Notes under the pieces: generated by a model | What the model was told of the DNA's origin: nothing | Databases searched by the model: none | The model's input: only the letters and a program-made list of their open reading frames with translations | In this document: positions 1 to 64,000 of the stretch, piece by piece | Layout of the letters: every line of letters begins with the position of its first letter | Position numbering within the stretch: the stretch's first letter is position 1 | Position numbers and translations under genes: made by a program | IMG/VR virus record: IMGVR_UViG_3300025706_000021 | Coordinates: 12,503 to 76,502 of that record | Strand: one strand, 5' to 3' | From: a virus | Taxonomy: Duplodnaviria > Caudoviricetes | DNA: 64,000 nucleotides

Positions 1-3000
1 AAACAGCTTTCGAACATCTGCTGTCTGCACTATCACCACACCAATAACATCGTTCGGAACGATTGTGAGCGGTGCGTAGACTGCATTCCCCTGATTGTCT
101 GTCAGGGAGAAGCGCTGCGTCGGTTCGTCATATCCCAAACGCAAGTATCCACCCGCACCGGAGAACTCAAGCACTGAGATTTGCGCGGCATCGCCGATCA
201 TCTTTGGGATCAGCCATGTCGAATATTTGAAAACCGGCTGAATCGACACATTCGTCCAATCAACCTTGACGCCACCTTGGAGTCGCAGACCTTGGGTGTT
301 TCTTCCAGCCTGATACGTGACATTTGTTGCGGTTGTTGCGGCCTTCCCGCCAATGCTTGTCAGAGAACCGCTAAGCATCCATCCATCGAATTCGTCAAAG
401 CGCAGACCCGCCTTCATCGATATTTGGTATTTCGCAACAACCGAATCAACTTCACCGCCAGGTGCCCAATGACGCAGCGACTCTGTACTAAGCCAATCAA
501 ACCCCGATGTTGTCCAGGTGATCGTGTCGGTATCGTCAAGGATCGACGTGACCTGTCCATAGATGGAATTCGCGGCTCGATAGGTATCAAGCAGATCAAC
601 AGGGAAGATGTACTCGCATCGAGACACGCCGTCGATCATCATCAGGTCGTAACCAACCGGCGTCATGTTCAGCGAGTTGTGCGGCCAGTTGAGCGCCGCC
701 TCATTGAACGACGCAACGATGTTCGAGTCTGTCGGCATCGCAATGGTCGTGTCGACCCATGCGGCATTTACGCTGTAGATTCCAGGAGCAGCGACAGCTT
801 TGATCCAGAACTTGCGAATGCCGATTGTTCCAGACGGGACAGACAGCGACGTTGCCTTCACTTCAGCAAGTACCTTACCCGATTGCCACGCGCTGCCCTC
901 GCGCACTTCGTAGTACGAGATTTCCTCGTTTTCCGCGCTCTCCCACGTTAGCTCAACACGGGAACCAGACTGAATGATGTCGAAGCGTTTCGGCGTGCTT
1001 GGGGCGACAAGAACGAGCTTGAAGGTCGTCACGTTGTCAGAATACTCCCCGCCCATGTTGATTGAGCGAATGTGGTAGAAGTACGTGCCAGCATTGTCCT
1101 GGTCATGCGTCAGCATCGTTCCCGCGAAGTTTGTCGTAATGATCGAACCCTCGTCCCACGACACCCCAACGCGAACCTCGTATCCAAGCAGGTTGATGTC
1201 CGTAACCGCATCCCATGTCAGCAACAAATCGCGCGTGCGCTTTTGCACGACGAAGTTTGCCACGTCACCAGGCGCAGCAGTTTTGCCAACTGTGATGTAT
1301 GAGGCATCAAGTCTTGCCGAGCGAACCCCAAAAGCATTTACGGCTGTAATCGAAAAGTGGTAGCGACCAGCACGCACATTGTCCAGTTCGAGAAGCGCGC
1401 TGCTTGTCTTTTCGGTTTTCCAGTTCGTTTCGTATTTACCGGTGCGCTTCCAGTCAATTTCGTAATATGCAGCATCGCACTCCCACGAAACATCAAGGGT
1501 CAGGCCCATTATGCCTGGCGCGATGATGACAGGAACTTCAGATACCGCAAAGTTCTTCGGGGTAGTGACGGACTTTGTGTTGATAGCCGATGTTGGCGTA
1601 TCCTGCAACTTCAGACCATACTCAATCGCGGCGAATTTCGACTTGTTATGCTCTACCGCAGTGATCGTGTATTGCCCTACTTCCTTGCCCTGCCCGACAC
1701 CAAGCACGCGCGCTTGCATCGGCACAAGGTTCGGTTCGGATATGATCCAAATGGCACCATCTACGGGATATGCAGGAAGAGGCTCCCACCATGAAACTGA
1801 CGTTTGCTCAGATGCACCAGCAGGCAAACCGCGAAGTGTGCGCTCCGCAAATGTTCCATCCGGCATTCGAATGGAGATTGTCGTCCCATCAAGTCCTGCC
1901 AACTGCACTGGACTGTCGAGAACAACCGATGTCAGCCCAGGCGCGGTAAGACGACCACCGAGGCGCTTACCAGCGCGTGACGCATCCTGAATTCGAATCA
2001 GGTCGCCAGGAAGCACCAGCGCCGAGTCGATCCCGACACTGAATGACACGACGTCGGATTCGAATTGCTCTGTATAAAGAATCCAAAGACCAACGCGGTG
2101 CGCTTGAGCGCGCGATGTGCATCCGAATGCAACGACCTCAACCTTTCGAATCCCAACCTTTGCGATCATGTCGGGGTTTTCGACGTACTCAATCACGCGC
2201 TGATAGTTCTGAGTAGGATCGTTCCACGCGACATGCGCAACGCTGTGACGGTCTTTTCTTGCAGATCCAGTGTAAGTGAACAGCCCGTCAATAACATTTG
2301 CATGGCTATACACCATCTGCGAGTCGCCCGGTGCGTCTTGCGTGAATCCGACCATGCCGCCATTCCAGTATGCCATTCCTCTAAAGACAGAGGTGATGTC
2401 AGAAATGACCTTGTAAGCCTCCGCTTGCGCCTGGATTACCGTATTGATCGTGAAGCGCGGCTCCCACCCACCAAAGCCATTTGGAACCATTTCGTCGCAG
2501 TAACGACCGATCTGATAGAGCTTGGCCTTATCGACTCTTGACTCAGGCAAGAATTGCCCAAGACCGTAGCGGGCGGTCGTCAGAATGTCGTAAAGAACCC
2601 AGGCTGGATTGTTCGAAACTGCGACTTTGAACGTGCCATCCCAAATGCCGTAATACTGACGCGAGGCTGGGTCGTAATTTGTCGGCACGCGAATATACAA
2701 ACCATCAACCAAGTAGGCGCGCGATGGGATTGAGTTGAACTGCGACGAATCGATTGTTACGCCGACAATCGCGGAGTTAGGGTAGCTCAGTCGTGAATTA
2801 ACGATCTCGACGCATGACTCGAATCCGATCTGGTTTTGCACAGACTGGTCGGCAGGATCGGGAGTAGTGCGCGTCATTCGGATCGACCAGCGCTGTGCAG
2901 CACCACCGTAGCCCCACTTTGGGAGTGCCACTTGATAGCTGCGCTCGTAGCGTGAGCGCGTCTTTCCAGAAATACTCAACTCACCGGTCAAGTCCTGGTA

Positions 3001-3945
3001 TGGCCCGCCGTTGATGGACACATCGAATTTGAAATTGACGTAGCTTCCGTGGATGTCCCCATTCGTCTTGTCCTGCGAGTACAGGCTTTGCACAGCAACA
3101 ATCAATCGAACGGCATCGACGTTCGGGTTCGTGATCGACACGGAGATCGGCGTTGATGCGGTGACGAGCGAACTTACGACATTCGGCGTCTCGACATCAG
3201 AGAACCCACCTCCCATCGGGGATTGCCATTGTGTTCCGTATCGCGCGTCCCACGAAACACCATTGAAGTTCATTGCGCCATCGACGCGCTGCAATGGGGT
3301 ATCGTTGAAGAAAATGGACTGAGCGCCACTCACCAAGCCGCCGATCTGCCCCTCTCCCAATAGGTCGAGAACCGAGATCATCGCACGCGACTGCAATGTG
3401 TCTGGATCTTCTACAGCAGCGCGTGGGGTGCCACCACCGTCGCCCTTGCTCTTGCTACCACCACCAGAACCAGCAACGACAGGATAGCGCTCGCGGTGCC
3501 CGCCGTTATGAACGCGAACGCCACTTGCGATGAACGTGTGGTGCGGTTCGACTGTCAGGTTCCACACCGGTTCGTAACCGACCAGTTCGGCCTCAATGAT
3601 CGGACGAAGATGCCCCATGCCATCAACAAGGGCGTCATGGGTCGAGAGAGAACCGATCTCGGCAAAGTTTCCATACTGGTTCAGAACCCAATGGTTTGGG
3701 GTGATGAACACCTCACCACGCCAAAACTTCACACGAAGAATTGGCTGCGGATCTTCGTGGTAGTGCAGTTCCGTTACTTTCGCGTTGTGGATGTTGCCAT
3801 CTTCGTCAAACGCAAGAACAGAGTCGCCCGTCTTGAGTTCTTCGATTGCGAGCGTCTTTCCACCCGCAAGCTGAACCTGCGTTCCCTTTCGAAAACACCC
3901 ACCGCCACCACCCGCGCCAGCAATACTTCTCAGTTCGTCAGACAT
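1..3945 (-). CDS. Tail tip / central tail fibre (host specificity protein J), runs off the window at its 3' end; N-terminal Hint domain
   Basis: Absent from the ORF track (no stop in window). Manual translation from ATG 3945: MSDELRSIAGAGGGGG-C...HN-GGHRERYPVVAGSGGGSKSKGDGGGTPRAAVEDPDTLQSRAMISVLDLLGEGQIG, a typical gpJ N-terminus. Frame spot-checked at position 1, not read codon by codon throughout. Follows L-K-I in lambda order. Confidence 0.92.
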   Translation of the reverse strand, partial: MSDELRSIAGAGGGGGCFRKGTQVQLAGGKTLAIEELKTGDSVLAFDEDGNIHNAKVTELHYHEDPQPILRVKFWRGEVFITPNHWVLNQYGNFAEIGSLSTHDALVDGMGHLRPIIEAELVGYEPVWNLTVEPHHTFIASGVRVHNGGHRERYPVVAGSGGGSKSKGDGGGTPRAAVEDPDTLQSRAMISVLDLLGEGQIGGLVSGAQSIFFNDTPLQRVDGAMNFNGVSWDARYGTQWQSPMGGGFSDVETPNVVSSLVTASTPISVSITNPNVDAVRLIVAVQSLYSQDKTNGDIHGSYVNFKFDVSINGGPYQDLTGELSISGKTRSRYERSYQVALPKWGYGGAAQRWSIRMTRTTPDPADQSVQNQIGFESCVEIVNSRLSYPNSAIVGVTIDSSQFNSIPSRAYLVDGLYIRVPTNYDPASRQYYGIWDGTFKVAVSNNPAWVLYDILTTARYGLGQFLPESRVDKAKLYQIGRYCDEMVPNGFGGWEPRFTINTVIQAQAEAYKVISDITSVFRGMAYWNGGMVGFTQDAPGDSQMVYSHANVIDGLFTYTGSARKDRHSVAHVAWNDPTQNYQRVIEYVENPDMIAKVGIRKVEVVAFGCTSRAQAHRVGLWILYTEQFESDVVSFSVGIDSALVLPGDLIRIQDASRAGKRLGGRLTAPGLTSVVLDSPVQLAGLDGTTISIRMPDGTFAERTLRGLPAGASEQTSVSWWEPLPAYPVDGAIWIISEPNLVPMQARVLGVGQGKEVGQYTITAVEHNKSKFAAIEYGLKLQDTPTSAINTKSVTTPKNFAVSEVPVIIAPGIMGLTLDVSWECDAAYYEIDWKRTGKYETNWKTEKTSSALLELDNVRAGRYHFSITAVNAFGVRSARLDASYITVGKTAAPGDVANFVVQKRTRDLLLTWDAVTDINLLGYEVRVGVSWDEGSIITTNFAGTMLTHDQDNAGTYFYHIRSINMGGEYSDNVTTFKLVLVAPSTPKRFDIIQSGSRVELTWESAENEEISYYEVREGSAWQSGKVLAEVKATSLSVPSGTIGIRKFWIKAVAAPGIYSVNAAWVDTTIAMPTDSNIVASFNEAALNWPHNSLNMTPVGYDLMMIDGVSRCEYIFPVDLLDTYRAANSIYGQVTSILDDTDTITWTTSGFDWLSTESLRHWAPGGEVDSVVAKYQISMKAGLRFDEFDGWMLSGSLTSIGGKAATTATNVTYQAGRNTQGLRLQGGVKVDWTNVSIQPVFKYSTWLIPKMIGDAAQISVLEFSGAGGYLRLGYDEPTQRFSLTDNQGNAVYAPLTIVPNDVIGVVIVQTADVRKLF
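3505..3897 (-). other. 131-aa Hint (intein-like/BIL) domain inside J
   Basis: Starts CFRKGTQV, block B ITPNHW, ends VWNLTVEPHHTFIASGVRVHN; next residue is Gly, not Cys/Ser/Thr. Confidence 0.9.
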
Positions 3946-3955
3946 AGTTTCTCAA

Positions 3956-4543
3956 TTACATGAGTTGATCGACCGTGGCCGACACAGAAATCGTTCGTGA
4001 TCCAACCATGACTCGCCCATAAATCAGCGAAACAGGCGCACCTTGCGGCGACGTGTTTGTCGGGCCGTCGAAGTAGTAGGAAGCCTTGCTTTCGTATGCT
4101 TGCTCCTGCTTCGCCTCTTGCGTCTTCGGCGTCTTGGTTAGCATTTCGGCGATACCACCGGCGAACATGCTGATGCCCATTCCTATGAGCGGCGCACCAA
4201 ATGGGGTCTCGCTAAGAATCACGCCAACAATCACAAGAACAACCCCAAGAACCGCCTTAAAGGCGCCGCCAGCGCCGACGATTATCGGAACGAAGCGAAT
4301 TGACTTCATCTTGCGCTCCAGCTTGACCGTTTCTTCTTCGAGTTCTTCTTCGCTTCCGTCTTCGTACTCGACAATCACACTGTAGCGGTCGAAGTTTTTA
4401 AGCTGTTCTCGAATCCACTTGAATACGCCTGGCTTATTGGCATCGACCATACGCAGCGCTTCAATTGGCGAGCGAACGCTAAGCTCCCACTCGCGCCCGA
4501 ATTCCTTGCCCATCTGTCCTTCGAGAATTACCTTGGTCAGCAT
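3956..4543 (-). CDS. Tail assembly protein I (ubiquitin-like fold)
   Basis: IRFVPIIVGAGG motif followed by a hydrophobic stretch and YYFDGPTNTSPQGAPVSLIYG, typical of lambda gpI. Confidence 0.9.
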   Translation of the reverse strand: MLTKVILEGQMGKEFGREWELSVRSPIEALRMVDANKPGVFKWIREQLKNFDRYSVIVEYEDGSEEELEEETVKLERKMKSIRFVPIIVGAGGAFKAVLGVVLVIVGVILSETPFGAPLIGMGISMFAGGIAEMLTKTPKTQEAKQEQAYESKASYYFDGPTNTSPQGAPVSLIYGRVMVGSRTISVSATVDQLM

Positions 4544-5271
4544 TTCGATTCGTGTCTCAGGTGAAGCATCGTGTGTTTGTGCCAGTAACCAGCGTAGATG
4601 TCACGGCGCGATAGGCGCCCGTGACAGTGGTGCAAAATCATGTCGTCGCCAATGTAGATGGCGATATGGTTTGGATTCGCGTGTCCGGTTTGCAGAATGA
4701 ACAAATCGCCAGGAATGGGTTCGCGGTCAATTAGCTTCACCATCCCTTCGTTCTTCCAGTTCTGCCCAAAGAAGTCGTGGCCTTGCTCCCAAAACTTCTC
4801 GATACGCGGGTAATCGCCCAGCGTGATCCCAAACTCTCTGCGGTAGTAGTCACGCACCAGCGACCAACAATCAAGCACGCCAAACACGTATGGGCGCTCA
4901 AGGTAGGGCAACTCAAAACCAGAGGGATTAACGACGATAGGCCCGTCAGAAATGAATCCGTCTTCGCTCTTATGGATAGATGTGATGTACCAAGGAAGGC
5001 CGGAGTTCTCGCAGCCCACCAAGTCTGCATCTGATGGGCTGTTTGGGCACTCGACGTGCGTGTGCCAGACACCGATGATCTCGCCCTGATCAGCCGCAGC
5101 AGCGTAGTCGTGAATGTCCATCACGAAGTTGTTTCTTGGATCTTCCGCGCGGTTTCTGCATACGACCGGCAGAGACTTCTTGCCGACCTTAACCACCAGA
5201 CCACAAGCCTCGTTCGGGTATTGCGCCTCGCCAAACTCGCGCATTGCGAGTGCCAGGTCTTTAATATCCAC
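4537..5271 (-). CDS. Tail assembly protein K (JAB/MPN + NlpC/P60 peptidase)
   Basis: WHTH...SPSDAD JAB motif; DCWSLVRDYY and NHIAIYIGDDMILHH NlpC motifs. GTG start at 5271 overlapping the L stop preferred over the track start 5358. Confidence 0.92.
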   Translation of the reverse strand: MDIKDLALAMREFGEAQYPNEACGLVVKVGKKSLPVVCRNRAEDPRNNFVMDIHDYAAAADQGEIIGVWHTHVECPNSPSDADLVGCENSGLPWYITSIHKSEDGFISDGPIVVNPSGFELPYLERPYVFGVLDCWSLVRDYYRREFGITLGDYPRIEKFWEQGHDFFGQNWKNEGMVKLIDREPIPGDLFILQTGHANPNHIAIYIGDDMILHHCHGRLSRRDIYAGYWHKHTMLHLRHESKC

Positions 5272-5947
5272 GCATCGCTCCTGGGAATCCACCGAACGGC
5301 AAAACACCGCCACCAAATCTCGCCTTGCAAGATGACAGTCTTTTTGCGCAGAAGTCATGCTCTTGATATGGTGTTGGGTTGTCGTTCGTATCGACGTAAC
5401 CGCCAGTCCAACCGCACTCGCCGCTTCGGTATCTCCACGGGCATGCGTTTTGAATGACCTGGCGGTAAGGTAGCATCACGCCCTGCAAATCAAACGCAGA
5501 GGCGAGTTCCCACTCGACCACGTAGCGGTTTTCGGAAATCTTCTGGTCAATAAACCAGATGTCATCCTCTAGGTGCTGATTTGGGTCTGCCGATGGATTG
5601 CCGCCAGGAAAATTGACCGCATCAAGAAATCGGACAAACGTGCGCTTGCGCGTCAGCTTGCACCCGATAAGGTCATCACTTTGACGAACCGCAGCCGAGA
5701 AAATGCCATCGATGTTTGCGACACGAACCTTCGGGCGCGGTAGCGTGCCCTTCGCATTGACGTCGAATCCCTCTGCCTCAACCGGGAGCGCAATGTATTC
5801 GACGTTCTGCCATACAACGTGCTGCTGCAACTCGTTTGTTCCAGCATGAAAGCGACCGATTCCAGCACCGACACTTGTCATGTCGATTTCGAATAGCTCG
5901 ACAATGGCTGTCGGGGCTAGTAGCTGAATTTCAGTTTTGACGCTCAC
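5261..5947 (-). CDS. Minor tail protein L
   Basis: IVELFEID, ELASAFDL, CPWRYRSGEC, CAKRLSSC, LPFGGFPG: the gpL Fe-S cysteine pattern. Confidence 0.93.
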   Translation of the reverse strand: MSVKTEIQLLAPTAIVELFEIDMTSVGAGIGRFHAGTNELQQHVVWQNVEYIALPVEAEGFDVNAKGTLPRPKVRVANIDGIFSAAVRQSDDLIGCKLTRKRTFVRFLDAVNFPGGNPSADPNQHLEDDIWFIDQKISENRYVVEWELASAFDLQGVMLPYRQVIQNACPWRYRSGECGWTGGYVDTNDNPTPYQEHDFCAKRLSSCKARFGGGVLPFGGFPGAMRGY

Positions 5948-6282
5948 AGATCGAATACCTGCTCGAATGTCGCCGTAACGACGTAGATTCCAAAGTTCTG
6001 CTGACTGCTAGACCACTCAGCGCAGGTGTATGTCGCCTCGATATTCATCGGATCTACCCATGCGAATGGCTCGACACCGCCTCGCGCATTGAGAAACGTA
6101 AGAATGTCCGTCGCTGTGGCGAGGTTCGTCGTGAAGGTCACATTCCACGACTTCGGCTTCGAGTTGATGCCAACAGGAACGCGAAGCGCGTAGCCATCGC
6201 CAAACTTCGTTACCGTCACGTTTGGTTTAAACGTCTGACGCGCCCCGAGATCGGGATTCCAAGTGAAATTAGGCTTACTCAT
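5944..6282 (-). CDS. Minor tail protein M (distal tail)
   Basis: FTWNPD, KFGDGY, TATFEQVF; lies between tape measure and L. Confidence 0.88.
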   Translation of the reverse strand: MSKPNFTWNPDLGARQTFKPNVTVTKFGDGYALRVPVGINSKPKSWNVTFTTNLATATDILTFLNARGGVEPFAWVDPMNIEATYTCAEWSSSQQNFGIYVVTATFEQVFDL

Positions 6283-6299
6283 TATATGTCACCCGTGAC

Positions 6300-9200
6300 T
6301 TACTTGTAAAGCAGACCGCCTGGGCGCTGCTGAATAACCATTTCTTCCTTGACCACGCCCTTGATGCGGTCGGCAAGTTTTTTCCACACTTGGGCATCCT
6401 CGCCAGAAGAACTGCTCTTTTCTGTTCCGTCGTTCTGATTCACCTGAATAACAATGCTGACGTTTGGCGCATCACCGGAACCACCGCCGACAACATTGAC
6501 ACCAAGGCGCCCATTTGCGTCGCGAGCGAGAGGCATAACGGCCTCAGGGCCAGCTTCACCCATTACGCCGAACTTGCCGCCATTGGCGAACTTGAACAGC
6601 GTTGGGTCGGCATATACCCCATTGGTGAATGCCCCACCGTTCGCAAACTTGGACAGTTCGCCACTGCTTACGAATGCACCGCCAAGCGCCTTGAGCGTGA
6701 TCCCATTACCGAGAAATCCACCACTACCACCACCGCCCCCACCGCCAAGTAGGCCACCCAGCAAGCTACCGGCCGCACCTATCACGCTGGAAACCGCACC
6801 TCCAATTGCCTTCTGAGCGGAGATTCGCGCGATGTCAGTCAGGATCGAGACCGTGAATTTGCGCCAATCTGCCTTCCCTGTGGTAATAAGTTCGGTCAGT
6901 TGATCCATGAACCCATTTGCCCAATTCGCGGTTGCCTGCTGCATGTTCTCGGTCACGTCCTGCCACTGCTTTCCGAGACGTTCGAGCGGGGTTTCAGAAT
7001 CCTTTTGAAACTTCTTCAGGGCGTTTGCTTTTCTTTCTTCGAAATCGACCGCCAGGGCGAGCAGCTTCTCTTGCTCTTCCTTCTCGTCCATCATTGTTGT
7101 CTCTGCGGAAACAATGAAGTCGTCGCGACGACGGCGATACTCTTCTTCCAGCTTGCGGGTCGTCAGTTCGTACTGCTTGCGAATCTTCTCTTGAGAGTTA
7201 TCGATAAGGTCGATTTCCAGCTTTGCGGACTCGTCAATGGTCGCATTGTGGTACTCGATGTTTGCCTCCCTTGCCGCAACCAGCATTCGCTGGGCGTTAA
7301 TCAGGCTTAGCTGACCAGTCACGACGCCGCCAAGAAGGGCTTTTTGCTTCTCATATTCGGCAGAAAGCGCCATCATCTTTTTGTTCGCGAATTCAGCACC
7401 GAAACCGGACGAGTGGATCTTCTCGTCAAGCATTTCGGTTTCAGACGCGAGCGCTTTCGCGGATGTCTTGGTCGCCCCAAGAGCCGCATCGACCTGCTTC
7501 GCTCTTGTTTCGGTTGCGATCAGTTCTTCGTACAGTTCCTTATCTTTGCCCCTGGCATCGATACCCTGCTTCTTCGTGTTGCCCTTCTTGTCCTTGTACG
7601 TCTTCGTCAGTTCGCCATTGGCGAGCATCTTCTCGTACTTCTCGCGCACCTCGGTTTCGATCAAATCAACCTTGCTGATCTGACCGCTAACCTGTTGCAG
7701 CTTCGCCTCTGCAATTGTGAGTTCTGCCTTTGCGTCGTTCAGGTGCTTCTCAAGACTACCAACGACCGGAACGCGCGAAGAGCCGCCACCCTTGTCATCT
7801 TTCGACTTGACGCTAACGTATGGCGTGCCAATTTTCTCAGGGTTGATGCCCTGAAGCAGAGTCTCCCTTGCCTCGTTGAGCGCCTTGATCTTGGCGAGCG
7901 CTTGGTCTGCTTTTTCCTTGCCAGCGTCGCCGAGACGACCAGCGGCGTCGAACTCAGCGGTTACAGCGGTCAGGCGGCTGTCGATTTCGAGCAACTTCGA
8001 ATCACGGTTCGCTACCGCATACTTCTTCGTCGCTTCGGATTCCTCAGTTGCCTGGCGCTTGACCTCTTCCGAGTATTCCTTGCTGCCCTCTTTGAGCTTA
8101 GACAGGCGTTGCTTGTTTTGGGCGTCGCGTTCCTTCTTTTCATTCTCGAACGCGCGCTGCCAGGCATTTGCGTTGCCTGTGTTCTTCATGTCGAGCAGGG
8201 CGTTTTCTTGGGCTACCGCATCATCGATACCCTGCTTCTTGATGTTGTATTCCTGACGACGCTCAAGTTCCTCGATCTCAGCAAGACGCTTTTTGTTGCT
8301 ATCCATGCGTCGCGTGATTTCGGTTCGATTGAAGCCTTTCTCAAGATGCTTCTCGTCCTTCTCGATTTGCCCCTTGAGGTCTGCCTTTTCTTCCCTTGTT
8401 TCGGCAAGCTCTTTTGCGTCAGCAACGCCCATCCAGGCATTCTTGGCGCGGTTAGCAGCCCTCTCTGCTGCATTGGCATACTTGTCCCAAATGTAAATCG
8501 CCCCCATGATGATGCCGGTGACGATCATGATCGGGCCACCGAGGGCATTGAACACGCCCATTAGCCCGGCCAGCTTCCCGCCAGTCGCAACGGCAGCAGC
8601 ACCAGCGGCATTCATTTGGGTGATAAGCGCGCGTTCAGCAACGACATTCGCTTCGACGACGGCAAGACGCGCCTGAAGCGCGGCGATGTTCTGCTTATAG
8701 AGCGCCCCGCCAGTCATCCCGTACAGGGCGGTTTGGGCGGCGAGATTCTTCTCGATCATCGCGATTTCCGCAGTCATCATCGCGGTCATCTTGATGTTCT
8801 CGTTTGCCTTTACTGCAAGTTTTGCGTTCGAGGTGGCGGTGTATTCGGCAGCGCTCTTTGCGTACACGAGCGAAAGTGTCGAGAACTCTGCCTTCAGGGT
8901 CGCGAACGTCGCAACCAACTTCGAGGCAGCGAAGGCGGCGATCAGCGTTGCGCCAGCGATCTTCACTTCGTCATAGAAGCGAATTACGAACTGGATCGCG
9001 TCCTTGAACGCGACAGCGAATCCTCCAACAACTTCAGACAGGTCTGTTCCAAACTTGCGTGCGGTGTTCGAGTCGAACGAGGCAAGCAAGTCTTCAATTG
9101 CCTTCTTTGCATCTGCAAATGCGCCCTGCCCGCTATCGCCCCCCGCGAGTTCGTACTTGAAGAGCGACCACTTGGTATTGAGCTTGGCGAGCATGCCCTC

Positions 9201-9965
9201 CCATGTGTCCATCATCTTCGAGGCAGCACCCTCGTTCTCGAACTGCATAACGGCGAACATGCGCTCAAGGGCAGATTTCGCCTCAACCTCGCCATTCGAG
9301 ATTGACTTGACGAGATCGGACATCGACTTGCCAACACCGGTCGCCATCATATTGATCGCTGTCGGCACGGCTTCGCCAAGCTGCTGTCGAAGTTCTTCCA
9401 TCGACACGACGCCCTTACCTGCCATCTGCTGAATAGCAATTGAGGCGCGGTGAAGTTGTTCGGAGTTACCGCCGAATCGAGCGACAGAATCGACCAGCGC
9501 CTTCATCGACCCGTTCATGGGATCGATGCCGCCAGATTTCAGCTTTACGAACGAATCGGTGAGCGCCTTGACATCGAATGGCGCGTTCTGCGCCATGTCA
9601 AAGACGAAGTTTCTGCCCTTCTTTGCATCAGCAACTTTGTCGGTCGCTGTGCTAAGCCCCTCCATGAGCTTAGTCATTCGCTCAATTTCGCCAGAGGTCT
9701 TGACGATAGAGAGCGGCAAACGCAGGAACACGTCATGAAAATCGAGCAGCGCAAAGCGTGCTGTCGCCGCCATAATCATGAAGTGACGAAATGCTGTACC
9801 GACACCCGTCAGGTGTTCTTCAACGCGCTTTGTGCTTGTTGCGGTATCCGTGAGCGACTTGCGTAGCTCTTTCAGTAGAACGTCGGCGTTTTTGACCTGG
9901 ACAGTGAATTCACGACTGTCCATCGTCAAACCAATCGAAATATCGTCGCCGACCTTCACACTCAT
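6300..9965 (-). CDS. Tape measure protein
   Basis: 1221 aa, Ala/Gly-rich and helical, with a tape-measure N-terminal block (QQMAGKGVVSMEELRQQLGE) and a C-terminal MGEAGPEAVMPL. Confidence 0.95.
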   Translation of the reverse strand: MSVKVGDDISIGLTMDSREFTVQVKNADVLLKELRKSLTDTATSTKRVEEHLTGVGTAFRHFMIMAATARFALLDFHDVFLRLPLSIVKTSGEIERMTKLMEGLSTATDKVADAKKGRNFVFDMAQNAPFDVKALTDSFVKLKSGGIDPMNGSMKALVDSVARFGGNSEQLHRASIAIQQMAGKGVVSMEELRQQLGEAVPTAINMMATGVGKSMSDLVKSISNGEVEAKSALERMFAVMQFENEGAASKMMDTWEGMLAKLNTKWSLFKYELAGGDSGQGAFADAKKAIEDLLASFDSNTARKFGTDLSEVVGGFAVAFKDAIQFVIRFYDEVKIAGATLIAAFAASKLVATFATLKAEFSTLSLVYAKSAAEYTATSNAKLAVKANENIKMTAMMTAEIAMIEKNLAAQTALYGMTGGALYKQNIAALQARLAVVEANVVAERALITQMNAAGAAAVATGGKLAGLMGVFNALGGPIMIVTGIIMGAIYIWDKYANAAERAANRAKNAWMGVADAKELAETREEKADLKGQIEKDEKHLEKGFNRTEITRRMDSNKKRLAEIEELERRQEYNIKKQGIDDAVAQENALLDMKNTGNANAWQRAFENEKKERDAQNKQRLSKLKEGSKEYSEEVKRQATEESEATKKYAVANRDSKLLEIDSRLTAVTAEFDAAGRLGDAGKEKADQALAKIKALNEARETLLQGINPEKIGTPYVSVKSKDDKGGGSSRVPVVGSLEKHLNDAKAELTIAEAKLQQVSGQISKVDLIETEVREKYEKMLANGELTKTYKDKKGNTKKQGIDARGKDKELYEELIATETRAKQVDAALGATKTSAKALASETEMLDEKIHSSGFGAEFANKKMMALSAEYEKQKALLGGVVTGQLSLINAQRMLVAAREANIEYHNATIDESAKLEIDLIDNSQEKIRKQYELTTRKLEEEYRRRRDDFIVSAETTMMDEKEEQEKLLALAVDFEERKANALKKFQKDSETPLERLGKQWQDVTENMQQATANWANGFMDQLTELITTGKADWRKFTVSILTDIARISAQKAIGGAVSSVIGAAGSLLGGLLGGGGGGGSGGFLGNGITLKALGGAFVSSGELSKFANGGAFTNGVYADPTLFKFANGGKFGVMGEAGPEAVMPLARDANGRLGVNVVGGGSGDAPNVSIVIQVNQNDGTEKSSSSGEDAQVWKKLADRIKGVVKEEMVIQQRPGGLLYK

Positions 9966-9985
9966 TTCAGAACCTCGTTAGTTTT

Positions 9986-10306
9986 TCATGCCGCCATCGC
10001 CTTCAGCTTTTGGAAGCCTTCTTCGTCGCGAACCGCAGCAGCCATTGGATTGACCCTGGCGATCTCGCCCATTTCAACCACAAGGTTTTCTCGGGTTTGC
10101 CTCATTGCGTCGCCAGCCTGGGCGCTCGCTGCGATCTCAAGAGCGCGCATGTCTTTCTCTGCGCTGAGTCGCGGTACGTTTGAGTTCAGAAGCCAAAATG
10201 CGTCGATTGGGGTATTCATCAATTCGCGATACCCCAACCCGTAGAAGTGCAGGACTCGACAGAAGACATAGCCAAAGTCCAGCGCCTCAATTGGCGGTCG
10301 TACTAC
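9986..10306 (-). CDS. Tail assembly chaperone GT extension (-1 frameshift frame)
   Basis: The -1 frame after the slippery A AAA AAG reads KVVRPPIEALDFGYVFCRVLHFYG and is in frame with track ORF 9986..10237. Confidence 0.8.
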   Translation of the reverse strand, partial: VVRPPIEALDFGYVFCRVLHFYGLGYRELMNTPIDAFWLLNSNVPRLSAEKDMRALEIAASAQAGDAMRQTRENLVVEMGEIARVNPMAAAVRDEEGFQKLKAMAA

Positions 10307-10632
10307 TTTTTTTCGCCACCTTCTGCGTCAGCAGATTCGGCAACCTCATCGTCCATTTCGCCACGCAGGAACTTGCTGATGGTGACGAGTTGTTCGATGC
10401 TCAGCTTGCGCAGGGACTTCGCCGGGCAGGACGGAACCGAGCGCTGAATCATTGCGATTGCGGCTTCGAGTTGGTCGGCAAAGGTGGATTTGTCATTCGC
10501 TTCGAGAGCGGCTGCTTCCTTGGTAGTCTCGATGAAGTTCTCGACTGTCATTTCCTCTACTTCGTACTGCTCACCATTCAGCGTCAGGGTGCGCTTCGAT
10601 TTCGAGAGGGAATCCAGATTCAGTGTCTTCAT
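10303..10632 (-). CDS. Tail assembly chaperone G
   Basis: 109 aa between tube and tape measure; ends GAA AAA AAG TAG. Confidence 0.85.
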   Translation of the reverse strand: MKTLNLDSLSKSKRTLTLNGEQYEVEEMTVENFIETTKEAAALEANDKSTFADQLEAAIAMIQRSVPSCPAKSLRKLSIEQLVTISKFLRGEMDDEVAESADAEGGEKK

Positions 10633-10660
10633 TGCTTGTTGCTCCTAGAGTTGTTAAAAC

Positions 10661-10680
10661 GGGTGCCCGAAAGCACCCGC
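10661..10680 (-). terminator. Hairpin after tail tube gene
   Basis: CGGGTGC-CCGAAA-GCACCCG followed by TTT on the minus strand. Confidence 0.55.
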
Positions 10681-10704
10681 CGCAGTCACGGGTGACTGAT
10701 GCTA

Positions 10705-11226
10705 TTAGATAGCGGTCGTATCGCCCACGGCAAACAGCTTGCCGTTGGTGTCAGGGTAGCCATTGAACTCGGTGTTGTAGATGCGCTCGTCTTCCAGCTT
10801 GTAGGCGAAGTTCAGGGCACCAGCGGTCGCGGCCTTGAAAACGGTGAAGTCTTCGGACACGTCGATGTCTGCCTTGGAGATCGGATGCAGAACCAGCGCT
10901 TGAGCGATGTCGAGCAGGTTGATGCCGACGCCGGTCGAGACGTTGACAACCTTCTTGGTCGGGGTAACGCTGTCGGTTACGAGAACGGCACCAGGCATGA
11001 TCTTGACGAGGTTATCGAGGGTGGTTTCTGCCAGCGGACACTTCACGGTCACTTCGCGACCCATGATGTATTCGTTGATCGGGGTTTTGCCAAACTGATC
11101 GACGTTCACCTTGTGGGTGTCGGTCTTCACGGTCACTTCGACGCCGCCTTTGGTGTAGCCAAGATCGATGCCATTGAACTTGATCTTGCACACGCCCAGC
11201 TTTACGTTATGAATATCACTTGCCAC
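10705..11226 (-). CDS. Major tail tube protein
   Basis: DLGYTKGGVEV, CPLAETTL; lies upstream of the chaperones. GTG start at 11226 follows AAGGAG. Confidence 0.85.
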   Translation of the reverse strand: MASDIHNVKLGVCKIKFNGIDLGYTKGGVEVTVKTDTHKVNVDQFGKTPINEYIMGREVTVKCPLAETTLDNLVKIMPGAVLVTDSVTPTKKVVNVSTGVGINLLDIAQALVLHPISKADIDVSEDFTVFKAATAGALNFAYKLEDERIYNTEFNGYPDTNGKLFAVGDTTAI

Positions 11227-11270
11227 GTTTTTTGCTCCTTGCAAAGAGTTGGAAATAAGTCACGTCTGAC

Positions 11271-11660
11271 TTACTCGGCGACTATACCATAAATCGCCGA
11301 AAAATTCACGCTGAATTCGGTATTTCCGCCTACAGATGGTTGATATGAAACAGGTTCCGTCAAGGGGCGAATGATTTTGACGGTCATTCCAGGAAGATCG
11401 ACCTCCTTCATAGTCAGGAGGGCAGATGCTTCTTCCGCGAGGGCTTTCACTTGGGAATAGTTTTTCCCACGCACCGCCATCTGAAAGCGACCGCGACGCA
11501 GTGCTGGAATTTCACCATCGATCTCGATCCCCGAGAAGCTGTCCTTGAGCATAAGGCCAAGTGGAATTTCGAAAGGCATCTTGTTGATGAACAGCGTACT
11601 TCCCTGCTTGAGAACCGAAATGTTCTCTTCCAGGTAATCGATTAGAGGCTCGAAAATCAT
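11271..11660 (-). CDS. Putative tail terminator / minor capsid-like protein
   Basis: 129 aa directly upstream of the tube gene; FQMAVRG...FSVNF pattern. Confidence 0.6.
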   Translation of the reverse strand: MIFEPLIDYLEENISVLKQGSTLFINKMPFEIPLGLMLKDSFSGIEIDGEIPALRRGRFQMAVRGKNYSQVKALAEEASALLTMKEVDLPGMTVKIIRPLTEPVSYQPSVGGNTEFSVNFSAIYGIVAE

Positions 11661-12148
11661 TTGATCGAATCCTTGATGATCTGACGGGCGCGGTAGTAAA
11701 TCTGCGGGCGATGTTCCTCAACCGCGCGTTCGAGAAACTTGCCACCAACGTCATGTCCCGAAGCTGCCTTCTTGCGCGAGTATCGGTACGGATATTTCGG
11801 GTTGTAGATGTCGCCAGCGAACCCGCTGCCATACGGGGCAAGCCCTTCGTGCATCAGAAGCATGTATTCGCCGACCGGTGTTCCATCTGGCTTTGCGCGC
11901 GACCCGTCGATATAGACGAACACCTCGGAACGACCGTTGATACCGGTGCGCTGAGATTCGCAAGTGATTGCGGACTCAAGAGTCCCGCCATCTTCATCAT
12001 CGGGCGCTACAGGCGCGTTGCTGCGGGCTTTGTCGCGAATCACCATGCCCTGCTCTTTCATCATGGCCGCCACACCGCGATGGGCACGGTCGCCGATCTG
12101 TTCGATCTTGGCGAGAATGCCCTCGATGTCACATCGGACTTCACTCAA
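11657..12148 (-). CDS. Neck/tail completion protein (HK97 gp10-like); start uncertain
   Basis: ARSNAPV..GTLESAI, GGKFLERAVEE; synteny. Confidence 0.65.
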   Translation of the reverse strand: MSEVRCDIEGILAKIEQIGDRAHRGVAAMMKEQGMVIRDKARSNAPVAPDDEDGGTLESAITCESQRTGINGRSEVFVYIDGSRAKPDGTPVGEYMLLMHEGLAPYGSGFAGDIYNPKYPYRYSRKKAASGHDVGGKFLERAVEEHRPQIYYRARQIIKDSIK

Positions 12149-12485
12149 TCGAACACCCGACCTCGTAATGATCCAGGCGGCCCATGACATCCATGCGGTG
12201 ACGAACGGAAATAACCCTGAGTTGCATACCACGCAGGGTGATGACCGAATCGAACTCGGGCTGAATCTTCTTGCTCAGCAACAGCACAGCATCCGCGACC
12301 AGTTCATCAGCATGCCCTCGGGTTGCCCCGCTGTCAGCGCGAACGGTAGAGTGCTGTACCTTCCCCATGAGCTTCACAATGGCGCACACAGAGGGCACGG
12401 GAACGCTGAATTTGGGCGCTCCATAAACGTCGTTGCTCGTCTTCACCGACACCTTGCAGGGCACGTTCATTGTGATTACAGGCAT
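12141..12485 (-). CDS. Head-closure/head-tail joining protein
   Basis: 114 aa beta-rich, DVYGAP, GRLDHYEV; synteny. Confidence 0.6.
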   Translation of the reverse strand: MPVITMNVPCKVSVKTSNDVYGAPKFSVPVPSVCAIVKLMGKVQHSTVRADSGATRGHADELVADAVLLLSKKIQPEFDSVITLRGMQLRVISVRHRMDVMGRLDHYEVGCSIE

Positions 12486-12486
12486 G

Positions 12487-13239
12487 TTATGACCTTGTTA
12501 GGCGAACGCGGGTGGAGACGAACTTCGCCAGTTCTTTCATCGCACGTTTGCAGACCGCGCCTTCGATTGCCTTTGCTGGGCGGAAGAATTGCTTCGCTTC
12601 ACCAACGGACATCGACATCAGGCCAGCGCGGCGGTACTCACCAATGGCGTCACCACCAAGCAGAAAGTCGGCTTCGAGGATCTGAGCGCGACAGATTGCG
12701 CTCTTGAAGTCAGCCGGTAGGGAATTCCATTGATCGACGCTCGCGAGCGTCAGATTCTGGTACGCATCGAAGACGTAGCGAAAACGAAGCTGTTCGATGT
12801 TTCTGCGTGCCGCGATCAGCGCTGCGATACGTTGCGCCTTCGTGTTCTCGTTCCAACCTGGAAGGTTGGGAATTTCGTAAGAGAGAAAAACAGCCTTGTT
12901 GTACGACTGAAAGCTATTTACACCCTCAACAAGCACCTCGTCCGACTCGACTTGATACCCGTATTCGGACTTGATTGTTCCAACCTCGGTCAGAATGTAT
13001 AGCTCGACAACGCGCAGCGCCCTGAATTCGTCAGGGGCGAGCGTGTTGTGTTGGGCGGGAATCTGAATGGTTACAGACTCGTCGCCCTCGGCGAATGTAG
13101 CAGCAGTCCTGGCGACCAGCACCGTTTCGTTTTGGTCGATAAGTCGATACTCGACCGACTGAGCGACGATTGGCAATCCGTCAGCATCGACAATCGGAAT
13201 ACTGACGGTGACGGGCGTGCCGCCAAGATATGCTTGCAT
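12487..13239 (-). CDS. Head-tail adaptor-like virion protein
   Basis: Position in the neck module; C-terminal SMSVGEAKQFF resembles adaptor proteins. Confidence 0.5.
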   Translation of the reverse strand: MQAYLGGTPVTVSIPIVDADGLPIVAQSVEYRLIDQNETVLVARTAATFAEGDESVTIQIPAQHNTLAPDEFRALRVVELYILTEVGTIKSEYGYQVESDEVLVEGVNSFQSYNKAVFLSYEIPNLPGWNENTKAQRIAALIAARRNIEQLRFRYVFDAYQNLTLASVDQWNSLPADFKSAICRAQILEADFLLGGDAIGEYRRAGLMSMSVGEAKQFFRPAKAIEGAVCKRAMKELAKFVSTRVRLTRS

Positions 13240-13241
13240 TG

Positions 13242-13760
13242 TTATTCGCCTTCGTTCTTGCCAGCGCCGTCGTCAGACTGACCTTCAGGCAGCATTTCAG
13301 CAACCGGTGCAGCCGGAGCTTGCTTTTCGAGAATCAGTTCGATCAGCTTCGCAATACTGGTGCCCTTGACTTCGAGCTTGTCGCCAATTTCACGCAGAGC
13401 AGCGATACCGCCCTTGTCGGCGACACCTTCTAGCTCTTCTTTGGAATACTGCTTGAGCGGTTCAGACATGAGTTCCGCAATCAGGGAGACTTCGGACGGG
13501 GTAAGCACGGGAGTTCCCGCCAGAATCTCTTCCATCGTTTGCAGGTTTTGGGAAATGCACGGCTTGTTTTGCATATCCGCATCCAGTTCAAGCGCACCGA
13601 CGCTTTCACCGCTCTCTTCTTCGACCACGCGGATATTCCCGCTGATGATGTTTGCCTCGATGTGCGAAACGTCACCGACGCTCACGCCATTTTCGAAGAG
13701 GACGATGCCAAGATTGCCAGAGAAGCCTTCCCAGCCCGGTTCTGTGATTTTCAGTTTCAT
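13242..13760 (-). CDS. Virion-associated hypothetical protein
   Basis: 172 aa directly after the capsid gene; acidic, with a short helical C-terminal block (LEGVADKGGIAALREIG). Confidence 0.6.
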   Translation of the reverse strand: MKLKITEPGWEGFSGNLGIVLFENGVSVGDVSHIEANIISGNIRVVEEESGESVGALELDADMQNKPCISQNLQTMEEILAGTPVLTPSEVSLIAELMSEPLKQYSKEELEGVADKGGIAALREIGDKLEVKGTSIAKLIELILEKQAPAAPVAEMLPEGQSDDGAGKNEGE

Positions 13761-13778
13761 TGATTTTCCTTCGGATGT

Positions 13779-13806
13779 AAAAAAGGCGAGGGGGAAACCC
13801 CTCGCC
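13779..13806 (-). terminator. Rho-independent terminator after major capsid gene
   Basis: 9-bp stem GGCGAGGGG/CCCCTCGCC with 4-nt loop, followed by T6 on the minus strand. Confidence 0.8.
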
Positions 13807-13833
13807 CCTGTAAGGCAGTCAGTCGTGACTGAC

Positions 13834-14802
13834 TTAGACGTTCGTGATACCAGCCAGGCGGGCCAGCGACTTGCTCGACTTCAGAGCAGCGCCGCAGTAC
13901 CACTTGACGCGGATGCGGTCGGCATCCTTGTTTTGCACGGTGCCGATGGACTCGACACGCAGACCGGCGTCGGCGCCGCCATACAGACCATGCAGGCCAT
14001 CAACTTCGTTCAGGCGAGCAGCGTAGATGGAGCAGGTTGCGCCACCAGTTTGCGAGGTGACGGCACCAGCGGTCATCGTTTCGACGCCCGGCAGGAAGTC
14101 ATTCACGATGATAGGCACGCCATTGTGGGTCAGCATCGGGCGACCGAAGTTTTCCATCATGACTTCAGCGGCGGAGGTGCCACCACCAGTGGTACGCATC
14201 AGAGTGCGGAAGGCGCGAACCGTGCCGCGACGCATAATCAGACAGTCGGCGCCGTTCGGAACGGTGTCGAGCAGTTGGTCGAGCATCGAGAGGGTCAGAG
14301 CGGCACCGGTGCCGCCAGCGGAGACGGTTTGAGCGGCGCTGGAGTCGGCGTTGGTCATCAGAGCAGCCAGACCGTCGAACTGCTTGGCGTTCGAACCGTT
14401 GTTGCCGTTGGCCAGGGCGTCGTGGTACAGGCGACCGACGGCCTTTGCCTTCTTGGCGATTTGCGTGGAGAGTTGGTCGTTGGTGTCGGATTCGGTTTCT
14501 TGCAGGAACTTATCGACATCCACATCACCAGCGATGATGCGCAGCTTGGCGATGATTTCCTTGAACGGCACAGCGCCTTCGATCACGGTATCGTTCGGAT
14601 CGAGGAAGGTCGGCAGACCGGAACCCTGGGTGACGTTGTTCTGTGCGCCAGTGTCTTCACGGTGGTAGACATAAGCCTTGGAATTGACACGAACGAACGG
14701 GAGAACGGAGAACAGGTCATCACGTTCGATGATTTCATCGATAACGCCAGCAACCATTTGGTTGTTCGACAGCTTATCGGCTTCTACTTTCAACAGCGGC
14801 AT
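13834..14802 (-). CDS. Major capsid protein (HK97 fold)
   Basis: 322 aa after the scaffold; GDVDVDKFL, FDGLAAL, RVKWYCG. Confidence 0.9.
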   Translation of the reverse strand: MPLLKVEADKLSNNQMVAGVIDEIIERDDLFSVLPFVRVNSKAYVYHREDTGAQNNVTQGSGLPTFLDPNDTVIEGAVPFKEIIAKLRIIAGDVDVDKFLQETESDTNDQLSTQIAKKAKAVGRLYHDALANGNNGSNAKQFDGLAALMTNADSSAAQTVSAGGTGAALTLSMLDQLLDTVPNGADCLIMRRGTVRAFRTLMRTTGGGTSAAEVMMENFGRPMLTHNGVPIIVNDFLPGVETMTAGAVTSQTGGATCSIYAARLNEVDGLHGLYGGADAGLRVESIGTVQNKDADRIRVKWYCGAALKSSKSLARLAGITNV

Positions 14803-14877
14803 TTTGTTCCTTTTCTAAGAGAATTTGGATTCACTTCAATTGCGTCACGGCAATCAACTTCTCAGGTCTCTTAGAGT

Positions 14878-14934
14878 AAGTCATCGCTGACTGAATCAGG
14901 AGGCGAATATATACCATTCGCCTCCTGTCGTCAA
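14878..14934 (-). promoter_or_regulatory. sigma70-like promoter for the capsid gene, inside a 12-bp inverted repeat, with a palindromic operator downstream
   Basis: TTGACG(14934-14929)-N17-TATATT(14911-14906); stem CAGGAGGCGAAT/ATTCGCCTCCTG; AAGTCA-TCGC-TGACT at 14878. Confidence 0.6.
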
Positions 14935-14937
14935 GCG

Positions 14938-15831
14938 TTATTTCTTGCCGAGTGCACCCTTGCTCAAAGCAGCGGCAATGCGGTCTTTGCCGGTCGGTTG
15001 CTCGAAGCGTTGGTCAGCGGTTTTCGCGTTTGTTACGGTCTTGCTTCCCGCGCCTGTCTTCAGCTTGCTCTTCAGCAGTTGGGCAGCGTCAGGATCGTTG
15101 CGAACGATCTTCTCGATAGCTGCCTCGAAACTGAGCGGGTCGCCCTTTGCATCGACCAAAGCAACGCGGGTCGAATCACCAGCGGGCTTGTCGTAAGCAA
15201 CGACGCCATCTTCGGAAAACTCGAAGTGGGCACCGAACAGCGCGCGGGCCTTGCCTGGCGCGATCAGTTCGTTCTTGATGAAGTCAGACGACGCGAAGGC
15301 ATTGCCAACCGTGAGTTCGCCGATCTTCTTTTCGAGCTTTTGCAGCTTGGTTTCGCGCTCGGAAATTTGCGATGCGAGCGTGGCCTTTTCCTTTTCGTGG
15401 CCTTCGACCATCTGCTTCTTCAGGCTATCCCACTGGCCCTTTTCTTCCAGCTTGCGGGTTTCCTCGCTTTGCTTTTCAGCAAGCAGGGCGCGCACGCCGT
15501 CAGCGTCGATGCCGTCGAACTTCTTGACCTGAGCTTCCAGCGCGGCGATCTTGTCGCTCGCTTCTTTCAGCTTGGTCTTCTTGTCCATCACTTCCTTGAG
15601 CAGACGCGCTTCTTCGTCGCTCGGGCCGGTTTTGCCAGCAGCTTTCGCGGCTTCAGCTTCGGCAGCAGCTTTCGCGGCTTCAGCTTCGGCAGCGGCTTTT
15701 GCAGCTTCAGCTTCGGCGGCAGCCTTTGCGGCGTCATCGCCAGCGTTCCCACTAGCGCTACCCTCGGTGCCATCACCAGCTTGATCCATGTAGCCGAGAT
15801 TTCCGAGCATGCGTTTCAACAGATAGTTCAT
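14938..15831 (-). CDS. Capsid scaffolding protein
   Basis: Coiled-coil, Ala/Glu/Lys-rich, lies between portal and capsid. Confidence 0.8.
   Translation of the reverse strand: MNYLLKRMLGNLGYMDQAGDGTEGSASGNAGDDAAKAAAEAEAAKAAAEAEAAKAAAEAEAAKAAGKTGPSDEEARLLKEVMDKKTKLKEASDKIAALEAQVKKFDGIDADGVRALLAEKQSEETRKLEEKGQWDSLKKQMVEGHEKEKATLASQISERETKLQKLEKKIGELTVGNAFASSDFIKNELIAPGKARALFGAHFEFSEDGVVAYDKPAGDSTRVALVDAKGDPLSFEAAIEKIVRNDPDAAQLLKSKLKTGAGSKTVTNAKTADQRFEQPTGKDRIAAALSKGALGKK
15641..15721 (-). repeat. 3 x 27-bp tandem repeat encoding AAEAEAAKA
   Basis: GCTTTCGCGGCTTCAGCTTCGGCAGCA at 15641 and 15668, variant at 15695. Confidence 0.9.
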
Positions 15832-15895
15832 TTGTTTCCTTTCAGACCAGTCTCTTGGTCATCGTTGTGTTTGAGCGAGATTCACTTCTCGCCGG

Positions 15896-17473
15896 TTATT
15901 TCGGAGACTTCTTGGCTTGCGCTTTCGAGGTTTCCTGTTTCATCACCCCACCCACCGTAGTTGCCGATCCTTCCGGTTTTGGCTTTCCTGTAGCTGGGTC
16001 GATTGCTTCTGGCTTTGGCGGCCATGTCTTGAGTTCAGCAATCATCTTCTTGCGCAAATCAGCCTTGAGTTGCGGGAATAGCTTGTCGATCAGGGATTCC
16101 ATCTGCTGACGACGCACGCTCTCTGGTGCGGCAATCAGAGACAGTTGGTTTGCGATTCCGAATTCATCGTGAAGGCCGCGCACGTCGAAGTTGTCGGGGT
16201 AGGAAACAAGGTCGTCACTTACCGTTTCGCCAGACCACGCGGCAACAAACTTGCACAGCTTGTTCTCAATGTCTTCGAGTGAGTCAGCCTTCGCAGCGAG
16301 CAGTGAATTCACACGCTCGAAGTCGTAGGCTTTTGCGACACCAGACGAGTTGTCGATACCTTGGGAGTTGTCTTCCTTGGTACGCTCACCAGCCAGGCCG
16401 ACCGTGTGGTAAATCTCATTCACGATCTTCGAGATCACCGCCAGGATGACCTCCGCCTGCTTTACGTCAGGGCTGATGTACTCGGGCTTGCCGCCACCTT
16501 CGCCATCGAAGGTGAATGCGCGCTTGGTGCCCATTTCAATCAGCTTGTCGTATCCGGTTTCGCCAGGAACAAGCCCTTGCGCCGGAATGACCAACTGACT
16601 GAAGGTTTGATCCTGAATGATGGCATCCAGGTTCGAAAGGTAGTTCGCAACGGCGCGGTCGAGATATGCGACATCATCGATCAGCGACGGTGAGGTGTAT
16701 TGCTCGTCAGAGCAGATTGTGTTATTCGCGGCGAAGACAGGCACGAATCCGAGATCGTGGGTGTAAGGCCCATCTACCTCGATGGTGACTTTTTGACCGT
16801 TTTTGTTCGCGGTGAATAGCGTCCAGGTGTCGCGTTCCCAAAGACGATAGCGATCAATCATCTTTCCGCTTGATGTGATCGGGTCTTCGTCATCGCGAAC
16901 CTGCTCATGAATCAGAATCCAGTTCAGTTCGCCTTCGTCGTCATACGACATATCAAGCGCATGCTCCGGCGTGACGATGTACGAATAGGTGCGGGCAATG
17001 CCGTCCTTCTCGTCTGCCTTGGATACAACTTTCGGGGTCTCGCCCTCTTCCGTCTCGCCAGTTCTGGTGCTATCGACAACAACCCACACGCGCCCATAGG
17101 TGGAGGCGCGATTCGACACGCGCTTCGCGTAATCCTGGATCGACATCTTGTTCAGGGTCGCTTCTTTCCAGAACTTCTTGACCGACTCGGGGGAATCTTC
17201 CGAGCGCTTGATTTCCATCTTGAAGATGTACTTATCGACCAGATCCACTACCTCGCGGGTGTGGTTGAATCGATATGCGCGCTCGACGCGATCCTTGTAT
17301 TCCTTATCGCCTTCCTTGATGTAGCGGAAGATGTTTTTGTCGAACCACTCGCGACCACCCTCATAGCAGTCCTCCAGAAACTCCCAATGCGGCAAGGTTT
17401 CTGTGTACTCAGGGTGACGGCGCTCAAGAAACTTCTTGAGCATTCTCTGATTGGCTTCTTCGGACGATTTCAT
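15896..17473 (-). CDS. Portal protein
   Basis: About 525 aa directly after TerL; SGVAKAYDF motif; ATG 17473 follows GAGGT. Confidence 0.9.
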   Translation of the reverse strand: MKSSEEANQRMLKKFLERRHPEYTETLPHWEFLEDCYEGGREWFDKNIFRYIKEGDKEYKDRVERAYRFNHTREVVDLVDKYIFKMEIKRSEDSPESVKKFWKEATLNKMSIQDYAKRVSNRASTYGRVWVVVDSTRTGETEEGETPKVVSKADEKDGIARTYSYIVTPEHALDMSYDDEGELNWILIHEQVRDDEDPITSSGKMIDRYRLWERDTWTLFTANKNGQKVTIEVDGPYTHDLGFVPVFAANNTICSDEQYTSPSLIDDVAYLDRAVANYLSNLDAIIQDQTFSQLVIPAQGLVPGETGYDKLIEMGTKRAFTFDGEGGGKPEYISPDVKQAEVILAVISKIVNEIYHTVGLAGERTKEDNSQGIDNSSGVAKAYDFERVNSLLAAKADSLEDIENKLCKFVAAWSGETVSDDLVSYPDNFDVRGLHDEFGIANQLSLIAAPESVRRQQMESLIDKLFPQLKADLRKKMIAELKTWPPKPEAIDPATGKPKPEGSATTVGGVMKQETSKAQAKKSPK

Positions 17474-17511
17474 TTGCGGAATATACCTCACGGGTGACTT
17501 ACTTGCAAGCC

Positions 17512-18762
17512 TTATATTGACACGCCAGCAATTTCAATTTTACGAACCGGGAACTGGTAGTGAATGCAGTAACCAAGGGCATCGCCGCTGTGTTCGACAT
17601 CTGCATCCTTGTCGATCTCACGGCACCCTTTCTTGTAGATCGTCTGCTCAAGCGAAGCGATCAGGTGACGACACTTTGGGTCGATATACAAGCGAATCTT
17701 CCCATCAGCAGCCTTGAGCATGCGATTGACCGCATTGACGCGATCAGCAATGGGCGGGTGCTTGCGGTGAAAGCGCTGTTTCTTGAATCCACGCTCCCTG
17801 AAGATGTCCAGGTCAGACTCCCCGCGCGCATGCTGACGATAAGCACCGGCAGGGTCAGGGAACAGAAACACGTTGTCGATGTTGCGCCAATATCTACGCT
17901 CAAGCTCGTCGCAAACCTCTTCCGTGTTCGATCCGCGCAGCACGATTTCATCGACCACCCAAACGCTTCCATCTTCTTGCGGCTGAATGATGACGCTCGA
18001 CATTGGGTCAATGTTGAAGTCTTGCCCTGTCCAGATCGGCAACTGCGGATTGAACGGGCAGTTCCTTACGTGGATCTTGCGATCAAACGGGTGATACACG
18101 CGGCCAGACATCGTTTCGAACGATGCGTTGAATTCCTGGTTGAAGCTCTTCTCGTCCATGTCGTGCATCGCTGCCTCGACTTCCTCGCGTGGAATGAACG
18201 GAGAGGTCATCGTCGGGAACTGCCAGGACATCCATTTACCGGCGAGAATGTTCTCGGGTTTTTGCCCGAGTACATAAAGCTCGTACAGAAAGTTGTATGC
18301 CTTTGGCGTTCCGATGAATAGCGCATGCCCGCCCGTAGATGCGAGCGTCGGACGCAAAACCTTCGACCACGCTTCTGGATCGATGTCTTGTACTTCATCC
18401 ATCACAAGAAAGTGGATACCGACACCACGCAGGGAGTCGGGATTATCTGCACCCTTGAGTTCGATGCGTGTGCCATTCACCAGCTTAACGGAGAGCGTCG
18501 TCTCATTGATCTTCGCAATCCAGCGACGCGGAATAGCCGCGATCAACTCGGGCCACATAATCTGCTTCGCCATGCGATACGACGGCGCAACATACCAAAT
18601 CAAGCGATTCTTGATTCGGGCATATTTGAGAATGCTGATCTTCGAAAGCTGTGTCTTGCCCCAGCGACGACCGGCGACGACGACCTTAAAGCGCGAGCGC
18701 GCCTTGAAGACCTCCATCTGGCGCTGGTGAAGAAACAGGTGAGAAGACAAAATCGGAGTCAT
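17512..18762 (-). CDS. Terminase large subunit
   Basis: VVVAGRRWGKT Walker A, LVMDEVQD Walker B, IGTP, nuclease GQDFN and HSGDALGY. Confidence 0.96.
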   Translation of the reverse strand: MTPILSSHLFLHQRQMEVFKARSRFKVVVAGRRWGKTQLSKISILKYARIKNRLIWYVAPSYRMAKQIMWPELIAAIPRRWIAKINETTLSVKLVNGTRIELKGADNPDSLRGVGIHFLVMDEVQDIDPEAWSKVLRPTLASTGGHALFIGTPKAYNFLYELYVLGQKPENILAGKWMSWQFPTMTSPFIPREEVEAAMHDMDEKSFNQEFNASFETMSGRVYHPFDRKIHVRNCPFNPQLPIWTGQDFNIDPMSSVIIQPQEDGSVWVVDEIVLRGSNTEEVCDELERRYWRNIDNVFLFPDPAGAYRQHARGESDLDIFRERGFKKQRFHRKHPPIADRVNAVNRMLKAADGKIRLYIDPKCRHLIASLEQTIYKKGCREIDKDADVEHSGDALGYCIHYQFPVRKIEIAGVSI

Positions 18763-19409
18763 CAGTCTTCCTCGACTCGATCTTCCTCGTTCAAGTCCTT
18801 CATTAGCTCTTCGTCGCCAAGCGGGTCATTCAGACCAAGCTCGTCATCTGCCATGAGTGAACGCTGGTGCAGTTCTTCGATGTCTTGTGCGGTGAGTTCC
18901 TGAACAACAAGCTCCGGCAGCGGCTTGTCTTCGTTTTCGTCTTCAGGACGAATTCCAAGCAGGATGTACTTTTCTTCACGCACCATCTTGAAGATGCGCG
19001 TGCCCATTTCGAGCGCCTTGAGGTCTGTCGCAATGGTGGCGAAAGCGCGATTCTCGGCCTTTGCGCGGCGAATCGTGTCCCACGTCAGTTTGCCGATCAC
19101 ATCGATGTATCGAAACTGCTCCTCCTTGCTGTCCTTAATTCGCTTCGCGAGAATGGTCGCATCATCAACAAGCAGCTTATCGACTGCCTCTTTGACCTTT
19201 GCCTCTGTAGCGGCTTTATCGGAACCCTTCTCGATCCCACTTTCCTTGAATAGACGCAGGAAGGTGGTGCGATCACGCTTAAAGCGAATCGCCAGGTCAT
19301 CGACAGTTACCGTTCCAGATTTCCAGAGAGTTATCGCTTCGGCCTTCTCGGCAGCCGTCAGGTGTCGAACCCGTGCGCGCTTTTTCTCCGGCTTTGTTTC
19401 TTCAGCCAT
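18762..19409 (-). CDS. Terminase small subunit (putative)
   Basis: N-terminal HTH-like segment, acidic tail, directly coupled to TerL. Confidence 0.7.
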   Translation of the reverse strand: MAEETKPEKKRARVRHLTAAEKAEAITLWKSGTVTVDDLAIRFKRDRTTFLRLFKESGIEKGSDKAATEAKVKEAVDKLLVDDATILAKRIKDSKEEQFRYIDVIGKLTWDTIRRAKAENRAFATIATDLKALEMGTRIFKMVREEKYILLGIRPEDENEDKPLPELVVQELTAQDIEELHQRSLMADDELGLNDPLGDEELMKDLNEEDRVEED

Positions 19410-19424
19410 TGTCTTTTCCTAGAC

Positions 19425-19454
19425 AAAAAAATGGACGCGAAGTGGTCGCGTCCA
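19425..19454 (-). terminator. Intrinsic terminator immediately upstream of terS
   Basis: TGGACGCGA-CCACT-TCGCGTCCA followed by T7 on the minus strand. Confidence 0.75.
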
Positions 19455-19488
19455 GGATCGGAGGAGAACTACCATGCAACAGGGCAGG

Positions 19489-19530
19489 ACTGTATCCTAC
19501 TTCCGCAACATTGTCAATCAGTCGTGACTT
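19489..19530 (-). promoter_or_regulatory. sigma70 promoter with operator overlapping the -35
   Basis: TTGACA(19517-19512)-N17-TACAGT(19494-19489); AATCA-GTCG-TGACTT at 19516. Confidence 0.75.
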
Positions 19531-19845
19531 ACCATTGAAGCGGAACAAATCCCCTCCCGCGACCTTCGTTGAAAATTCCTGAAGAACAGGAAACTGGTGA
19601 AATAATGACATTGACAACCTTATAGAATTTTATGAATATGGAATGCAAAAATCTCTCTTTACTCCCGCGATCTGCTTGAAAAACAGTAAGTTAGAGAGAT
19701 TTTGGCGTTTACTTGGGAAGTTTTTGCATTCCCCTATATATATACACCCTTCAACTTCTTTACTTCTTAACTTTGTAAAACTCAAAATGTGAAAATTTAT
19801 GCAGAATGTATAATGTTGAAAACTTCCCAAGTAAGCTCCGGGTGA

Positions 19846-20175
19846 CTATATGTCCAGGTGCGAAAGCTCCATGTCTTCGATATAGGACGGATCGTGGTAT
19901 CCCATCATCTGCATGGCGACACGGGAGGGAATCAAGATCGTTCGCCTGGCACCCCTTCGCTTCTCATGGTCTTTGGTCAGCAGTCGGTGATTGACGAGGG
20001 CGCGGATCGAGAACTGCATCGAAGCCTTCGTTGTGTGGTAGGCGATTCGTTCCAGTAATTCATCGAGATCACATGGAATGAGTTTCCCGTTTTCGTCTTT
20101 CCCGTTTCCGTGGCATAGCACGGTCAGAATCTTGTATTGCTTGTCGGTAAGCCCGCGTGCTGTATTTACGCTCAT
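19846..20175 (-). CDS. Putative winged-helix DNA-binding protein
   Basis: LTDKQYKILTVL...LDELLERI...MQFSIRALVNHRLL...RRTILIP resembles MarR-type wHTH. Confidence 0.5.
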   Translation of the reverse strand: MSVNTARGLTDKQYKILTVLCHGNGKDENGKLIPCDLDELLERIAYHTTKASMQFSIRALVNHRLLTKDHEKRRGARRTILIPSRVAMQMMGYHDPSYIEDMELSHLDI

Positions 20176-21092
20176 TTCAGAGCCTCCAAGTTGAGTGGTT
20201 CATTTGGTAGTTGATTGTCGAATGCAAGAATTGGGAGACGGCGCGGTAGTTCCCTGTCAATGTCGGGGTTCTGGAAGATCCAGTAGATTGTCGCCCCGAA
20301 GACAATCTGTGCCGTCTGTCGAACGATGTATCCGATGTCCAGGGAATTCACACGCGACATCCCGAGATCCATCTTGTCGCCAGACTTCTCCATAGCGCTG
20401 TTCTTCTGGTAGAACTCTCTCAGCTTTCTCTCCATCACCGCGCGAACACCATCAGGCATAGCTGCAAGCTCTTGCAAGACCGCCGTTTGATCGCAGGGGT
20501 GGGAGACGAAGTTCGCTTTGAAGAAATCAATTCCAACCTCAAGCGCGTTCGCTGGCTTCGGTTTGATGAACTTCATCCCGGCCTTGATTGAGAATGGGTT
20601 GAATCGCCCCATTGAGGAATTCGACTCGACAACGCGAATGCCCTTGTCAGCGCAGTACATGCGGTAGGCAAGATTCTTGAAGCGATACGCAATGCCAGCG
20701 GATCGGAACATCGTGTCAAGCACGGTGCGGTTGTTCCAGGTCATGAACTTGTTGATCTGCTGCATGCGGCGCTTGTTCATGATTGTCGTGTCGCGCCCGC
20801 CGCCCTGATTTGGCTTCATGTGAGGGAAAACCTCGTTGCGCCCCTTGTTGAGTGGCATCGGGTTCGAGAAAACCATGATCCCGATCAACTGACGCTCGCC
20901 AGCATGCTCATAGACGCATCGCATGAACCTTGGCCCTGCGGCGAGGTTGTGGCCCTTGTAGTGAAGCTCACAGAGGGCTTCCCAATCGCTTTTGTCGCCC
21001 CATTCGACATAGATGTGGTCAAGCAGGGACAGCTTGTGCTTTCCGGCGTCCTTGTTGCGAACGATTCTTGTTTGTTCGATTTCGTAGCTCAC
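20172..21092 (-). CDS. GNAT-family (Mom-like) acetyltransferase
   Basis: ELHYKGH, IGIMVFSNP, RTVLDTMFRSAGIAYRF acetyl-CoA-binding-like motif, SMGRFNPF. Confidence 0.7.
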   Translation of the reverse strand: MSYEIEQTRIVRNKDAGKHKLSLLDHIYVEWGDKSDWEALCELHYKGHNLAAGPRFMRCVYEHAGERQLIGIMVFSNPMPLNKGRNEVFPHMKPNQGGGRDTTIMNKRRMQQINKFMTWNNRTVLDTMFRSAGIAYRFKNLAYRMYCADKGIRVVESNSSMGRFNPFSIKAGMKFIKPKPANALEVGIDFFKANFVSHPCDQTAVLQELAAMPDGVRAVMERKLREFYQKNSAMEKSGDKMDLGMSRVNSLDIGYIVRQTAQIVFGATIYWIFQNPDIDRELPRRLPILAFDNQLPNEPLNLEALK

Positions 21093-21505
21093 GTCTTTTC
21101 CAGTCTTTTGGAGAGGTTGCGCGCACGTTCTAAAGCTCCCTCGATTGCCTTGAGAAGCTGATCTGTCGTAAGGTGAATGTACGATTCGGGCTGATCGCGC
21201 TTGTCGGACAGAACCGTCCTTGGCTCATTTGCGAACCTGAAGCGCCTGGAAAGAACGTGTTCGTAAAACCATATCGAACCGGCAATACCAGCAGCACCGC
21301 CCGCAGCGCAGACAACAAACGCTTGCCACGTACCAGCGGCGGCATACTTTACGAACGTGAAGTTCGCTGTAGAAATGCCGATGCTGGTTATGATCGCGGC
21401 GATATAGCGCCCGGCAATGACGTTCTTCGACTGTAGTCCGAGCAGGAAGACCATCGCGAAACTTGCGACGTACATCAGCCCATAGTCGGCGAGCGTATGC
21501 GTCAT
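21089..21505 (-). CDS. Small membrane protein
   Basis: Three hydrophobic segments followed by a charged tail. Confidence 0.6.
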   Translation of the reverse strand: MTHTLADYGLMYVASFAMVFLLGLQSKNVIAGRYIAAIITSIGISTANFTFVKYAAAGTWQAFVVCAAGGAAGIAGSIWFYEHVLSRRFRFANEPRTVLSDKRDQPESYIHLTTDQLLKAIEGALERARNLSKRLEKT

Positions 21506-21614
21506 GCCGTTACTGCGCCAGGTGGCGGCGGCAGATCATCATCGCCTGGGTAATGCCAGATCGTGAAGAGGAAGAAGGTTGCGATTAGGATCATCACTTC
21601 GCGAACTGCCTTTC

Positions 21615-21884
21615 TCACTTGATGACCTCCCATTTGCGCAGGTAGTTTTCACACATTGCTTCGCCCTGTGCGCCAACAAATGCGTTGGTCTTTTCGCCGT
21701 CTTTGTTCAGACAAATGACGGTAGGGACGGTGCGAATGCCATAGCGCTCGAATTCAGCTTGCGTTTCGGCGGACGCCTCGACAACTCGAAGTTCGAATCC
21801 GTGCATTTCTTGCAGGCGCATAAGCGTCGGCTTGAGTTGGCGGCACGGGATACAGGTTGGGCTGGTAAAAATCACTACTTTCAT
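21615..21884 (-). CDS. Thioredoxin/glutaredoxin-like protein
   Basis: FTSPTCIPC CxxC motif and GIRTVPT cis-Pro motif. Confidence 0.88.
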   Translation of the reverse strand: MKVVIFTSPTCIPCRQLKPTLMRLQEMHGFELRVVEASAETQAEFERYGIRTVPTVICLNKDGEKTNAFVGAQGEAMCENYLRKWEVIK

Positions 21885-22603
21885 TACATCACCTTCAGGA
21901 GCATTTCGTTGAGTTCATCACGGGTAACTTGTCGTTCCGCGACCTTTTGTGCGGCACTTTCAACCGCCTCGATGCGCAGCTTTTCGCGGTAGCGCTTTTC
22001 GATGTAGAGATCAGGCCCAAGGTCTTGAACCATGTCTGTGTGCGTCGTTGCGACGATCAGCGTAGCCCCGGCCTTGCGCGCGGTCTTTTGAACCGAGTAG
22101 GCAATGACCTTCGCTGCGGTGCGGTCAAGAACGGCCATGAATTCGTCTGCAACCCACACGTCCGCCTTCGTCTCGATTGCCTTCGCAAGTCGGAATCGAT
22201 AGCGCTGGCCGTCAGACAGTTCGCTCGGGCGGCGAACATACAGGTAGGCATCGTTGATGCCAGCTTGGGCAAGCAGGCGAATCGCGTCGTTCGTGTTTGT
22301 TCCGATCTGGTCGATCAGAGGGCGGCTGTTGTCGATCTCGACGTGATCCAGGTTGATGACCTTCTTGCCGCGCTCAGACATCTGTCGTTCGAGATCCTTG
22401 AGCAACAGGGACTTGCCGGAACCAGACTGCCCTGTGATGTAGACGACATCGCCCTGCCTCACTTCGAGTTCCAGGTTGTCGAAGATGACGAATTCCTTGT
22501 CGTCCAGGCCGATCCCGAAGGACTCTGCAACTTCCAGGATGCGCGAAGAGCGGGCAACGTGCGTTTTGAATCGCTTGTCGATAACATACAAATTTTCAGA
22601 CAT
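21884..22603 (-). CDS. Stand-alone ABC-family ATPase
   Basis: GQSGSGKS, LSDGQ signature, WVADEF, ATTH; no permease gene nearby. Confidence 0.9.
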   Translation of the reverse strand: MSENLYVIDKRFKTHVARSSRILEVAESFGIGLDDKEFVIFDNLELEVRQGDVVYITGQSGSGKSLLLKDLERQMSERGKKVINLDHVEIDNSRPLIDQIGTNTNDAIRLLAQAGINDAYLYVRRPSELSDGQRYRFRLAKAIETKADVWVADEFMAVLDRTAAKVIAYSVQKTARKAGATLIVATTHTDMVQDLGPDLYIEKRYREKLRIEAVESAAQKVAERQVTRDELNEMLLKVM

Positions 22604-23249
22604 TTGCTTTCTCCATTGCTCTTCTTGCGGATTGCGCGGCACGCATTCTTGCTCTTGTTTCATCTGTAATTGGTGGTCTGGTTGTTCCGGTTTTCCCGCG
22701 AGATATTGCAGCGCACTCTTCAGGCGTGCGCTTGCGACCGCGATGGGCATTTCCTATTGCTAAACGCTGTTCTCTTGGCATTTCTTTTCCTGCGTGTGCC
22801 TGAGATAACGCATGTCTTGTATGCTCACCAACGATGCGACCCCTCATTAGCTCCTTTGCTTCTTCGGTATGTTTGTATCCGGTATTTGCTCTGGATAATC
22901 GCTCTTTTGTCTCGTCAGTATGTTTGTACCCAATCGTGCTTCCTGCGATTTTTAGAATATTGAATCCCGTCTCTACAGGGTTAAATTCATCAATAAATTT
23001 TTGCTCCGTCTCGATAAGCATTTCTCGCACGCAGTATTTCAGAATGACAAATTCAAATGAATCCTCCCCATATTTGCTCCACGAGTTCTGCAATTTTGGG
23101 TTTGGGTGAATCCCGCTTCTAAGTTTTCGGAAATGCTCGCGCTTTCGTCTTGATAAATTAACCGCGCTCCCGATGTATATCTTTCCGCTATCTTTGTGTT
23201 TAATTGCGTAGATTCCTGATCGCTTGTCGATTAGGTAGATGTCGCTCAC
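22596..23249 (-). mobile_element. GIY-YIG homing endonuclease with NUMOD3 repeats
   Basis: SGIYAI...KIYIGSA, GYKHTDETKERLS and GYKHTEEAKELM repeats. Confidence 0.92.
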
Positions 23250-23331
23250 GGTTTCGGCCCCTTTGACACGGCGATGATGAACACAAGCGAAAGTGCAAAC
23301 GGGGCAAGCAGCATTGTCATAAGCAGGAATG

Positions 23332-23706
23332 TCATTGCTTTTCCTTGAATGTCAGCAAGCTCTGCCACCAGGCAACAGCATTTGGGTTGTCCTGCCAAAA
23401 TGCACACAGACCGTTCGCACCCTTGGTGGTGTATTCCTCTTCCGGGTCGTCTGGCGATTCGCCGCAGCAATGCCACCAGTGAATGCCGTGCAGCACTTCA
23501 TGGATGAATGTGTTCGCCAGGTTTTGTGGCGTCATGCCAGGTCGCAGGCGAATCTTTTGGTTGATTGGGTTCATGTGACCGAACGCACCGTCTGCTTCTG
23601 CGTCCTCAAATTCATGAACCTCGACGCGGAACTGATAGCAGCCGATACGAACCGTCTTTGGGACATTCTTGTAATGTTGGTCACGCATGACTGATTTCTC
23701 CGACAA
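23332..23706 (-). CDS. Putative zinc metallopeptidase (HExxH)
   Basis: NTFIHEVLHG...PEEEY. Confidence 0.6.
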   Translation of the reverse strand: MSEKSVMRDQHYKNVPKTVRIGCYQFRVEVHEFEDAEADGAFGHMNPINQKIRLRPGMTPQNLANTFIHEVLHGIHWWHCCGESPDDPEEEYTTKGANGLCAFWQDNPNAVAWWQSLLTFKEKQ

Positions 23707-24361
23707 GGCGCTTGATGAATTCCATAAATGCCTCTTCGCCCGTGCGGGTGCCGCTCTCTGCTTCCAGTTGAGCCATGAAGCGATTGATGTAGATCAGGTC
23801 GGAACCATTCACTTCCTTGAAGCCAAGCGCCTTCGCGATTGCAACGCGCTTGCTTCCCGACGCCTCAATCTTCTCGTTGGTGTTCGCTTGCTGCTCGTCC
23901 ATCACCGTGTCGAGATCGCCAACGAATACGTCTTCGTTGATCGTCATGATGTCAGCCACCGCAAAGTCGAGTTCCTTCTTGTCGAAGATGTCGCCGAGCA
24001 AGTCGCTGCCGATGTCGCCGAGATCGATCAGTTCTTCCTGGAGGATGTCGTTGTCGAGATCACCGATTGCAGCACGGTTGTCCGCCAGGCGGAACGCGCG
24101 CGCCTCTTCCGCGCTCATGTCATCAACCACGACGACAGGAACGTGCTTCAAACCAAGCTCGATAGAAGCAAGGCGACGACCGTGCCCTGCGATGATTACG
24201 CCAAAAGAATCGACAATGATCGGATTGCCTCGCCAGCCAAATTTGCGAATTGACGCAGCGGTGCGGGCAACCTGTTCCTTGCTGTGCTTTTTGGCATTCA
24301 GCGGGTACGGGTAGATGGTGGTGATGTCACGCAGCACGGGCTGCTTGTTATCGATATTCAT
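23681..24361 (-). CDS. ParB/Srx N-terminal domain protein
   Basis: PYPLNAKKH, SIRKFGW, IIAGHGRRLA, FRLADN. Confidence 0.88.
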   Translation of the reverse strand: MNIDNKQPVLRDITTIYPYPLNAKKHSKEQVARTAASIRKFGWRGNPIIVDSFGVIIAGHGRRLASIELGLKHVPVVVVDDMSAEEARAFRLADNRAAIGDLDNDILQEELIDLGDIGSDLLGDIFDKKELDFAVADIMTINEDVFVGDLDTVMDEQQANTNEKIEASGSKRVAIAKALGFKEVNGSDLIYINRFMAQLEAESGTRTGEEAFMEFIKRLVGEISHA

Positions 24362-24537
24362 GCTGCGATTTTCCAATCTTTGTGGATTCTGATTCTTGGG
24401 AGCTTTCGCTCCCCCTTTTCCTGCATTAGTGCGCCTGGGTCGTCAGGCTCCCACTGATCTGCGTCATTGCATTCGTCGCAAATAGCCTCTTCGACGTGGT
24501 AGAACGCGCAGCTTTCGCAATCGGGGAAGCGTGCCAT
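24358..24537 (-). CDS. Small Cys-rich protein (59 aa)
   Basis: Manual translation MARFPDCESCAFYHVEEAICDECNDADQWEP...; overlaps both neighbours by TAATG/ATGA. Confidence 0.6.
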   Translation of the reverse strand: MARFPDCESCAFYHVEEAICDECNDADQWEPDDPGALMQEKGERKLPRIRIHKDWKIAA

Positions 24538-25184
24538 TACTTGATTCCCTTGAGCAGATGAACCAGTGCGTTGCCCGCGTTGGTCATCGAGTCGTCGTCC
24601 GTGAAGTTCTGCGTCTTCATCGTCAGTTCGATCAGCTTTTGAATGAAGTCAGAGTCCTCAACAGGAATCTTGAAACGCATGATCTGGTGCGTCGCGGTTC
24701 CCTTCATTTCGGGCAGGCGCGGGATCGTTCCGTCATCTTCGGGAATATCCAGGTCTGTGAGGTCTATACTTGATGCAGAGAACAGGTGTTCGAGTTCGTC
24801 GCCCGAGTAGGGCATGAAGCTGAGAATTTCGCTTGTATCGCCAAGATCCTTCAATAGCTCTGCCAGCGAAAGCGGGTCATCTTCACCATATCGACCGTTA
24901 TCGACCAGCCCGATCTCTTTTGCCTTCTGATCGGTGATGCTGCCGAGGTCGATTACAGGAATGGAGGTGTGCCCCATGCGCTTAGCGACAGACCATCGAT
25001 GTTCGCCACCGATGATTTCAAGCATGCCGTCAGGCAATCTGCGGGCAAGAATCGGGCGGAAGAATTCGAGACGCTTCAGTGAGGCTTCGATCTTCTGTTC
25101 GTTTTCTGGTGTTACGACATTCGTGTTCCAGGGATTCGGCTTGAGCGAATCGATTGGAGCATCGATCATTTTCAACATGGTCAT
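24537..25184 (-). CDS. ParB/Srx N-terminal domain protein
   Basis: LKPNPWNTN, EIIGGEHRW, LVDNGRYG. Confidence 0.88.
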   Translation of the reverse strand: MTMLKMIDAPIDSLKPNPWNTNVVTPENEQKIEASLKRLEFFRPILARRLPDGMLEIIGGEHRWSVAKRMGHTSIPVIDLGSITDQKAKEIGLVDNGRYGEDDPLSLAELLKDLGDTSEILSFMPYSGDELEHLFSASSIDLTDLDIPEDDGTIPRLPEMKGTATHQIMRFKIPVEDSDFIQKLIELTMKTQNFTDDDSMTNAGNALVHLLKGIK

Positions 25185-25218
25185 GCTTTCATTTGGCCTT
25201 ATAGTTCGATAGAATACT

Positions 25219-25234
25219 AAGTCACGGCTGACTT
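25219..25234. promoter_or_regulatory. Perfect copy of the genome-wide palindromic operator AAGTCA-N4-TGACTT (between divergent parB and helicase)
   Basis: AAGTCACGGCTGACTT; other perfect copies at 11257 and 46091, about 30 variants elsewhere. Confidence 0.8.
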
Positions 25235-25262
25235 TAGCAGAGAATAGGGTATAAGGCAATAA

Positions 25263-26771
25263 ATGACAATCGTCCAGATCGCGCACAATGCAGTAACGGC
25301 AAAGCTCATAGGGGCTTCAAGAGAGGTCAAACTTGAGGTTCAGCGAGTGTTGTCCTACCGCGTCGCCGGTTGCGAACACATGGCTGCATTTCAGTCGAGC
25401 GATTGGGACGGGCGTTCGTCGTTTCTTGACTACGCAGCGGGTACTTTCCCGCGAGGCTTCGTCACCTACGTCTATTCGGCGCTGACAAAAGCAGGCTACA
25501 AGGTTCAGGTCGTCAAAAAGCCCTTCCCTACCCCGCTAGGCCCGAAAAAAACCGTTGTTGATGCTTTTCCCGAAGAGGAACGCTACAACTACCAGCCCGA
25601 AGTGGTCGAAAAGCTCGAAAAACACGGGCAAATCATCGCCCAAGTTGCTACCGGTGGTGGGAAATCACGCATCGCTAAGCTCGCCACAGCCCGAATCGGT
25701 CGCCCTACCCTGTTTTTGACTACGCGAGGGGTGCTGATGTACCAAATGGCGAAGTCATTCAAGTCGATCAACAAAAAAGTCGCAATCCTGGGTGATGGAA
25801 ACCTCGAAATCTCCCGCGAGGTGACTTGCGGCATGGTTCAAACCATCATGGCATGGTTGAAAGAACCAGATCCGAAGGATTTGAGCGCGGTTCAGCAGCG
25901 CCAGGTCGCCCGCCGACAGAAAATGATCGAGGCGCTCTCGACATTCGAGTTTGTCATTCTCGAAGAAGCACATGAAGCGTCTGGAAACAGCTATTTTGAG
26001 ATCCTGCGTCACTGCAAGAACGCTCACTACCGCCTGGCGCTGACCGGAACGCCCTTCATGAAGGATGATGAAGAGGCAAACATGCGTCTGATGGCGTCAT
26101 CCGGCCCAATTGCGATCAAAGTCACCGAAAAGCGACTGATCGACAGCGGCATTCTCGCGAAACCCTACTTCAAGTACGTCACACTCAAGGAACCACCCAA
26201 AAAGCTGTATCGCTCGACTCCCTGGCAGCGCGCCATTGAGGTTGGGATCGTTGGGCACGAAATGCGTAACAAGCACATTGTCGCCGAGTGTCTGCGCGCA
26301 AAGCGTTACGGCATGTCGATCATGGTTCTGGTGCAGCGAAAAGAGCATGGGAACGTCCTGTGCGAGCTTATGGGCAACGCCGGTCTCCGCGCTGAGTACA
26401 TCTACGGGGACGACAACCAGGAAGAACGCGAGCGCTGCCTTGCGAAGCTGGGCAACAAGCAAATCGACGTTCTGATCGGGACAACGATCATGGATGTCGG
26501 TGTCGATGTTCCAGCGGTCGGCATGGTCATTCTCGCGGGTGGCGGGAAAGCAGAAGTCGCCCTGCGCCAGCGTGTCGGTCGCGGTCTTCGAGAAAAGAAG
26601 GACGGATCGCCAAACGTCGCGTTCATCATCGACTTTGCAGACGACTTCAACACGCACCTCAAGGCGCACTACAAGCAGCGTCGCTTCATCATCGAAAGCA
26701 CAGAGGGATTCAATGAAAACATCGTTCCAGACTTCGACTTCGCAGGACTCGGATTCAAACGAGCAGCCTAA
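25263..26771 (+). CDS. SF2 DEAD/DEAH-like helicase (UvsW/D10-like)
   Basis: ATGGGKS, LEEAH, LTGT, QRVGRGLR. Confidence 0.92.
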   Translation: MTIVQIAHNAVTAKLIGASREVKLEVQRVLSYRVAGCEHMAAFQSSDWDGRSSFLDYAAGTFPRGFVTYVYSALTKAGYKVQVVKKPFPTPLGPKKTVVDAFPEEERYNYQPEVVEKLEKHGQIIAQVATGGGKSRIAKLATARIGRPTLFLTTRGVLMYQMAKSFKSINKKVAILGDGNLEISREVTCGMVQTIMAWLKEPDPKDLSAVQQRQVARRQKMIEALSTFEFVILEEAHEASGNSYFEILRHCKNAHYRLALTGTPFMKDDEEANMRLMASSGPIAIKVTEKRLIDSGILAKPYFKYVTLKEPPKKLYRSTPWQRAIEVGIVGHEMRNKHIVAECLRAKRYGMSIMVLVQRKEHGNVLCELMGNAGLRAEYIYGDDNQEERERCLAKLGNKQIDVLIGTTIMDVGVDVPAVGMVILAGGGKAEVALRQRVGRGLREKKDGSPNVAFIIDFADDFNTHLKAHYKQRRFIIESTEGFNENIVPDFDFAGLGFKRAA

Positions 26772-26787
26772 CCAACCGGAAACACAA

Positions 26788-27060
26788 ATGATACCAAATC
26801 AAGGTTTGCCCATCGTCTATCTCAACTGCCTGATCGTCGTGATGATCGGACTGCTAGGGTGGGTCACGAACAACCCCCTTACCGTTATGGGGCTTCTTCT
26901 ACTACAGAACGTGCCCGTAGTCGATTCGAACACCATGATGGCTATGGCATTCGCTGGTCAGCAACAGCAAGGCGCAGAAGAAGACCCCGAACACCCGCAT
27001 GACTCTGGCGACCACAAGATCGGCTACCTTGCACAAATGCGCGAAAAAGTCGCAGCATAA
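26788..27060 (+). CDS. Small membrane protein
   Basis: MIPNQGLPIVYLNCLIVVMIGLLGW...; real ATG lies inside track ORF 26494. Confidence 0.6.
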   Translation: MIPNQGLPIVYLNCLIVVMIGLLGWVTNNPLTVMGLLLLQNVPVVDSNTMMAMAFAGQQQQGAEEDPEHPHDSGDHKIGYLAQMREKVAA

Positions 27061-27112
27061 ACTGCATGCTTGCTATAATCAAAAACATGCAAGCACAAAC
27101 AAGGGGAACAGA

Positions 27113-27391
27113 ATGTCACAAATCACACGAATGACCATCGCATTCGACAGCGCAACACCGGCCAGGCTGAAAGAGGTTTCTGAAAAATTCGACATCAGCT
27201 ATGCCCGCCTGATCGCCTGCTTGCTCGCTCTTCGTGACGAGCAGATCAAGCAGGTTATCTCCGACCACTACAATGACTTATTCCCGAGCGCTGCACAGCG
27301 CCACAAGAAAGAGCGTGAAATTCTCGACATCACCAAGGGCTACACGCCCGAGCAGCTTGCCGAGATCCTGAACAAGAAGGAGCAATCATGA
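27113..27391 (+). CDS. Putative ribbon-helix-helix DNA-binding protein
   Basis: RMTIAF strand, then ARLKEVSEKFDISYARLIACLL helices; SD AGGGGA; upstream TATAAT flanked by an inverted repeat. Confidence 0.5.
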   Translation: MSQITRMTIAFDSATPARLKEVSEKFDISYARLIACLLALRDEQIKQVISDHYNDLFPSAAQRHKKEREILDITKGYTPEQLAEILNKKEQS

Positions 27392-27888
27392 GCGAAGACT
27401 ACCTGACAGAAGAAGACCTCGAAGCGCTCGAAAGTCTGAAGGACATCGAACCCGAAGCTGCGGAAGCCCCATCGCCAAGGTCTGCAATTCCCGCAACCGA
27501 CAAAGACTGCATGGAAACTGTCGGCCTCATTCTCGCGAAGTACCCAAAAGCATTCGACAACCACCTTCACTGGGTAATCGACATGCTCGCGATCTTCAAC
27601 AAGACTGGGTTCAAGCCAACCTACAGAATGCTCGCGAACCCGCCAAAGGGCGCAGACAGCATCACAGAACTTCCCGAAACACTCGCGATCATCAACAAGC
27701 ACGTTTCGACCGCAATGCTCGCGGAACTCGAAAAGCACGTTGATGCCTGGTGCGCAGAACACAAGGAAGATCCTCAAAGCAAGATCGCAATTTTCGAAAC
27801 AGACGAAGGCGGCTTCTCGTACAGCGAATCGACAACCACGGTCGAAGACGCTCCTTCGAAAGACAAAAAAGGATGGGCAAGCTGGTGA
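27388..27888 (+). CDS. Hypothetical protein ending GWASW
   Basis: ATGA-coupled 166-aa ORF. Confidence 0.75.
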   Translation: MSEDYLTEEDLEALESLKDIEPEAAEAPSPRSAIPATDKDCMETVGLILAKYPKAFDNHLHWVIDMLAIFNKTGFKPTYRMLANPPKGADSITELPETLAIINKHVSTAMLAELEKHVDAWCAEHKEDPQSKIAIFETDEGGFSYSESTTTVEDAPSKDKKGWASW

Positions 27889-28352
27889 GCGAAACTAAAG
27901 ATTGGGCAGGACTGCTTCGTTCGTTTCTCGACGATAAGGGACATCCTGGCGGAATCATGAGCAAGGAATTCTCCGACTACATCACGATGCCGAAAGAACC
28001 TAAGTCACCACTGACGTTTCGTAAGAGTGGCTACACGGAAGACGAACTCAGTCTGTTCCGCAGTGTTCCGCCTAGCTGCGCTTCAGTGGACAAGTACGGT
28101 GAGATCACAAGGGGCGATCCCACCTCAATCTCCATCAGCGCTCTCGATGCCTCTAAAGTAAAGCTGGATGATGTCGCTCTTAGCATGGAAAAACTCAAGC
28201 GGGCGATTGACGATGACCTAGCTCTGAAATTCGAAAGGGCAGCAAGGAGGGCAGAAGCGGTTCGAAAACCCAAAACCCCTGACGAGCCAAATGAAGTGTC
28301 TGCGGGTGAAGCGCCGCCCGCGATGAACAGCGAACTAGCAGGGAGTTGGTAA
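27885..28352 (+). CDS. Hypothetical protein ending LAGSW
   Basis: GTGA-coupled start inside track ORF 27750. Confidence 0.7.
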   Translation: MSETKDWAGLLRSFLDDKGHPGGIMSKEFSDYITMPKEPKSPLTFRKSGYTEDELSLFRSVPPSCASVDKYGEITRGDPTSISISALDASKVKLDDVALSMEKLKRAIDDDLALKFERAARRAEAVRKPKTPDEPNEVSAGEAPPAMNSELAGSW

Positions 28353-28627
28353 TGGCAATCTCAACCTTCAAAGACTTTCTCGCCCAGGCAACCCAACGCA
28401 GCAAGGAGGCGGACATGGACTGGGGACGCGATCCCTCAACAAGCGTTCGCATTCCCAGCGGTGCATTGCGTCTTAGTGGTGGTCGCAACAGCAAAAGCTA
28501 CGTGAAGAAGCACTATCAGGAATACAAGAAGATGGAGAACTACGGCGGCGCTGTTAATGAAATACCGACTGATGGTGAGCGCTACAGCGAAGAGAAGCCC
28601 AAGCCAGAAGATTGGGGAAGCTGGTAA
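28352..28627 (+). CDS. Hypothetical protein ending DWGSW
   Basis: TAATG-coupled ORF. Confidence 0.7.
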   Translation: MAISTFKDFLAQATQRSKEADMDWGRDPSTSVRIPSGALRLSGGRNSKSYVKKHYQEYKKMENYGGAVNEIPTDGERYSEEKPKPEDWGSW

Positions 28628-28662
28628 GGCTACGGGTCGAGGCGCCAGCCTCGGGCCACGCC

Positions 28663-28912
28663 AAACTGTAAGGATCAATGGGGGCTTCGGCCCCTTTCCT
28701 TTTGGTGCGTTCGCTGTTCCCGAATTCCGAATACTTCTTGTTCTACTTCCGAAGTATAAGGATCGGTATATGCCTTGGATCTTGTGCCAGGACTATAAGG
28801 AATGCGGTCGTCGAACCGTGGGCAATCGCAAACTATAAGGAAGGGAATCTCGCGGTCGCACTGATGGCAAACTATACTGATGGCAAACTATAAGGAAGGC
28901 AAACTATAAGGA
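28663..28912 (+). repeat. Cluster of about 7 imperfect (GCAA)ACTATAAGG(AAGG) direct repeats
   Basis: Copies near 28663, 28752, 28792, 28829, 28867, 28883 and 28899. Confidence 0.8.
28681..28703 (+). terminator. Terminator ending the plus-strand operon
   Basis: GGGGC-TTCG-GCCCC followed by TTTCCTTTT. Confidence 0.8.
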
Positions 28913-29329
28913 AGGCAATTCTTGTGGAAAAAAATTTCCGACGATCCGCTCGGGGTAGGTGAAAATTGTCTAAGACTATCGGGTTTGTGGGGTGATAGGT
29001 TTTCCCTATCACCCATTGTCCCATACGCTGATTAGCTCAAAAGATCAAGCGTTATGTCAGCGCTATTCATTAGCAATTCATGAACTTCTATCTCGCTCAT
29101 GTCATCAACTGCTGCACTGCATGAGTGACGCCCCTTTGCAGGGATGCCCGTAGATGCTACAGGGGCGCTCTCAGTTGCGCTTTCTTTCTCTTCTGCTGCA
29201 CTGGTATCAACAAGCGTGCTAGAAGCGATTACAGAGCGTTTCCCGATCAATTCGAAGATGTTCATTTTCTTTCTTTCTTAGCAGAAGGGGCGCCCGTAGT
29301 GGGCGCCCTTGTGGTTAGTTACAAGTGAC

Positions 29330-29944
29330 TTATTTTTCAGCAGTCAGAAGGGCGAAGGTTTCATCGCCCATTGTTTCGAGACGCATCGCATAAGCGACCA
29401 AGAACGGGTGCGCAGCATTGACCACTTCAAACGAATGCTTATCGACAGAGCGCACAATCCCAAGGGCACCCAAGAAACCGCCCGTGCCCACAGTGCGGGA
29501 ACATTGACTAACCCGCGTTCCCTCGTTCGGTATGCTACCCAGGAACTTAGCGAGACGGGCACGGGAAACGCCCTTAATTGCTGCGGTGTTTTCATCGCCC
29601 GTACCGCCCATTGCAAAGCGCATATTCTGAAAGTTAATTGTTTTATCTTTCGATTGCGCAATGCTTGCAACGATCAACGCGGTGGCTTTGTCGAAACCCG
29701 CGACCATATCGCCCGCGACGAATGCGACCGCTTGAGCGAGACGCTTAAGGGCTTTTTGGTTCGTCATTTTCGCGACCGTTTCGCCCTCGAAAGCGCCCGC
29801 GACGAATTCGCAATTACCTTCGCTTGCAAAGCGTAGAATCGCTTTGATGTCGCCCGGCGTTGCGCCCTTCGCGTTCAGACGTTCAGCTTGTTGCACGAAT
29901 GCAGAATTGATCGTAACGATAATTTTGTTGGTTTGCTTTTTCAT
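29330..29944 (-). CDS. Hypothetical protein (204 aa)
   Basis: Good SD (AGGGA); hairpin 29287-29308 follows the stop. Confidence 0.75.
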   Translation of the reverse strand: MKKQTNKIIVTINSAFVQQAERLNAKGATPGDIKAILRFASEGNCEFVAGAFEGETVAKMTNQKALKRLAQAVAFVAGDMVAGFDKATALIVASIAQSKDKTINFQNMRFAMGGTGDENTAAIKGVSRARLAKFLGSIPNEGTRVSQCSRTVGTGGFLGALGIVRSVDKHSFEVVNAAHPFLVAYAMRLETMGDETFALLTAEK

Positions 29945-30646
29945 GGTGATTTCCCTATGTAAAAAAAAGGTTGGTTTGTTTTTTGTTTAAAAGAACATTG
30001 TTCGAGCATGCACCAAAAGCGCTTGCTAGTTCAGGGCACCCCGTCAGAGATTGAACCTGACTCCCTTGCTCACTTGGGGCGGGTATTTCGTTTGCCCCTT
30101 GCTTGAGACAAATAGTCTCATGAACTTTCGAAACAGTGCAAGCATTTTTTAATAAAAAAGTGCATTAAACCGGCGATTGTTTATGAGAATCATTCTCACG
30201 CTTTGCACTTGTAACGTGACATGGGCGCATGCGCGATTAGCACGAAAAACAGAGCGCACGCAAGAAAAATAATGCGAAAAATCGAAAATATATTTTGCGC
30301 ATGCAAAGTGAATTTTAAGCGCCCGGAAACCCTTGTGCTGCAACGATCTTCGTCAGGATCGACGAATGACAATGAACTAATGCCCTAGTACCAAAGCGAC
30401 CAAAAACGCAAGGCAGCGCATTGGCATAGTGTTTAAGGGCATGCACAAATCAGGTGCATGAATGCACGCATATTTACCGGGCACGAGGCTTGCATGTATA
30501 TAGTGGAAACCCTATGTAGCAAAAGCACTACATAGTGGAAGCGCAATATGCGGCCCATTCTCATTTCGATGGATGTCGAAATGAGGACAACTCTCAAACA
30601 AGGACGGTTCTCAACTGGCCCGACCGTACTTGGATTCTTCACTCTG

Positions 30647-30700
30647 TATGGAAACTAAGCCGTATATTGGATCACCGCCGTATATGGACAGCAAGCCGTA
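30647..30700. repeat. 3 head-to-tail copies of the 18-bp TATGGN-N6-GCCGTA motif
   Basis: TATGGAaactaaGCCGTA / TATTGGatcaccGCCGTA / TATGGAcagcaaGCCGTA. Confidence 0.85.
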
Positions 30701-30766
30701 CCATGCCACCCAGCCGAGGCTCACGCTTTGCAGATCCAGGTACGCAAGCTGCGTACCCTTGTTGGA

Positions 30767-30958
30767 TCAGTACCAATCAGACTGACGATGGCGAAGCGAC
30801 TTGTTCTTCTGCCGCTCCCGCAGTTCTTTGATCTCTGCCTTCATTTGCATTTCCTCGTAGGGATCGCCCCCGAGATCTTCATCACCAGGAAGGTCATCAA
30901 CATCGGACAGCGCTTCCAGGTTGAGTTCGTAGGTCGGCATGTAGTAATCGCGGCTCAT
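30767..30958 (-). CDS. Small acidic hypothetical protein
   Basis: MSRDYYMPTYELNLEAL..., SD AAGGGGA. Confidence 0.6.
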   Translation of the reverse strand: MSRDYYMPTYELNLEALSDVDDLPGDEDLGGDPYEEMQMKAEIKELRERQKNKSLRHRQSDWY

Positions 30959-31737
30959 GCTCTTCCCCTTACTTGAAACGAGGAATGTGACCAAGCACCA
31001 TGCAATGCGCTTGATGGAAGGGAACGCCCTGATTACGCAGATAACGGACACCCACGTAAGGCCCGATCTTCTTCAGCATCTTCATCAACTTGGCATTCAG
31101 ACTGGCAGACATTTCAAACTCCCTAAGAACCGCAGCACGTCGCTGCATGTTTCACAGTTTGAAAGTACCGCTACGGCTGTCACAGTGCGTCTGTGTTGCG
31201 TTTGGCAAGCGCTGGGTAGGTATCGCCCTACCCTACAGCGCTCAACACGCTCCAACGCTGTGCCTCAATTGGAACAACCGTGTGCCTATGTTGGAAAGAC
31301 CCTAACATGGGAACGAAAGACCCCATTTGTGGGCCTTGGAAAGAAAGACTCAAGGAACCTGGGCTGTATATGGAAACACAGCCGTATGGTTGCCCTGCCG
31401 TACTCAGTATTTCACCAATTCTTCTGGATGAAATTGATGGGTGGTCATCTTTCCGTATGTCAGCCTCGCTGTTCTTTCATCCACCTTCTCGTACTGCACG
31501 CCACTGTACGGACAATGAAATCGATCACGCACATTCAATAAACCAAATGGCACCAGTTTCTCGGCGTATTCCTCTGCCATCAGAACACCTCAATATCGCC
31601 ATACATGGCAACACCCACTGCCACGAAGATTGCGCCTACCAACCAGCCGCTCATTTTCAATAGTTCGATGGTGACTTCGTACATGATGCGCTCCCGTTGT
31701 TGATGCTTCACAGTATGGGAGCGCAGTCACGGCTGAT

Positions 31738-31938
31738 TTAGCTGATCTCGATCTCCATCCGTTCAACCATCGCCATCTTGTGTATCGTTGCACCCGCCTT
31801 GGCAAAGCACTCACGCATGTAGTCGAAGAAACCCTCTTCCTTGAGGCTGCTCAATAGTTCTTCATCCATGTTTCGGCTGATGACCCTGTGCGTATCACCG
31901 TTAAGGCCGTATTCGATTACGAGGTCTTGCGTTGCCAT
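31738..31938 (-). CDS. Hypothetical protein
   Basis: SD AAGGAG; 66 aa. Confidence 0.65.
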   Translation of the reverse strand: MATQDLVIEYGLNGDTHRVISRNMDEELLSSLKEEGFFDYMRECFAKAGATIHKMAMVERMEIEIS

Positions 31939-32304
31939 ACTGGCTCCTTTTGTTGTTGCCTGCCGGGTTGGCCGGTACTGAATTTTAACCGTTCAGTCAC
32001 CAGTGCCTTTGCCTGGTTCCAAGAGACTGTGAAATATTTCACGTTTTGGGGCCAAATTGGCACAATTTCCCACTTTGGCTTTACTCACTCGGCGAGCGAT
32101 TTCTTCAATTCCCCACTTTTGCCTCAATTCCGGGGTGTTTTTGGTAGTGTTTTCCCACTTCTGGATTTGCCTCTGTATGGCTGACTAGCCGTTTCTTATA
32201 ACCAAAATCGATAAGGAAAGGGAAAATTCACAGATTTCGTGATGGAATAAGACAATTGACACAAATTTTGCGCGCCAAACCTTATATTGCACATAGCCCT
32301 TATA

Positions 32305-32413
32305 TTGTTAAGTCTTCATAGTCTTCATTGTCTTCATTGTTAAGTCTTCATTGTTAAGTCTTCATTGTTAAGTCTTGCGTGCCTTTCTTGAGTGCCTTTC
32401 TTGAGTGCCTTCA
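32305..32413. repeat. Tandem 14-bp (TTGTTAAGTCTTCA) and 13-bp (GAGTGCCTTTCTT) repeats
   Basis: 14-mer at 32305, 32337, 32351 and 32365 with shorter GTCTTCA units between; three 13-mers follow. Confidence 0.9.
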
Positions 32414-32811
32414 TTGTTGTATCGTTGAATGCCAGGTGTTGTGTTATTGGTGGTGGGTGTTCTTCCTCTTACATTGTTCGCCTTTAGGTGTTTGTTCTTT
32501 CTCTTACATTTGAAGATATTCAAGCCTTTAGGTCTTTGTTCCTTCCCTTACATTGTCGAGGTGTTGTTGGTGGGCGTTTGTTCTTCCTCTTCATTTAAAG
32601 GTCGTGGAATACTGTGGTTGTCTTTGTTCTTCCTCTTTACGTTGCGGTTGCTTTTTAGGCTGTTACGTTGTTCCGTAGCTGTCTGTAGCCTTCTTCTGCA
32701 CTATTACTTCCGTGGTCTTCTGCGCTGGTTCTTCGAGTTTGCTTGGATCTGTTGTGTTCAGGTATTCGATCCATTCGTTGATTCGTTGTTCTTTTGGTGC
32801 CTGGGTTGGAT

Positions 32812-33045
32812 TTACCATGTTCCCCATCCTTCTTTGGTTGCCATTGCCATTGTCTGTTTGGGAGTTTTCGGACTGTTGGTCTTGCGGGCGATACGGCCAT
32901 ACAAATGTTCGCTGACTTTCCCACCAGCAAGCGCTCTGACAGGTTCCCATTCGGTTCCGCTCATTGAGCGGTAGCGGTCATCCGTTGTCATGACCTCGCC
33001 GATGCTGAGAAACGAGTAGCCTGGTGGCGGCGGAATCAAGCTCAT
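32812..33045 (-). CDS. Hypothetical protein ending GWGTW
   Basis: ATGA-coupled to the upstream small ORF. Confidence 0.6.
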   Translation of the reverse strand: MSLIPPPPGYSFLSIGEVMTTDDRYRSMSGTEWEPVRALAGGKVSEHLYGRIARKTNSPKTPKQTMAMATKEGWGTW

Positions 33046-33212
33046 GCCATCAAACCCAATTCGCGGGCACGCTTGATTGCCTCAAGTTCGACGTGACGTT
33101 CGGTGACACCCTCTTCGGTTGGATAGAATGCGAACGCATTCTCGATCAGCCTTTGGGTATCCCTGTCGCTGAATCCCGTTACCCTGCCGATGATGTCGAG
33201 TGCTTTAGACAT
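33042..33212 (-). CDS. Hypothetical protein (56 aa)
   Basis: Manual translation MSKALDIIGRVTGFSDRDTQRLIENAFAFYP... Confidence 0.6.
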   Translation of the reverse strand: MSKALDIIGRVTGFSDRDTQRLIENAFAFYPTEEGVTERHVELEAIKRARELGLMA

Positions 33213-33414
33213 TTGCATTTGCCATTACCCCTGAGTTTTTTAGGACTTCGATTGCCTTCTCTTTCGAGACCTGTTTGGTGGAAAGCAAGCGCTTGGCGAA
33301 TTTGTACTCCATCCCTTCGATCCAGACTTTATCGTCCATGTCGTTTCGCTTTTCCGCGTAGGTGCGAACCACCACATTCGGGCCTTCGATTTTCATGGTC
33401 GAGAATATTTTCAT
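33205..33414 (-). CDS. Hypothetical protein
   Basis: SD GGGGA; promoter-like leader upstream. Confidence 0.6.
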   Translation of the reverse strand: MKIFSTMKIEGPNVVVRTYAEKRNDMDDKVWIEGMEYKFAKRLLSTKQVSKEKAIEVLKNSGVMANANV

Positions 33415-33738
33415 GGCTTACTTCCCCTGTTCTGATGCTGCTATTGTGACCGTGCGTTTGCGGATGTTTTCTCTATATGGCTACCTTGCCGTACCTTGAA
33501 AGACCCGTGCGGTTGGTGCTTTATTACCGAAAGTTATTGATTGCCAACACTGGATAGCGATTGGCTATATGCGGTTGTATCCCGGTTGCATCGCGGTTGT
33601 TTCAAGCATGCCTACGGTGCCGATAATATCCATTAAAAACAATGACTTACATGACAGTTGCAACCGCCACGGCTTGCGGGTCGAAAAAAGACCCTGACCG
33701 AAGCCAGGGTTAATGGAGTACACCATGAAAGTGTTCGG

Positions 33739-34119
33739 TTATTTGGCGGTCTTTTTCGCCTTCAATTCTTTGAGCTTTTCGAGGCGTTCGATCATCGGTT
33801 CGGGAGTTGCCGGGTAGTTAGTGCGGGTTCCTATTCGCAGAAACTCTGAGCGACAAGTGCCTGGGCCATCGAGAGTTACGAACTCGCACTTGTAACAGTC
33901 CGAATCGTTGATTCGGCAAAGCGAGCATGTGGTTTCATCAATGCAGAACGAATTGCCATTTGTGCCATACACCGTGAAGTTGGACAACTTGAGGTCGTGT
34001 CGTTTCAGGTTCTCTTCACGCAGTCCGATCCACTTTTTCAGCGAGTGATCGATTGCATTGGCGCGAGTGACCTTGCTGATCGGCGGGTAGAACTCTTTCT
34101 TCCAGGTTGCAATTCCCAT
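33739..34119 (-). CDS. Cys-rich hypothetical protein
   Basis: CSLC...CYKC...C; SD GAGG. Confidence 0.7.
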   Translation of the reverse strand: MGIATWKKEFYPPISKVTRANAIDHSLKKWIGLREENLKRHDLKLSNFTVYGTNGNSFCIDETTCSLCRINDSDCYKCEFVTLDGPGTCRSEFLRIGTRTNYPATPEPMIERLEKLKELKAKKTAK

Positions 34120-34266
34120 GATTTGCCTCGTTTGTTAAGACCCCAAAGAACAAAACGCCGTGTGCATAGGCATTACACACGCTACGACAGACCGGCCTAG
34201 TCTGACCCCTCCGTGCTGGGGAGCTTCCGACGCTTTGTTCTTTGGGTGCCCTTGCGGGCACGCCGA

Positions 34267-34566
34267 TTACACTTTCGACCAGACCACCGCGCATTCGTAG
34301 GCTTTCGCGTGATTGAGCAGCGTGGCGACCAGATCAACGGCAACCTGTTCTTCGAGCGGGCAGATGCCGTGCTTGAACGAGTGGGCATTCGCTAACGCCG
34401 TGGGCAACTGACCCACTTCGATGCGGCCTTCGGGCGGTGCTTTGCCCGTGTGGTTCTCGGACTCGCAGAAGTTATAGACCAGCATGTGCAGCGTGTAGTC
34501 ATGCACTAAGGCGACGCCCGCACCGTTCTTGGTGTCGCGGCCCTCGATCTTGACTTTCAGTAGCAT
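34267..34566 (-). CDS. Hypothetical protein
   Basis: SD GGGA; preceded by an early-type promoter. Confidence 0.6.
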   Translation of the reverse strand: MLLKVKIEGRDTKNGAGVALVHDYTLHMLVYNFCESENHTGKAPPEGRIEVGQLPTALANAHSFKHGICPLEEQVAVDLVATLLNHAKAYECAVVWSKV

Positions 34567-34648
34567 TTCGTTCCCATTGTTGTGTTGTCGATATGGTCAT
34601 TATGAAACCACGGGTGAGGCCCACCAATCTCACCCGTGACTGAGTGCC

Positions 34649-34903
34649 TTAGTAGCGCTTGTAGCGCCGAGCTTCCTCTTCGCGACGCTGCTTGTCGATG
34701 GATTCCTGGGCGCGATCCTGCTGGCGCTGGTAGTCGTAGTCACGACGCGCAGCTTCGTTGCGGTTGTTGGCATCAACCTGCGCACACGCGGCAGTCGATC
34801 CCGAGCAGACCCACCTTCCCTGCCCAACATAGGTCGTTTTGGGCGCATCGGCACCAATGGCGCTGGTGGCAATCAGGGCGAAAATCAAAACAGTCTTTTT
34901 CAT
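34649..34903 (-). CDS. Small secreted protein
   Basis: Signal peptide MKKTVLIFALIATSAIGA; CSGSTAAC. Confidence 0.7.
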   Translation of the reverse strand: MKKTVLIFALIATSAIGADAPKTTYVGQGRWVCSGSTAACAQVDANNRNEAARRDYDYQRQQDRAQESIDKQRREEEARRYKRY

Positions 34904-34912
34904 GTCTTGCTC

Positions 34913-35086
34913 CTAGTCATCTTCTGCGAGAAAGATCAGCTTACACTGATCGTTTAGGCACCAATGCAACTGTTGCCCGTGTTGTTCTATGAAGTCCGTT
35001 CTGCTCTGACACAGCGGGCAGCGCATTGGCTGGTCACTGTTGAGGGAAACGTCGAGTTCTTCTGGTTTTACGCCGCCTTCAGTCAT
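34913..35086 (-). CDS. Small zinc-ribbon protein
   Basis: CPLC...C...C; C-terminal part of track ORF 34913..35344. Confidence 0.55.
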   Translation of the reverse strand: MTEGGVKPEELDVSLNSDQPMRCPLCQSRTDFIEQHGQQLHWCLNDQCKLIFLAEDD

Positions 35087-35273
35087 CGCATGCCTCGAAC
35101 TTTGTGCCGTAAGGCAACTTACGGATGTGCCGCAAACCATCGTGATCGCGCATCTTGTTGATGGCCCAAAGCGCGTATTCTTCCTTGCTTTCTGACCTGC
35201 ACGAACGAACACGGAAGGACGAAATGCTGCCCATATCGTCGATGAACGGCACCTTGCAGATGTACTTAGCCAT
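35079..35273 (-). CDS. Hypothetical protein
   Basis: SD GAGG; 64 aa. Confidence 0.6.
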   Translation of the reverse strand: MAKYICKVPFIDDMGSISSFRVRSCRSESKEEYALWAINKMRDHDGLRHIRKLPYGTKFEACDD

Positions 35274-35387
35274 ACAAATACCTCATTCGCGCCTCTACAC
35301 GCCCAAGCGTGTCTACCCACGCCTCTGGCGTACCGATCAGACACACTAGGCGACCCTCATGCAGTGCTTCCGCGAGTGCGTCGAGCA

Positions 35388-35828
35388 TCACTTGCATTCC
35401 TTCACGGGCTTGGGTGTCCAGTACAGATCAAGCTCGACCCCGCTTTCGATGTATTCTTGGATGCTGATGTAGCCCCATCCGGCGCTGTTGAACCCATAAC
35501 CGTACAGCGTGGCCTTTCCGTATGCCTGAAGCTGTGGAGACCCACGGTCGCAGTACATATCTTTCTCGATGATCCAGGCATCGATGTTGCCGAGAAAGTA
35601 GTGCAGATGCACGATCTTGTCGGGCACCTCGATTGCCTCTGTCTGGTACGTGTGCGGCATTTCGGAGATCCGCTTGTCCAGATCAATAACCAGCTTCGCG
35701 AAGTATTCGCCCTCTTCCGAACGCAAGTTCTGCTTGAGAGTGAGGCGCTGGCTGTTGGGCATGAATTTGCTGAGCAGCCGACCGTGCGCGAGCAGCTTTT
35801 CTGCCGTGATTCGTTCGATAAGGCTCAT
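35388..35828 (-). CDS. DUF2958-like phage/plasmid early protein
   Basis: IVHLHYF...AWIIEKD...AYG...GWGYISIQE pattern recalled from DUF2958-type proteins. Confidence 0.55.
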   Translation of the reverse strand: MSLIERITAEKLLAHGRLLSKFMPNSQRLTLKQNLRSEEGEYFAKLVIDLDKRISEMPHTYQTEAIEVPDKIVHLHYFLGNIDAWIIEKDMYCDRGSPQLQAYGKATLYGYGFNSAGWGYISIQEYIESGVELDLYWTPKPVKECK

Positions 35829-35884
35829 GGTTTTCTCCGTTCGTTGTTCGATGGTTCTATTGTAGTGTCGCTGTCACGGCTGAC

Positions 35885-36256
35885 TTAGCTGCACTCTTCC
35901 TCCTGCTTGTCGCAGTAGGGCTGCACTTCGGTTTCCATCACCACCGCGAAGTCATCCATCGGGTGCAGTTTGGAACACGAATTATCAGCAATCGCGTCGT
36001 AGCCGTCGTTGCCGAGAATGATTTGGACATGGTGCGTAGCCCCTCTCTTTTCGCCGAAAGCCTTGTGAAAGTAGATTGCCGCAGCGTCAACCGCGAACAC
36101 TGCGTCCATCGCCTGTTCTTCGTTAGGATCGATGGTGTCTTCATCGGGGTCGCCTCCGTCGTCAATCCTGGTGATGATCCAGCCATGCTTCTTCATGGTG
36201 CGAATCAGGTGGCGAACGACCTTGCGTTCGATTTCTTGGCGTTGCTCTACGTTCAT
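35885..36256 (-). CDS. Hypothetical protein
   Basis: IDDGG, VQIILGNDG.DAIADNS; SD GGAG. Confidence 0.75.
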   Translation of the reverse strand: MNVEQRQEIERKVVRHLIRTMKKHGWIITRIDDGGDPDEDTIDPNEEQAMDAVFAVDAAAIYFHKAFGEKRGATHHVQIILGNDGYDAIADNSCSKLHPMDDFAVVMETEVQPYCDKQEEECS

Positions 36257-36290
36257 GGCGGTCTCCCGTGTAATGTTTGAATTCTGAGGG

Positions 36291-36620
36291 TCAGTCTTCG
36301 GAAATGGGCGGGATCATGTGCATGCACGCGCCGAGGTCGAACAGCGCCTGCTCGATGTGCGGAGTGCCCATGCACGCCATGAAGTTGCCATCGGTATGGC
36401 TGAAATTCACGAAGTAGCACGGGATGCCGGGGTAGCGCCAGAAATCCGTGACCAGCACCGTCACCGTACTGCCCTGCGGCAGATCAACAACCGAGACCTC
36501 GTACTCTTCGCGGTCGTTCGGCCTGCCTTGATACTCGCTAAGTTTCTCGATTTTCAGGCGCTCTTCTCCGAAACCGACTAGCGACAGGTTGCGGATCAGC
36601 TTGAGCAGTGCTTCGGACAT
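36291..36620 (-). CDS. Hypothetical protein
   Basis: SD AAGGGG; early promoter upstream. Confidence 0.7.
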   Translation of the reverse strand: MSEALLKLIRNLSLVGFGEERLKIEKLSEYQGRPNDREEYEVSVVDLPQGSTVTVLVTDFWRYPGIPCYFVNFSHTDGNFMACMGTPHIEQALFDLGACMHMIPPISED

Positions 36621-36661
36621 GGTGTTTCCCCTTCGTCATTGCGTTGTCGATGATGCTATTG

Positions 36662-36967
36662 TTACCGGTGGAACCTGGCTTTAGGTAATTGACGCAGCAC
36701 CTCTTCCTTCGCTTTCTGGCGATCAACGGCACGCACGAAGACCTCATTGACGAACTTCTGCCCATCCCCGAATGCGTGGTACATGAAGCCAACCTTGGCG
36801 TTCCCGGCGCCCCAATAGGCACCGCCCTGATCGTAGTCGTGGTCGATCATGGGCATGCGGTAGAGCCGCAACTTGATCGGCTGATCGCGGTCATGCACTT
36901 CGTTGCAGCGGCCCATAGCAGCACCGCGCGGGCCACACGCCGTCGCCAGTTTCGGGTACTTGGTCAT
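36662..36967 (-). CDS. Hypothetical protein
   Basis: YDQGGAYWG motif; SD GAGGA. Confidence 0.75.
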   Translation of the reverse strand: MTKYPKLATACGPRGAAMGRCNEVHDRDQPIKLRLYRMPMIDHDYDQGGAYWGAGNAKVGFMYHAFGDGQKFVNEVFVRAVDRQKAKEEVLRQLPKARFHR

Positions 36968-37133
36968 TTCAGTTCCTCCCCACACTTCTTGCAGATACCC
37001 TTAATCAAGTACCAGCCATTCTCGACTTCGTGATCGCAGCGCTGCTTTGCCTTTTCGCGCAGCCAGTCGGCGAACATCCCAAATGGCGCGAGAATCAGCA
37101 GGCACAGGACGTTGATGATCGGATAGATTGCTT

Positions 37134-37538
37134 TCATGATTTCACCCGTGACTTATCGGCATAATCGACATCGCGCACCTCGATTCGCTCTGCCATATCG
37201 AACCAGAAAATTGCCTGAAAGTTGCTTCGACGAAAGTGTTCGGCATCAACTTCGTAGCATGCGAGAACGAAATCGAGCTTCGCCAGGTTACGCCGCCACT
37301 TTGCCTTATAAATCCAGTTGCGCATTTGGGCAAGCGAGGAAAACCCAAAATTCCACTCGCAACTATTGCCCAAATCCCAAAACCCGAGTGGGTCATCCGT
37401 CATCGGCGATGGGTGCTTTTCGGTTGCGGTTGCGTCGCAGTCACCCTCTGTTGCGTTAATGAAGGCATGGTACTCTTTGTTGTACATCCCAATCCGCCCA
37501 TTGTCGCGATGCTCAACGCGCCAAACCTTTACTTTCAT
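37134..37538 (-). CDS. Hypothetical protein
   Basis: MKVKVWRVEH...FGFSSLAQMRNW. Confidence 0.65.
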   Translation of the reverse strand: MKVKVWRVEHRDNGRIGMYNKEYHAFINATEGDCDATATEKHPSPMTDDPLGFWDLGNSCEWNFGFSSLAQMRNWIYKAKWRRNLAKLDFVLACYEVDAEHFRRSNFQAIFWFDMAERIEVRDVDYADKSRVKS

Positions 37539-37540
37539 GG

Positions 37541-37813
37541 CTACTCTCCCGTTGCGACGTAGTAACCGGCTGCGCGCAGCCAGTAGCGGTTGCCTGTCAG
37601 TGCCTCGCCCTTCGCTTTGCTGCCCGTCATGAACTCGATTGCCTGCATATACAAATTCGCCAAGTCCCACGGCACGATGCAGTCAATCGGCAGTTTCCAG
37701 TCGGTCTTGTTGCAGACCTGATTGAATGCCGCGCGGTAGATTTCGGCCTGTTGCTCACGGGTGACTTCAATCGAAGTGTTTTCGGCTACAGTCGCGGTGT
37801 TTTCGGCTACCAT
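37541..37813 (-). CDS. Hypothetical protein
   Basis: DWKLPID...AIEFMTGS...YWLRAAGYY. Confidence 0.75.
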   Translation of the reverse strand: MVAENTATVAENTSIEVTREQQAEIYRAAFNQVCNKTDWKLPIDCIVPWDLANLYMQAIEFMTGSKAKGEALTGNRYWLRAAGYYVATGE

Positions 37814-37865
37814 TTCGGTTCCCTTTCGTTGTCGATATGGTGATTATGATCGGGCGCTATAGGCT

Positions 37866-38057
37866 CTAATAACAGAACCACCAACCGCACTTCTTGGAAC
37901 AAACGACACCGCCGCCAGGTGCGCAGACTATTTCAGCGCCACGGTCGGGGCACTCTTCGCAAATCTCGTAATGGCCGAACGGATCTTCTGGCAATGGCGT
38001 CTGGTCGATGGCGCGCTGCCGCTCGAATGCGTAGTCTTCGTCCATTCGCTCACCCAT
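37866..38057 (-). CDS. Small Cys-rich protein
   Basis: CEEC...C...CSKKCGWWFCY. Confidence 0.6.
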   Translation of the reverse strand: MGERMDEDYAFERQRAIDQTPLPEDPFGHYEICEECPDRGAEIVCAPGGGVVCSKKCGWWFCY

Positions 38058-38060
38058 GAC

Positions 38061-38582
38061 TTACACTGCCTTTCGCGAGAAAAACGAAAGAAGTTCCTTC
38101 TCCATCTGTTCGAGCTTGTATGCCGATGCCGCGCTCACCACCACCATTTCCTTGTCACGCATCGCGCTGCCGTTTGCCCAATGGTTCGGCTCGACAATAA
38201 GCTGTTTGGCACCAGAGGCAACCAGGATGCGTTGGCAGAATTCAGCGTGAGTTTTGGGCATGCCATAAGTCTCGTACATTTCCTTCATGCGCTTCTCGAT
38301 CTTGCGCATGATTTTAACGCCTGCTTCGAGTTCTTCAAGGCTACCGTGCCCGTAACGCTGGTCGAATCCGAAACGCTCAGCGTAGATGCGCTCGCTTTGT
38401 TCCCCCTCACCGCCGATCTGACTGCTGATCTTGATGCAGCCCTCTGGCCGACGATACTCGTTCTTTCCGGCCAAACTGATGATGACGTTCATGTGACCGT
38501 ATCCGTGCGATCTCTCCAACCACGCATAGGCGTAGGATTCAGTGTTGTTATCAATCACGGCGTCGATTCGGTTCTTGGTCAT
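38061..38582 (-). CDS. Hypothetical protein
   Basis: Start at MTKNRID after SD AGGGA. Confidence 0.7.
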   Translation of the reverse strand: MTKNRIDAVIDNNTESYAYAWLERSHGYGHMNVIISLAGKNEYRRPEGCIKISSQIGGEGEQSERIYAERFGFDQRYGHGSLEELEAGVKIMRKIEKRMKEMYETYGMPKTHAEFCQRILVASGAKQLIVEPNHWANGSAMRDKEMVVVSAASAYKLEQMEKELLSFFSRKAV

Positions 38583-38629
38583 GGCGCTTTCCCTGTGTGT
38601 TGCGTTGTCGATGATTGAATTTTGCGCTT

Positions 38630-39058
38630 CTACGCAAGGCTCAACCAATGCTCGATTGCTGCAATTTCCGCGTTCTCAAGTTGCAGCCAACAGTATTCCC
38701 GAACCGACGTGTCGCGCTGAATTCCGGTATCGAACCTTTGGTCGCCTAGATAGAAGATCCAATTGTCGTTCTCGCTTTGCATGCGACCAATGCGCTTGCC
38801 CGACGCCGTGAAGTTAAGGCTGCTGTCAATCGTCAGAACGAGGTTTTCATCCTGGTCATAAAGCTCGCGCCCGTCCGTGGTGTTGTTGTGGTAGAACATG
38901 AAGCGCTTGCCGTTGTGTTTAATCAGCGCAATCGAGGACAGGCTGTGCTGAAATTGCGGCACACCGCTACCGTACTCGGACACCGGTGCTTGATAGGCTG
39001 ACCACTTGTCCTTCTTTGGCTTTTTGGACAACTTGCCGTTGATTACTGCGTATGCCAT
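38630..39058 (-). CDS. Hypothetical protein
   Basis: Start at MAYAVING after SD GGGAG. Confidence 0.7.
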   Translation of the reverse strand: MAYAVINGKLSKKPKKDKWSAYQAPVSEYGSGVPQFQHSLSSIALIKHNGKRFMFYHNNTTDGRELYDQDENLVLTIDSSLNFTASGKRIGRMQSENDNWIFYLGDQRFDTGIQRDTSVREYCWLQLENAEIAAIEHWLSLA

Positions 39059-39093
39059 GTCAGTGCGCTCCCTGTTCGTTGTCAATGATTGAA

Positions 39094-39453
39094 TTATCGA
39101 AAATGCAACGAGGCGTCGATAGCGTTGCGTGCCTTCTGTAGTTCGTCGCGACCATAGTCGGCTGCGTAGAATGTGCATTGGGCGATGTCGTCCAGGGATT
39201 CGATAATCCCGTTGAGGGTGTCCTTGTTGTCGCCCCGCAGTTTCTTCGACAGTTCATGCAGCCGCGTCTTGATCGACTCAAGGAAGTCTTCGGCTGGGTA
39301 CTGGCACATCGCTTCATCGATATGGGCATCGATTCCCTCAAGCTCACGCAGTGCTTCATCTTTGCCGAGAAGATCCTCGATCTGACGGCGCGTTAAGCTG
39401 CCGTACATGCGAAAGGTTTCTGTTGGCGTCAGACTGCTGAAAACAACACTCAT
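39094..39453 (-). CDS. Hypothetical helical protein
   Basis: SD AAGGGAG. Confidence 0.7.
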   Translation of the reverse strand: MSVVFSSLTPTETFRMYGSLTRRQIEDLLGKDEALRELEGIDAHIDEAMCQYPAEDFLESIKTRLHELSKKLRGDNKDTLNGIIESLDDIAQCTFYAADYGRDELQKARNAIDASLHFR

Positions 39454-39579
39454 GGCTGTCTCCCTTTATGCTTCGGTTGCCGTACATATTCGTTCTTGCG
39501 ATCCTTCTCGCGGCGAACTGGCGGGATCGGGGTGCGGGTGAAAGGCTTGGGCACGGGCACCTTGATTGGCTCAGTCATG

Positions 39580-39834
39580 TCAGCCCCAAATGCAATCGAC
39601 GTAGCTAATCGCCAGGTGCTTGATGATCTCGTCTTTGGTCAGATCAAGACCCGCGTTCCACAGTTCGTTGAATTCCTCTTCGAACCGCACGGCATCGTCA
39701 CCCTGCAAGAAGATGTCCTCTTGCCCATCACCGCTGTGATCCTTGATACAGACGGTCGGGAAACGGTGGTCAAGTTCGACGGACACGTTGTCGAGCGACG
39801 CTGCGTTTGCCTTGATAATGTCTTCCGTTTTCAT
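39580..39834 (-). CDS. Acidic hypothetical protein
   Basis: SD AGGGA; early promoter and operator upstream. Confidence 0.7.
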   Translation of the reverse strand: MKTEDIIKANAASLDNVSVELDHRFPTVCIKDHSGDGQEDIFLQGDDAVRFEEEFNELWNAGLDLTKDEIIKHLAISYVDCIWG

Positions 39835-39887
39835 GGTCTTCCCTGTTTCGTTTCAATGATGCTATTGTCACCCGTGACTGATGGCGC

Positions 39888-40505
39888 TTACCAATAGCGA
39901 TTGGCAACTAGCTTGCGATGAATTCCCATATTGGCAATCGGGTCGGTGATGACTAGCGTTCCATCTTTGCGCTGCATGAAATTACCCATGTGCATATCGA
40001 GCGTGCCATGTGAGAAGTAACTGGCAAAATCTCGCAGCGCGCTGAGCGCACGACGCACGGATCGCGCAACACCAGGAACTTTCAACTCACACAAGACATC
40101 GTAACAATTTGCACGACTGCCACCCGCTATGAGCGATGCGCGATACGAGGCATTTCCAGTAGCGCGTGCAATCTTTCTTGCATCGCTACCTGCCGCAAGC
40201 GGCTCAAGGCGCTCGACCTCGAACATATAGATCGGGAATGCACTGCCGCCGCGTTTGATTTCGCCGATCACGCCGAAATTCTGATACAGCTTCGGGAAAT
40301 GCTTACCGGACAGCCCGACGCAACGGTCGTTTAGCATCCAGTAGCCGATGTCATCGACGGTAACTTTCAAAACACGGCCTGGCTTTGTGCCTTCGTAGAT
40401 GGCGGAGAACAGACCGCGCCCAATTGGCTTCTTGCCCGCGAGTTCTGGCCGAGATTCGATTGCCTGCTTAACTGACCAGTCATTTAACCGAAGTGCCTTT
40501 CGCAT
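39888..40505 (-). CDS. Protein-kinase-like fold protein
   Basis: IGRGLFSAIY Gly-loop, VLKV Lys, LDMHMGNFM catalytic loop, VITDP metal-binding motif. Confidence 0.7.
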   Translation of the reverse strand: MRKALRLNDWSVKQAIESRPELAGKKPIGRGLFSAIYEGTKPGRVLKVTVDDIGYWMLNDRCVGLSGKHFPKLYQNFGVIGEIKRGGSAFPIYMFEVERLEPLAAGSDARKIARATGNASYRASLIAGGSRANCYDVLCELKVPGVARSVRRALSALRDFASYFSHGTLDMHMGNFMQRKDGTLVITDPIANMGIHRKLVANRYW

Positions 40506-40616
40506 ATTTCCCTCCCGTCTGCTTGTCGATAACGTATTGTCACCCGTGACTGATGGCTAACCGACCAGCAATAAAGCGCGAATTGTGCCTCATGCCGGTC
40601 GGTCAGTCAATGGTGA

Positions 40617-40922
40617 CTAATCACCATAGACGCGATGCAAGAGTGTTGCGGCAACGCGCCAGGTGCGATTGGAATCCGCACCGCTTTTCAGCAATTCCAC
40701 GCAGCTACAGGTCTTTTGATTGAGCTTGGTGATCCGCGCCGTGACCGTCGTGCCTCCGAACTTATTGGAGTGAAATTCAACCTTGTCGCCTACCTTGAAC
40801 CCGGTCAGAACGCTCTGCATCCGAAACGTCTGCCGCTGACGCAACACAGCGATGATCCCGGAATTCAACTCACGCAGTTGTTCATCGGACATCTTGTTGA
40901 GCGCTTCGTAATTCACAGCCAT
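40617..40922 (-). CDS. SH3/KOW-like small protein
   Basis: FKVGDKVEF...ITKLNQKT...WRVAATLL. Confidence 0.6.
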   Translation of the reverse strand: MAVNYEALNKMSDEQLRELNSGIIAVLRQRQTFRMQSVLTGFKVGDKVEFHSNKFGGTTVTARITKLNQKTCSCVELLKSGADSNRTWRVAATLLHRVYGD

Positions 40923-40969
40923 GTCATTCTCCAGATAACGCGGGGCACCGTGCCCCGCCCATGAGTGAA

Positions 40970-41422
40970 TTATCGCTGACGCCCCAAGGCTGCGGGATAG
41001 GGCGCAAACGTGTAGAGATCCGGGTAATAGCGCCCGTCGCTCTTAAACGCTTGGCTAATGCGGAAGATTTCTCCCCTGTAGAAGATGAAAACGTACAGCG
41101 TTTCGCCCACGTAGCCCCCGTAGGCGTTCTTGGCATTGATTGAGGCATTGGTTGCGTACCCGTAGTGGTAGTTGCCCAAGTTGTCGCTCATCCAGTGCTT
41201 CTGTGGATCGCGTGTGTCCGTGCGTAGAATCGCCGAACCAGGATCAAGCAGCGTGCGTTTGAAGTAGGCTATGATTTTTTGCTGCGCCTCTGCCTGGGTG
41301 ATCTGTGGGCCATAATCTGCGGTTGCGAGTTGCTGTTCCGTTGGTCTCCCCATACCCGCGCAGCCCGCGAGCGCCAACACAATTCCAATGACAAAAGCCA
41401 GTGACAGTTTTTTCATACGCAC
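40970..41422 (-). CDS. Lipoprotein
   Basis: Lipobox LAGC; INAKNAYGGYVG. Confidence 0.8.
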   Translation of the reverse strand: MRMKKLSLAFVIGIVLALAGCAGMGRPTEQQLATADYGPQITQAEAQQKIIAYFKRTLLDPGSAILRTDTRDPQKHWMSDNLGNYHYGYATNASINAKNAYGGYVGETLYVFIFYRGEIFRISQAFKSDGRYYPDLYTFAPYPAALGRQR

Positions 41423-41435
41423 CTCCTAACGAAAG

Positions 41436-41460
41436 AAAAAAAGCCCGCATTATGCGGGCT
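41436..41460 (-). terminator. Intrinsic terminator
   Basis: AGCCCGCAT-T-ATGCGGGCT with a T7 tract on the minus strand. Confidence 0.7.
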
Positions 41461-41494
41461 AGGATACAAACTCCTGCTTCCTTAAATCAAGGGC

Positions 41495-42340
41495 TTAGAT
41501 CGACAACAGTGCGTTGATTTTCGCCAGGTACAGGCTGTTCGGGTTCGCGACGTATTCCTGCTTCTCGCCCGCCACGATCATCTTGAGCGCCTTCATTGCC
41601 CCGACCGTATTGTTGCCCATCGCGTTCGCCGACGATTTCGCATACTTCTTTACCAGCGCCAGGTGCAGGTTGCCGTGTTCGCCCGTGACGATCTTGCCAT
41701 CGGTCTTGAGCAGCTTGAGCGCAGTCGCGGCGATGTCATTCAGCTTCGCCGACTTGCCCGCAGCGTACTCCATCAGGAACACGATGCGATTCTGCACCTT
41801 GACGCCCGATTCCTTGAGCGTGGTCATCGTTTCAACCTGCTTCGCAGCGAGGGCATCGCCTTCGAGTGCGGCATCGGCCAGTTCGAGAACCGTGTATTCA
41901 CCCAGCGAGGCACCGAACTTGTCGGTCACGCGCTCGGTCTTCGAGGAATAATGCTTGCGGGGCGTCGCAGCTTTCTTTTCCTTCGGTTCTTTCTTCTCGG
42001 CGGCAGGCTTGTCCGCGCACTTCTTGCCGCCCTTGCCCTTACCTTTGCCCTTGCCCTTCGCTGCCTCGGGCTTCGCAGGTTCGTCGGAAAGCAGCGCTTC
42101 GGGGTTCTTCATCGGATCGATCAGCGCTTCTTCGGCAAGAAGGCGCTCGGCGTTCGCTTCGTGTTCGTAAGCTGCCGAGATCGCTTCGCTGGTTTCAGCG
42201 CCCCGCACTGCGGCTTCGAGTTCAACTTCGCCAATTTCGGCAACTTCGACCTTCTTCACCTCGGGTTCGTCCAGGTCAAGGGCAGACAGCAGGGCGTCCA
42301 GGTCAGAGGTCTTTTCGGTAACGGCTACGGATGTCGTCAT
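41495..42340 (-). CDS. Hypothetical protein with acidic N-terminus and Lys-rich linker (possibly DNA-binding)
   Basis: SD AAGGAG before MTTSVAV; KGKGKGKGKGGKK linker. Confidence 0.75.
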   Translation of the reverse strand: MTTSVAVTEKTSDLDALLSALDLDEPEVKKVEVAEIGEVELEAAVRGAETSEAISAAYEHEANAERLLAEEALIDPMKNPEALLSDEPAKPEAAKGKGKGKGKGGKKCADKPAAEKKEPKEKKAATPRKHYSSKTERVTDKFGASLGEYTVLELADAALEGDALAAKQVETMTTLKESGVKVQNRIVFLMEYAAGKSAKLNDIAATALKLLKTDGKIVTGEHGNLHLALVKKYAKSSANAMGNNTVGAMKALKMIVAGEKQEYVANPNSLYLAKINALLSI

Positions 42341-42692
42341 GGTATTTCTCCTTAAAAAATTTGGGTTCGTGCTACAGGTTCGATATTGGGCGCTAGGGTT
42401 TGGATCATCTACCGCCCCTTCATCACTTGCTGCTGCGATGTTTGAATGATGAACCGCCCTGATTGGCACAGAAACACCCTGAAATCACGCGCTATTATTC
42501 CTGACGCGCGGGCGCGCGTATCTGATCTGACGTGGCTGACAAAGCGTAGTGTTTCATCCGCGATAGACAAGATCCTTTGTCTTCAATATTCCTGCAAATG
42601 CGAGACACAAAAGCAGGCGATGGGCCTATATGGCACCATCGCCGTACTTGCGAAACCACAGGAACCGTCCGTATATGGCTCGGTAGCCGTAC

Positions 42693-43124
42693 CTACCAAG
42701 TGCCGAATTCACCCGCAGCAAAGGTATGTTCTGCAACCACGGGAATATCTGGATCGGGTGGCGTGAAGATGTTGCCGACCTCTTTCAGCTTCCCGGTCTC
42801 GGGATCAAAAACGCACTCTGTCCATTTCGCGAGAAACTTCTCGAAGTACGCCGTTGCCTGCGGCTCGGTTCTGAACTCAGCGCTGTCAAGATCCTCAACA
42901 AGACCAAGCTCGGTAATGTTCCAGATTTCCACCTTGAAGTTCATCTGATGCTCTATCGGAACAACCTCGACGCGGTGAATTACGCCGATTCTGATAAGAG
43001 ACATGGAAATCTTTTCGTTCTGAAATTTGCGCAGAACGTATGGGTTTGGACTTTGTGCTGCTAGTTCGTGGTATTCGCTAGGCGATATGCGAATGCCAGT
43101 TGGTGAGACGTATTTGCTTGACAT
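42693..43124 (-). CDS. Hypothetical protein ending EFGTW
   Basis: SD GAGGGG before MSSKYV. Confidence 0.7.
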   Translation of the reverse strand: MSSKYVSPTGIRISPSEYHELAAQSPNPYVLRKFQNEKISMSLIRIGVIHRVEVVPIEHQMNFKVEIWNITELGLVEDLDSAEFRTEPQATAYFEKFLAKWTECVFDPETGKLKEVGNIFTPPDPDIPVVAEHTFAAGEFGTW

Positions 43125-43236
43125 GGTTTGCCCCTCAGTCACAGATGAATCAAGTATGCGACCAAAAAAGAGGCACATCGCTGCGCCTCAAAAAAAACAA
43201 ACCACTCTTCATAGGGTAAAGAGTGGCGCGATTGTA

Positions 43237-43452
43237 TCAGAGTGTCTGTGCCTGGATGCCTTCGACCTTCGGTGCCTGATCTGAACAAACCCTACAGATG
43301 ATCCTTCGCTTGTAGCCTGTAAACGTATTGCCACATGCGTGGCAGGTGTTCATGTAGTTGCCATTATCGTGCGGGAAATCACCAGGCCAATCGCGCGCCT
43401 CTGCCTCGTATTGGAAGACTGTCGTGTTTTCTTCGGCGGTCATGGCTTCCAC
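43237..43452 (-). CDS. Small zinc-finger protein
   Basis: CHAC...CRVC, DNGNY. Confidence 0.65.
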   Translation of the reverse strand: MEAMTAEENTTVFQYEAEARDWPGDFPHDNGNYMNTCHACGNTFTGYKRRIICRVCSDQAPKVEGIQAQTL

Positions 43453-43742
43453 TTCCCGCTGCGGAGTTGTTCAATAAGGTGCAATATCCAGCAGTACATG
43501 GTGTAGGGCTTCTCCGGGTTCATCGCCTTCTCCAGCAGCCCTGCGCCCCACTCCTTGAGCGCGGTGTCGTCGTGGGGGAGTGCGAGTGCCCTACAACACT
43601 TTGAGTAATAACTCAGTTCGTGATTGACAACACTGGTCACAGCCTCCCGCAGCTTCGCGCTCTTAAGTTGCTCGGCGGCGAGTTGCGCTTTGGGTTCAGC
43701 AATAGCCGCGCCTGCAACTCTGTGGTCATGTGGGTTGGTCAT
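43440..43742 (-). CDS. Hypothetical protein
   Basis: Overlap-coupled ORF. Confidence 0.55.
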   Translation of the reverse strand: MTNPHDHRVAGAAIAEPKAQLAAEQLKSAKLREAVTSVVNHELSYYSKCCRALALPHDDTALKEWGAGLLEKAMNPEKPYTMYCWILHLIEQLRSGKWKP

Positions 43743-43989
43743 TCTCAGTCCCCTGTGGTTGCTGTCTGCGTTTCTTCAATAGATCGGCCACCCAATCTTC
43801 AACAATTGGAAGATGAATCATCCCGACCTGGAACGACGTTCCGCACCTTTCGCACTCGGTATGCAGGGAGCAGTGCACGCGATCTATGCCGTCGACCGCT
43901 CCTGTTCGCACATGGAGGTACTTTGATCCTTCGTAGGCGTTGTAGCCTGTTCCGACTTTATGGCCAAACAATTTGCACAATATGCTCAT
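43726..43989 (-). CDS. Hypothetical protein
   Basis: ILCKLFGHK...CERC pattern common in phage proteins. Confidence 0.65.
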   Translation of the reverse strand: MSILCKLFGHKVGTGYNAYEGSKYLHVRTGAVDGIDRVHCSLHTECERCGTSFQVGMIHLPIVEDWVADLLKKRRQQPQGTENDQPT

Positions 43990-44498
43990 TCAGTCCTCCG
44001 TGGTGCGTGGGTTTTAATTACGCGCACACCTTTGCTCGTGGTCACTACTGCTAAGTATGTGGTATTACCATCGCACAGGATCAGCCCCTTGAGTAGCTTG
44101 CTGTCGTCGATGGCGGCGAGGGCTGCTCTTGCTACTTCGCCGTTGTCTATGTCCTGATACCCATGCTCGTACACATTGGTTAGAACACTATCCGTATAGC
44201 TATTGAGCGCATCCTTCGCCAGCAGGAGCATCTTCTGTGCTTCAAGCATCCCGGCATTACGGTTGAAGACTTCACCACGTAGTCTAAGTATTTCAGCATC
44301 GCGCTCGGCAAGCCGCGCTTCGAGTTTAGCCACTTGTTCCTGTAGCTCTGCGTTGAACTGCATTCGGCGATACTTCATGGGAACCGTTTTCAGCCGCGAT
44401 ACCTCGGCTTCGAGTTCGGCGACTCTGGCGCGCAGTACTTCATTTTCTGCCTCCAGTGGCTCTAGGTATCCAATTGATGTAATTTGACCGTGTGCCAT
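43986..44498 (-). CDS. Coiled-coil hypothetical protein
   Basis: Heptad-rich; coupled ORFs. Confidence 0.65.
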   Translation of the reverse strand: MAHGQITSIGYLEPLEAENEVLRARVAELEAEVSRLKTVPMKYRRMQFNAELQEQVAKLEARLAERDAEILRLRGEVFNRNAGMLEAQKMLLLAKDALNSYTDSVLTNVYEHGYQDIDNGEVARAALAAIDDSKLLKGLILCDGNTTYLAVVTTSKGVRVIKTHAPRRTE

Positions 44499-44499
44499 A

Positions 44500-44871
44500 C
44501 TATTTCACCTCCAGTTTGGGAACCCACTCCCAGGACTCGCGGGCAGCGGCGAGATACAGCGCATGCTTAACGCAATCATCCACCGCCATGTTGTGAATGC
44601 TTCTCTCGACAGAGGCCACTGATTCTTGACGGCGCATGTTCGGCAGACAGTTGGCGGCGAACTCATGCAGCAGCGCCGCATCCCGCTTCTGGTCGCGCTT
44701 GGCGAGGTCGGCGTTCATTTCTGTTTTTACATACTCAGCAACCAATTTAAGCTCTTCGTTCTTCGCCTCAATCGCCGCGAGCAGTTCGATGTTCTGCTGT
44801 TCAAGTTTCGAGATACGTTCTTCCATCCGGATCATTTGACTGGATTGTGGCGTAGCTTGCGATCTGGTCAT
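44500..44871 (-). CDS. Hypothetical protein
   Basis: ATGA-coupled to the exonuclease. Confidence 0.6.
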   Translation of the reverse strand: MTRSQATPQSSQMIRMEERISKLEQQNIELLAAIEAKNEELKLVAEYVKTEMNADLAKRDQKRDAALLHEFAANCLPNMRRQESVASVERSIHNMAVDDCVKHALYLAAARESWEWVPKLEVK

Positions 44872-45428
44872 TTCGTCTCCTTCATTAGTTCGCCTACATT
44901 GAAGAAACCCTTTCGCTTACCAACGAAGAATGCACGCATCATCACGGATACGTCATAGTCAGCAGCGTGAGCCTTCTCGGTGTCGTACTCGACCCCACAG
45001 GCAAAGCATAGTTCGCGCAGGTTGGGTAGCTTGCCAAGCGGTGTCGCCCATCGTCCTTGAAGCATGGTGTCGAACACCTTGACGTTGGGAACTGGCGCAC
45101 CAATACGCATTAGTTCGTGCGCAACGAAGGGCAAATCAAAACCCTCCCCATTGTGGGCGACGATTAGGTCGCACTTTCGCATTAGCGCGGATACCTTCGG
45201 CCCAACGGTTTCCCACAGGGGGCACCCAGCGACATCATCGAAGCTGATTCCATGCACTGCCTGTGCGCCAGGGTCAATGCTGCGCTGGGGATTGATGCGC
45301 TGCGTGAATTTGCCAAGCAGAAGCTCACTGTCGAGGTCGAACAGACTTGCCGCGACTTCGATAATTCGATGACCCTTCTCGTAGTCTAGGCCGGTTGTTT
45401 CTATATCCAGACCCGCAATTAAGGGCAT
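44868..45428 (-). CDS. DEDDh 3'-5' exonuclease (DnaQ/epsilon-like)
   Basis: LDIETTG, AHNGEGFD, HAADYD. Confidence 0.92.
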   Translation of the reverse strand: MPLIAGLDIETTGLDYEKGHRIIEVAASLFDLDSELLLGKFTQRINPQRSIDPGAQAVHGISFDDVAGCPLWETVGPKVSALMRKCDLIVAHNGEGFDLPFVAHELMRIGAPVPNVKVFDTMLQGRWATPLGKLPNLRELCFACGVEYDTEKAHAADYDVSVMMRAFFVGKRKGFFNVGELMKETK

Positions 45429-46054
45429 GCTCTCTTCTCCAGTGATTTTCCGGGTTCAACGGGAAGTGTCACCGCGAGATCATGATCCCATCCAAGATCG
45501 ATACGACGCTGAAACGTTCCTCTTTTTACTTTCATTTCAATCTCCCAATCACGTACCGTTTTTGTTACACCGTCTATTGTTACAAGTACGTTTCGGCTGG
45601 TATTTCTTGACTGGTCAAACCTTGTTTTCCACTCGCAATTTCCAGGCTCGTAGTTTCCATCGTTCTGCTTTCTGTCGATTGTCGAGCCGACTGGGCGCTC
45701 ACCCATATCTTCGAGAAATGCCTCAAAAGACCCCATCCAGCGCTCGCACACGGAGATACCCCTGCCGCCATAGTTTGCATACCCGACATGGTTTGGGTTA
45801 TTGCAGCGTTGGATCATGCCTGCCCACATCTGATACATCGGGTGCTTCGCGAGTCCATGCTTTGTGTTGCGTCTTTTCAGCAGATCAGATGCAAGACATC
45901 CGCATGACTTTGTGTTTCCAAATCGAACAAGCGCAGCTTTTCTGACAACTTCGGAGCCGCAATCACACCTAAATAGCCACATCCCAGCGCCTCGACTCTC
46001 AATCGCCGTTAGTCGAAAATATTTTTCGCCAGTAATCTCAAGCGCCTTGGGCAT
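45419..46054 (-). mobile_element. HNH homing endonuclease
   Basis: CDCG...SCGC, YGGRGI, TIDRKQNDGNYEPGNC. Confidence 0.92.
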
Positions 46055-46107
46055 ATTGACCTCGATATTTTGTAGATGCCATATAATACTAAGTCAGTTG
46101 TGACTTG

Positions 46108-46311
46108 TCAAGACCACAGGCGATCATTATGTTCCTCGATTTTTGTGATTAGGCCGAACGCGCGGTGATAGCAAGAAGAGCGTTCATCGTAGATGAATTC
46201 CTTCACAGTAAGAGTGAAGTCGCCCATCCACTTACCCCTGACCCATCCGCAATCTTTGTGGCAGATCCACAGACCACCCTTGAGCCATCGGTAAAGCCAA
46301 AACTTACGCAT
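46108..46311 (-). CDS. Hypothetical protein
   Basis: Coupled small ORF. Confidence 0.5.
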   Translation of the reverse strand: MRKFWLYRWLKGGLWICHKDCGWVRGKWMGDFTLTVKEFIYDERSSCYHRAFGLITKIEEHNDRLWS

Positions 46312-46489
46312 TTCGGATCATCGCGACAGTGACAGCCAGCAAGCAAAACACCGTTCCCACGGATAACGCGATTACGAAAATGGTTTCTATGGAGTCCAGA
46401 ATGACCCTCTTCGTTGTTTTGCTGACTCGCATGAATTTGAACCAGAGATACGGCATCGAGCAGCACAGAAACAAGATGATCCAGGTCAT
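46304..46489 (-). CDS. Small membrane protein
   Basis: Two hydrophobic segments. Confidence 0.55.
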   Translation of the reverse strand: MTWIILFLCCSMPYLWFKFMRVSKTTKRVILDSIETIFVIALSVGTVFCLLAVTVAMIRNA

Positions 46490-46668
46490 TTGCTTTCCTC
46501 GGTTGTTTCGAGCGCCATCAGCAAGTTTTCATCTTGCGTCTGATGCGCGTCGCAGGAAGGGCGACATTCCCAAAGCCCAGGAACGCCCTTCTCATTCACG
46601 CGGGTAAGGTAGCCACCAATTTCTTGCGCACCCTTCCCGCAGAGTCTACAGACGGTTATGTCGCTCAT
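46486..46668 (-). CDS. Small zinc-finger protein
   Basis: CRLC...RVNEKG..WECRPSC. Confidence 0.65.
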   Translation of the reverse strand: MSDITVCRLCGKGAQEIGGYLTRVNEKGVPGLWECRPSCDAHQTQDENLLMALETTEESK

Positions 46669-46853
46669 GTCTTGCTTCCGAAAACCTGCTTTTGACGCTC
46701 GTCCGCAATCTCTTTCGTGAAATCACGGGCGAACTCGGTCGGGGCGACGATGGTTTGGAACGCACCGCGAATCGCTCGCTTCATTCGCCAGTACAGGGTC
46801 ATCGGGAACAGCGTGCGCTTCATATCGAGAAGCGCCTTTTCGAAGATATTCAT
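46665..46853 (-). CDS. Hypothetical protein
   Basis: SD GAGGT. Confidence 0.6.
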   Translation of the reverse strand: MNIFEKALLDMKRTLFPMTLYWRMKRAIRGAFQTIVAPTEFARDFTKEIADERQKQVFGSKT

Positions 46854-46917
46854 TGATTACCTCGGAGTGTGAATAACAGGAAGGGCACGGCCAACACTCG
46901 GGCGTGCCCGTGCTGGA

Positions 46918-47304
46918 TTAGCTCAGCTTGGCGTTCGGCAGAACATTCCCGAGAGCGTTCACGAAGACGCGATTAACGTCACGCGAAACGGTATCGCGAA
47001 TGGCTTCGAGCAGCAGATCAGCACTGACGCCCTTCATTGCCGCGATCCCAAGGGCGGCGACAACGACGCCAGCGGTTTCTTCGGCGACCTCAAGGGTGTC
47101 ACCGTTTTGAACGACGGATGCCGACAGGTCGCCGACAGCAGTCACCAGCTTGGGAACGGTCGAACCTGGCGTTGCTTTTTCGATGCTCGCCAGCTTGCCG
47201 GAAACCGTCAGCAGGTCAGCAAAGGTACTGATCGGATCGACGGTCACGTTCGTATTTGCAGAGATACGGATCTTCGGTGCGTGTTGCGTGGGAATGGTAA
47301 ACAT
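46918..47304 (-). CDS. Hypothetical protein
   Basis: SD AAGGAG; hairpin after the stop. Confidence 0.75.
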   Translation of the reverse strand: MFTIPTQHAPKIRISANTNVTVDPISTFADLLTVSGKLASIEKATPGSTVPKLVTAVGDLSASVVQNGDTLEVAEETAGVVVAALGIAAMKGVSADLLLEAIRDTVSRDVNRVFVNALGNVLPNAKLS

Positions 47305-47361
47305 GATTCTCCTTCGTTGGTTAGTTGGTACTGCTATTGAAACCCGGTTGCGTTGGAATGG

Positions 47362-47661
47362 TTACAGCGGCTTGAGTATTACAACGGGCTTGCGCGCCTT
47401 GCCGCGACCGCGCTTCACCTTGCTGTTCGCGAGAATGTTGCGAATAACATCGGCGTTGTCGGCGATGAACTTGCCAATATCGGCGTCGTCGAGAACCAGC
47501 CCACTCGATCCCGCATCTTCATTGACGAAGAAGACGCTCATGTCCAGTTCTACCTCCTTGAACGCCTGTTCGATTTTCAGGTTTTCTTCGTGCTTGGCGA
47601 AAAGCTCGAAAGATTCGTGAAGCGTACCGTCACTGGCCTTGTGCATTTGAACGATTGCCAT
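47362..47661 (-). CDS. Hypothetical protein
   Basis: SD GGAG; basic C-terminus. Confidence 0.7.
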   Translation of the reverse strand: MAIVQMHKASDGTLHESFELFAKHEENLKIEQAFKEVELDMSVFFVNEDAGSSGLVLDDADIGKFIADNADVIRNILANSKVKRGRGKARKPVVILKPL

Positions 47662-47690
47662 TTGTTTCTCCCGTATGGTTGTTGGTTCTG

Positions 47691-48360
47691 TTATTGAAAC
47701 TCGGTTGCGTCGGCGTTCTTACGCAGCAGGTAAGCGTCCGAAACGCTCTTCGCGATCTTTCTGCCGAAGTGCGGGTGGCGCTCATTGAAAGCGTTCTTGA
47801 CAACCACCCCTCGCGGATATGTGCCTTGCCGCTCTTCGGCGTCAGCGTGGTCGTTCCGTTGGTGTGGAACATCACATGCTTCTTGTCGTATGGGCCGCGA
47901 TACAGCACTGGTACGGTCTTGACACCCAAGCGAGAGCAAGTCTCGGCAAAGACATCCCAAGTGGAATGATACCGAGGAACCCAGCAACACCATCGCCCTC
48001 CGCTACTGGTTCGGCCTCTTCCTGCTCCACGTTCTCGACAGCCCACATGCCATCTTCGCAGACCAGCGGATAAACCAAGCCCTGACTGACCACCCCACGC
48101 AGCTTGATCGCCTTGACGCGGTTGCCAGCAGCACCAGCAAGGCCGCCCTTCTGGCGTTCCTCGTCGTACATGCCCATTTCGCGCAGCATCCATTCGGGAA
48201 CAATCGCCTGCTCGGGAATGTAGACAGCGAGATCGCCGTCCTTGAACTGCCCCTTGCGAACGATTGATTGATAATCGCCGACACGGGCAATTTCGATTGC
48301 ATCGGCGTTCGGGTGCGGCTCGATTTTTACTCGAACAACTTCACATGAAAATTCGCTCAT
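47691..48360 (-). pseudogene. Disrupted RNA ligase (Rnl2/DRB0094-like): internal deletion plus frameshift
   Basis: N-terminus IEPHPNADAIEIARV...KLRGVVSQGL...GFLGI joins out of frame near 47960 to WDVF...VPVLYRGPY...HIREG; a further shift near 47807 gives VVVK...KSVSDAYLLRK. The central adenylation motif is absent. Confidence 0.8.
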
Positions 48361-48402
48361 ATTCTTCCTCCGGTTAGTCACAACTGAATAAATTTTACCG
48401 TC

Positions 48403-48572
48403 TCAGAGTAGGCGCGCACTGTCGCCTCGTGTTAGTTTCTCCGTTACCGGCTCCCTTATGAGCATCCCGCCGGGCCGAGGTCTTCGCAAAGACCGGCATC
48501 ACGTACCCCTTTAGGGAGCATGTGACCGACCCCGCACGGGCCTCGCCAGACAGAGCCTCATAAGCTCTCTGA
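48403..48572 (-). ncRNA. Candidate structured RNA downstream of the tRNA array
   Basis: Nested stems TCAGAG/CTCTGA and CTTATGAG/CTCATAAG, with internal hairpins including CCG-GTAA-CGG and GGTCTT-TGCG-AAGACC. Confidence 0.45.
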
Positions 48573-48577
48573 AACTT

Positions 48578-48653
48578 TGGAGCGGGTAGTCGGCTTCGAA
48601 CCGACGACCTTTGGTTTGGAAAACCCCTGCTCTACCAACTGAGCTATACCCGC
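48578..48653 (-). tRNA. tRNA-Gly(TCC), anticodon stem with two mismatches
   Basis: GCGGGTA acceptor, U73, encoded CCA, loop TTTCCAA. Confidence 0.85.
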
Positions 48654-48666
48654 TTACTGCAAATTC

Positions 48667-48743
48667 TGGTCTGTCCGGTAGGATTTGAACCTACGACCCT
48701 CCGCTCCCAAAGCGGATGCTCTACCAGGCTGAGCTACGAACAG
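48667..48743 (-). tRNA. tRNA-Pro(TGG)
   Basis: C1-G72, A73, CCA; TCCGC-TTTGGGA-GCGGA. Confidence 0.95.
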
Positions 48744-48747
48744 ATTG

Positions 48748-48821
48748 TGGTGCCCTCACTTGGAATCGAACCAAGACCTGTCGCTTACAAGGCGACTACA
48801 CGACCTTCATGCTACAAGGGC
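48748..48821 (-). tRNA. tRNA-Thr(TGT)
   Basis: GTCGC-CTTGTAA-GCGAC; T-arm TTCGATT; CCA. Confidence 0.92.
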
Positions 48822-48869
48822 ATTCACTGCTGACTTAATATAGTACCCAAATCAGCTTGGAATGGTCAA
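48822..48869 (-). promoter_or_regulatory. tRNA operon promoter with operator at +1
   Basis: TTGACC-N18-TACTAT, then AAGTCA-GCAG-TGAAT. Confidence 0.7.
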
Positions 48870-48882
48870 TCTTTACCGACCA

Positions 48883-49146
48883 TTACTTTCCTTCCCACAG
48901 ACTTTCGATTTCGAGCTTCTTTGCCTCAGACTCTTCAACCTCTAAGACAACCACCTCCCAATTCTTGCATTCGGCAGGCAGCGGATACGTGGTGTCATAG
49001 CGCAGAAGGTTCAGATGCAGCTTGACATGGCCGATGTTCGGCCAGGTATGGCCCTGCTTGCTCCAGCGACCAGGAAGGCCACCACCGCGCATGCGAAAAA
49101 GACCAGTGATCTTGTGGCGGATTTTGAAAATCTCAGTCTTCGCCAT
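48883..49146 (-). CDS. Hypothetical protein
   Basis: FKIRHKITGLF...WSKQGHTW..GHVKLHL pattern. Confidence 0.7.
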   Translation of the reverse strand: MAKTEIFKIRHKITGLFRMRGGGLPGRWSKQGHTWPNIGHVKLHLNLLRYDTTYPLPAECKNWEVVVLEVEESEAKKLEIESLWEGK

Positions 49147-49147
49147 T

Positions 49148-49492
49148 TCAGCACTCCTTCCCTGCGCCCTCGATGTTAATCAATGGCTTGATGTGGTGCA
49201 GGACATCAACCAGTTCGGCTTGCATGTCCATCACTTCAAAAATGTTCTTGTAGGCGAACGGGGATTCATCCAGAGTGCTACCGCCAAAGACCCAATCCAT
49301 GTGGAGGTCGCGACGAAGACTTGCCTCATTAACGCAAATGCGGATGGTCTGACCGTGCCCCAAGTCACTTCCGAACAGCGTCTTGTCTCCGCCGCTTACC
49401 ACGCTCATGGTGATATTCCCGTAGGCGGGATGGGTGTGAATCTCACCGCGATCAGCGGTTTCCTCAACAACCGGCTCGATTTCCGCTCTCAT
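49148..49492 (-). pseudogene. Deletion chimera: phage hypothetical N-terminus fused to the C-terminal ~40 aa of an RtcB-like ligase
   Basis: HPAYGNITMSVVSGG...FGSDL..., then STLDESPFAYKNIFEVMDMQAELVDVLHHIKPLINIEG, matching the RtcB C-terminal DE.P.AYK.I..VM..Q..LV motif. Confidence 0.65.
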
Positions 49493-49499
49493 GACTTCC

Positions 49500-49943
49500 C
49501 TAGATGGTTTTTGCGTCTGCGCCAGCAAAACGAGCAAGCACATCGAACAACTGTGCGGTGCCAAGTTCGCGCAGAAAGACTTCGCGTTCGCGGCCAGCGT
49601 CATAGACAACGACCGTGCTTGGGATCGCCAGCAAAACACGCCCGATTTCGGACATCAGATCGCGGCGCATATCCCACAATTGCTGACGCGACTGAAACAG
49701 ACCGTTGTCCTCGTACAGCGTGGTTACACTGTCATCCTGACTCCCTTGAGCGTACTCAAGAACCTTTCCGGGATGCGCGTCGTTGCGATACAGACAAATG
49801 TTGCCCACCTCGTTATCGCGAATCCAGAAGCCTTCTTGTTGCTCGTTCGGGATTTCGACCAGAACGCGCAACATTGCGTCGGTGACGGCGATGTCGTTGA
49901 TCGGATTGATGGTGCGGTACTTGTGCAGAACTGAATTGCTCAT
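49500..49943 (-). CDS. Hypothetical protein
   Basis: SD AGGAG; operator overlaps the start. Confidence 0.7.
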   Translation of the reverse strand: MSNSVLHKYRTINPINDIAVTDAMLRVLVEIPNEQQEGFWIRDNEVGNICLYRNDAHPGKVLEYAQGSQDDSVTTLYEDNGLFQSRQQLWDMRRDLMSEIGRVLLAIPSTVVVYDAGREREVFLRELGTAQLFDVLARFAGADAKTI

Positions 49944-49956
49944 GTGTGACTGACTC

Positions 49957-50388
49957 CTATATTTCGTTGAAACCCTTAGCGATAAGGTTATCGCACAGGG
50001 TTTGGAACTTGGTTTTGGCTAATGCGATACACCCAGGCTCTTCGCGCATGTCGTGCATCTTTTCGGACTTGTGAAGACCATCGTGCATGGAAAGCTCCAC
50101 ACGAACCCTGCCGTCGTGGTAGTTGGTCACTTTCGCGATGTCGCCCTTTTCGTTCCGATAGAACTCACGGGTATAAAACGAGCCATCTTTTCTTGCATCT
50201 TGGGCGACTTCCATCATGATCGTGAAGTCAGACCCAGCAATACCAGCACAGGATGCCCACAGAACCGTCAGGGCGTAGCTGTACTGCGCTTCCGTGATCT
50301 TCCCGAGGTGTCGGTCGGTCGCGATCATTTCAAGCGCTTCTAGCGCTTTCCGATCAACTTCCTGCTGTAGTGTCGGAACTTCACTCAT
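49957..50388 (-). CDS. Hypothetical protein
   Basis: ATGA-coupled. Confidence 0.7.
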   Translation of the reverse strand: MSEVPTLQQEVDRKALEALEMIATDRHLGKITEAQYSYALTVLWASCAGIAGSDFTIMMEVAQDARKDGSFYTREFYRNEKGDIAKVTNYHDGRVRVELSMHDGLHKSEKMHDMREEPGCIALAKTKFQTLCDNLIAKGFNEI

Positions 50389-50742
50389 AGTAATTCCTCC
50401 GGGATTTCAACCTCGTCACCCAGCTTGCTGGCGACGTAGCAGCGCATGGCCGCGACGAGTGGTGTAGGACTTGGATAATATTTAGCGCCATATTGTCCGT
50501 ACGTAGTTGCCAACCATTCTCCCGTATCGCAGTTTTGCACCACGCTGATCTTCTCCCGTTCGATGATCGGGCCACCTTGCGACCAGGCGGTTGATGGCTC
50601 ATATTCCGCCTTGCTAGTAAGGCAAGCAGGGAACACCCGCCCCCGTTGAAACCCCACGTGCAAGATAAACCAAAAAATCCTGGCATTGTGCCACCGCCCA
50701 ATTAAGAGCACCGCCCGTCAGTTCGCTGGTTTTCATTTTCAT
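50385..50742 (-). pseudogene. DUF2591/NinX-like phage protein with a frameshift near 50640
   Basis: MKTSELTGGALNWAVA in one frame; YEPSTAWSQGGPIIERE...PLVAAMRCYVASKLGDEVEIPEEL in another. Confidence 0.7.
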
Positions 50743-51116
50743 GATGCCGTCACCCTTCTTTCTCGAAGTTCGAATAGTCCTTTGTGTTCCCGATGCTTTG
50801 CGATAAAGGCACGGGCATACCATGCGGTGAAATTGTTATTCAGCTTCAAATCCCGCTTCAACGGTACGCAGTATCCCGCCCCTACTGTGGAAACAGCTAT
50901 TTCCCACCGAATGCGCTCGAAAATAAACTTCGATCCGATCTTGGTCATGCCCGCATCTATCGCCTCAAACGTGAAGCGCTCGAACAGGTCATAGACCTGC
51001 GGGTTTGCCTTATGAAAGGCGATGAACCTGTCTCGGATCGAAAGTTTCGGCACAGTTACCTCAGTGAAAGACGATTGGCGTACCCGCTTCTTTCGCCGCC
51101 GTAATACGCATGACAT
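50739..51116 (-). CDS. Conserved phage hypothetical protein
   Basis: FHKANPQVY...FERIRWE...LNNNFTAWYAR. Confidence 0.75.
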   Translation of the reverse strand: MSCVLRRRKKRVRQSSFTEVTVPKLSIRDRFIAFHKANPQVYDLFERFTFEAIDAGMTKIGSKFIFERIRWEIAVSTVGAGYCVPLKRDLKLNNNFTAWYARAFIAKHREHKGLFELRERRVTAS

Positions 51117-51699
51117 GGCGCTCGACAGTACGATCTAGCGCGTGATTCACGCTGCGTACCCTCTTTTCCAGATCCAACGTACTGCGTGGGATGAAATAGT
51201 GCGTTGCTTGAATGGTCTCTGACGCAACGAGGCCCATCACCAACTGTGCAATATGCTCGATGTAGCCTGGAGACAACGAAGCCTTACCGTCTTCCGGCAC
51301 GACATTGATTCCCGGCTGCACGATCACCAGAATCGCGAACACCTCATTCGTCAGCGCGATGCAGTCCTTGACGTACTTTGCGAGTCGCAATTCAAGGTCG
51401 GGCGTCAGGTTGTTTTGGCGAACCTCGGCAAGCGTGTAAGCAAGCATGTCGATAGGGGTACGATCAGCGATGAACTTCTGACCACCAAGCGAACGGTACT
51501 GCGTGGCAAAAGACTTCAAGATTCGCTCTTGAATGTCCAAGCGAACCTCAAACGGGTATTCAACAGCGGGGTCTAGCCCCATGTCCTTGAACACCTGAGA
51601 GGCGCTGGTGCGAAGAAACGTGAAACCATCACGCCCCTCCGCGAACGCTTTCGCCAGTGTGGTCTTGCCGGTGCGATGGCTACCACACAGTCCGATCAT
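51061..51699 (-). CDS. P-loop nucleotide kinase (dNMP kinase-like)
   Basis: GSHRTGKTT, ADRTPID; next to dUTPase. Confidence 0.75.
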   Translation of the reverse strand: MIGLCGSHRTGKTTLAKAFAEGRDGFTFLRTSASQVFKDMGLDPAVEYPFEVRLDIQERILKSFATQYRSLGGQKFIADRTPIDMLAYTLAEVRQNNLTPDLELRLAKYVKDCIALTNEVFAILVIVQPGINVVPEDGKASLSPGYIEHIAQLVMGLVASETIQATHYFIPRSTLDLEKRVRSVNHALDRTVERHVMRITAAKEAGTPIVFH

Positions 51700-52208
51700 T
51701 CAGCGACTTCCTCGCCCAGCGAACCACGCGGAACAACGTCGCTGACGCCAGTGCTGCCGAATCCACCAAGACCACGCTCGGTTTCGGCGTCGAACGCATC
51801 GACAACAACGAAGTCGGGATGGACTACGGGAACGAACAGCAATTGCGCAATGCGCTCGCCGGGATTGATCGTGATGGTTTCTTGCTGACCGCGATTCCAC
51901 GCACTGACGTACCACTGATCCTGGTAGTCGGCATCGATCAGGCCGACCGAGTTACCGAGAACCAAGCCCTGCTTGTGACCAAGGCCAGAACGCGGCAGGA
52001 TCAAACCGGCCAGGTTCATGAACTTGATGTAGATGGCGAGTCCGGTGGGAACCAGAACAGCCTTGCCGTCATTGCGCAGGTAAATCGGGTCTTCGTTGCA
52101 TGCGACCAGATCGAAACCTGCCGACAACGGAGTACCGCGCTTCGGGAGTACCGCGCGCTTGTCCAGAACCTTGATCTGGATCGGCGGATTGATGGTCGGG
52201 CCTTCCAT
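51696..52208 (-). CDS. dut: dUTPase
   Basis: SAGFDL, PRSGLG, GLIDADY, GERIAQL, RGLGGFGSTG. Confidence 0.97.
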   Translation of the reverse strand: MEGPTINPPIQIKVLDKRAVLPKRGTPLSAGFDLVACNEDPIYLRNDGKAVLVPTGLAIYIKFMNLAGLILPRSGLGHKQGLVLGNSVGLIDADYQDQWYVSAWNRGQQETITINPGERIAQLLFVPVVHPDFVVVDAFDAETERGLGGFGSTGVSDVVPRGSLGEEVAE

Positions 52209-52480
52209 TACGCGCACTTCTTTGCGAGTTCGCCGATGGTCAGTTCGGTGACGGTGCTGTCGGCGCCGATCAGACCGGACAACTTGACCGCGACTTCACG
52301 GGCATGGGCGGATTCGTTCAGGGCTGCGACACGGGCCTTTTCTGCGTTGGCGGCAATGTCGGCCTGGCGCTGTGCTTCTTCTTGCTGTTCGGCGTCGAGT
52401 TGCATCAGGTCTTCGATGGTCTTGCTGAAGGCGCCGAGAATGTCAGCGACGGTTTTCTTGCCTTGCGTGAAATTGAACAT
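52208..52480 (-). CDS. Hypothetical coiled-coil protein
   Basis: SD AAGGAG; promoter and operator upstream. Confidence 0.75.
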   Translation of the reverse strand: MFNFTQGKKTVADILGAFSKTIEDLMQLDAEQQEEAQRQADIAANAEKARVAALNESAHAREVAVKLSGLIGADSTVTELTIGELAKKCA

Positions 52481-52540
52481 GATTTCTCCTTACGGTTTGA
52501 GTCAGTGGTGAGTTATGAAGTATAGTCAGATTCGCTCGGA

Positions 52541-53494
52541 TTAAGCGAACTGGCTTTCGATTAGTTTGCGGTGTTGAGTCCACCCCAAAAAGTTGCCAGA
52601 CCAGGCACTTCCGCCCATGTCGATGTGAGACACACCATCTGGAACGTAGCTCTTGATCTCGACATCGCCGTCGTTGAAGTAAACGCGTGGCTCGATTTCG
52701 GGCATTGGTGTTGCCTGATGCTCGAATGGGGAGGCATGAATCGGGCGCGCACCGGCGAGACGATCACACAATGCCAGGTCTTCTTCTACCGATGCCGTGT
52801 CGCCATCGTGTTTCAAGTACGAGACGCGACAGCAGCGGGCCGCGCTGATCTTGCGAAGAAGGTCGTTGATCTCGTCTTCCTTGGGTTCATCGCGGGTGAC
52901 TCGCCCCTGCTTCAAGAATGCGACAACCTGAGTACGATCCGCATCTGTGACGTATGGCAAATGCCATTGCCCGTATTTAAGAACCTTGGGCGTAGATTCG
53001 CCCATTGCAGCGGACATGCGAACGGCAAGCATCTGGATCTCGGGCTGCGCATCCTTGTGGGCGCGAAGCTCGAACCAGTTGTCGAATTCGGTGGCGGTCA
53101 GAACAACGCTGATGTGCTGGAACGGCTCCAAGATGCGATTGGCTACCTGCTTGTGCAGACCGATTTCCGTCATTTGCTCGGCAACACGGGCTGCGTTGCT
53201 TGCTGCCTGATGCCATAACTCAAACGCTCTGGTGCGACTGTCGCCAGTTAGCTCTTCGTTCGCCTGCATGCCTGGCTGGTTCAGACCCCAATGAATCGGC
53301 ATCGCCGGATCAGTGCGAACCATTTCCAGCATCTTCTTGACCGGAATGGCGCGGGAAGAACTTGCGTTACGACTGAAGACGCGGTGGGTATTAAATTCAG
53401 GCAAAATAAAGCGCGGAAATTTTAACTGTAAAGTTGTCAGTCTTTTCCCTTCTTCGCTAATTGAATCCGCTATAACTTTTGCTTCAATGGTCAT
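52541..53494 (-). CDS. thyX: Flavin-dependent thymidylate synthase
   Basis: EFNTHRVFSRNASSSRAIP, KQVANRILEPF, AQPEI, HASPFEH. Confidence 0.93.
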   Translation of the reverse strand: MTIEAKVIADSISEEGKRLTTLQLKFPRFILPEFNTHRVFSRNASSSRAIPVKKMLEMVRTDPAMPIHWGLNQPGMQANEELTGDSRTRAFELWHQAASNAARVAEQMTEIGLHKQVANRILEPFQHISVVLTATEFDNWFELRAHKDAQPEIQMLAVRMSAAMGESTPKVLKYGQWHLPYVTDADRTQVVAFLKQGRVTRDEPKEDEINDLLRKISAARCCRVSYLKHDGDTASVEEDLALCDRLAGARPIHASPFEHQATPMPEIEPRVYFNDGDVEIKSYVPDGVSHIDMGGSAWSGNFLGWTQHRKLIESQFA

Positions 53495-54122
53495 TTATTA
53501 CTTCCTTTCTTAGAAATTCAATCTCATTTAAGTCACGTTTAGAACAGTTACATGACCAACATGCCATAACTAGATTATCAGCAACATGACCACCACCTTT
53601 AGATAGCGGTATTTTGTGATCTATCGTTCGGAGATTACTTGGTGTGTCTTCTCCACAGTAATAGCAAGCTGGTTCCGCATATAGACTTTTTAATAATTCA
53701 TCCGTAACTGTTCCATCAGATGTAACTTTCTTTTTTGTCCTATACTCAAACATTCGAACTCGATGATTTGCCAGATGACGTTCCCTGTTTCTCTTTCGAT
53801 ACAAAGAAGTTGCAGCTTTCGCTTTTTCCTTATCTTTGTATTTACTGGCAATACACGGTTTGCAATATGTCGCAATTCCCCCTAATCCCCTTGTTGATGG
53901 CGAGAATTCGGATAACTCTTTCATTTCATTGCAGCACATGCACAACTTTTTCCCATCTTCGATACGAGACATTGGACGAACGCAAATCCCATTCTTTTCA
54001 CGCTTTTCTTTCATAGCCTTGGTCTTACACTCCCTACACTGACCATTCGGATGACCCTTGTATAGTTGGTATTTAGACCAAGGTTTTTCTTCACCACACT
54101 TGCTACACTTATGCGTTTCCAT
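53484..54122 (-). mobile_element. HNH homing endonuclease with zinc fingers
   Basis: CYYCG...TIDHKIPLSKGGGH..DNLVMACWSCN. Confidence 0.92.
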
Positions 54123-54198
54123 ACTTCACCATAGATAAGTCAGTAGTGGCTTACTTTAACAAACGTGATTTGGATGTCAAGCTCAGTGTGAATAAAAT

Positions 54199-54714
54199 TC
54201 AGTATTTCTCCGAGTGCTCGGCGTGCACATCCCAATTCGCGATGTATTGGGAGGCAAGACCGGAATCACGCAACACCAGCAGGTTTTCGGCATTTGCCTT
54301 TTCCGCCGCGTTGCTGAAATTGAAGCTGCCCGTAATGACAGTTTCCCCGTCGATCACGATGACCTTGTTATGCTGGATCGGGTGCTTTGCATCAACCAGA
54401 ACGGGAATGATCGATGCGATCTTGTAGGCGCAGCAGTATTGCTCGCCTTCGAGTCCTGGGCGACGCTGCGAGCGATCAACGATCACCTTCACATGCACCC
54501 CGCGCAACCAAGCGCCAATAATTGCCTCGCTAATCTTCTTGTTCGTCAGTTGGTATGTCATGACGTGAATCTCCTTCTTCGCCTTACCCACCTCTTGTAC
54601 GACAGCTTCTTCCGCGCCACCCTTGGGCGAGAAATAGACGGACGCCTGGGCGAATGCCGTTCCCGCTATCGAGGCAATTACCGCAAGTGCTGCCAGTTTT
54701 TTACGATACGTCAT
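54199..54714 (-). CDS. Secreted PLD-family (Nuc-like) endonuclease
   Basis: Signal peptide ending AFA, YFSPKGG, HNKVIVID..TGSFNFS, NAENL. Confidence 0.9.
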   Translation of the reverse strand: MTYRKKLAALAVIASIAGTAFAQASVYFSPKGGAEEAVVQEVGKAKKEIHVMTYQLTNKKISEAIIGAWLRGVHVKVIVDRSQRRPGLEGEQYCCAYKIASIIPVLVDAKHPIQHNKVIVIDGETVITGSFNFSNAAEKANAENLLVLRDSGLASQYIANWDVHAEHSEKY

Positions 54715-54730
54715 TGATGACTGATCCTTT

Positions 54731-54910
54731 CTATTTGTTCTTGAAGTCGGTTTCGTAGAACCCGGAACCGTTGAACTTCGGCCTTGCTGGTGCAGACATC
54801 TTTTTATCTGCACCAGCCCCGCATTTTGGGCATTCGACCTTGGCATCGCTCTTGGCAATGCGTTCGAATTCATGCCCGCATTCCTTGCAGTGAAAGTCGA
54901 ACAGAGGCAT
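54731..54910 (-). CDS. FmdB-family zinc-ribbon protein
   Basis: Manual translation MPLFDFHCKECGHEFE...CPKCG...FNGSGFYETDFK. Confidence 0.88.
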   Translation of the reverse strand: MPLFDFHCKECGHEFERIAKSDAKVECPKCGAGADKKMSAPARPKFNGSGFYETDFKNK

Positions 54911-55182
54911 CAGCTTGCCTTGCTGCGCATTCCGCTGAAAATAACGCGGCTAATCAGGGATGCCAGAACCCACGCACCAGCGAACACCCAATAGTCGGGA
55001 TTGACCAGACCTTGTGGGCCATCGAACAGGCTCGACATCACGAACGTCCAGAGTTGCCACAGCAACCAGAGAACACCAAGCACCATGCCGACGACAAGCG
55101 CGGCACCAAACGCCCAAGTTGCGAGTGCCAGAAAGAGCGCGAGAACGACGCCCGAACCGGACAGTTTGTACGACTTCTTCAT
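54910..55182 (-). CDS. Membrane protein
   Basis: Three hydrophobic segments; SD AAGGA. Confidence 0.7.
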   Translation of the reverse strand: MKKSYKLSGSGVVLALFLALATWAFGAALVVGMVLGVLWLLWQLWTFVMSSLFDGPQGLVNPDYWVFAGAWVLASLISRVIFSGMRSKAS

Positions 55183-55402
55183 ATTTCATTTTCCTTGTAG
55201 AAAGGTGGCTGGGCAGATTTGGAGTCACTTGAAGCGAGGGAAAATCTCTCGCCTACACCCAGCACACTGAAAGGTGGGGGCTTATCACCCCCGAGATAAC
55301 CGATTCCCGAACCGTCGTTCAGGCGATACCTGTAAATCCAGGTCTGTTTTGCTCTGTCTCCGGTGCCGCTATTAGCAACGGTAAGAGTTACGGGCATTCG
55401 AA

Positions 55403-55684
55403 TCAGGGCATTTCTACCTTGATCTTGAAGTCAGCAGCGGCCTTGAATTTCACTGCCTTTTTCGCCGCAACCAGGACAGAACTTCCGTCTTTTGGGTTGC
55501 GATAGACGCGAGCAGCCTTATCAACGCTGATAAATTTGCCGAACTTGTCGAGATTCACTTCGTTTCCAGAAGCTACCTCGTCCTTGATGAAAGACAGGGC
55601 GTCCTTCAGCATGTATTCGGCTGCTTTGCGGGAAATCCCGTTATTTGCCGCGACGAATTCCGCTACATCTTTGATCGTTGCCAT
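55403..55684 (-). CDS. HU/IHF-family DNA-binding protein
   Basis: VNLDKFGKF, RNPKDG, VKFKAA; ATG 55684 follows GGGGA. Confidence 0.93.
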   Translation of the reverse strand: MATIKDVAEFVAANNGISRKAAEYMLKDALSFIKDEVASGNEVNLDKFGKFISVDKAARVYRNPKDGSSVLVAAKKAVKFKAAADFKIKVEMP

Positions 55685-55820
55685 TGCTTCCCCTAGTTGC
55701 TCTTGCGTTTCAGAAAGCGCTTTGCCTTGTTCAGACAAACCACCGTACCGACGCTTCCGGTCAGTGCCCCCGCGATGAACGCGTAGAGCACGTCCGAAAA
55801 TGTGATGACAGGAACCGCCA

Positions 55821-56246
55821 TTACTTCTTGATGGTGGGTAGCGGGAACGGAACGTCCTTGTTGCAACCGGAGTTCTGCTTCGCGAGATTCGGCAGCTTGT
55901 TGAAGTCTTCTTCGCGGTAGCAGCCGACGCTGGTCGAGTACGTGCTGCACATCAGAACGGTCTTATCGACCGCCTTGCCTTCGACCTTCATGATCGAAAC
56001 CTGCGACCAACCGTCGCCCTGCGGGCATGCCGGTGTTTGGCCGTCATCGGAACGGGCGATGATGCTGTAGTCGCCGGTGAAGCGCGGGTTGGCGGCGCGG
56101 TAAAGCTGCGCGTTCATTTCGGCGTTGCTTTTGGCGATGGAGCGCGCTTCTTCCAGGCGGTCGGACGAAACAACTTCGTTCTTGCCGCACGCGGTCATGG
56201 CGAGAGCGAAGGCAAGCATTGCTGCTACAAACATGGACTTTTTCAT
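55821..56246 (-). CDS. Lipoprotein
   Basis: Lipobox AMTAC; four Cys. Confidence 0.8.
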   Translation of the reverse strand: MKKSMFVAAMLAFALAMTACGKNEVVSSDRLEEARSIAKSNAEMNAQLYRAANPRFTGDYSIIARSDDGQTPACPQGDGWSQVSIMKVEGKAVDKTVLMCSTYSTSVGCYREEDFNKLPNLAKQNSGCNKDVPFPLPTIKK

Positions 56247-56339
56247 TTGATCTCCTTGATCGTTGGTTGTAAAACTGTGTTGTTGAACAGAAACTACACT
56301 TTAAGCAGTATAGGTTGGCAACGTCAGTGGTGACTGACT

Positions 56340-56528
56340 TTATGCGACTTCCGGGTCGTCATCTACGAATTCGACATTGCCCAAGAATGCGTTCGGATTG
56401 ACACGCATGCACTCGACTTCACCAGCATCAAGCGGTCGCGTGAATTGCGTACTTGCAACTTTCTTCTTGCCTTCGAATGCAGAATACTTGTGATCCACAG
56501 TATCGATATATACCAATTTCGTTGTCAT
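56340..56528 (-). CDS. Hypothetical protein
   Basis: SD AGGAG; hairpin upstream. Confidence 0.6.
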   Translation of the reverse strand: MTTKLVYIDTVDHKYSAFEGKKKVASTQFTRPLDAGEVECMRVNPNAFLGNVEFVDDDPEVA

Positions 56529-56578
56529 GCTGACTCCTATTGATTAACACGGGGCTTTGGCCCCGTGTTTGGTGTGAC

Positions 56579-56866
56579 TTACTGGTTAAGCTGCATTTTC
56601 GTTGAACGAAATCGGACACGCCCCGCTACCGCAATCAGACGCATCTCCATTTCATACGCCTTTTGCAGAGAATCTGTCGTTGTTGTCGCTTCATGAACCC
56701 AGCAGTCCTCACCGTATTTGCGAATAGCACCGTGAAACGCAAACTTGGAACCGCGACGTGCAGCCTGACAGTGTTCCGCGAAGCGTTCTTCTGCCGTCTT
56801 GTTGGTGATCCCAACGTAACTTTTCCCACTTATTTTGCAGGTATGAATATAGATGACGTAACTCAT
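56579..56866 (-). pseudogene. Truncated GIY-YIG homing endonuclease
   Basis: VIYIH...YVGIT...RF.EH...AIRKYG..E; ends after the catalytic domain with no DNA-binding part. Confidence 0.7.
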
Positions 56867-56948
56867 AAGTGACTATTCTATCCTAGAAATTAAGGGCGAG
56901 GCCGTGATAGCCTGCCTCGCCCAGCGTCAAAGAACGCTCAGTTGCGAC

Positions 56949-57668
56949 TTATGCGGCTTCTTTCGAGAAATCTATCGGGCATGCGCCGCTAGAACAGTCA
57001 ATGTGAGCGAAATCAACGTCCTCTTTAATTTCACTGTCCTTGATTGCAGCCACAACCAACTCGTAGCGCGACTTCTCAATCATTTCTTCCGGTTGGTACT
57101 CGTAGGCGCTTGTGTCCGACTGCGGCATCACAGAACAACAGCGAATTGTTCTTTGCCCTTCAAGCAAAGTGCGCTTGAAGTCCTCGAACGAAAGCTCTTC
57201 TGGCTTGTACTTGAGCGTGTAGCTGATCTGATTCCCGCGATCTTCAAGCGGGGTCACACCATCTTCCTCGACACCAACAATCCAGTATTTCTCCAGAAGG
57301 CGAATGTATTCATACTGCTCTTCCGGCGTCGCTTCTGCGGCAGTTACCAGCTTGTCTCCCATGCCCAAGGTACAAATCATGGGCGCGGTAGGGAAGCCAA
57401 CGATAGTGGTGCCCGAGTAGGTTTGCAGTTTGCGAACTGGATACCCCTTTGCGCGATACTCTTCAACCAGTGGGTCATCATTGCGGAACTGAACCCAGCG
57501 CAGGAATTCGCGCATGGACGGCAAGTGTGCGCCCTCGGTCAGAGCAAACAGCTTCGAGGTGGTGTTATGCGACACGCAGCCATTGGACAGTTGGTAAGTG
57601 TGGGTTTCCGCGACTTCAATATCGACGGTCAGTTCGGGCGCTGTCTGCTTGATGCTTTTGATCTTCAT
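56949..57668 (-). CDS. nrdJ: Class II RNR C-terminal fragment fused to a 35-aa split IntC
   Basis: MKIKSIK...TVDIEV..THTYQLSNGCVSHN|TTSKLF; C-terminal DCSSGACPI redox pair. Confidence 0.92.
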   Translation of the reverse strand: MKIKSIKQTAPELTVDIEVAETHTYQLSNGCVSHNTTSKLFALTEGAHLPSMREFLRWVQFRNDDPLVEEYRAKGYPVRKLQTYSGTTIVGFPTAPMICTLGMGDKLVTAAEATPEEQYEYIRLLEKYWIVGVEEDGVTPLEDRGNQISYTLKYKPEELSFEDFKRTLLEGQRTIRCCSVMPQSDTSAYEYQPEEMIEKSRYELVVAAIKDSEIKEDVDFAHIDCSSGACPIDFSKEAA

Positions 57669-58345
57669 TTCTTTGTTCTGCCTTTCTTGTGGCCGGTTCT
57701 GTTCAAGAAGTCCTCGAAGGACTCCGCTTTTTGCATTGCTGCGGTGTATTTCATATCCTTCACGCCGTCGCTATACCATTTGAATCCAGCGTTTTTTACG
57801 CCACCTCGCTTACCTCGCGACGATTGAATGTCGGACGCAGAGAATTGCTCCTTGACGGCCGAAGCGCCCAACTTAGCCCACTCGCGACGAGTCTCTTCGT
57901 CAGTGTGAATTCCAAGCCCAAGCTCTTTCTGCTTCGTGCCGCCGATTGCCCCAGCCATCGAAGCGATTGTTTTACGCTTCACTTCGTCAAAAAGCTGAAA
58001 TCCATTTGCTTCACCGCGCTCTTTCTTGGCAATTTGAGAAGCCCTGCCACCCATAGCGCAAGCGGCAAGGTGGGCTTCGCGATTACGTCCAGAAATCATG
58101 TGGTAAGCGCAAAGATCACGCGGATCGCCAAACTTCTCGTAAAGCGCAAGGTGAGCAAGGGCGTGATCTTCCTGATGCAAAACCGTCAGGTTGCTTATGT
58201 CGTGCGTTCCGCCGAGTCTTAGCGGGAGAGCATGATGCACTTCATAATCATCAGGAATTATCACGTTGTAGTGTTCCTCATAGAGCTTCTTGGTGTTCGG
58301 GCGGTACTTGTATGAATCAGCGGGTTTGTACATTTGAAAATCCAC
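57665..58345 (-). mobile_element. Free-standing HNH endonuclease between the two nrdJ halves
   Basis: EVHHALPLRLGGTHDISNLTVL...DHALAH. Confidence 0.9.
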
Positions 58346-58396
58346 TCAGTCGTAACTTACTAATTATACAATTAAACCCGCTGGAACCACAAGTGC

Positions 58397-61300
58397 TTAG
58401 TATTGAAGAATTTCGTCGTCTTCGGTTAGTTCATCGACGCGCTTCCATTCGCCCGAAACGGTCTTGAGCTTGTGGTTGCCGGTCAGCTTCACAACCGTAC
58501 CGTCCTCAAACTCAATCTCATAAACCGGCTTAACGCCATTGAGGTATAGCTTGGTGACTTCGCGCTCGACATTGCCCTCGTCCAGAACCATCGTCTTGAT
58601 GGTTGGCTCAATCCAGGTGCCGTCTTGCATCGTCAGCAGCGCAGCTTCGGTAACTCCATGCTTGGCGAACAATTCACGCATGGTCAGAATACCTTCGGTC
58701 GTCTTGATTGCGGAATCAAGCGACGCGCAACCAGCGGGCTTCATGGTCGTGTTCGTGTGCGGAACAGCAACACCGATGCTCTGCGAGTATTCACGCGCTT
58801 CGTCCTGGATGGCTCGCTTGAATCGCGACAGGGTAAGCCAGAATTTCAGCGAGGCTTTTTCATTGACGAGATCCTTCCAGCCGTAACCGAAGCGTGCCCA
58901 TGCGTATTCATGCACGCCAGTCATCCCCACACCGATACGGTTGGTGCGGGCGACTTCCTTCGAATACAGTGAGTCCATCAGGTTCGTGCGAATCAGGGCG
59001 CGCGTGGTGACACGGAAAGCATCTTCGGCGTCATCATCCCAATCGCGACCGGTTGTTTCCATCCAGAACTCGCCGCGCACACCGGAACCCGCATGGAAGG
59101 GAACAACGTCAGCAATGACGCAGTAGCCACCCAGCTTGCCAAGCACGATCTCCCCGCATGGGTTGGTGATTACTTGAGTTTGACCGTCAGCGAAAGCCTT
59201 CGCTAGTGCCGCAGTCAGTTCGAGGGTTTCGTCGTCCAGCTTGTATTTCGCGCTCTCGGCGAACTTACCGTCGAGCAGTTTTTCGATACCTTCGCTGTTC
59301 CAGGTCAGCTTGTCGACGTTAATCAAACCTGGCTCGCCTGTCTGGTCGTAGTAGGCTGCTTCGCAGATCGCATCAAAGACGCGCTTTGCGTGTGCTTCGG
59401 CTTCAGTAACAAGCCCCTCCTTTTCGAGAAGAACCAGGCTTGGAGATTCCGCCATGACTGCGCGTGCCTTCTTTATTGCCTCTTTGGCACTCACGACGCA
59501 TGTCCAGAATTCTTCATCGACCGTGACGCTGTTGTTCGAAGACCACAGGAAGCCACCGCGCTTGACCTCGATGAACTCAAGAACGCTCTTGTCCTTCCAA
59601 TACTTCGTTGCCATGCGTGCCGCGCGGCGGGCACCACCCACCAGAACGCACTCTGCTGCATAGTGGTCTGCGTACATCGCAGAGCGCCACGGTGCCATAC
59701 CTGCATCACGCAGGGCGGCGATATTCATGATCGCCTTCATCAGAGCGCCTGGGCCAGATGCGGGGCGGTTCTGCATACCCGCGATTGGGGCACCACGCGG
59801 GCGAACGTCCGAGAAGTCGAGAATCAGCACGTCGTCACGGAAATTTTTCTTGAACGCAGTGCGCTCCATCGCCTCGATTGCCTTTGCCCAGCCCTCGCGA
59901 CTGTCAGGAACACGGAAGTAGCGAATGGTACGCCCAGCGTACAGGTGACGGGCGTTGCGATCATCAAGCGATGTGATTTCACCCGACTGAACATCCTTGT
60001 GGTGCTGATCGATAACCGGGATGGTAATCGGCATGTTTCGCCAATCGACCAGCATCATTTCGTCGTCGTATGCGCGCCCAACACCGGAGCCATTCAGCAG
60101 CAGGTAGAAGTTCAGGAAAGTGACGGCGGCGGTCGAGCAGTTTCCGGTAAGCAGTCCATTTGCGAGAACAAAAGATGTCGTTACAGGCTCTTCCGGGCAA
60201 TACACATTCGCGCGACCAACCGGCTCAATACTCTCGACCTTCCACTCAACGCCCTTACGCAAACGAAGGCAATGCAGTGCTTTCCCATTTGCAAATGATC
60301 CATCACCCTCCTTGCGCTCCATGACGCGGTGCATCGTGGTATTAAATCCAGCGATTGCGGCGTGTTCTTCAAGCCATTCAGCAGCGCTCTTATCGCAAGT
60401 GCTGATTTCCATAGAATTGAACTGATTCTTTGAGCCATCCGCGAGCCACCAGCCATAGATGAAACCCGCGATGTACTCAGGATCGCGTGAGAACGGAACT
60501 TCCTTCGCTCCCTCGAATTTTCCGATGTAATACACTCGGTCGCCGCCTGCGCTCGGAGGGGTCGTGAATTTATATCCAGCAGCGTCAAGGTATTCATGGA
60601 TCTCTTCGCGAACCTTATCCTGCTTACAGACGCGAATGCTTGCGTAAGTGCGGCCTTGCGAGAAGTGTCGCGCGCCGTCAATGCGTGACTTGTGCGCAGT
60701 GCCATCCCCAAAAATCAGACCGTGCGTGATACCGACTGGATCAAGCCCAAATGCGTCAGCAACAGGGGCGATGCAGTCACCGACGGCGATTGCGTCGGTG
60801 AACGACCCATCGCGCAGTTTCCAGCGATGATTCGCTGTAGCGGTGACGGTTTTGCGGAACTTACCCGCCGCGCCCTTCACTGGCTTGAAGGTGATCTCAA
60901 AAAGATCCTGCTCTCCATGTTCGTTAATCATCGCGGGGCGCGGCATGCCGTCACCAGCGATAACAGTCACGATCTGACCAGCAATTTTATCAAGCTCGAT
61001 TGGGCCATACTCCATCGTCAGAATGCGAGTCGAACCATCAAGGCAGTTCGTGAAGACTTCCTGGTTGCGTGTCGGTTGTGTTTCGTCGCCGTGCTGTAGG
61101 TGACGACCGGACATCAGCACCGATGCCTGACGCAAGTGATGATGCAGTGCATGGAATTCGTATTCGCGAAGCGCCGGGCCTCCAGGCTCAAGCATCGAAT
61201 TGCCAACAGCGACGCGGCGCGCAACGTCGGCCCACTTCTCGGTGACAATGTGTTCAGTGACATGCAGCTTGATTTTCAGGGAGAGGTCATCACCCTCAAG

Positions 61301-61510
61301 AACGTCGTATTCCTCGGCAACCAAGCCCTTCGATTTGCAGTAAGCGGCAACTTCGCTGTCCAGCGCAACGCTATCCATTCGCGGCAGGTCGATGATCTCG
61401 TAATACAGTGGAACCGGAACTTCGATTTTGCGGTTGATGGTGCGGTCTGCAACCGCATCCCCGATGCCTTTTGCGTAGTCGCGCGCCGGGGTTGTGAAGC
61501 TATTGAGCAT
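58397..61510 (-). CDS. nrdJ: Class II (B12-dependent) RNR N-terminal fragment with a contiguous intein and a split IntN
   Basis: SGRHL, TN|C, GVG, VGGARRAA, EPG, TNPCGEI, KPAG|C. Confidence 0.93.
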   Translation of the reverse strand: MLNSFTTPARDYAKGIGDAVADRTINRKIEVPVPLYYEIIDLPRMDSVALDSEVAAYCKSKGLVAEEYDVLEGDDLSLKIKLHVTEHIVTEKWADVARRVAVGNSMLEPGGPALREYEFHALHHHLRQASVLMSGRHLQHGDETQPTRNQEVFTNCLDGSTRILTMEYGPIELDKIAGQIVTVIAGDGMPRPAMINEHGEQDLFEITFKPVKGAAGKFRKTVTATANHRWKLRDGSFTDAIAVGDCIAPVADAFGLDPVGITHGLIFGDGTAHKSRIDGARHFSQGRTYASIRVCKQDKVREEIHEYLDAAGYKFTTPPSAGGDRVYYIGKFEGAKEVPFSRDPEYIAGFIYGWWLADGSKNQFNSMEISTCDKSAAEWLEEHAAIAGFNTTMHRVMERKEGDGSFANGKALHCLRLRKGVEWKVESIEPVGRANVYCPEEPVTTSFVLANGLLTGNCSTAAVTFLNFYLLLNGSGVGRAYDDEMMLVDWRNMPITIPVIDQHHKDVQSGEITSLDDRNARHLYAGRTIRYFRVPDSREGWAKAIEAMERTAFKKNFRDDVLILDFSDVRPRGAPIAGMQNRPASGPGALMKAIMNIAALRDAGMAPWRSAMYADHYAAECVLVGGARRAARMATKYWKDKSVLEFIEVKRGGFLWSSNNSVTVDEEFWTCVVSAKEAIKKARAVMAESPSLVLLEKEGLVTEAEAHAKRVFDAICEAAYYDQTGEPGLINVDKLTWNSEGIEKLLDGKFAESAKYKLDDETLELTAALAKAFADGQTQVITNPCGEIVLGKLGGYCVIADVVPFHAGSGVRGEFWMETTGRDWDDDAEDAFRVTTRALIRTNLMDSLYSKEVARTNRIGVGMTGVHEYAWARFGYGWKDLVNEKASLKFWLTLSRFKRAIQDEAREYSQSIGVAVPHTNTTMKPAGCASLDSAIKTTEGILTMRELFAKHGVTEAALLTMQDGTWIEPTIKTMVLDEGNVEREVTKLYLNGVKPVYEIEFEDGTVVKLTGNHKLKTVSGEWKRVDELTEDDEILQY
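58400..58729 (-). mobile_element. Split intein N-fragment (110 aa)
   Basis: CASLDSAI...KLTGNHKL...ELTEDDEILQY-stop. Confidence 0.9.
60140..61045 (-). mobile_element. Contiguous 302-aa intein with a LAGLIDADG-like domain
   Basis: CLDGSTRI, TANHRW, GLIFGDG / GWWLADG, ends VLANGLLTGN|C. Confidence 0.92.
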
Positions 61511-61584
61511 TAAATCTCCTTGTAGGATGTTATTGGAAAGGGATGGAACAGTAACTCAATCGTGACTTACTGTTCAAGGGAAAT

Positions 61585-62157
61585 TTACGCCGCAAGCGCT
61601 TTCATCATCTGCGCAGCCTGAGCGAACTGATCGGTAAGAACACCGGCATGGATTGCAGCGCAGGCGTCGGCGAGGTGTTCGTTATTCAGGGTCGGGGTCA
61701 GAATTCCACCGCGCTTGACCGCGAGCCAGGGTGCCTTCGGGTATTTGTCGAAAGCCCATTCGATCATTTCCTGCTTTGCTGCGTGCTTGCTTCCCGTCGC
61801 TGCCAGCTTGACTTCGCTTGGTGTGACCTGAATCATCGGGATCGGACAAGCTGCAAGCACCCCAATGCAGATGCCGTAGCTTGCCATTGCGCGGGCAGAT
61901 TGAGAACCAACGGGCACCTCTGCGAATGCAAGCGCGTAGCCCTTGCATTCACGCACGATGGCGTTATGAAGAATCTGAGCGCGGTCGAGATCATCGCAGT
62001 TCTTGCGAACCACCTTCGCCATCTTCTTGTTCGCCTCGGTCTCGATCAGAACAACGTCCGTAACGTCAATTTCGAGCGTTTCGAGGTCGAGAAGCGCCTT
62101 GCAGAACCCGAAATTACGCAGGGATGGGTCAAGTCCGATGACTTTGATCTTGCTCAT
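61585..62157 (-). CDS. RuvC-like Holliday junction resolvase
   Basis: IGLDPSL, FAEVP, TPSEVK, HLADA. Confidence 0.88.
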   Translation of the reverse strand: MSKIKVIGLDPSLRNFGFCKALLDLETLEIDVTDVVLIETEANKKMAKVVRKNCDDLDRAQILHNAIVRECKGYALAFAEVPVGSQSARAMASYGICIGVLAACPIPMIQVTPSEVKLAATGSKHAAKQEMIEWAFDKYPKAPWLAVKRGGILTPTLNNEHLADACAAIHAGVLTDQFAQAAQMMKALAA

Positions 62158-62714
62158 GCTTTTTCCTTTTTGTACTGTTCGATTTTCGCCAACCCTTCGG
62201 TCAGCAGTGACTTCGCTTTTGAGTATAGAGTTGGATCACCATCGCCCAGCACCTCAAGCAGAAGTTTCTTTTCTTCCAGGTAAACTGCGGCGAACTCGAT
62301 GTCGTGTTCAACGATGCTCTTGGTGTTGGAGATCAAATCCGCCAACTTGATCGTCTTCGCCTCGGGCGGCGCAATCGCGATATGCTCGCGGTCGATCTTT
62401 TTGCGTTGCTTGCGATTACCATCGGTTGCTTTCGACTGGTCGGTCAGCCAAAACACCAGCGCGGCGACATCTGCCCCGAATTCATCAAACAAAAACTCGA
62501 ATGTGATTTTCGTGTCCTCAAGAACGTCGTGCAGGTACGCAGCCGCAATCATGTGCGAATTGTGCGGGACGGTTCGAACGATTCTCGCCACTTCGAGCGG
62601 ATGAACAAAGTACGGCTCGCCAGTGTATTTGCGCTTCTGCCCCACCGCAGCATGCGCGATCTTCGCGAACTCGTAAGCAGCCAACTCCCCAACTACATCC
62701 TTGTGTGTCACCAT
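62154..62714 (-). CDS. HD-domain (p)ppGpp hydrolase-like protein
   Basis: AH..QKRKYTGEPYFVHP, LHDVLEDT, IKLADLISN. Confidence 0.88.
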   Translation of the reverse strand: MVTHKDVVGELAAYEFAKIAHAAVGQKRKYTGEPYFVHPLEVARIVRTVPHNSHMIAAAYLHDVLEDTKITFEFLFDEFGADVAALVFWLTDQSKATDGNRKQRKKIDREHIAIAPPEAKTIKLADLISNTKSIVEHDIEFAAVYLEEKKLLLEVLGDGDPTLYSKAKSLLTEGLAKIEQYKKEKA

Positions 62715-63208
62715 GATCCAAATCTCCTATCTTGCATTCGTGATTCAAGCAAAGCCGCCTGGTGGGCTTCGTCCTCAATGCGCTGCGCCTCTTTCCTTGC
62801 TTCAATGACGGTACTATCCGTATCACCCGTCAGCCCGTATGTTTGGACAAACTGATCTACGATGTCTTGATACCCTTCGAGAGCATTCTCTGCGACAGAA
62901 GCAGGAAACTCATATATCGACGTTAGGTCGTCGCAGCGACGCGCCTGAATAATCACACCATCGCGCTTCCCCAAGTATGCAAAGACAATCAAAAATGTCT
63001 CGCCACCCACCATCGCCTTCTTCGCAAACCCGGAGGGCATTCGGTATGTTACGTTCATAGGCTGGTTCAAATCACACTCGGTAACTCCGCTTTTCGACAA
63101 CTCATTGAGGAAGTCTCTGAACCTGACTACGATTTCAGTTTGACTATGACCAACCTGCTCAGCAAGAAGCAGAAGCGCGGCCATAGTCATCGAATCTTTT
63201 ACGGACAT
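62708..63208 (-). CDS. Hypothetical protein ending RFGSW
   Basis: Start at MSVKDS inside the track ORF. Confidence 0.7.
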   Translation of the reverse strand: MSVKDSMTMAALLLLAEQVGHSQTEIVVRFRDFLNELSKSGVTECDLNQPMNVTYRMPSGFAKKAMVGGETFLIVFAYLGKRDGVIIQARRCDDLTSIYEFPASVAENALEGYQDIVDQFVQTYGLTGDTDSTVIEARKEAQRIEDEAHQAALLESRMQDRRFGSW

Positions 63209-63774
63209 GGGGCAATCCCGGTAACATGGTTCCACGATCTTCCGCGTAAAATGTGATTTATTGTCGCCCTTCCGACCCCAAAGTCTTTGGCTAAATCGCA
63301 CTGTGCGCGACCGTTATTCGCCATCTCAATGATGGATATAACGCACTTCTCCGTAAGCACCGCTCTTCCGTTTCGCTCCCCAATAACTTCAGTTCCGTGC
63401 GCTTGCTTATCTTCGGCATTCTCTAGCTTCGTTCCCCAGCGCAAATTTTCAACAGAATTATTTTCGCGGTTATTATCTTTATGGCAAACCTCATGACCGT
63501 CTGGTCGCGGCCCAATATGGGCGATGGCAACCACGGAATGAACGGTATGCTGCGTCATACTCCCGTTATCACACAGTCCAATAACCATATATCCAGATTT
63601 ATGCTTGACCGCCTTTAGACGCTTGCCCCTCGCGACTCTGAGCGATCCGCCCTTTGTCGCAACCTGCCTATCAATAGACGACACCCTTCCGAAGTTGGAG
63701 ACAATATACTTGCCCTCATACCCAACCACATCTTTCCATTCTTCCATATCAACATCTGTCACACGAAGAAACAT
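63199..63774 (-). mobile_element. NUMOD4-HNH homing endonuclease
   Basis: EEWKDVVGYEGKYIVSNFGRV, CHKDNNRENN..ENLRWGT. Confidence 0.93.
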
Positions 63775-63789
63775 TATGTCACGGATGAC

Positions 63790-64000
63790 TTAGCAACACA
63801 ATGCCCCATCTATCATGGAAAGCCCACCTCTTTTTGTTACAGTCGCAACCTGATCTATCCAGTCTGTGAGTGAATTGTGCGAAATAACCAATATTGTTCC
63901 GCGCTCCCTCGCTTTTCTCTCAAGCACTGCCATCAATCTTTCAAGCCCGGCTGCATCGAGAGCGTCATCAACTTCATCCGCGATATACAGGCTGATCGGC
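63790..64000 (-). CDS. C-terminus of SbcC/Rad50/gp46-like ATPase (partial)
   Basis: Manual translation LYIADEVDDALD...ILVISH. Confidence 0.88.
   Translation of the reverse strand, partial: PISLYIADEVDDALDAAGLERLMAVLERKARERGTILVISHNSLTDWIDQVATVTKRGGLSMIDGALCC

What the first reader, a model, noticed from the sequence alone, without database searches (positions are those of the whole stretch)
3505..3945. Tail-tip protein J starts with a self-processing Hint domain lacking the +1 nucleophile
A 16-aa Gly-rich leader is followed by a complete 131-aa Hint domain (Cys1, block-B TxNH, terminal His-Asn) and then Gly. By established intein/BIL chemistry it should cleave (N-terminal thioester, C-terminal Asn cyclisation) rather than splice canonically. 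Inference: it acts as a timed maturation switch for the central fibre, or it ligates the leader onto another molecule. The central tail fibre is the reported target of bacterial Bil ubiquitin-like defence, so a counter-defence or assembly role is conceivable but speculative.
Basis: partly seen in the sequence, partly recalled or inferred. Interest (0 to 1): 0.78.

Follow-up and report, generated by a model that had tools for sequence, protein, structure and literature searches.

The report
Self-cutting intein-like cap on tail-tip J
The tail-tip protein J of this uncultured phage starts with a real, apparently active intein-like (Hint) domain that probably cuts itself off after translation; many environmental relatives carry the same optional cassette, but no cultured phage or paper I searched does.

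Summary
J (minus strand, ATG at 3945) opens with a 16-residue leader ending in five Gly. A 131-residue Hint domain follows (C17 to N147, window 3505-3897), then Gly-Gly.

The domain passes Pfam PT-HINT when scanned alone. It aligns end to end with the Mtu RecA mini-intein, folds at pLDDT above 93, and is structurally closest to BIL domains (Tetrahymena BIL2, C. thermocellum BIL).

In 120 homologues Cys1, the TxNH block, the block-F Asn and the terminal His-Asn never vary. The +1 residue is Gly in 119 and never a nucleophile.

Equally close J relatives lack the domain. Their N-termini match both our leader and the segment just after our Hint, so cutting at N147|G148 leaves a native-looking J.

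Presence is patchy on the J tree (19 state changes). The Hint is more conserved than the J hub (69% against 54%).

Most likely it is an A-type-BIL-like self-excising cassette. The biological role is unknown, and the Bil counter-defence idea has no support.

This scan has already found the same thing on other DNA several times. I found no paper on it, and none of 50,697 phage records carries it.

The parts
3898..3945 (-). Leader (N-extein), residues 1-16: variable start, then a hydrophobic pair and a Gly run ending at G16
   Evidence: In homologues the leader is 6-37 residues and variable. It always ends in a Gly run, and the -1 residue is Gly in 118/120.
3505..3897 (-). Hint domain, C17-N147 (131 residues), A-type-BIL-like
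   Evidence: Pfam PT-HINT, PDB sequence and fold matches, AF2 pLDDT above 93.
3895..3897 (-). Cys17, the predicted N-terminal nucleophile (Hint position 1)
   Evidence: Invariant in 120/120 homologues. Aligns with Cys1 of the Mtu RecA mini-intein.
3691..3702 (-). Block B, T82-P83-N84-H85
   Evidence: T, N and H are invariant in 120/120. Aligns with the TPDH block of the RecA intein.
3505..3567 (-). Blocks F and G: V127...N129...H136-T137...V145-H146-N147
   Evidence: N129, H136, T137, H146 and N147 are invariant. The block-F Asn is shared with C. thermocellum BIL and with all other classes of this Hint family.
3481..3504 (-). Conserved post-Hint segment, residues 148-155 (Gly-Gly-His-Arg...Pro); predicted new N-terminus of J after cleavage
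   Evidence: G148 119/120, G149 120/120, R151 and P155 119/120. Disordered in the AF2 model.
3457..3480 (-). Second copy of the hydrophobic-pair plus Gly-run motif (residues 156-163)
   Evidence: Same motif as the leader and as the N-termini of Hint-less J relatives.
3412..3456 (-). Gly/Ser/Lys-rich disordered linker (residues 164-178) leading into the first conserved J segment
   Evidence: Corresponds to the Gly/Lys-rich start of lambda J.
1..3411 (-). Body of tail-tip protein J (TipJ). The last 29 residues and the stop lie outside the window; the full protein is 1344 residues (P0002)
   Evidence: Pfam FNIII-A_GpJ and Phage-tail_3 above cut-off. PHROG central tail fiber J, E 1.9e-274. Full length.
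3956..4543 (-). Context: gpI-like tail assembly protein. Its N-terminal domain ends in a similar hydrophobic-pair plus Gly motif
   Evidence: PHROG 32 tail assembly protein, E 4.5e-52. Sequence. Ubiquitin-like reading from PMC1779556.
4537..5358 (-). [quoted passage not shown]
   Evidence: NCBIfam desampylase (JAB) and NlpC/P60-type hits. A JAMM-type His-x-His...Ser-x-x-Asp motif is visible. Syntenic K genes in L015 and L016 carry Prok-JAB + NLPC_P60.

Best explanation
This is an A-type bacterial-intein-like (BIL / PT-HINT) self-processing cassette. It sits in the disordered, glycine-rich N-terminal leader of a lambda-type tail-tip protein J from a phage of Burkholderiales-like hosts.

Proposed mechanism, all steps inferred from family chemistry:
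1. After translation, Cys17 attacks the Gly16 carbonyl (N-S acyl shift, helped by block-B Thr82/His85) to form a Gly16~Cys17 thioester.
2. Asn147, helped by His146, cyclises to a succinimide and breaks the N147|G148 bond.
3. With no +1 nucleophile there is no branched intermediate. The thioester is mostly hydrolysed (giving leader, free Hint and J). In a minority it is attacked by the freed alpha-amine of Gly148, which re-ligates the leader.

Mature virion J would therefore lack the Hint. In the main product it would begin at Gly148, with an N-terminus built like that of Hint-less J proteins.

The cassette is optional. It is gained or lost repeatedly among close relatives and needs no extra gene nearby. 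Its benefit is unknown. My best guess is a transient N-terminal cap that keeps the J N-terminus out of tip assembly until processing.
For: Shown:
- The Hint fold and family are established.
- C17, T82, N84, H85, N129, H136, T137, H146 and N147 are invariant in 120/120 homologues. The -1 residue is Gly in 118/120, and +1 is Gly in 119/120, never Cys, Ser or Thr.
- The Hint-less relatives P0122-P0138 and others are as close in the J hub (55-65% identity) as Hint-bearing ones.
- The N-terminus of Hint-less P0126 aligns residue for residue with the post-Hint segment of P0029.
- The Hint state changes 19 times on the J tree, against a shuffled mean of 33 and minimum of 27.
- The Hint is more conserved than the J hub in 99% of pairs, 69% against 54% mean identity.
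- Gene order M-L-K-I-J is identical in a Hint-less locus (L015) and a Hint-bearing locus (L016).

From the literature: type A BILs have a C-terminal His-Asn, lack a +1 nucleophile, mostly cleave, and can ligate by aminolysis (PMC4031507).
Against: - No biochemical or virion data exist for any member, so activity is inferred from conserved residues only.
- The leader's Gly run and hydrophobic pair are conserved although the leader would be discarded. That fits re-ligation, or some use of the thioester, better than simple hydrolysis.
- If only C-terminal cleavage mattered, Cys1 and block B need not be invariant.
- Catalytic conservation is also what a purely selfish, intein-like element would show.
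- The sample of 120 was chosen by similarity to the query Hint, which inflates its apparent conservation somewhat.
Confidence: 0.6

Rival explanations
1. Non-canonical protein splicing is the main outcome. After Asn147 cyclisation, the free amine of Gly148 attacks the Gly16 thioester. Mature J then carries the leader fused directly to Gly148, and the Hint behaves as a harmless, intein-like passenger.
For: - This aminolysis route is the one proposed for type A BILs, and the C. thermocellum BIL does splice (PMC4031507).
- Gly at both -1 and +1 is nearly invariant, and sterically ideal for a thioester and an amine.
- The leader motif stays conserved.
- Some relatives (P0204, P0221, P0173) have no second motif copy after the Hint, so only ligation would keep the hydrophobic pair on J.
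Against: - Cleavage products dominate in the BILs that have been tested.
- In this clade a second full motif copy is kept right after the Hint, which would be redundant if the leader were re-attached.
- Leader length and sequence vary a great deal.
Confidence: 0.2
2. The Hint acts as an activating module. It turns the leader, which resembles the C-terminal tail of a ubiquitin-like domain, into a Gly thioester. That thioester is passed to a lysine or other nucleophile on another molecule (a tail-tip partner or a host factor), as Tetrahymena BIL2 does with its ubiquitin-like N-extein.
For: - The best structural match is BIL2 of the Tetrahymena BUBL locus. BIL2 makes isopeptide bonds without ATP (PMC8616854).
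- The leader and the post-Hint motif resemble the end of the ubiquitin-like domain of gpI, here and in lambda, SSU5 and a Burkholderia phage.
- The neighbouring gpK carries JAB and NlpC/P60 peptidases, predicted to process such tails (PMC1779556).
Against: - The N-extein is a 6-37 residue variable peptide, not a folded ubiquitin-like domain.
- No lysine near the junction is conserved.
- Hint-less relatives have the same K and I genes, so no dedicated partner is apparent.
- The motif is short, so the resemblance may reflect only a shared preference for a flexible linker.
Confidence: 0.07
3. The Hint is not removed. It stays on the virion as a surface decoration or as a latent switch that fires only at infection.
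For: - A disordered linker of about 30-45 residues separates it from the J hub, so it might be tolerated sterically.
- Invariant His61/His63 and near-invariant His112 are specific to the J class and could form a regulatory metal site. BIL2 is zinc-regulated.
Against: - A passive decoration would not keep every catalytic residue invariant in 120/120 sequences.
- Hint-less relatives show it is dispensable for J structure.
Confidence: 0.08

Closest known systems
Type A bacterial intein-like (BIL) domains / Pfam PT-HINT (PF07591), e.g. C. thermocellum BIL, PDB 2LWY
   Same: - Hint fold (TM 0.87 normalised to 2LWY, rmsd 1.6 A).
- Cys1, TxxH block B, block-F Asn, C-terminal His-Asn, and no +1 nucleophile.
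- Sits in a variable, non-enzymatic part of its host protein.
- Expected chemistry: N-terminal thioester plus Asn cyclisation.
   Different: - The host is a phage tail-tip protein, and the position is the extreme N-terminus behind a short peptide.
- Gly is nearly invariant at both -1 and +1.
- It has its own conserved signature (His-x-His at 61-63, Trp75, Asn84, Trp86, His112-Leu-Arg-Pro).
- Sequence identity to 2LWY is only about 28%.
Tetrahymena thermophila BUBL BIL2 (PDB 6Y75, 6TMM)
   Same: - Best structural hit (E 1.5e-11).
- The N-extein ends in glycine directly before Cys1.
- There is no canonical splicing.
   Different: - BIL2 is flanked by folded ubiquitin-like domains and transfers one onto a lysine.
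- Here the N-extein is a short variable peptide, and no acceptor lysine is conserved.
Canonical mini-inteins (Mtu RecA, Ssp/Npu DnaB)
   Same: - Same fold and blocks A, B, F and G.
- Aligns end to end with the RecA mini-intein.
- No homing endonuclease domain.
   Different: - The +1 residue is Gly, not Cys, Ser or Thr.
- It is not inserted in a conserved catalytic site.
- The block-F Asp is replaced by Asn.
- The host protein works without ligation.
C-terminal intramolecular chaperone / peptidase S74 domains of phage tail fibres and spikes
   Same: A self-cleaving module on a trimeric phage tail protein that is absent from the mature virion. This is a functional analogy only.
   Different: - Unrelated fold and chemistry.
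- C-terminal rather than N-terminal.
- Known to drive trimerisation, which is not shown for the Hint.
Hedgehog/Hog autoprocessing domains
   Same: - A Gly-Cys-Phe junction with an N-terminal thioester.
- Fold match (1AT0, E 7.7e-7).
   Different: - Hog domains are C-terminal, have no terminal His-Asn cleavage, and use a sterol-recognition region.
- Here the large functional protein lies downstream of the Hint, not upstream.

Membership tests
HINT superfamily | Horseshoe-like all-beta Hint fold | tested here: met
   AF2 pLDDT above 93 over residues 17-147. 66 PDB matches at E<=0.001, all BILs, inteins or Hedgehog domains.
Type A BIL / PT-HINT | N-terminal Cys (or Ser) nucleophile and block-B Thr-x-x-His | tested here: met
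   C17 and T82...H85 are invariant in 120/120.
Type A BIL / PT-HINT | C-terminal His-Asn | tested here: met
   H146-N147 is invariant in 120/120. NCBIfam intein_Cterm scores 16.2 against a cut-off of 15.6.
Type A BIL / PT-HINT | No nucleophilic residue at +1 | tested here: met
   G148: Gly in 119/120, Ala in 1/120.
Type A BIL / PT-HINT | Curated profile score (Pfam PF07591 gathering threshold 27.7) | tested here: inconclusive
   32.0 bits on residues 1-167 alone, but 26.9 bits on the full protein.
Type A BIL / PT-HINT | Autocatalytic cleavage or splicing activity | not testable with these tools
   Needs expression of J(1-300) with C17A and N147A controls.
Class 1 intein | Cys, Ser or Thr at +1 to form the branched intermediate | tested here: not met
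   +1 is Gly.
Class 1 intein | Insertion in a conserved site of the host protein, so that ligation restores function | tested here: not met
   It sits in a disordered Gly-rich leader that varies in length, and Hint-less relatives exist.
Class 3 intein | Block-F Cys nucleophile with no Cys1 | tested here: not met
   Cys1 is present and block F (residues 127-139) has no Cys.
BUBL-type BIL (ubiquitin-dispensing) | Folded ubiquitin-like domain as N-extein | tested here: not met
   The N-extein is 16 residues here and 6-37 in homologues.
TipJ / lambda gpJ central tail fibre | FNIII-A_GpJ and Phage-tail_3 domains, in the tail module after M, L, K and I | tested here: met
   Pfam E 2.1e-30 and 3.6e-28, above cut-offs. 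PHROG J families. Neighbours L (TIGR01600, E 2e-85), K, I and the tape measure protein.

The most novel reading that the evidence does not exclude
The Hint is not just a self-removing cap. It is an ATP-independent activating module in a ubiquitin-like chemistry of the tail tip. It would convert a leader that mimics the tail of the gpI ubiquitin-like domain into a Gly thioester. That thioester would then be handed to a nucleophile on a tail-tip partner, or would intercept a host ubiquitin-like defence such as Bil, working with or against the JAB/NlpC-P60 protein gpK.
Probability: 0.08. Interest if true: 0.85.

Novelty: new variant of a known kind. Interest (0 to 1): 0.55.

Why it matters
Self-processing of lambda-type tail-tip proteins by a Hint domain appears in none of the papers I could search. 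It is also absent from the 50,697 deposited phage records. Yet the cassette recurs in hundreds of environmental J genes and is kept under tighter constraint than the J hub itself.

If it is active, it would be a new maturation route for a central phage structural protein. It would also be a compact natural module with Gly at both junctions, of possible use for traceless tag removal or ligation.

It also raises the question of what the conserved Gly-rich N-terminus of J does, next to the poorly understood gpI/gpK ubiquitin-like pair.

If it is merely a passenger, it shows how Hint domains spread through glycine-linker coding DNA in phage tail genes.

Tried and rejected
- **I-J translational fusion** that would make gpI the N-extein: rejected. 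The J frame has a TGA three codons before the ATG, and J is out of frame with gene I.
- **Canonical or class 3 splicing:** rejected, because +1 is Gly and block F has no Cys.
- **Foreign origin by composition:** no signal. GC is 0.54 against 0.55, and GC3 0.58 against 0.60, for the Hint against the J hub.
- **Long DNA repeats flanking the cassette:** only 7-8 nt of microhomology in the two Gly-coding motifs.
- **A dedicated partner gene:** none. Gene order and sizes are the same in Hint-less L015 and Hint-bearing L016.
- **A recent insertion or deletion in that pair:** not seen. Flanks are 55-80% identical at DNA level with no rise near the 447-nt gap.
- **A second Hint in this 76.5-kb record:** none.
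- **A cultured phage with the cassette:** tblastn of 50,697 records found only helicase inteins.
- **Papers:** eight searches relevant to this question found no description of a Hint on phage J.
- **Dassa et al. 2004:** could not be read. I relied on the Mills, Johnson and Perler review instead.
- **Active-site geometry and the possible His site:** no model coordinates were available to measure them.

Full report
**What is there**

The window is bases 12503-76502 of a 76.5-kb IMG/VR viral record. On the minus strand, a lambda-type tail module runs in this order:
- tape measure protein, 6300-9965
- gpM-like, 5944-6282
- gpL, 5261-5947 (TIGR01600, E 2e-85)
- gpK-like, 4537-5358 (JAB plus NlpC/P60)
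- gpI-like, 3956-4543
- J, from the ATG at 3945

J runs off the window start. The full protein, read from the record, has 1344 residues (P0002).

J begins with a 16-residue leader that ends in five glycines. Then come Cys17, a 131-residue domain ending His146-Asn147, and Gly148-Gly149. The finding's coordinates 3505-3945 are exactly residues 1-147. An in-frame TGA three codons upstream of the ATG fixes the start and rules out a fusion with gene I.

**Is it a Hint domain?**

Yes.
- Scanned alone, residues 1-167 pass Pfam PT-HINT (32.0 bits, cut-off 27.7). Hint, Vint, Intein_splicing and Hint_2 score just below their thresholds.
- phmmer against PDB finds the C. thermocellum BIL domain 2LWY (E 6.5e-6). 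It also aligns Cys17 to Asn147 end to end with the Mtu RecA mini-intein, matching block B (TPNH against TPDH) and the terminal VHN.
- An AlphaFold2 model built on 51 sequences has pLDDT above 93 over residues 17-147. Residues 150-196 are disordered.
- Foldseek ranks Tetrahymena BIL2 first (E 1.5e-11), then 2LWY (TM 0.87, rmsd 1.6 A), then DnaB and RecA mini-inteins. Hedgehog comes lower.
- PHROG J families start aligning only at residue 160-169, so the Hint is an N-terminal addition to an ordinary J.

**Conservation**

A search with residues 1-200 returned 120 listed homologues of 56-81% identity. All carry the domain on a TipJ protein. They include NCBI entries from Herbaspirillum huttiense, Oxalobacter and a betaproteobacterial MAG.

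Across the 120:
- Invariant: Cys17, Phe18, Thr82, Asn84, His85, Asn129, His136, Thr137, His146, Asn147 and Gly149.
- Gly148 is Gly in 119, never Cys, Ser or Thr.
- Gly16 is Gly in 118.
- Arg151 and Pro155 are kept in 119.
- The leader varies from 6 to 37 residues but always ends in a hydrophobic pair followed by a small residue and a glycine run.

The block-F Asn, in place of the usual intein Asp, is shared with the C. thermocellum BIL. It is also shared with every other class of this Hint family that I recovered.

**The cassette is optional**

A search with the J hub (residues 176-700) returned Hint-bearing and Hint-less proteins interleaved. Examples are P0122 (65% identity, 1192 residues, no Hint) and P0005 (66%, with Hint).

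The Hint-less proteins start with Met, 3-12 variable residues, then the same hydrophobic pair and glycine run, then a Gly/Ser/Lys linker and the first conserved J segment. Cultured relatives (SSU5, a Ralstonia phage, Burkholderia phage phiBt-TXDOH, lambda) look the same and have no Hint.

In this clade the motif occurs twice, once in the leader and once eight residues after Asn147. The N-terminus of Hint-less P0126 aligns position for position with the post-Hint segment of its closest Hint-bearing relative P0029. Cleavage at Asn147|Gly148 would therefore leave a J whose N-terminus is built like that of any Hint-less J.

More distant members show other arrangements:
- no second motif copy (P0204, P0221, P0173)
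- Lys at +1 (P0281)
- two tandem Hints separated by a short Gly-Lys linker (P0162, P0175, P0203)

**Evolution**

On a FastTree of the J hub (154 proteins), the Hint state changes 19 times. Shuffled labels give a mean of 33 and a minimum of 27. The distribution is therefore clustered but clearly patchy. Four of the 'Hint-less' rows are N-terminally truncated gene calls and should be read as unknown.

Among Hint-bearing proteins, mean pairwise identity is 69% for the Hint and 54% for the hub. The Hint is the more conserved part in 99% of pairs, and the two identities correlate (Spearman 0.53). The first 120 were picked by Hint similarity, which inflates this. The same holds for proteins picked by J similarity (compare).

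Other checks:
- GC and GC3 do not differ from J.
- A Hint-less locus (L015) and a Hint-bearing locus (L016) have the same M-L-K-I-J order and gene sizes. They differ by a clean 447-nt gap, and flank identity (55-80%) does not rise near it. That particular difference is old, and no partner gene accompanies the Hint.
- Only one Hint exists in this record.
- Named genomes with close copies are Burkholderiales (Castellaniella, Oxalobacter, a betaproteobacterial MAG). A 40%-identical copy sits in a Desulfovibrionaceae MAG, and two others sit in MAGs labelled Chloroflexi and Micrococcales, whose host assignment I did not check.

**Mechanism**

The chemistry below is inferred, not shown. Every residue needed for the N-S acyl shift and for Asn cyclisation is present and invariant. 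The missing +1 nucleophile excludes the branched intermediate. The absence of a block-F Cys excludes the class 3 route.

Type A BILs with this make-up mostly cleave, and can ligate by aminolysis after Asn cyclisation (PMC4031507). I therefore expect a Gly16~Cys17 thioester and cleavage at Asn147|Gly148. That would release the Hint and give a J starting at Gly148, with some re-ligated product possible.

Two observations suggest the N-terminal reaction matters and is not a relic. Cys1, block B and the -1 glycines are invariant. The leader motif is also conserved.

[quoted passage not shown] A bulky N-terminal cap could therefore plausibly delay tip assembly, but this is a guess.

**The ubiquitin-like thread**

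The best structural match, BIL2, transfers a Gly-terminated ubiquitin-like N-extein onto lysines without ATP (PMC8616854).

Iyer et al. described gpI as a ubiquitin-like domain, a Gly linker and a C-terminal domain, and gpK as JAB plus NlpC/P60. They predicted that JAB cuts after the terminal Gly of the ubiquitin-like domain (PMC1779556).

Here the gpI N-terminal domain ends in a proline, a hydrophobic pair and a Gly-x-Gly-Gly. This resembles both J motif copies. The same holds in lambda, SSU5 and the Burkholderia phage. gpK has an intact JAMM-type motif.

This is suggestive but weak. The motif is short, the leader is not a folded domain, no acceptor lysine is conserved, and Hint-less phages have the same K and I. 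I keep it as the low-probability novel reading.

**Novelty**

The fold, the family and the expected chemistry are known. The host protein, the position, the Gly/Gly junctions and the optional-cassette behaviour are not described in any paper I could find. No record among 50,697 deposited phages has it. BFVD holds an unnamed uncultured-virus protein with the same fold at 36% identity.

An exhaustive search found 3438 cluster representatives at E<=0.001, of which 72 are at E<=1e-30.

This scan has already reported the same cassette on other genomes several times, and the same stretch was noted twice more on this genome. My independent checks agree with those notes.

Noticed in passing
Proteins P0163, P0168, P0170, P0174, P0176, P0182 and about 50 more (not in the window): Poly-Hint proteins with 3-5 tandem Hint domains of this family (31-38% identity). 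The domains are separated only by Lys-Gly or Lys-Gly-Gly-Gly. The arrays sit behind an N-terminus that looks like a signal peptide and ends Ala-x-Ala-Arg plus a Gly run. The +1 residue is Lys in 69% of these domains. What such arrays produce is unclear.
   Followed up: partly
Proteins P0162, P0175, P0203: J proteins with two tandem N-terminal Hint domains joined by a short Gly-Lys linker. This suggests the cassette can duplicate or insert twice in the glycine run.
   Followed up: partly
window 3956-4543 (-) and 4537-5358 (-): The N-terminal (ubiquitin-like) domain of gpI ends in a Pro, hydrophobic pair and Gly-x-Gly-Gly motif that resembles both J motif copies. gpK has an intact JAMM-type motif plus NlpC/P60. 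The same resemblance is seen in lambda, SSU5 and Burkholderia phage phiBt-TXDOH. J's N-terminal leader may be a substrate or docking site for gpK.
   Followed up: partly
window 3505-3897 (-), residues 61, 63, 112: His61 and His63 (84% and 100% across the 165 J-class Hint domains) and His112 (85%) are specific to J-class Hints and absent from the poly-Hint class. They may form a metal site, by analogy with zinc-regulated BIL2. I could not check the geometry because no coordinates were available.
   Followed up: no
window 6300-9965 (-): Besides tape-measure families, residues 85-422 of the tape measure protein match a PHROG annotated as endolysin (phrog_1768, E 9e-50). This may be an embedded cell-wall-degrading domain.
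   Followed up: no
window 58397-61510 (-): A 1037-residue ORF matches a ribonucleotide reductase PHROG only over residues 467-942. About 460 N-terminal residues are unexplained, and there is a weak helicase-family hit at the C-terminal end.
   Followed up: no
L002 9493-10788 (-), outside the window, downstream of J: A 431-residue protein whose C-terminal 110-200 residues match many distal tail-fibre PHROGs. This phage probably has side fibres as well as J.
   Followed up: no

Follow-up and report, generated by a model that had tools for sequence, protein, structure and literature searches.

Introduction

[quoted passage not shown] The nucleases in these genes were of the GIY-YIG and Vsr-like types only, while an HNH type was merely predicted (PMC2677866). 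A hairpin and an overlap between the nuclease stop and the IntC start were already described for fractured genes in the same work (PMC2677866). Canonical split inteins consist of an IntN of about 100-120 aa and an IntC of about 35-40 aa (PMC12707363).

Here, we analysed a locus in a window of 64,000 nt (the whole stretch of DNA under study) from the record of an uncultured wastewater phage. An original prediction, made from the letters alone, had placed in nrdJ a naturally split intein whose halves flank a free-standing HNH gene. We confirmed the fracture of nrdJ at 56949-58729 on the minus strand, and we conclude that this gene is very probably a fractured gene of the Dassa 2009 kind, from which it differs in nuclease family and insertion site.

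Results

Three genes on one strand make up the interrupted reductase locus

The host gene of the cassette is a class II (B12-dependent, monomeric-type) ribonucleotide reductase (RNR) gene, and nrdJ alone carries an RNR barrel in the 76.5-kb record. Three genes follow each other on one strand, N-extein-IntN, a free-standing HNH gene and IntC-C-extein, which is the gene order of Dassa 2009. The cassette of IntN, HNH gene and IntC measures 1.17 kb and interrupts the codons of the conserved KPAG|TTS loop. The coding features are as follows.

58397-61510, minus strand: nrdJ N-gene, 1037 aa, with two N-extein stretches, a contiguous intein and IntN, ending in TAA
60140-61045, minus strand: contiguous intein within the N-gene, 302 aa (aa 156-457), inserted at FTN|CST
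58400-58729, minus strand: IntN, 110 aa (aa 928-1037 of the N-gene), followed by TAA
57665-58333, minus strand: HNH gene, 222 aa from the ATG at 58333, with an alternative GTG at 58345
56949-57668, minus strand: IntC/C-extein gene, 239 aa, a 35-aa IntC (MKIKSIK...NGCVSHN) and then TTSKLF
57564-57668, minus strand: IntC, 35 aa, MKIKSIKQTAPELTVDIEVAETHTYQLSNGCVSHN, with block F VDIEV..TH and block G SHN
56949-57563, minus strand: C-extein of NrdJ and stop codon, 204 aa, starting with Thr+1 in TTSKLF and carrying the C-terminal CSSGAC pair

A good Shine-Dalgarno (SD) sequence (AGGAG) lies upstream of the ATG of the N-gene, and the N-extein before IntN ends in ...NTTMKPAG. The contiguous 302-aa intein contains two LAGLIDADG-like motifs and matches PF14528 weakly; copies of it, 48-73% identical, occupy the same site in three related loci (L004, L022 and L049). 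A GIY-YIG gene lies directly downstream of the nrdJ locus.

The intein halves carry complete splicing motifs and an exact junction

The N-gene had been read as ending in KPAG|CASLDS with a 110-aa IntN and an acidic tail, ELTEDDEILQY, and all of this is present at aa 928-1037. The motifs of a class 1 intein are complete, with the KPAG|C nucleophile (Cys1, in CASLDS) at aa 928, TGNH in block B, VDIEVAETH, and SHN|T. IntN has a net charge of -9, and its last 40 aa one of -6, while the first 8 residues of IntC include three Lys and no acidic residue. Given that the net charge of IntC is -1, the charge complementarity of the two halves is local only, and the description of a 'basic 35-aa IntC' holds for the length and for the first 8 residues but not for the half as a whole.

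Joining the halves was expected to restore KPAGTTS. In the alignment, the intein-less homologues RHph_I4, Tunturi_5 and L338C read an unbroken NTTxKPAG-TTSKLFGLTEGAHLP, and a further 33 uninterrupted homologues agree on the KPAG-TTSKLF junction. Therefore, the KPAG|T junction is exact and no chance resemblance.

The split lies where canonical split inteins are divided: two open reading frames supply 110 and 35 aa, contiguous mini-inteins of the same family and site align across the break, and the break falls at their short linker at the endonuclease site. A contiguous mini-intein 64% and 69% identical to IntN and IntC, a single-chain relative rather than the two-chain pair, was predicted to adopt the HINT fold (pLDDT 95). 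Its model resembles the inteins of Npu DnaE (TM 0.72-0.74), DnaB, RecA, gp41-1 and NrdJ-1, at a sequence identity of 14-21% to structurally characterised inteins (14% for NrdJ-1, structure 8ubs, and 16% for gp41-1).

The columns of the splicing motifs (TxxH, block F, His-Asn and +1) are invariant in alignments A3 and A5, and none of the 67 related N-halves in which the motif was located lacks Cys1. Thr+1 and an HNH gene had together been called unusual. Thr+1 is in fact the rule of the family (70 of the 72 IntC heads passing the motif filter, with Ser in the other two) and stems from the insertion site KPxG|T, whereas HNH is indeed not among the nuclease types reported in Dassa 2009. Both halves are under purifying selection, with dN/dS of 0.06-0.2 for IntN and 0.01-0.11 for IntC (dS about 1-3). 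Taken together, the motifs, the exact junction, family conservation, purifying selection and independent assemblies bear out a naturally split intein that encloses a free-standing HNH gene. We infer that the two precursors, N-extein-IntN and IntC-C-extein, would associate through intein halves split at the canonical endonuclease-insertion loop, and that the halves would form a HINT domain and trans-splice, with Cys1, TxxH, the block F Asp, His-Asn and Thr+1 as the residues involved. With the upstream 302-aa intein spliced out in cis as well, the product would be a complete NrdJ, about 829 aa long.

The intervening gene encodes a MobE-like HNH protein

The HNH gene matches PF01844 (E=2.6e-5) and phrog_655 (E=2e-10). 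Its start is likely the ATG at 58333, as in public gene calls, rather than the GTG at 58345; a 2%-diverged strain reads ATA where this ATG stands. In the protein, a MobE-like HNH core is accompanied by a helical region bearing GG(K/R) repeats and by a WYxDG...KYT module at the C-terminus. The core carries the motif EVHHxxPxxxGG...NL...H..AH, and a pairwise comparison with T4 MobE gave 31% identity across 52 aa (E=2e-7). The predicted model resembles HNH nucleases, with a pLDDT above 90 in the core, and the Foldseek matches of this model were confined to the nuclease core of ~60-70 residues, the remainder being without a clear solved relative. This kinship suggests that the product is a MobE-like free-standing homing endonuclease. 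It would presumably cut intein-less nrdJ of co-infecting phages near KPAG|T, and repair would then copy the cassette in.

We also considered a read-through fusion of IntN and HNH, which share a frame, yet two in-frame stops (TAA at 58399-58397 and TGA at 58348-58346) separate them, and the fusion was therefore rejected. In Aeromonas phage avDM2, a relative of the HNH gene adjoins the dCMP hydroxymethylase gene; a position inside a split polB was ruled out in this record, the sole Aeromonas phage record opened.

Expression signals around the HNH gene

Three features bear on the expression of the HNH gene and the C-half.

58334-58396, minus strand: spacer from the IntN stop to the HNH ATG, 63 nt, with a TATAAT box at 58368-58363 and a degenerate palindrome copy at 58358-58343
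58318-58384, minus strand: predicted RNA hairpin, in which the 5' arm CCAGCGGGTTT (58384-58374) pairs with AAACCCGCTG (58327-58318, HNH codons 3-6)
57665-57668, minus strand: ATGA overlap of the HNH TGA with the ATG of the IntC gene, without a well-placed SD upstream

With 67 matches where 24 were expected, the palindrome AAGTCA-N4-TGACTT is over-represented in the window, while the same palindrome at the wrong spacing, N5, showed no enrichment. The HNH gene had been credited with its 'own TATAAT and operator'. The TATAAT box is there and is good by itself, but a sigma-70 scan before the gene called no promoter, and the operator copy is degenerate, with 3 mismatches; better copies stand there in relatives and in the 2%-diverged strain.

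The predicted hairpin encloses the TATAAT box, a weak SD and the HNH ATG, with z = -3.4 here. It was predicted in 7 of 8 loci (z -3 to -6); L085, L087 and L102 bear compensatory changes, and in L086 the register is shifted. Such a hairpin over ribosome site and start appears to restrain HNH translation on read-through transcripts, and the -10-like box within it could yield a transcript that does not include the 5' arm.

At the other end of the gene, the anticipated ATGA overlap was found, and 22 of 25 related loci have an overlap of HNH stop and IntC start of 1-38 nt (4 nt here). Because of this overlap and of the missing good SD, translation of the C-half is probably coupled to that of HNH. 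Against this stands a difficulty: with HNH shut off by the hairpin and the C-half translated only along with HNH, a sufficient supply of the C-half would be hard to explain. The metatranscriptome run X9 was weighed for signs of expression or an internal promoter and was set aside, since it offers contigs only, covering 57636-57932 and 58004-58275 (HNH and the HNH/IntC junction), in which DNA carry-over is possible.

Related loci exhibit alternative layouts

We surveyed related loci on viral and metagenome contigs, including 61 readable metagenome loci. In protein searches, the stop lies 106-117 aa past KPxG-C in about 60 of the 68 related N-halves, which retain TGNH, and at least 78 of the best 120 relatives of C-half length begin with a 35-37-aa IntC ending in HN, followed by Thr or rarely Ser. 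The same HNH family was present in 34 of the 61 readable loci, and six related loci carry a Vsr/DUF559-like gene, by sub-threshold matches. The intein family occurs as contiguous mini-inteins and as splits that are nuclease-free, retain a 3' remnant of the HNH gene or carry a Vsr-like gene. The same cassette was also found in a far-diverged NrdJ clade (KPSG|TVSQL).

The original prediction held that the endonuclease cannot easily be lost. As worded, this found no support, since 11 of the 61 readable loci are split without a nuclease gene. In two of these 11 (L097 and L167), only the last 28-37 HNH codons remain, abutting the IntC start; the part that is hard to lose seems to be the 3' end of the nuclease gene and not the nuclease.

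One pair of loci, L106 (split with HNH) and L116 (cis), differs by an 821-nt insert versus a 66-nt linker. Identity between them is 95-99% beside the insertion point and decays outward. This pair documents a recent gain or loss, its gradient being co-conversion-like, and lends indirect support to homing by the HNH protein. A recent transfer of the window's cassette found no support, as identity to its nearest relatives, L004 and L005, is flat at 68-76% (nt) without a gradient. In the intein tree, sequences cluster by extein class and the well-supported branches force no transfer between NrdJ clades, so that none is claimed. Active homing of the window's copy is therefore putative. A megablast search of phage records with the locus found no near-identical match, and the cultured phages of the collection did not contain the cassette.

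Alternative explanations

The intein might splice while the HNH gene is no longer mobile and is kept for the start signals of the C-half or in another domesticated role. The window's cassette is old (dS about 1 or more to relatives, without an identity peak), the C-half overlaps the HNH stop and has no SD of its own, L097 and L167 retain exactly the HNH codons beside the IntC start, and the tree forces no transfer between clades, all of which fits an immobile gene. However, purifying selection acts on the entire HNH protein (dN/dS 0.06-0.18) and not on the 3' end alone, with an invariant catalytic core; the L106/L116 pair records a recent gain or loss; the HNH family is also free-standing just downstream of an uninterrupted nrdJ (L089 and L090); and 11 loci do without the gene. 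We regard loss of mobility as unlikely, though to be taken seriously beside the reading of the gene as a homing endonuclease.

It is very unlikely that the halves no longer splice and instead act as a non-covalent clasp joining two NrdJ pieces. There is a precedent in the two-piece NrdA of Aeh1, since split RNRs that function without splicing are known, as cited in PMC2677866 (see also PMC3045599). In contrast, no catalytic position (Cys1, TxxH, block F Asp, His-Asn and Thr+1) has been lost, either in the window or across the family, dN/dS of IntC falls to 0.01, and nearly identical cis mini-inteins occupy the same site, where a working enzyme needs their splicing. No more credible is a decaying nrdJ pseudogene, broken by selfish elements and yielding no active enzyme: one gene does hold three selfish inserts (cis intein, split intein and HNH) with the GIY-YIG gene next to it, but both exteins are under purifying selection (dN/dS 0.06-0.34), the reading frames are all open, dozens of diverged phages have the arrangement too, and this is the sole RNR gene of the record. 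An assembly or chimera artefact behind the stop codon and the HNH insert, which the original prediction had named as refuting it and which a metagenome-derived virus record invites, has practically no chance of being true. Independent contigs in Logan, which stem from separate studies and years (runs of 2016 and 2022), cover 56800-61600 and show 0 differences. The 2025 strain, which is 2% diverged, covers 57662-61252 and differs by substitutions alone, with neither the IntN stop nor the HNH gene touched by an indel, and the layout is common to dozens of diverged loci.

Discussion

The layout of this locus, a probably splicing-competent fractured nrdJ in our reading, is of a known type, while the insertion site, the intein family and the nuclease type seem undescribed and are common in metagenomes. 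In the literature covered, mostly outside subscription journals, we found nothing specific on an HNH-type split-intein fractured gene or on the KPxG|T site, and Swithers 2009 and Pinto 2020 were of no help. The case bears out the prediction of Dassa 2009 that HNH genes, too, can fracture genes through inteins, and adds a large natural family. Related sequences hold every stage of gene breaking, from a free HNH gene beside an intact nrdJ through a cis mini-intein and a split with HNH to a split with a remnant and a split alone. Given these stages and one near-identical pair differing by a 0.8-kb insert, the gene-breaking model becomes testable in one system.

A more far-reaching reading is that the element actively cycles: one intein family would switch time and again between cis- and trans-splicing forms as the MobE-like HNH gene enters and leaves the endonuclease loop, and, as long as that gene is there, its hairpin/promoter switch and the stop-start coupling would gate synthesis of the RNR C-half and, through it, maturation of the RNR. 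We consider this doubtful. If true, a selfish gene would time a core metabolic enzyme during infection.

The family also supplies dozens of natural Cys1/Thr+1 split-intein pairs that leave a Thr scar, and since the cis relative is so distant from structurally characterised inteins, these pairs could plausibly serve as orthogonal tools. Inteins of phage RNRs have a hot spot in the phosphate loop, at KPxG|T, or PSE|T in class I. For annotation, genes of this family are now labelled 'hypothetical protein' or truncated RNR.

Comparison with known systems

The match to the fractured-gene architecture that had been proposed is borne out by gene order, hairpin and stop/start overlap. Like the window, the Dassa 2009 genes comprise three same-strand genes with a short spacer before the nuclease, in phage DNA-metabolism hosts; a hairpin encloses a promoter-like box over the nuclease start, and the nuclease 3' end overlaps the IntC start. 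Unlike them, the window has Thr+1 and a MobE-like HNH in place of a GIY-YIG or Vsr-like nuclease. NrdJ-1 shares the acidic IntN and the basic IntC head. The original prediction gave it a different site, and correctly so: Dassa 2009 puts it one residue past the thiyl-radical Cys site, whereas NPCGEI is uninterrupted in the window's N-gene and the insertion lies at KPAG|T.

In Salmonella phage S16, uvsW is arranged in a similar way, as helicase-IntN, an overlapping nuclease gene and IntC-helicase, and its IntN is 49% identical to the window's over the last half only. The S16 nuclease, unlike the window's, is a PD-(D/E)xK (TnsA/Vsr-like) enzyme with NUMOD3. In Klebsiella phage phiKp_21 it is nrdA that is split, at the RNR loop homologous to that of the window (PSE|TSSQ), its IntC ends in SHN with Thr+1 following, and its IntN is 33% identical to the window's over the full length; its intervening ORF belongs to a different family and was ruled out as a member of the window's HNH family.

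Finally, nrdA-a/mobE/nrdA-b of Aeh1 and mobE between nrdA and nrdB of T4 resemble the window in placing a MobE-type HNH gene in or next to an RNR gene; the nuclease start is regulated (hairpin and late promoter), and the nuclease gene overlaps the one downstream. The likeness of T4 MobE to the window's HNH protein is limited to the 52-aa HNH core. In Aeh1 there is no intein and the halves assemble non-covalently, whereas in the window complete and conserved intein halves flank the nuclease gene.

Layout and splice junction of the fractured nrdJ

On the minus strand of the window, three consecutive genes encode the nrdJ N-gene ending in the N-terminal intein half (IntN), an HNH nuclease, and the C-terminal half (IntC) fused to the C-extein.

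Features of nrdJ and its surroundings (all minus strand)
61545-61572: near-perfect extended palindrome copy CAGTAAGTCACGATTGAGTTACTG, ~35 nt before the start of the nrdJ N-gene
58397-61510: nrdJ N-gene, 1037 aa, N-part of a class II ribonucleotide reductase (RNR)
61045-60140: second intein, contiguous, 302 aa, within the N-gene at FTN|CST
IntN, 110 aa after ...NTTMKPAG: from CASLDS... to ...ELTEDDEILQY, then TAA
63 nt: spacer from the IntN stop to the HNH gene
58343-58358: palindrome-like element before the HNH start, GTAAGTTACGACTGAGTGGA
ATG 58333 (or GTG 58345) to 57665: HNH gene (PF01844, E=2.6e-5; phrog_655 'homing endonuclease', E=2e-10)
57665-57668: ATGA overlap of the HNH TGA and the third gene's ATG
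56949-57668: IntC-C-extein gene, 239 aa, starting MKIKSIKQTAPELTVDIEVAETHTYQLSNGCVSHN, then TTSKLFALTEGAHLP..., with a C-terminal CSSGAC pair
56582-56866: GIY-YIG ORF, catalytic domain only, 95 aa (PF01541, E=2.6e-9), directly downstream of the nrdJ C-gene
55406-55738: HU-type DNA-binding protein
54202-54654: PLD-like nuclease-domain protein
53487-54122: Cys-rich HNH_5 endonuclease, 212 aa

The N-gene product matched Pfam RNR-II_ins_dom, Ribonuc_red_lgC and, at aa 943-1035, Intein_splicing. In an alignment with intein-less homologues from Rhizobium phages RHph_I4 and L338C and Tunturiibacter phage Tunturi_5, NTTxKPAG-TTSKLFGLTEGAHLP was unbroken, and the same site was uninterrupted in 33 further homologues; taking out IntN and IntC thus leaves precisely the host sequence. 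This junction confirms the original prediction that nrdJ is broken by IntN, HNH and IntC and that splicing would restore KPAGTTS. The same alignment delimited the second intein, which carries two LAGLIDADG-like motifs (LIFGDG and FIYGWWLADG; PF14528 matched sub-threshold only) and has 48-73% identical copies at the same site in three related loci (L004, L022 and L049).

The source, an IMG/VR virus record of 76.5 kb and 72% completeness, has this nrdJ as its sole RNR barrel gene. Two runs, one of an anaerobic digester (2016) and one of activated sludge (2022), possibly including the source sample, each gave Logan contigs that cover 56800-61600 with 0 differences. A wastewater run of 2025 yielded a ~2% diverged strain, whose contig (57662-61252; 72 substitutions, 0 indels) passes through HNH, the spacer and the stop codon of IntN. 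With the layout present in contigs of all three years, the stop and HNH gene are not an assembly artefact, a possibility raised with the prediction.

Intein identity, fold and selection

The set of class 1 splicing positions is complete, comprising Cys1, TGNH (block B), VDIEVAETH (block F), SHN (block G) and Thr+1, and a PDB sequence search with IntN matched DnaB and DnaE inteins with E down to 8e-7. Both halves can be aligned with contiguous mini-inteins of the same family and site, 137-153 aa long (L096, L098, L115, L116 and others), and in this alignment the IntN/IntC break falls at the mini-inteins' short linker, the canonical endonuclease-insertion loop. One mini-intein, sharing 64% identity with the window's IntN and 69% with its IntC, was predicted to fold with a mean pLDDT of 95, and its best structural matches were Npu DnaE, RadA, GyrA, DnaB, RecA, gp41-1 and NrdJ-1 (TM ~0.65-0.78, 14-21% identity).

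Compared with three diverged phages (L085, L086 and L087; dS ~0.7-3.7), dN/dS was 0.06-0.21 for IntN, 0.01-0.11 for IntC, 0.06-0.18 for HNH and 0.06-0.34 for the exteins. The low values for IntN, IntC and HNH indicate that all three have been kept as proteins over long divergence. Overall, we consider it very likely that the fractured nrdJ is genuine and selectively maintained, its product most probably being restored via the predicted trans-splicing.

A large family with changing layouts

The intein family is large and unnamed. A protein search with the IntN region returned 68 proteins, about 60 of which end 106-117 residues past KPxG-C with TGNH kept, while 5 carry a contiguous intein; with the C-half, 441 proteins were found, and at least 78 of the best 120 begin with a 35-37-aa IntC ending in HN, followed by Thr (in a few by Ser). 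For the HNH protein, about 70 cluster representatives (37-83% identical) were found, many on the same contigs as intein halves and all uninformatively named ('hypothetical protein', once 'general stress protein YciG'). Among the best 80 viral contigs encoding the C-extein, the site was mostly uninterrupted; three (L004, L005 and L052) had IntN-HNH-IntC and one (L011) a large contiguous intein. The same cassette also occurs in a far-diverged, monomeric-type NrdJ clade at ITCVKPSG|TVSQLVD, with exteins only ~23-25% identical to the window's. At two loci (L089 and L090), an HNH of this family is free-standing, directly downstream of an uninterrupted nrdJ with intact VKPSGTVS.

A metagenome scan seeded with the IntC alignment gave 80 loci, 61 of them readable, to which the following counts refer: complete IntN-HNH-IntC at 25 loci; HNH-IntC, with IntN beyond the contig, at 9; split without a nuclease gene at 11; a contiguous intein at 10 (7 mini, 3 large); and split with a 0.95-1.3-kb gene, matching Vsr/DUF559-like nucleases sub-threshold only, at 6. 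On an intein tree of 49 family members, which cluster by extein class, the layout changes at least 13 times, and no transfer between NrdJ clades is forced by well-supported branches; nor was an identity peak seen at the window's cassette against its nearest relatives.

A change of layout is best seen in two lake/metagenome phages whose KPSG|T inteins are almost the same, split with HNH in L106 and contiguous in L116. An 821-nt insert in L106 (3682-4502) stands in place of the 66-nt linker of L116 (4434-4499), with flanks 96% and 93% identical. Close to where the insert sits, the two sequences are 95-99% identical; this declines to ~83-88% two kb upstream and to ~70-80% downstream, a gradient that a recent gene-conversion event around the site of nuclease insertion would be expected to leave. 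The L116 N-extein also has an extra 1.2-kb stretch absent from L106.

As for loss, the endonuclease had been thought hard to lose, but the 11 split loci without a nuclease gene do not support this. In two of them (L097, 1835-1945; L167, 4418-4501), only the last 28-37 HNH codons are left, in frame, with the remnant's stop overlapping or abutting the IntC start. What resists loss thus seems to be the gene's 3′ end, not the nuclease itself.

The HNH nuclease and its expression signals

The catalytic core EVHHxxPxxxGG..NL..H..AH, followed by GDxRDLCAYHM, is invariant across the family and 31% identical to T4 MobE over 52 residues. The AlphaFold model (pLDDT 84) is confident in the core, by which alone solved structures were matched. 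In run X6, a ~2% diverged strain (positions 58331 and 58354) has ATA for the HNH ATG (58333-58331), so the true start, ATG 58333 or GTG 58345, is uncertain; it also has a T-to-C change improving the upstream palindrome. The chances that the window's HNH copy still homes are about evenly balanced.

An RNA hairpin is predicted from the IntN stop to just beyond the HNH start, in which the 5′ arm CCAGCGGGTTT (58384-58374) pairs with AAACCCGCTG (58327-58318), the latter forming HNH codons 3-6, and which encloses a TATAAT box, a weak Shine-Dalgarno sequence (SD) and the ATG. The stem is kept through compensatory changes in L085, L087 and L102 and in a shifted register in L086. Hairpins were found in 7 of 8 loci folded with controls (z -3 to -6), and of 7 additional loci, folded without controls, 6 have comparable stems adjoining the start. 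Within the loop lies a -10-like box (TATAAT, TATCAT or TATAGT), and at least one of the diverged loci, L111, also has a TATAAATA-type box. Such a hairpin design has been described for Aeh1 mobE (Gibb and Edgell) and for fractured genes (Dassa et al., PMC2677866); read-through transcripts would conceal the HNH start within it, and transcripts starting inside it would expose the start.

Matches to the palindrome AAGTCA-N4-TGACTT are more frequent in the window than expected (67 with up to 3 mismatches, against 24). The element before HNH closely resembles the copy upstream of the nrdJ N-gene, and the diverged phages L085-L087 have the palindrome in the corresponding position ahead of HNH. Of the TATAAT and operator ascribed to HNH, the box and a palindrome-like element are present, but a sigma-70 scan called no promoter before the gene. 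The GIY-YIG ORF has a promoter-like site, TAGTCA-18-TATATT, overlapping a palindrome copy.

A good SD (AGGAG) precedes the nrdJ N-gene, whereas the C-half lacks one at a suitable distance. Since, in addition, HNH stop and IntC start overlap in 22 of the 25 complete loci, it is plausible that translation of the C-half is coupled to HNH. If HNH translation is restrained and the C-half is coupled to it, how the C-half is adequately supplied needs explaining.

Comparison with known fractured genes

The layout, hairpin and overlap are shared with the fractured genes of Dassa et al. 2009 (PMC2677866), which also described the acidic-IntN/basic-IntC polarity for NrdJ-1. The intein sequence differs from theirs, and so does the nuclease, HNH in the window but only GIY-YIG and Vsr-like in their genes, although HNH genes were predicted there to fracture genes likewise. 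As anticipated, the known NrdJ cases use another site: NrdJ-1 and NrdJ-2 lie one residue past the thiyl-radical Cys site (PMC2677866), which is intact in the window (NPCGEI). A 2025 actinobacteriophage intein survey lists only Vsr-like split-intein nucleases. A tblastn search of a phage genome collection with the C-half, HNH and IntN gave nothing close, and no publication on this KPxG|T family was found in literature mostly outside subscription journals.

Two cultured phages provide further comparisons. The uvsW of the cultured Salmonella phage S16 (L176, NC_020416; 2206-4932) is fractured with a PD-(D/E)xK nuclease: gp114 ends in IntN, gp115 begins with IntC (...ALAHN|C), and gp114.1, TnsA/PD-(D/E)xK-like with NUMOD3, overlaps both neighbours. 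The record annotates the trio as 'DNA helicase / hypothetical protein / DNA helicase'. Klebsiella phage phiKp_21 (L178, LC768485; 1138-4850) has its class I nrdA broken at the homologue of the KPxG|T loop (PSE|TSSQISN), with an IntN 33% identical to the window's and an IntC ending ...GIVSHN|T; unlike the window's HNH, the intervening gene is a 323-aa ORF (phrog_5104) with a weak endonuclease VII match. Because Thr+1 recurs at this homologous loop, it is a property of the RNR loop.
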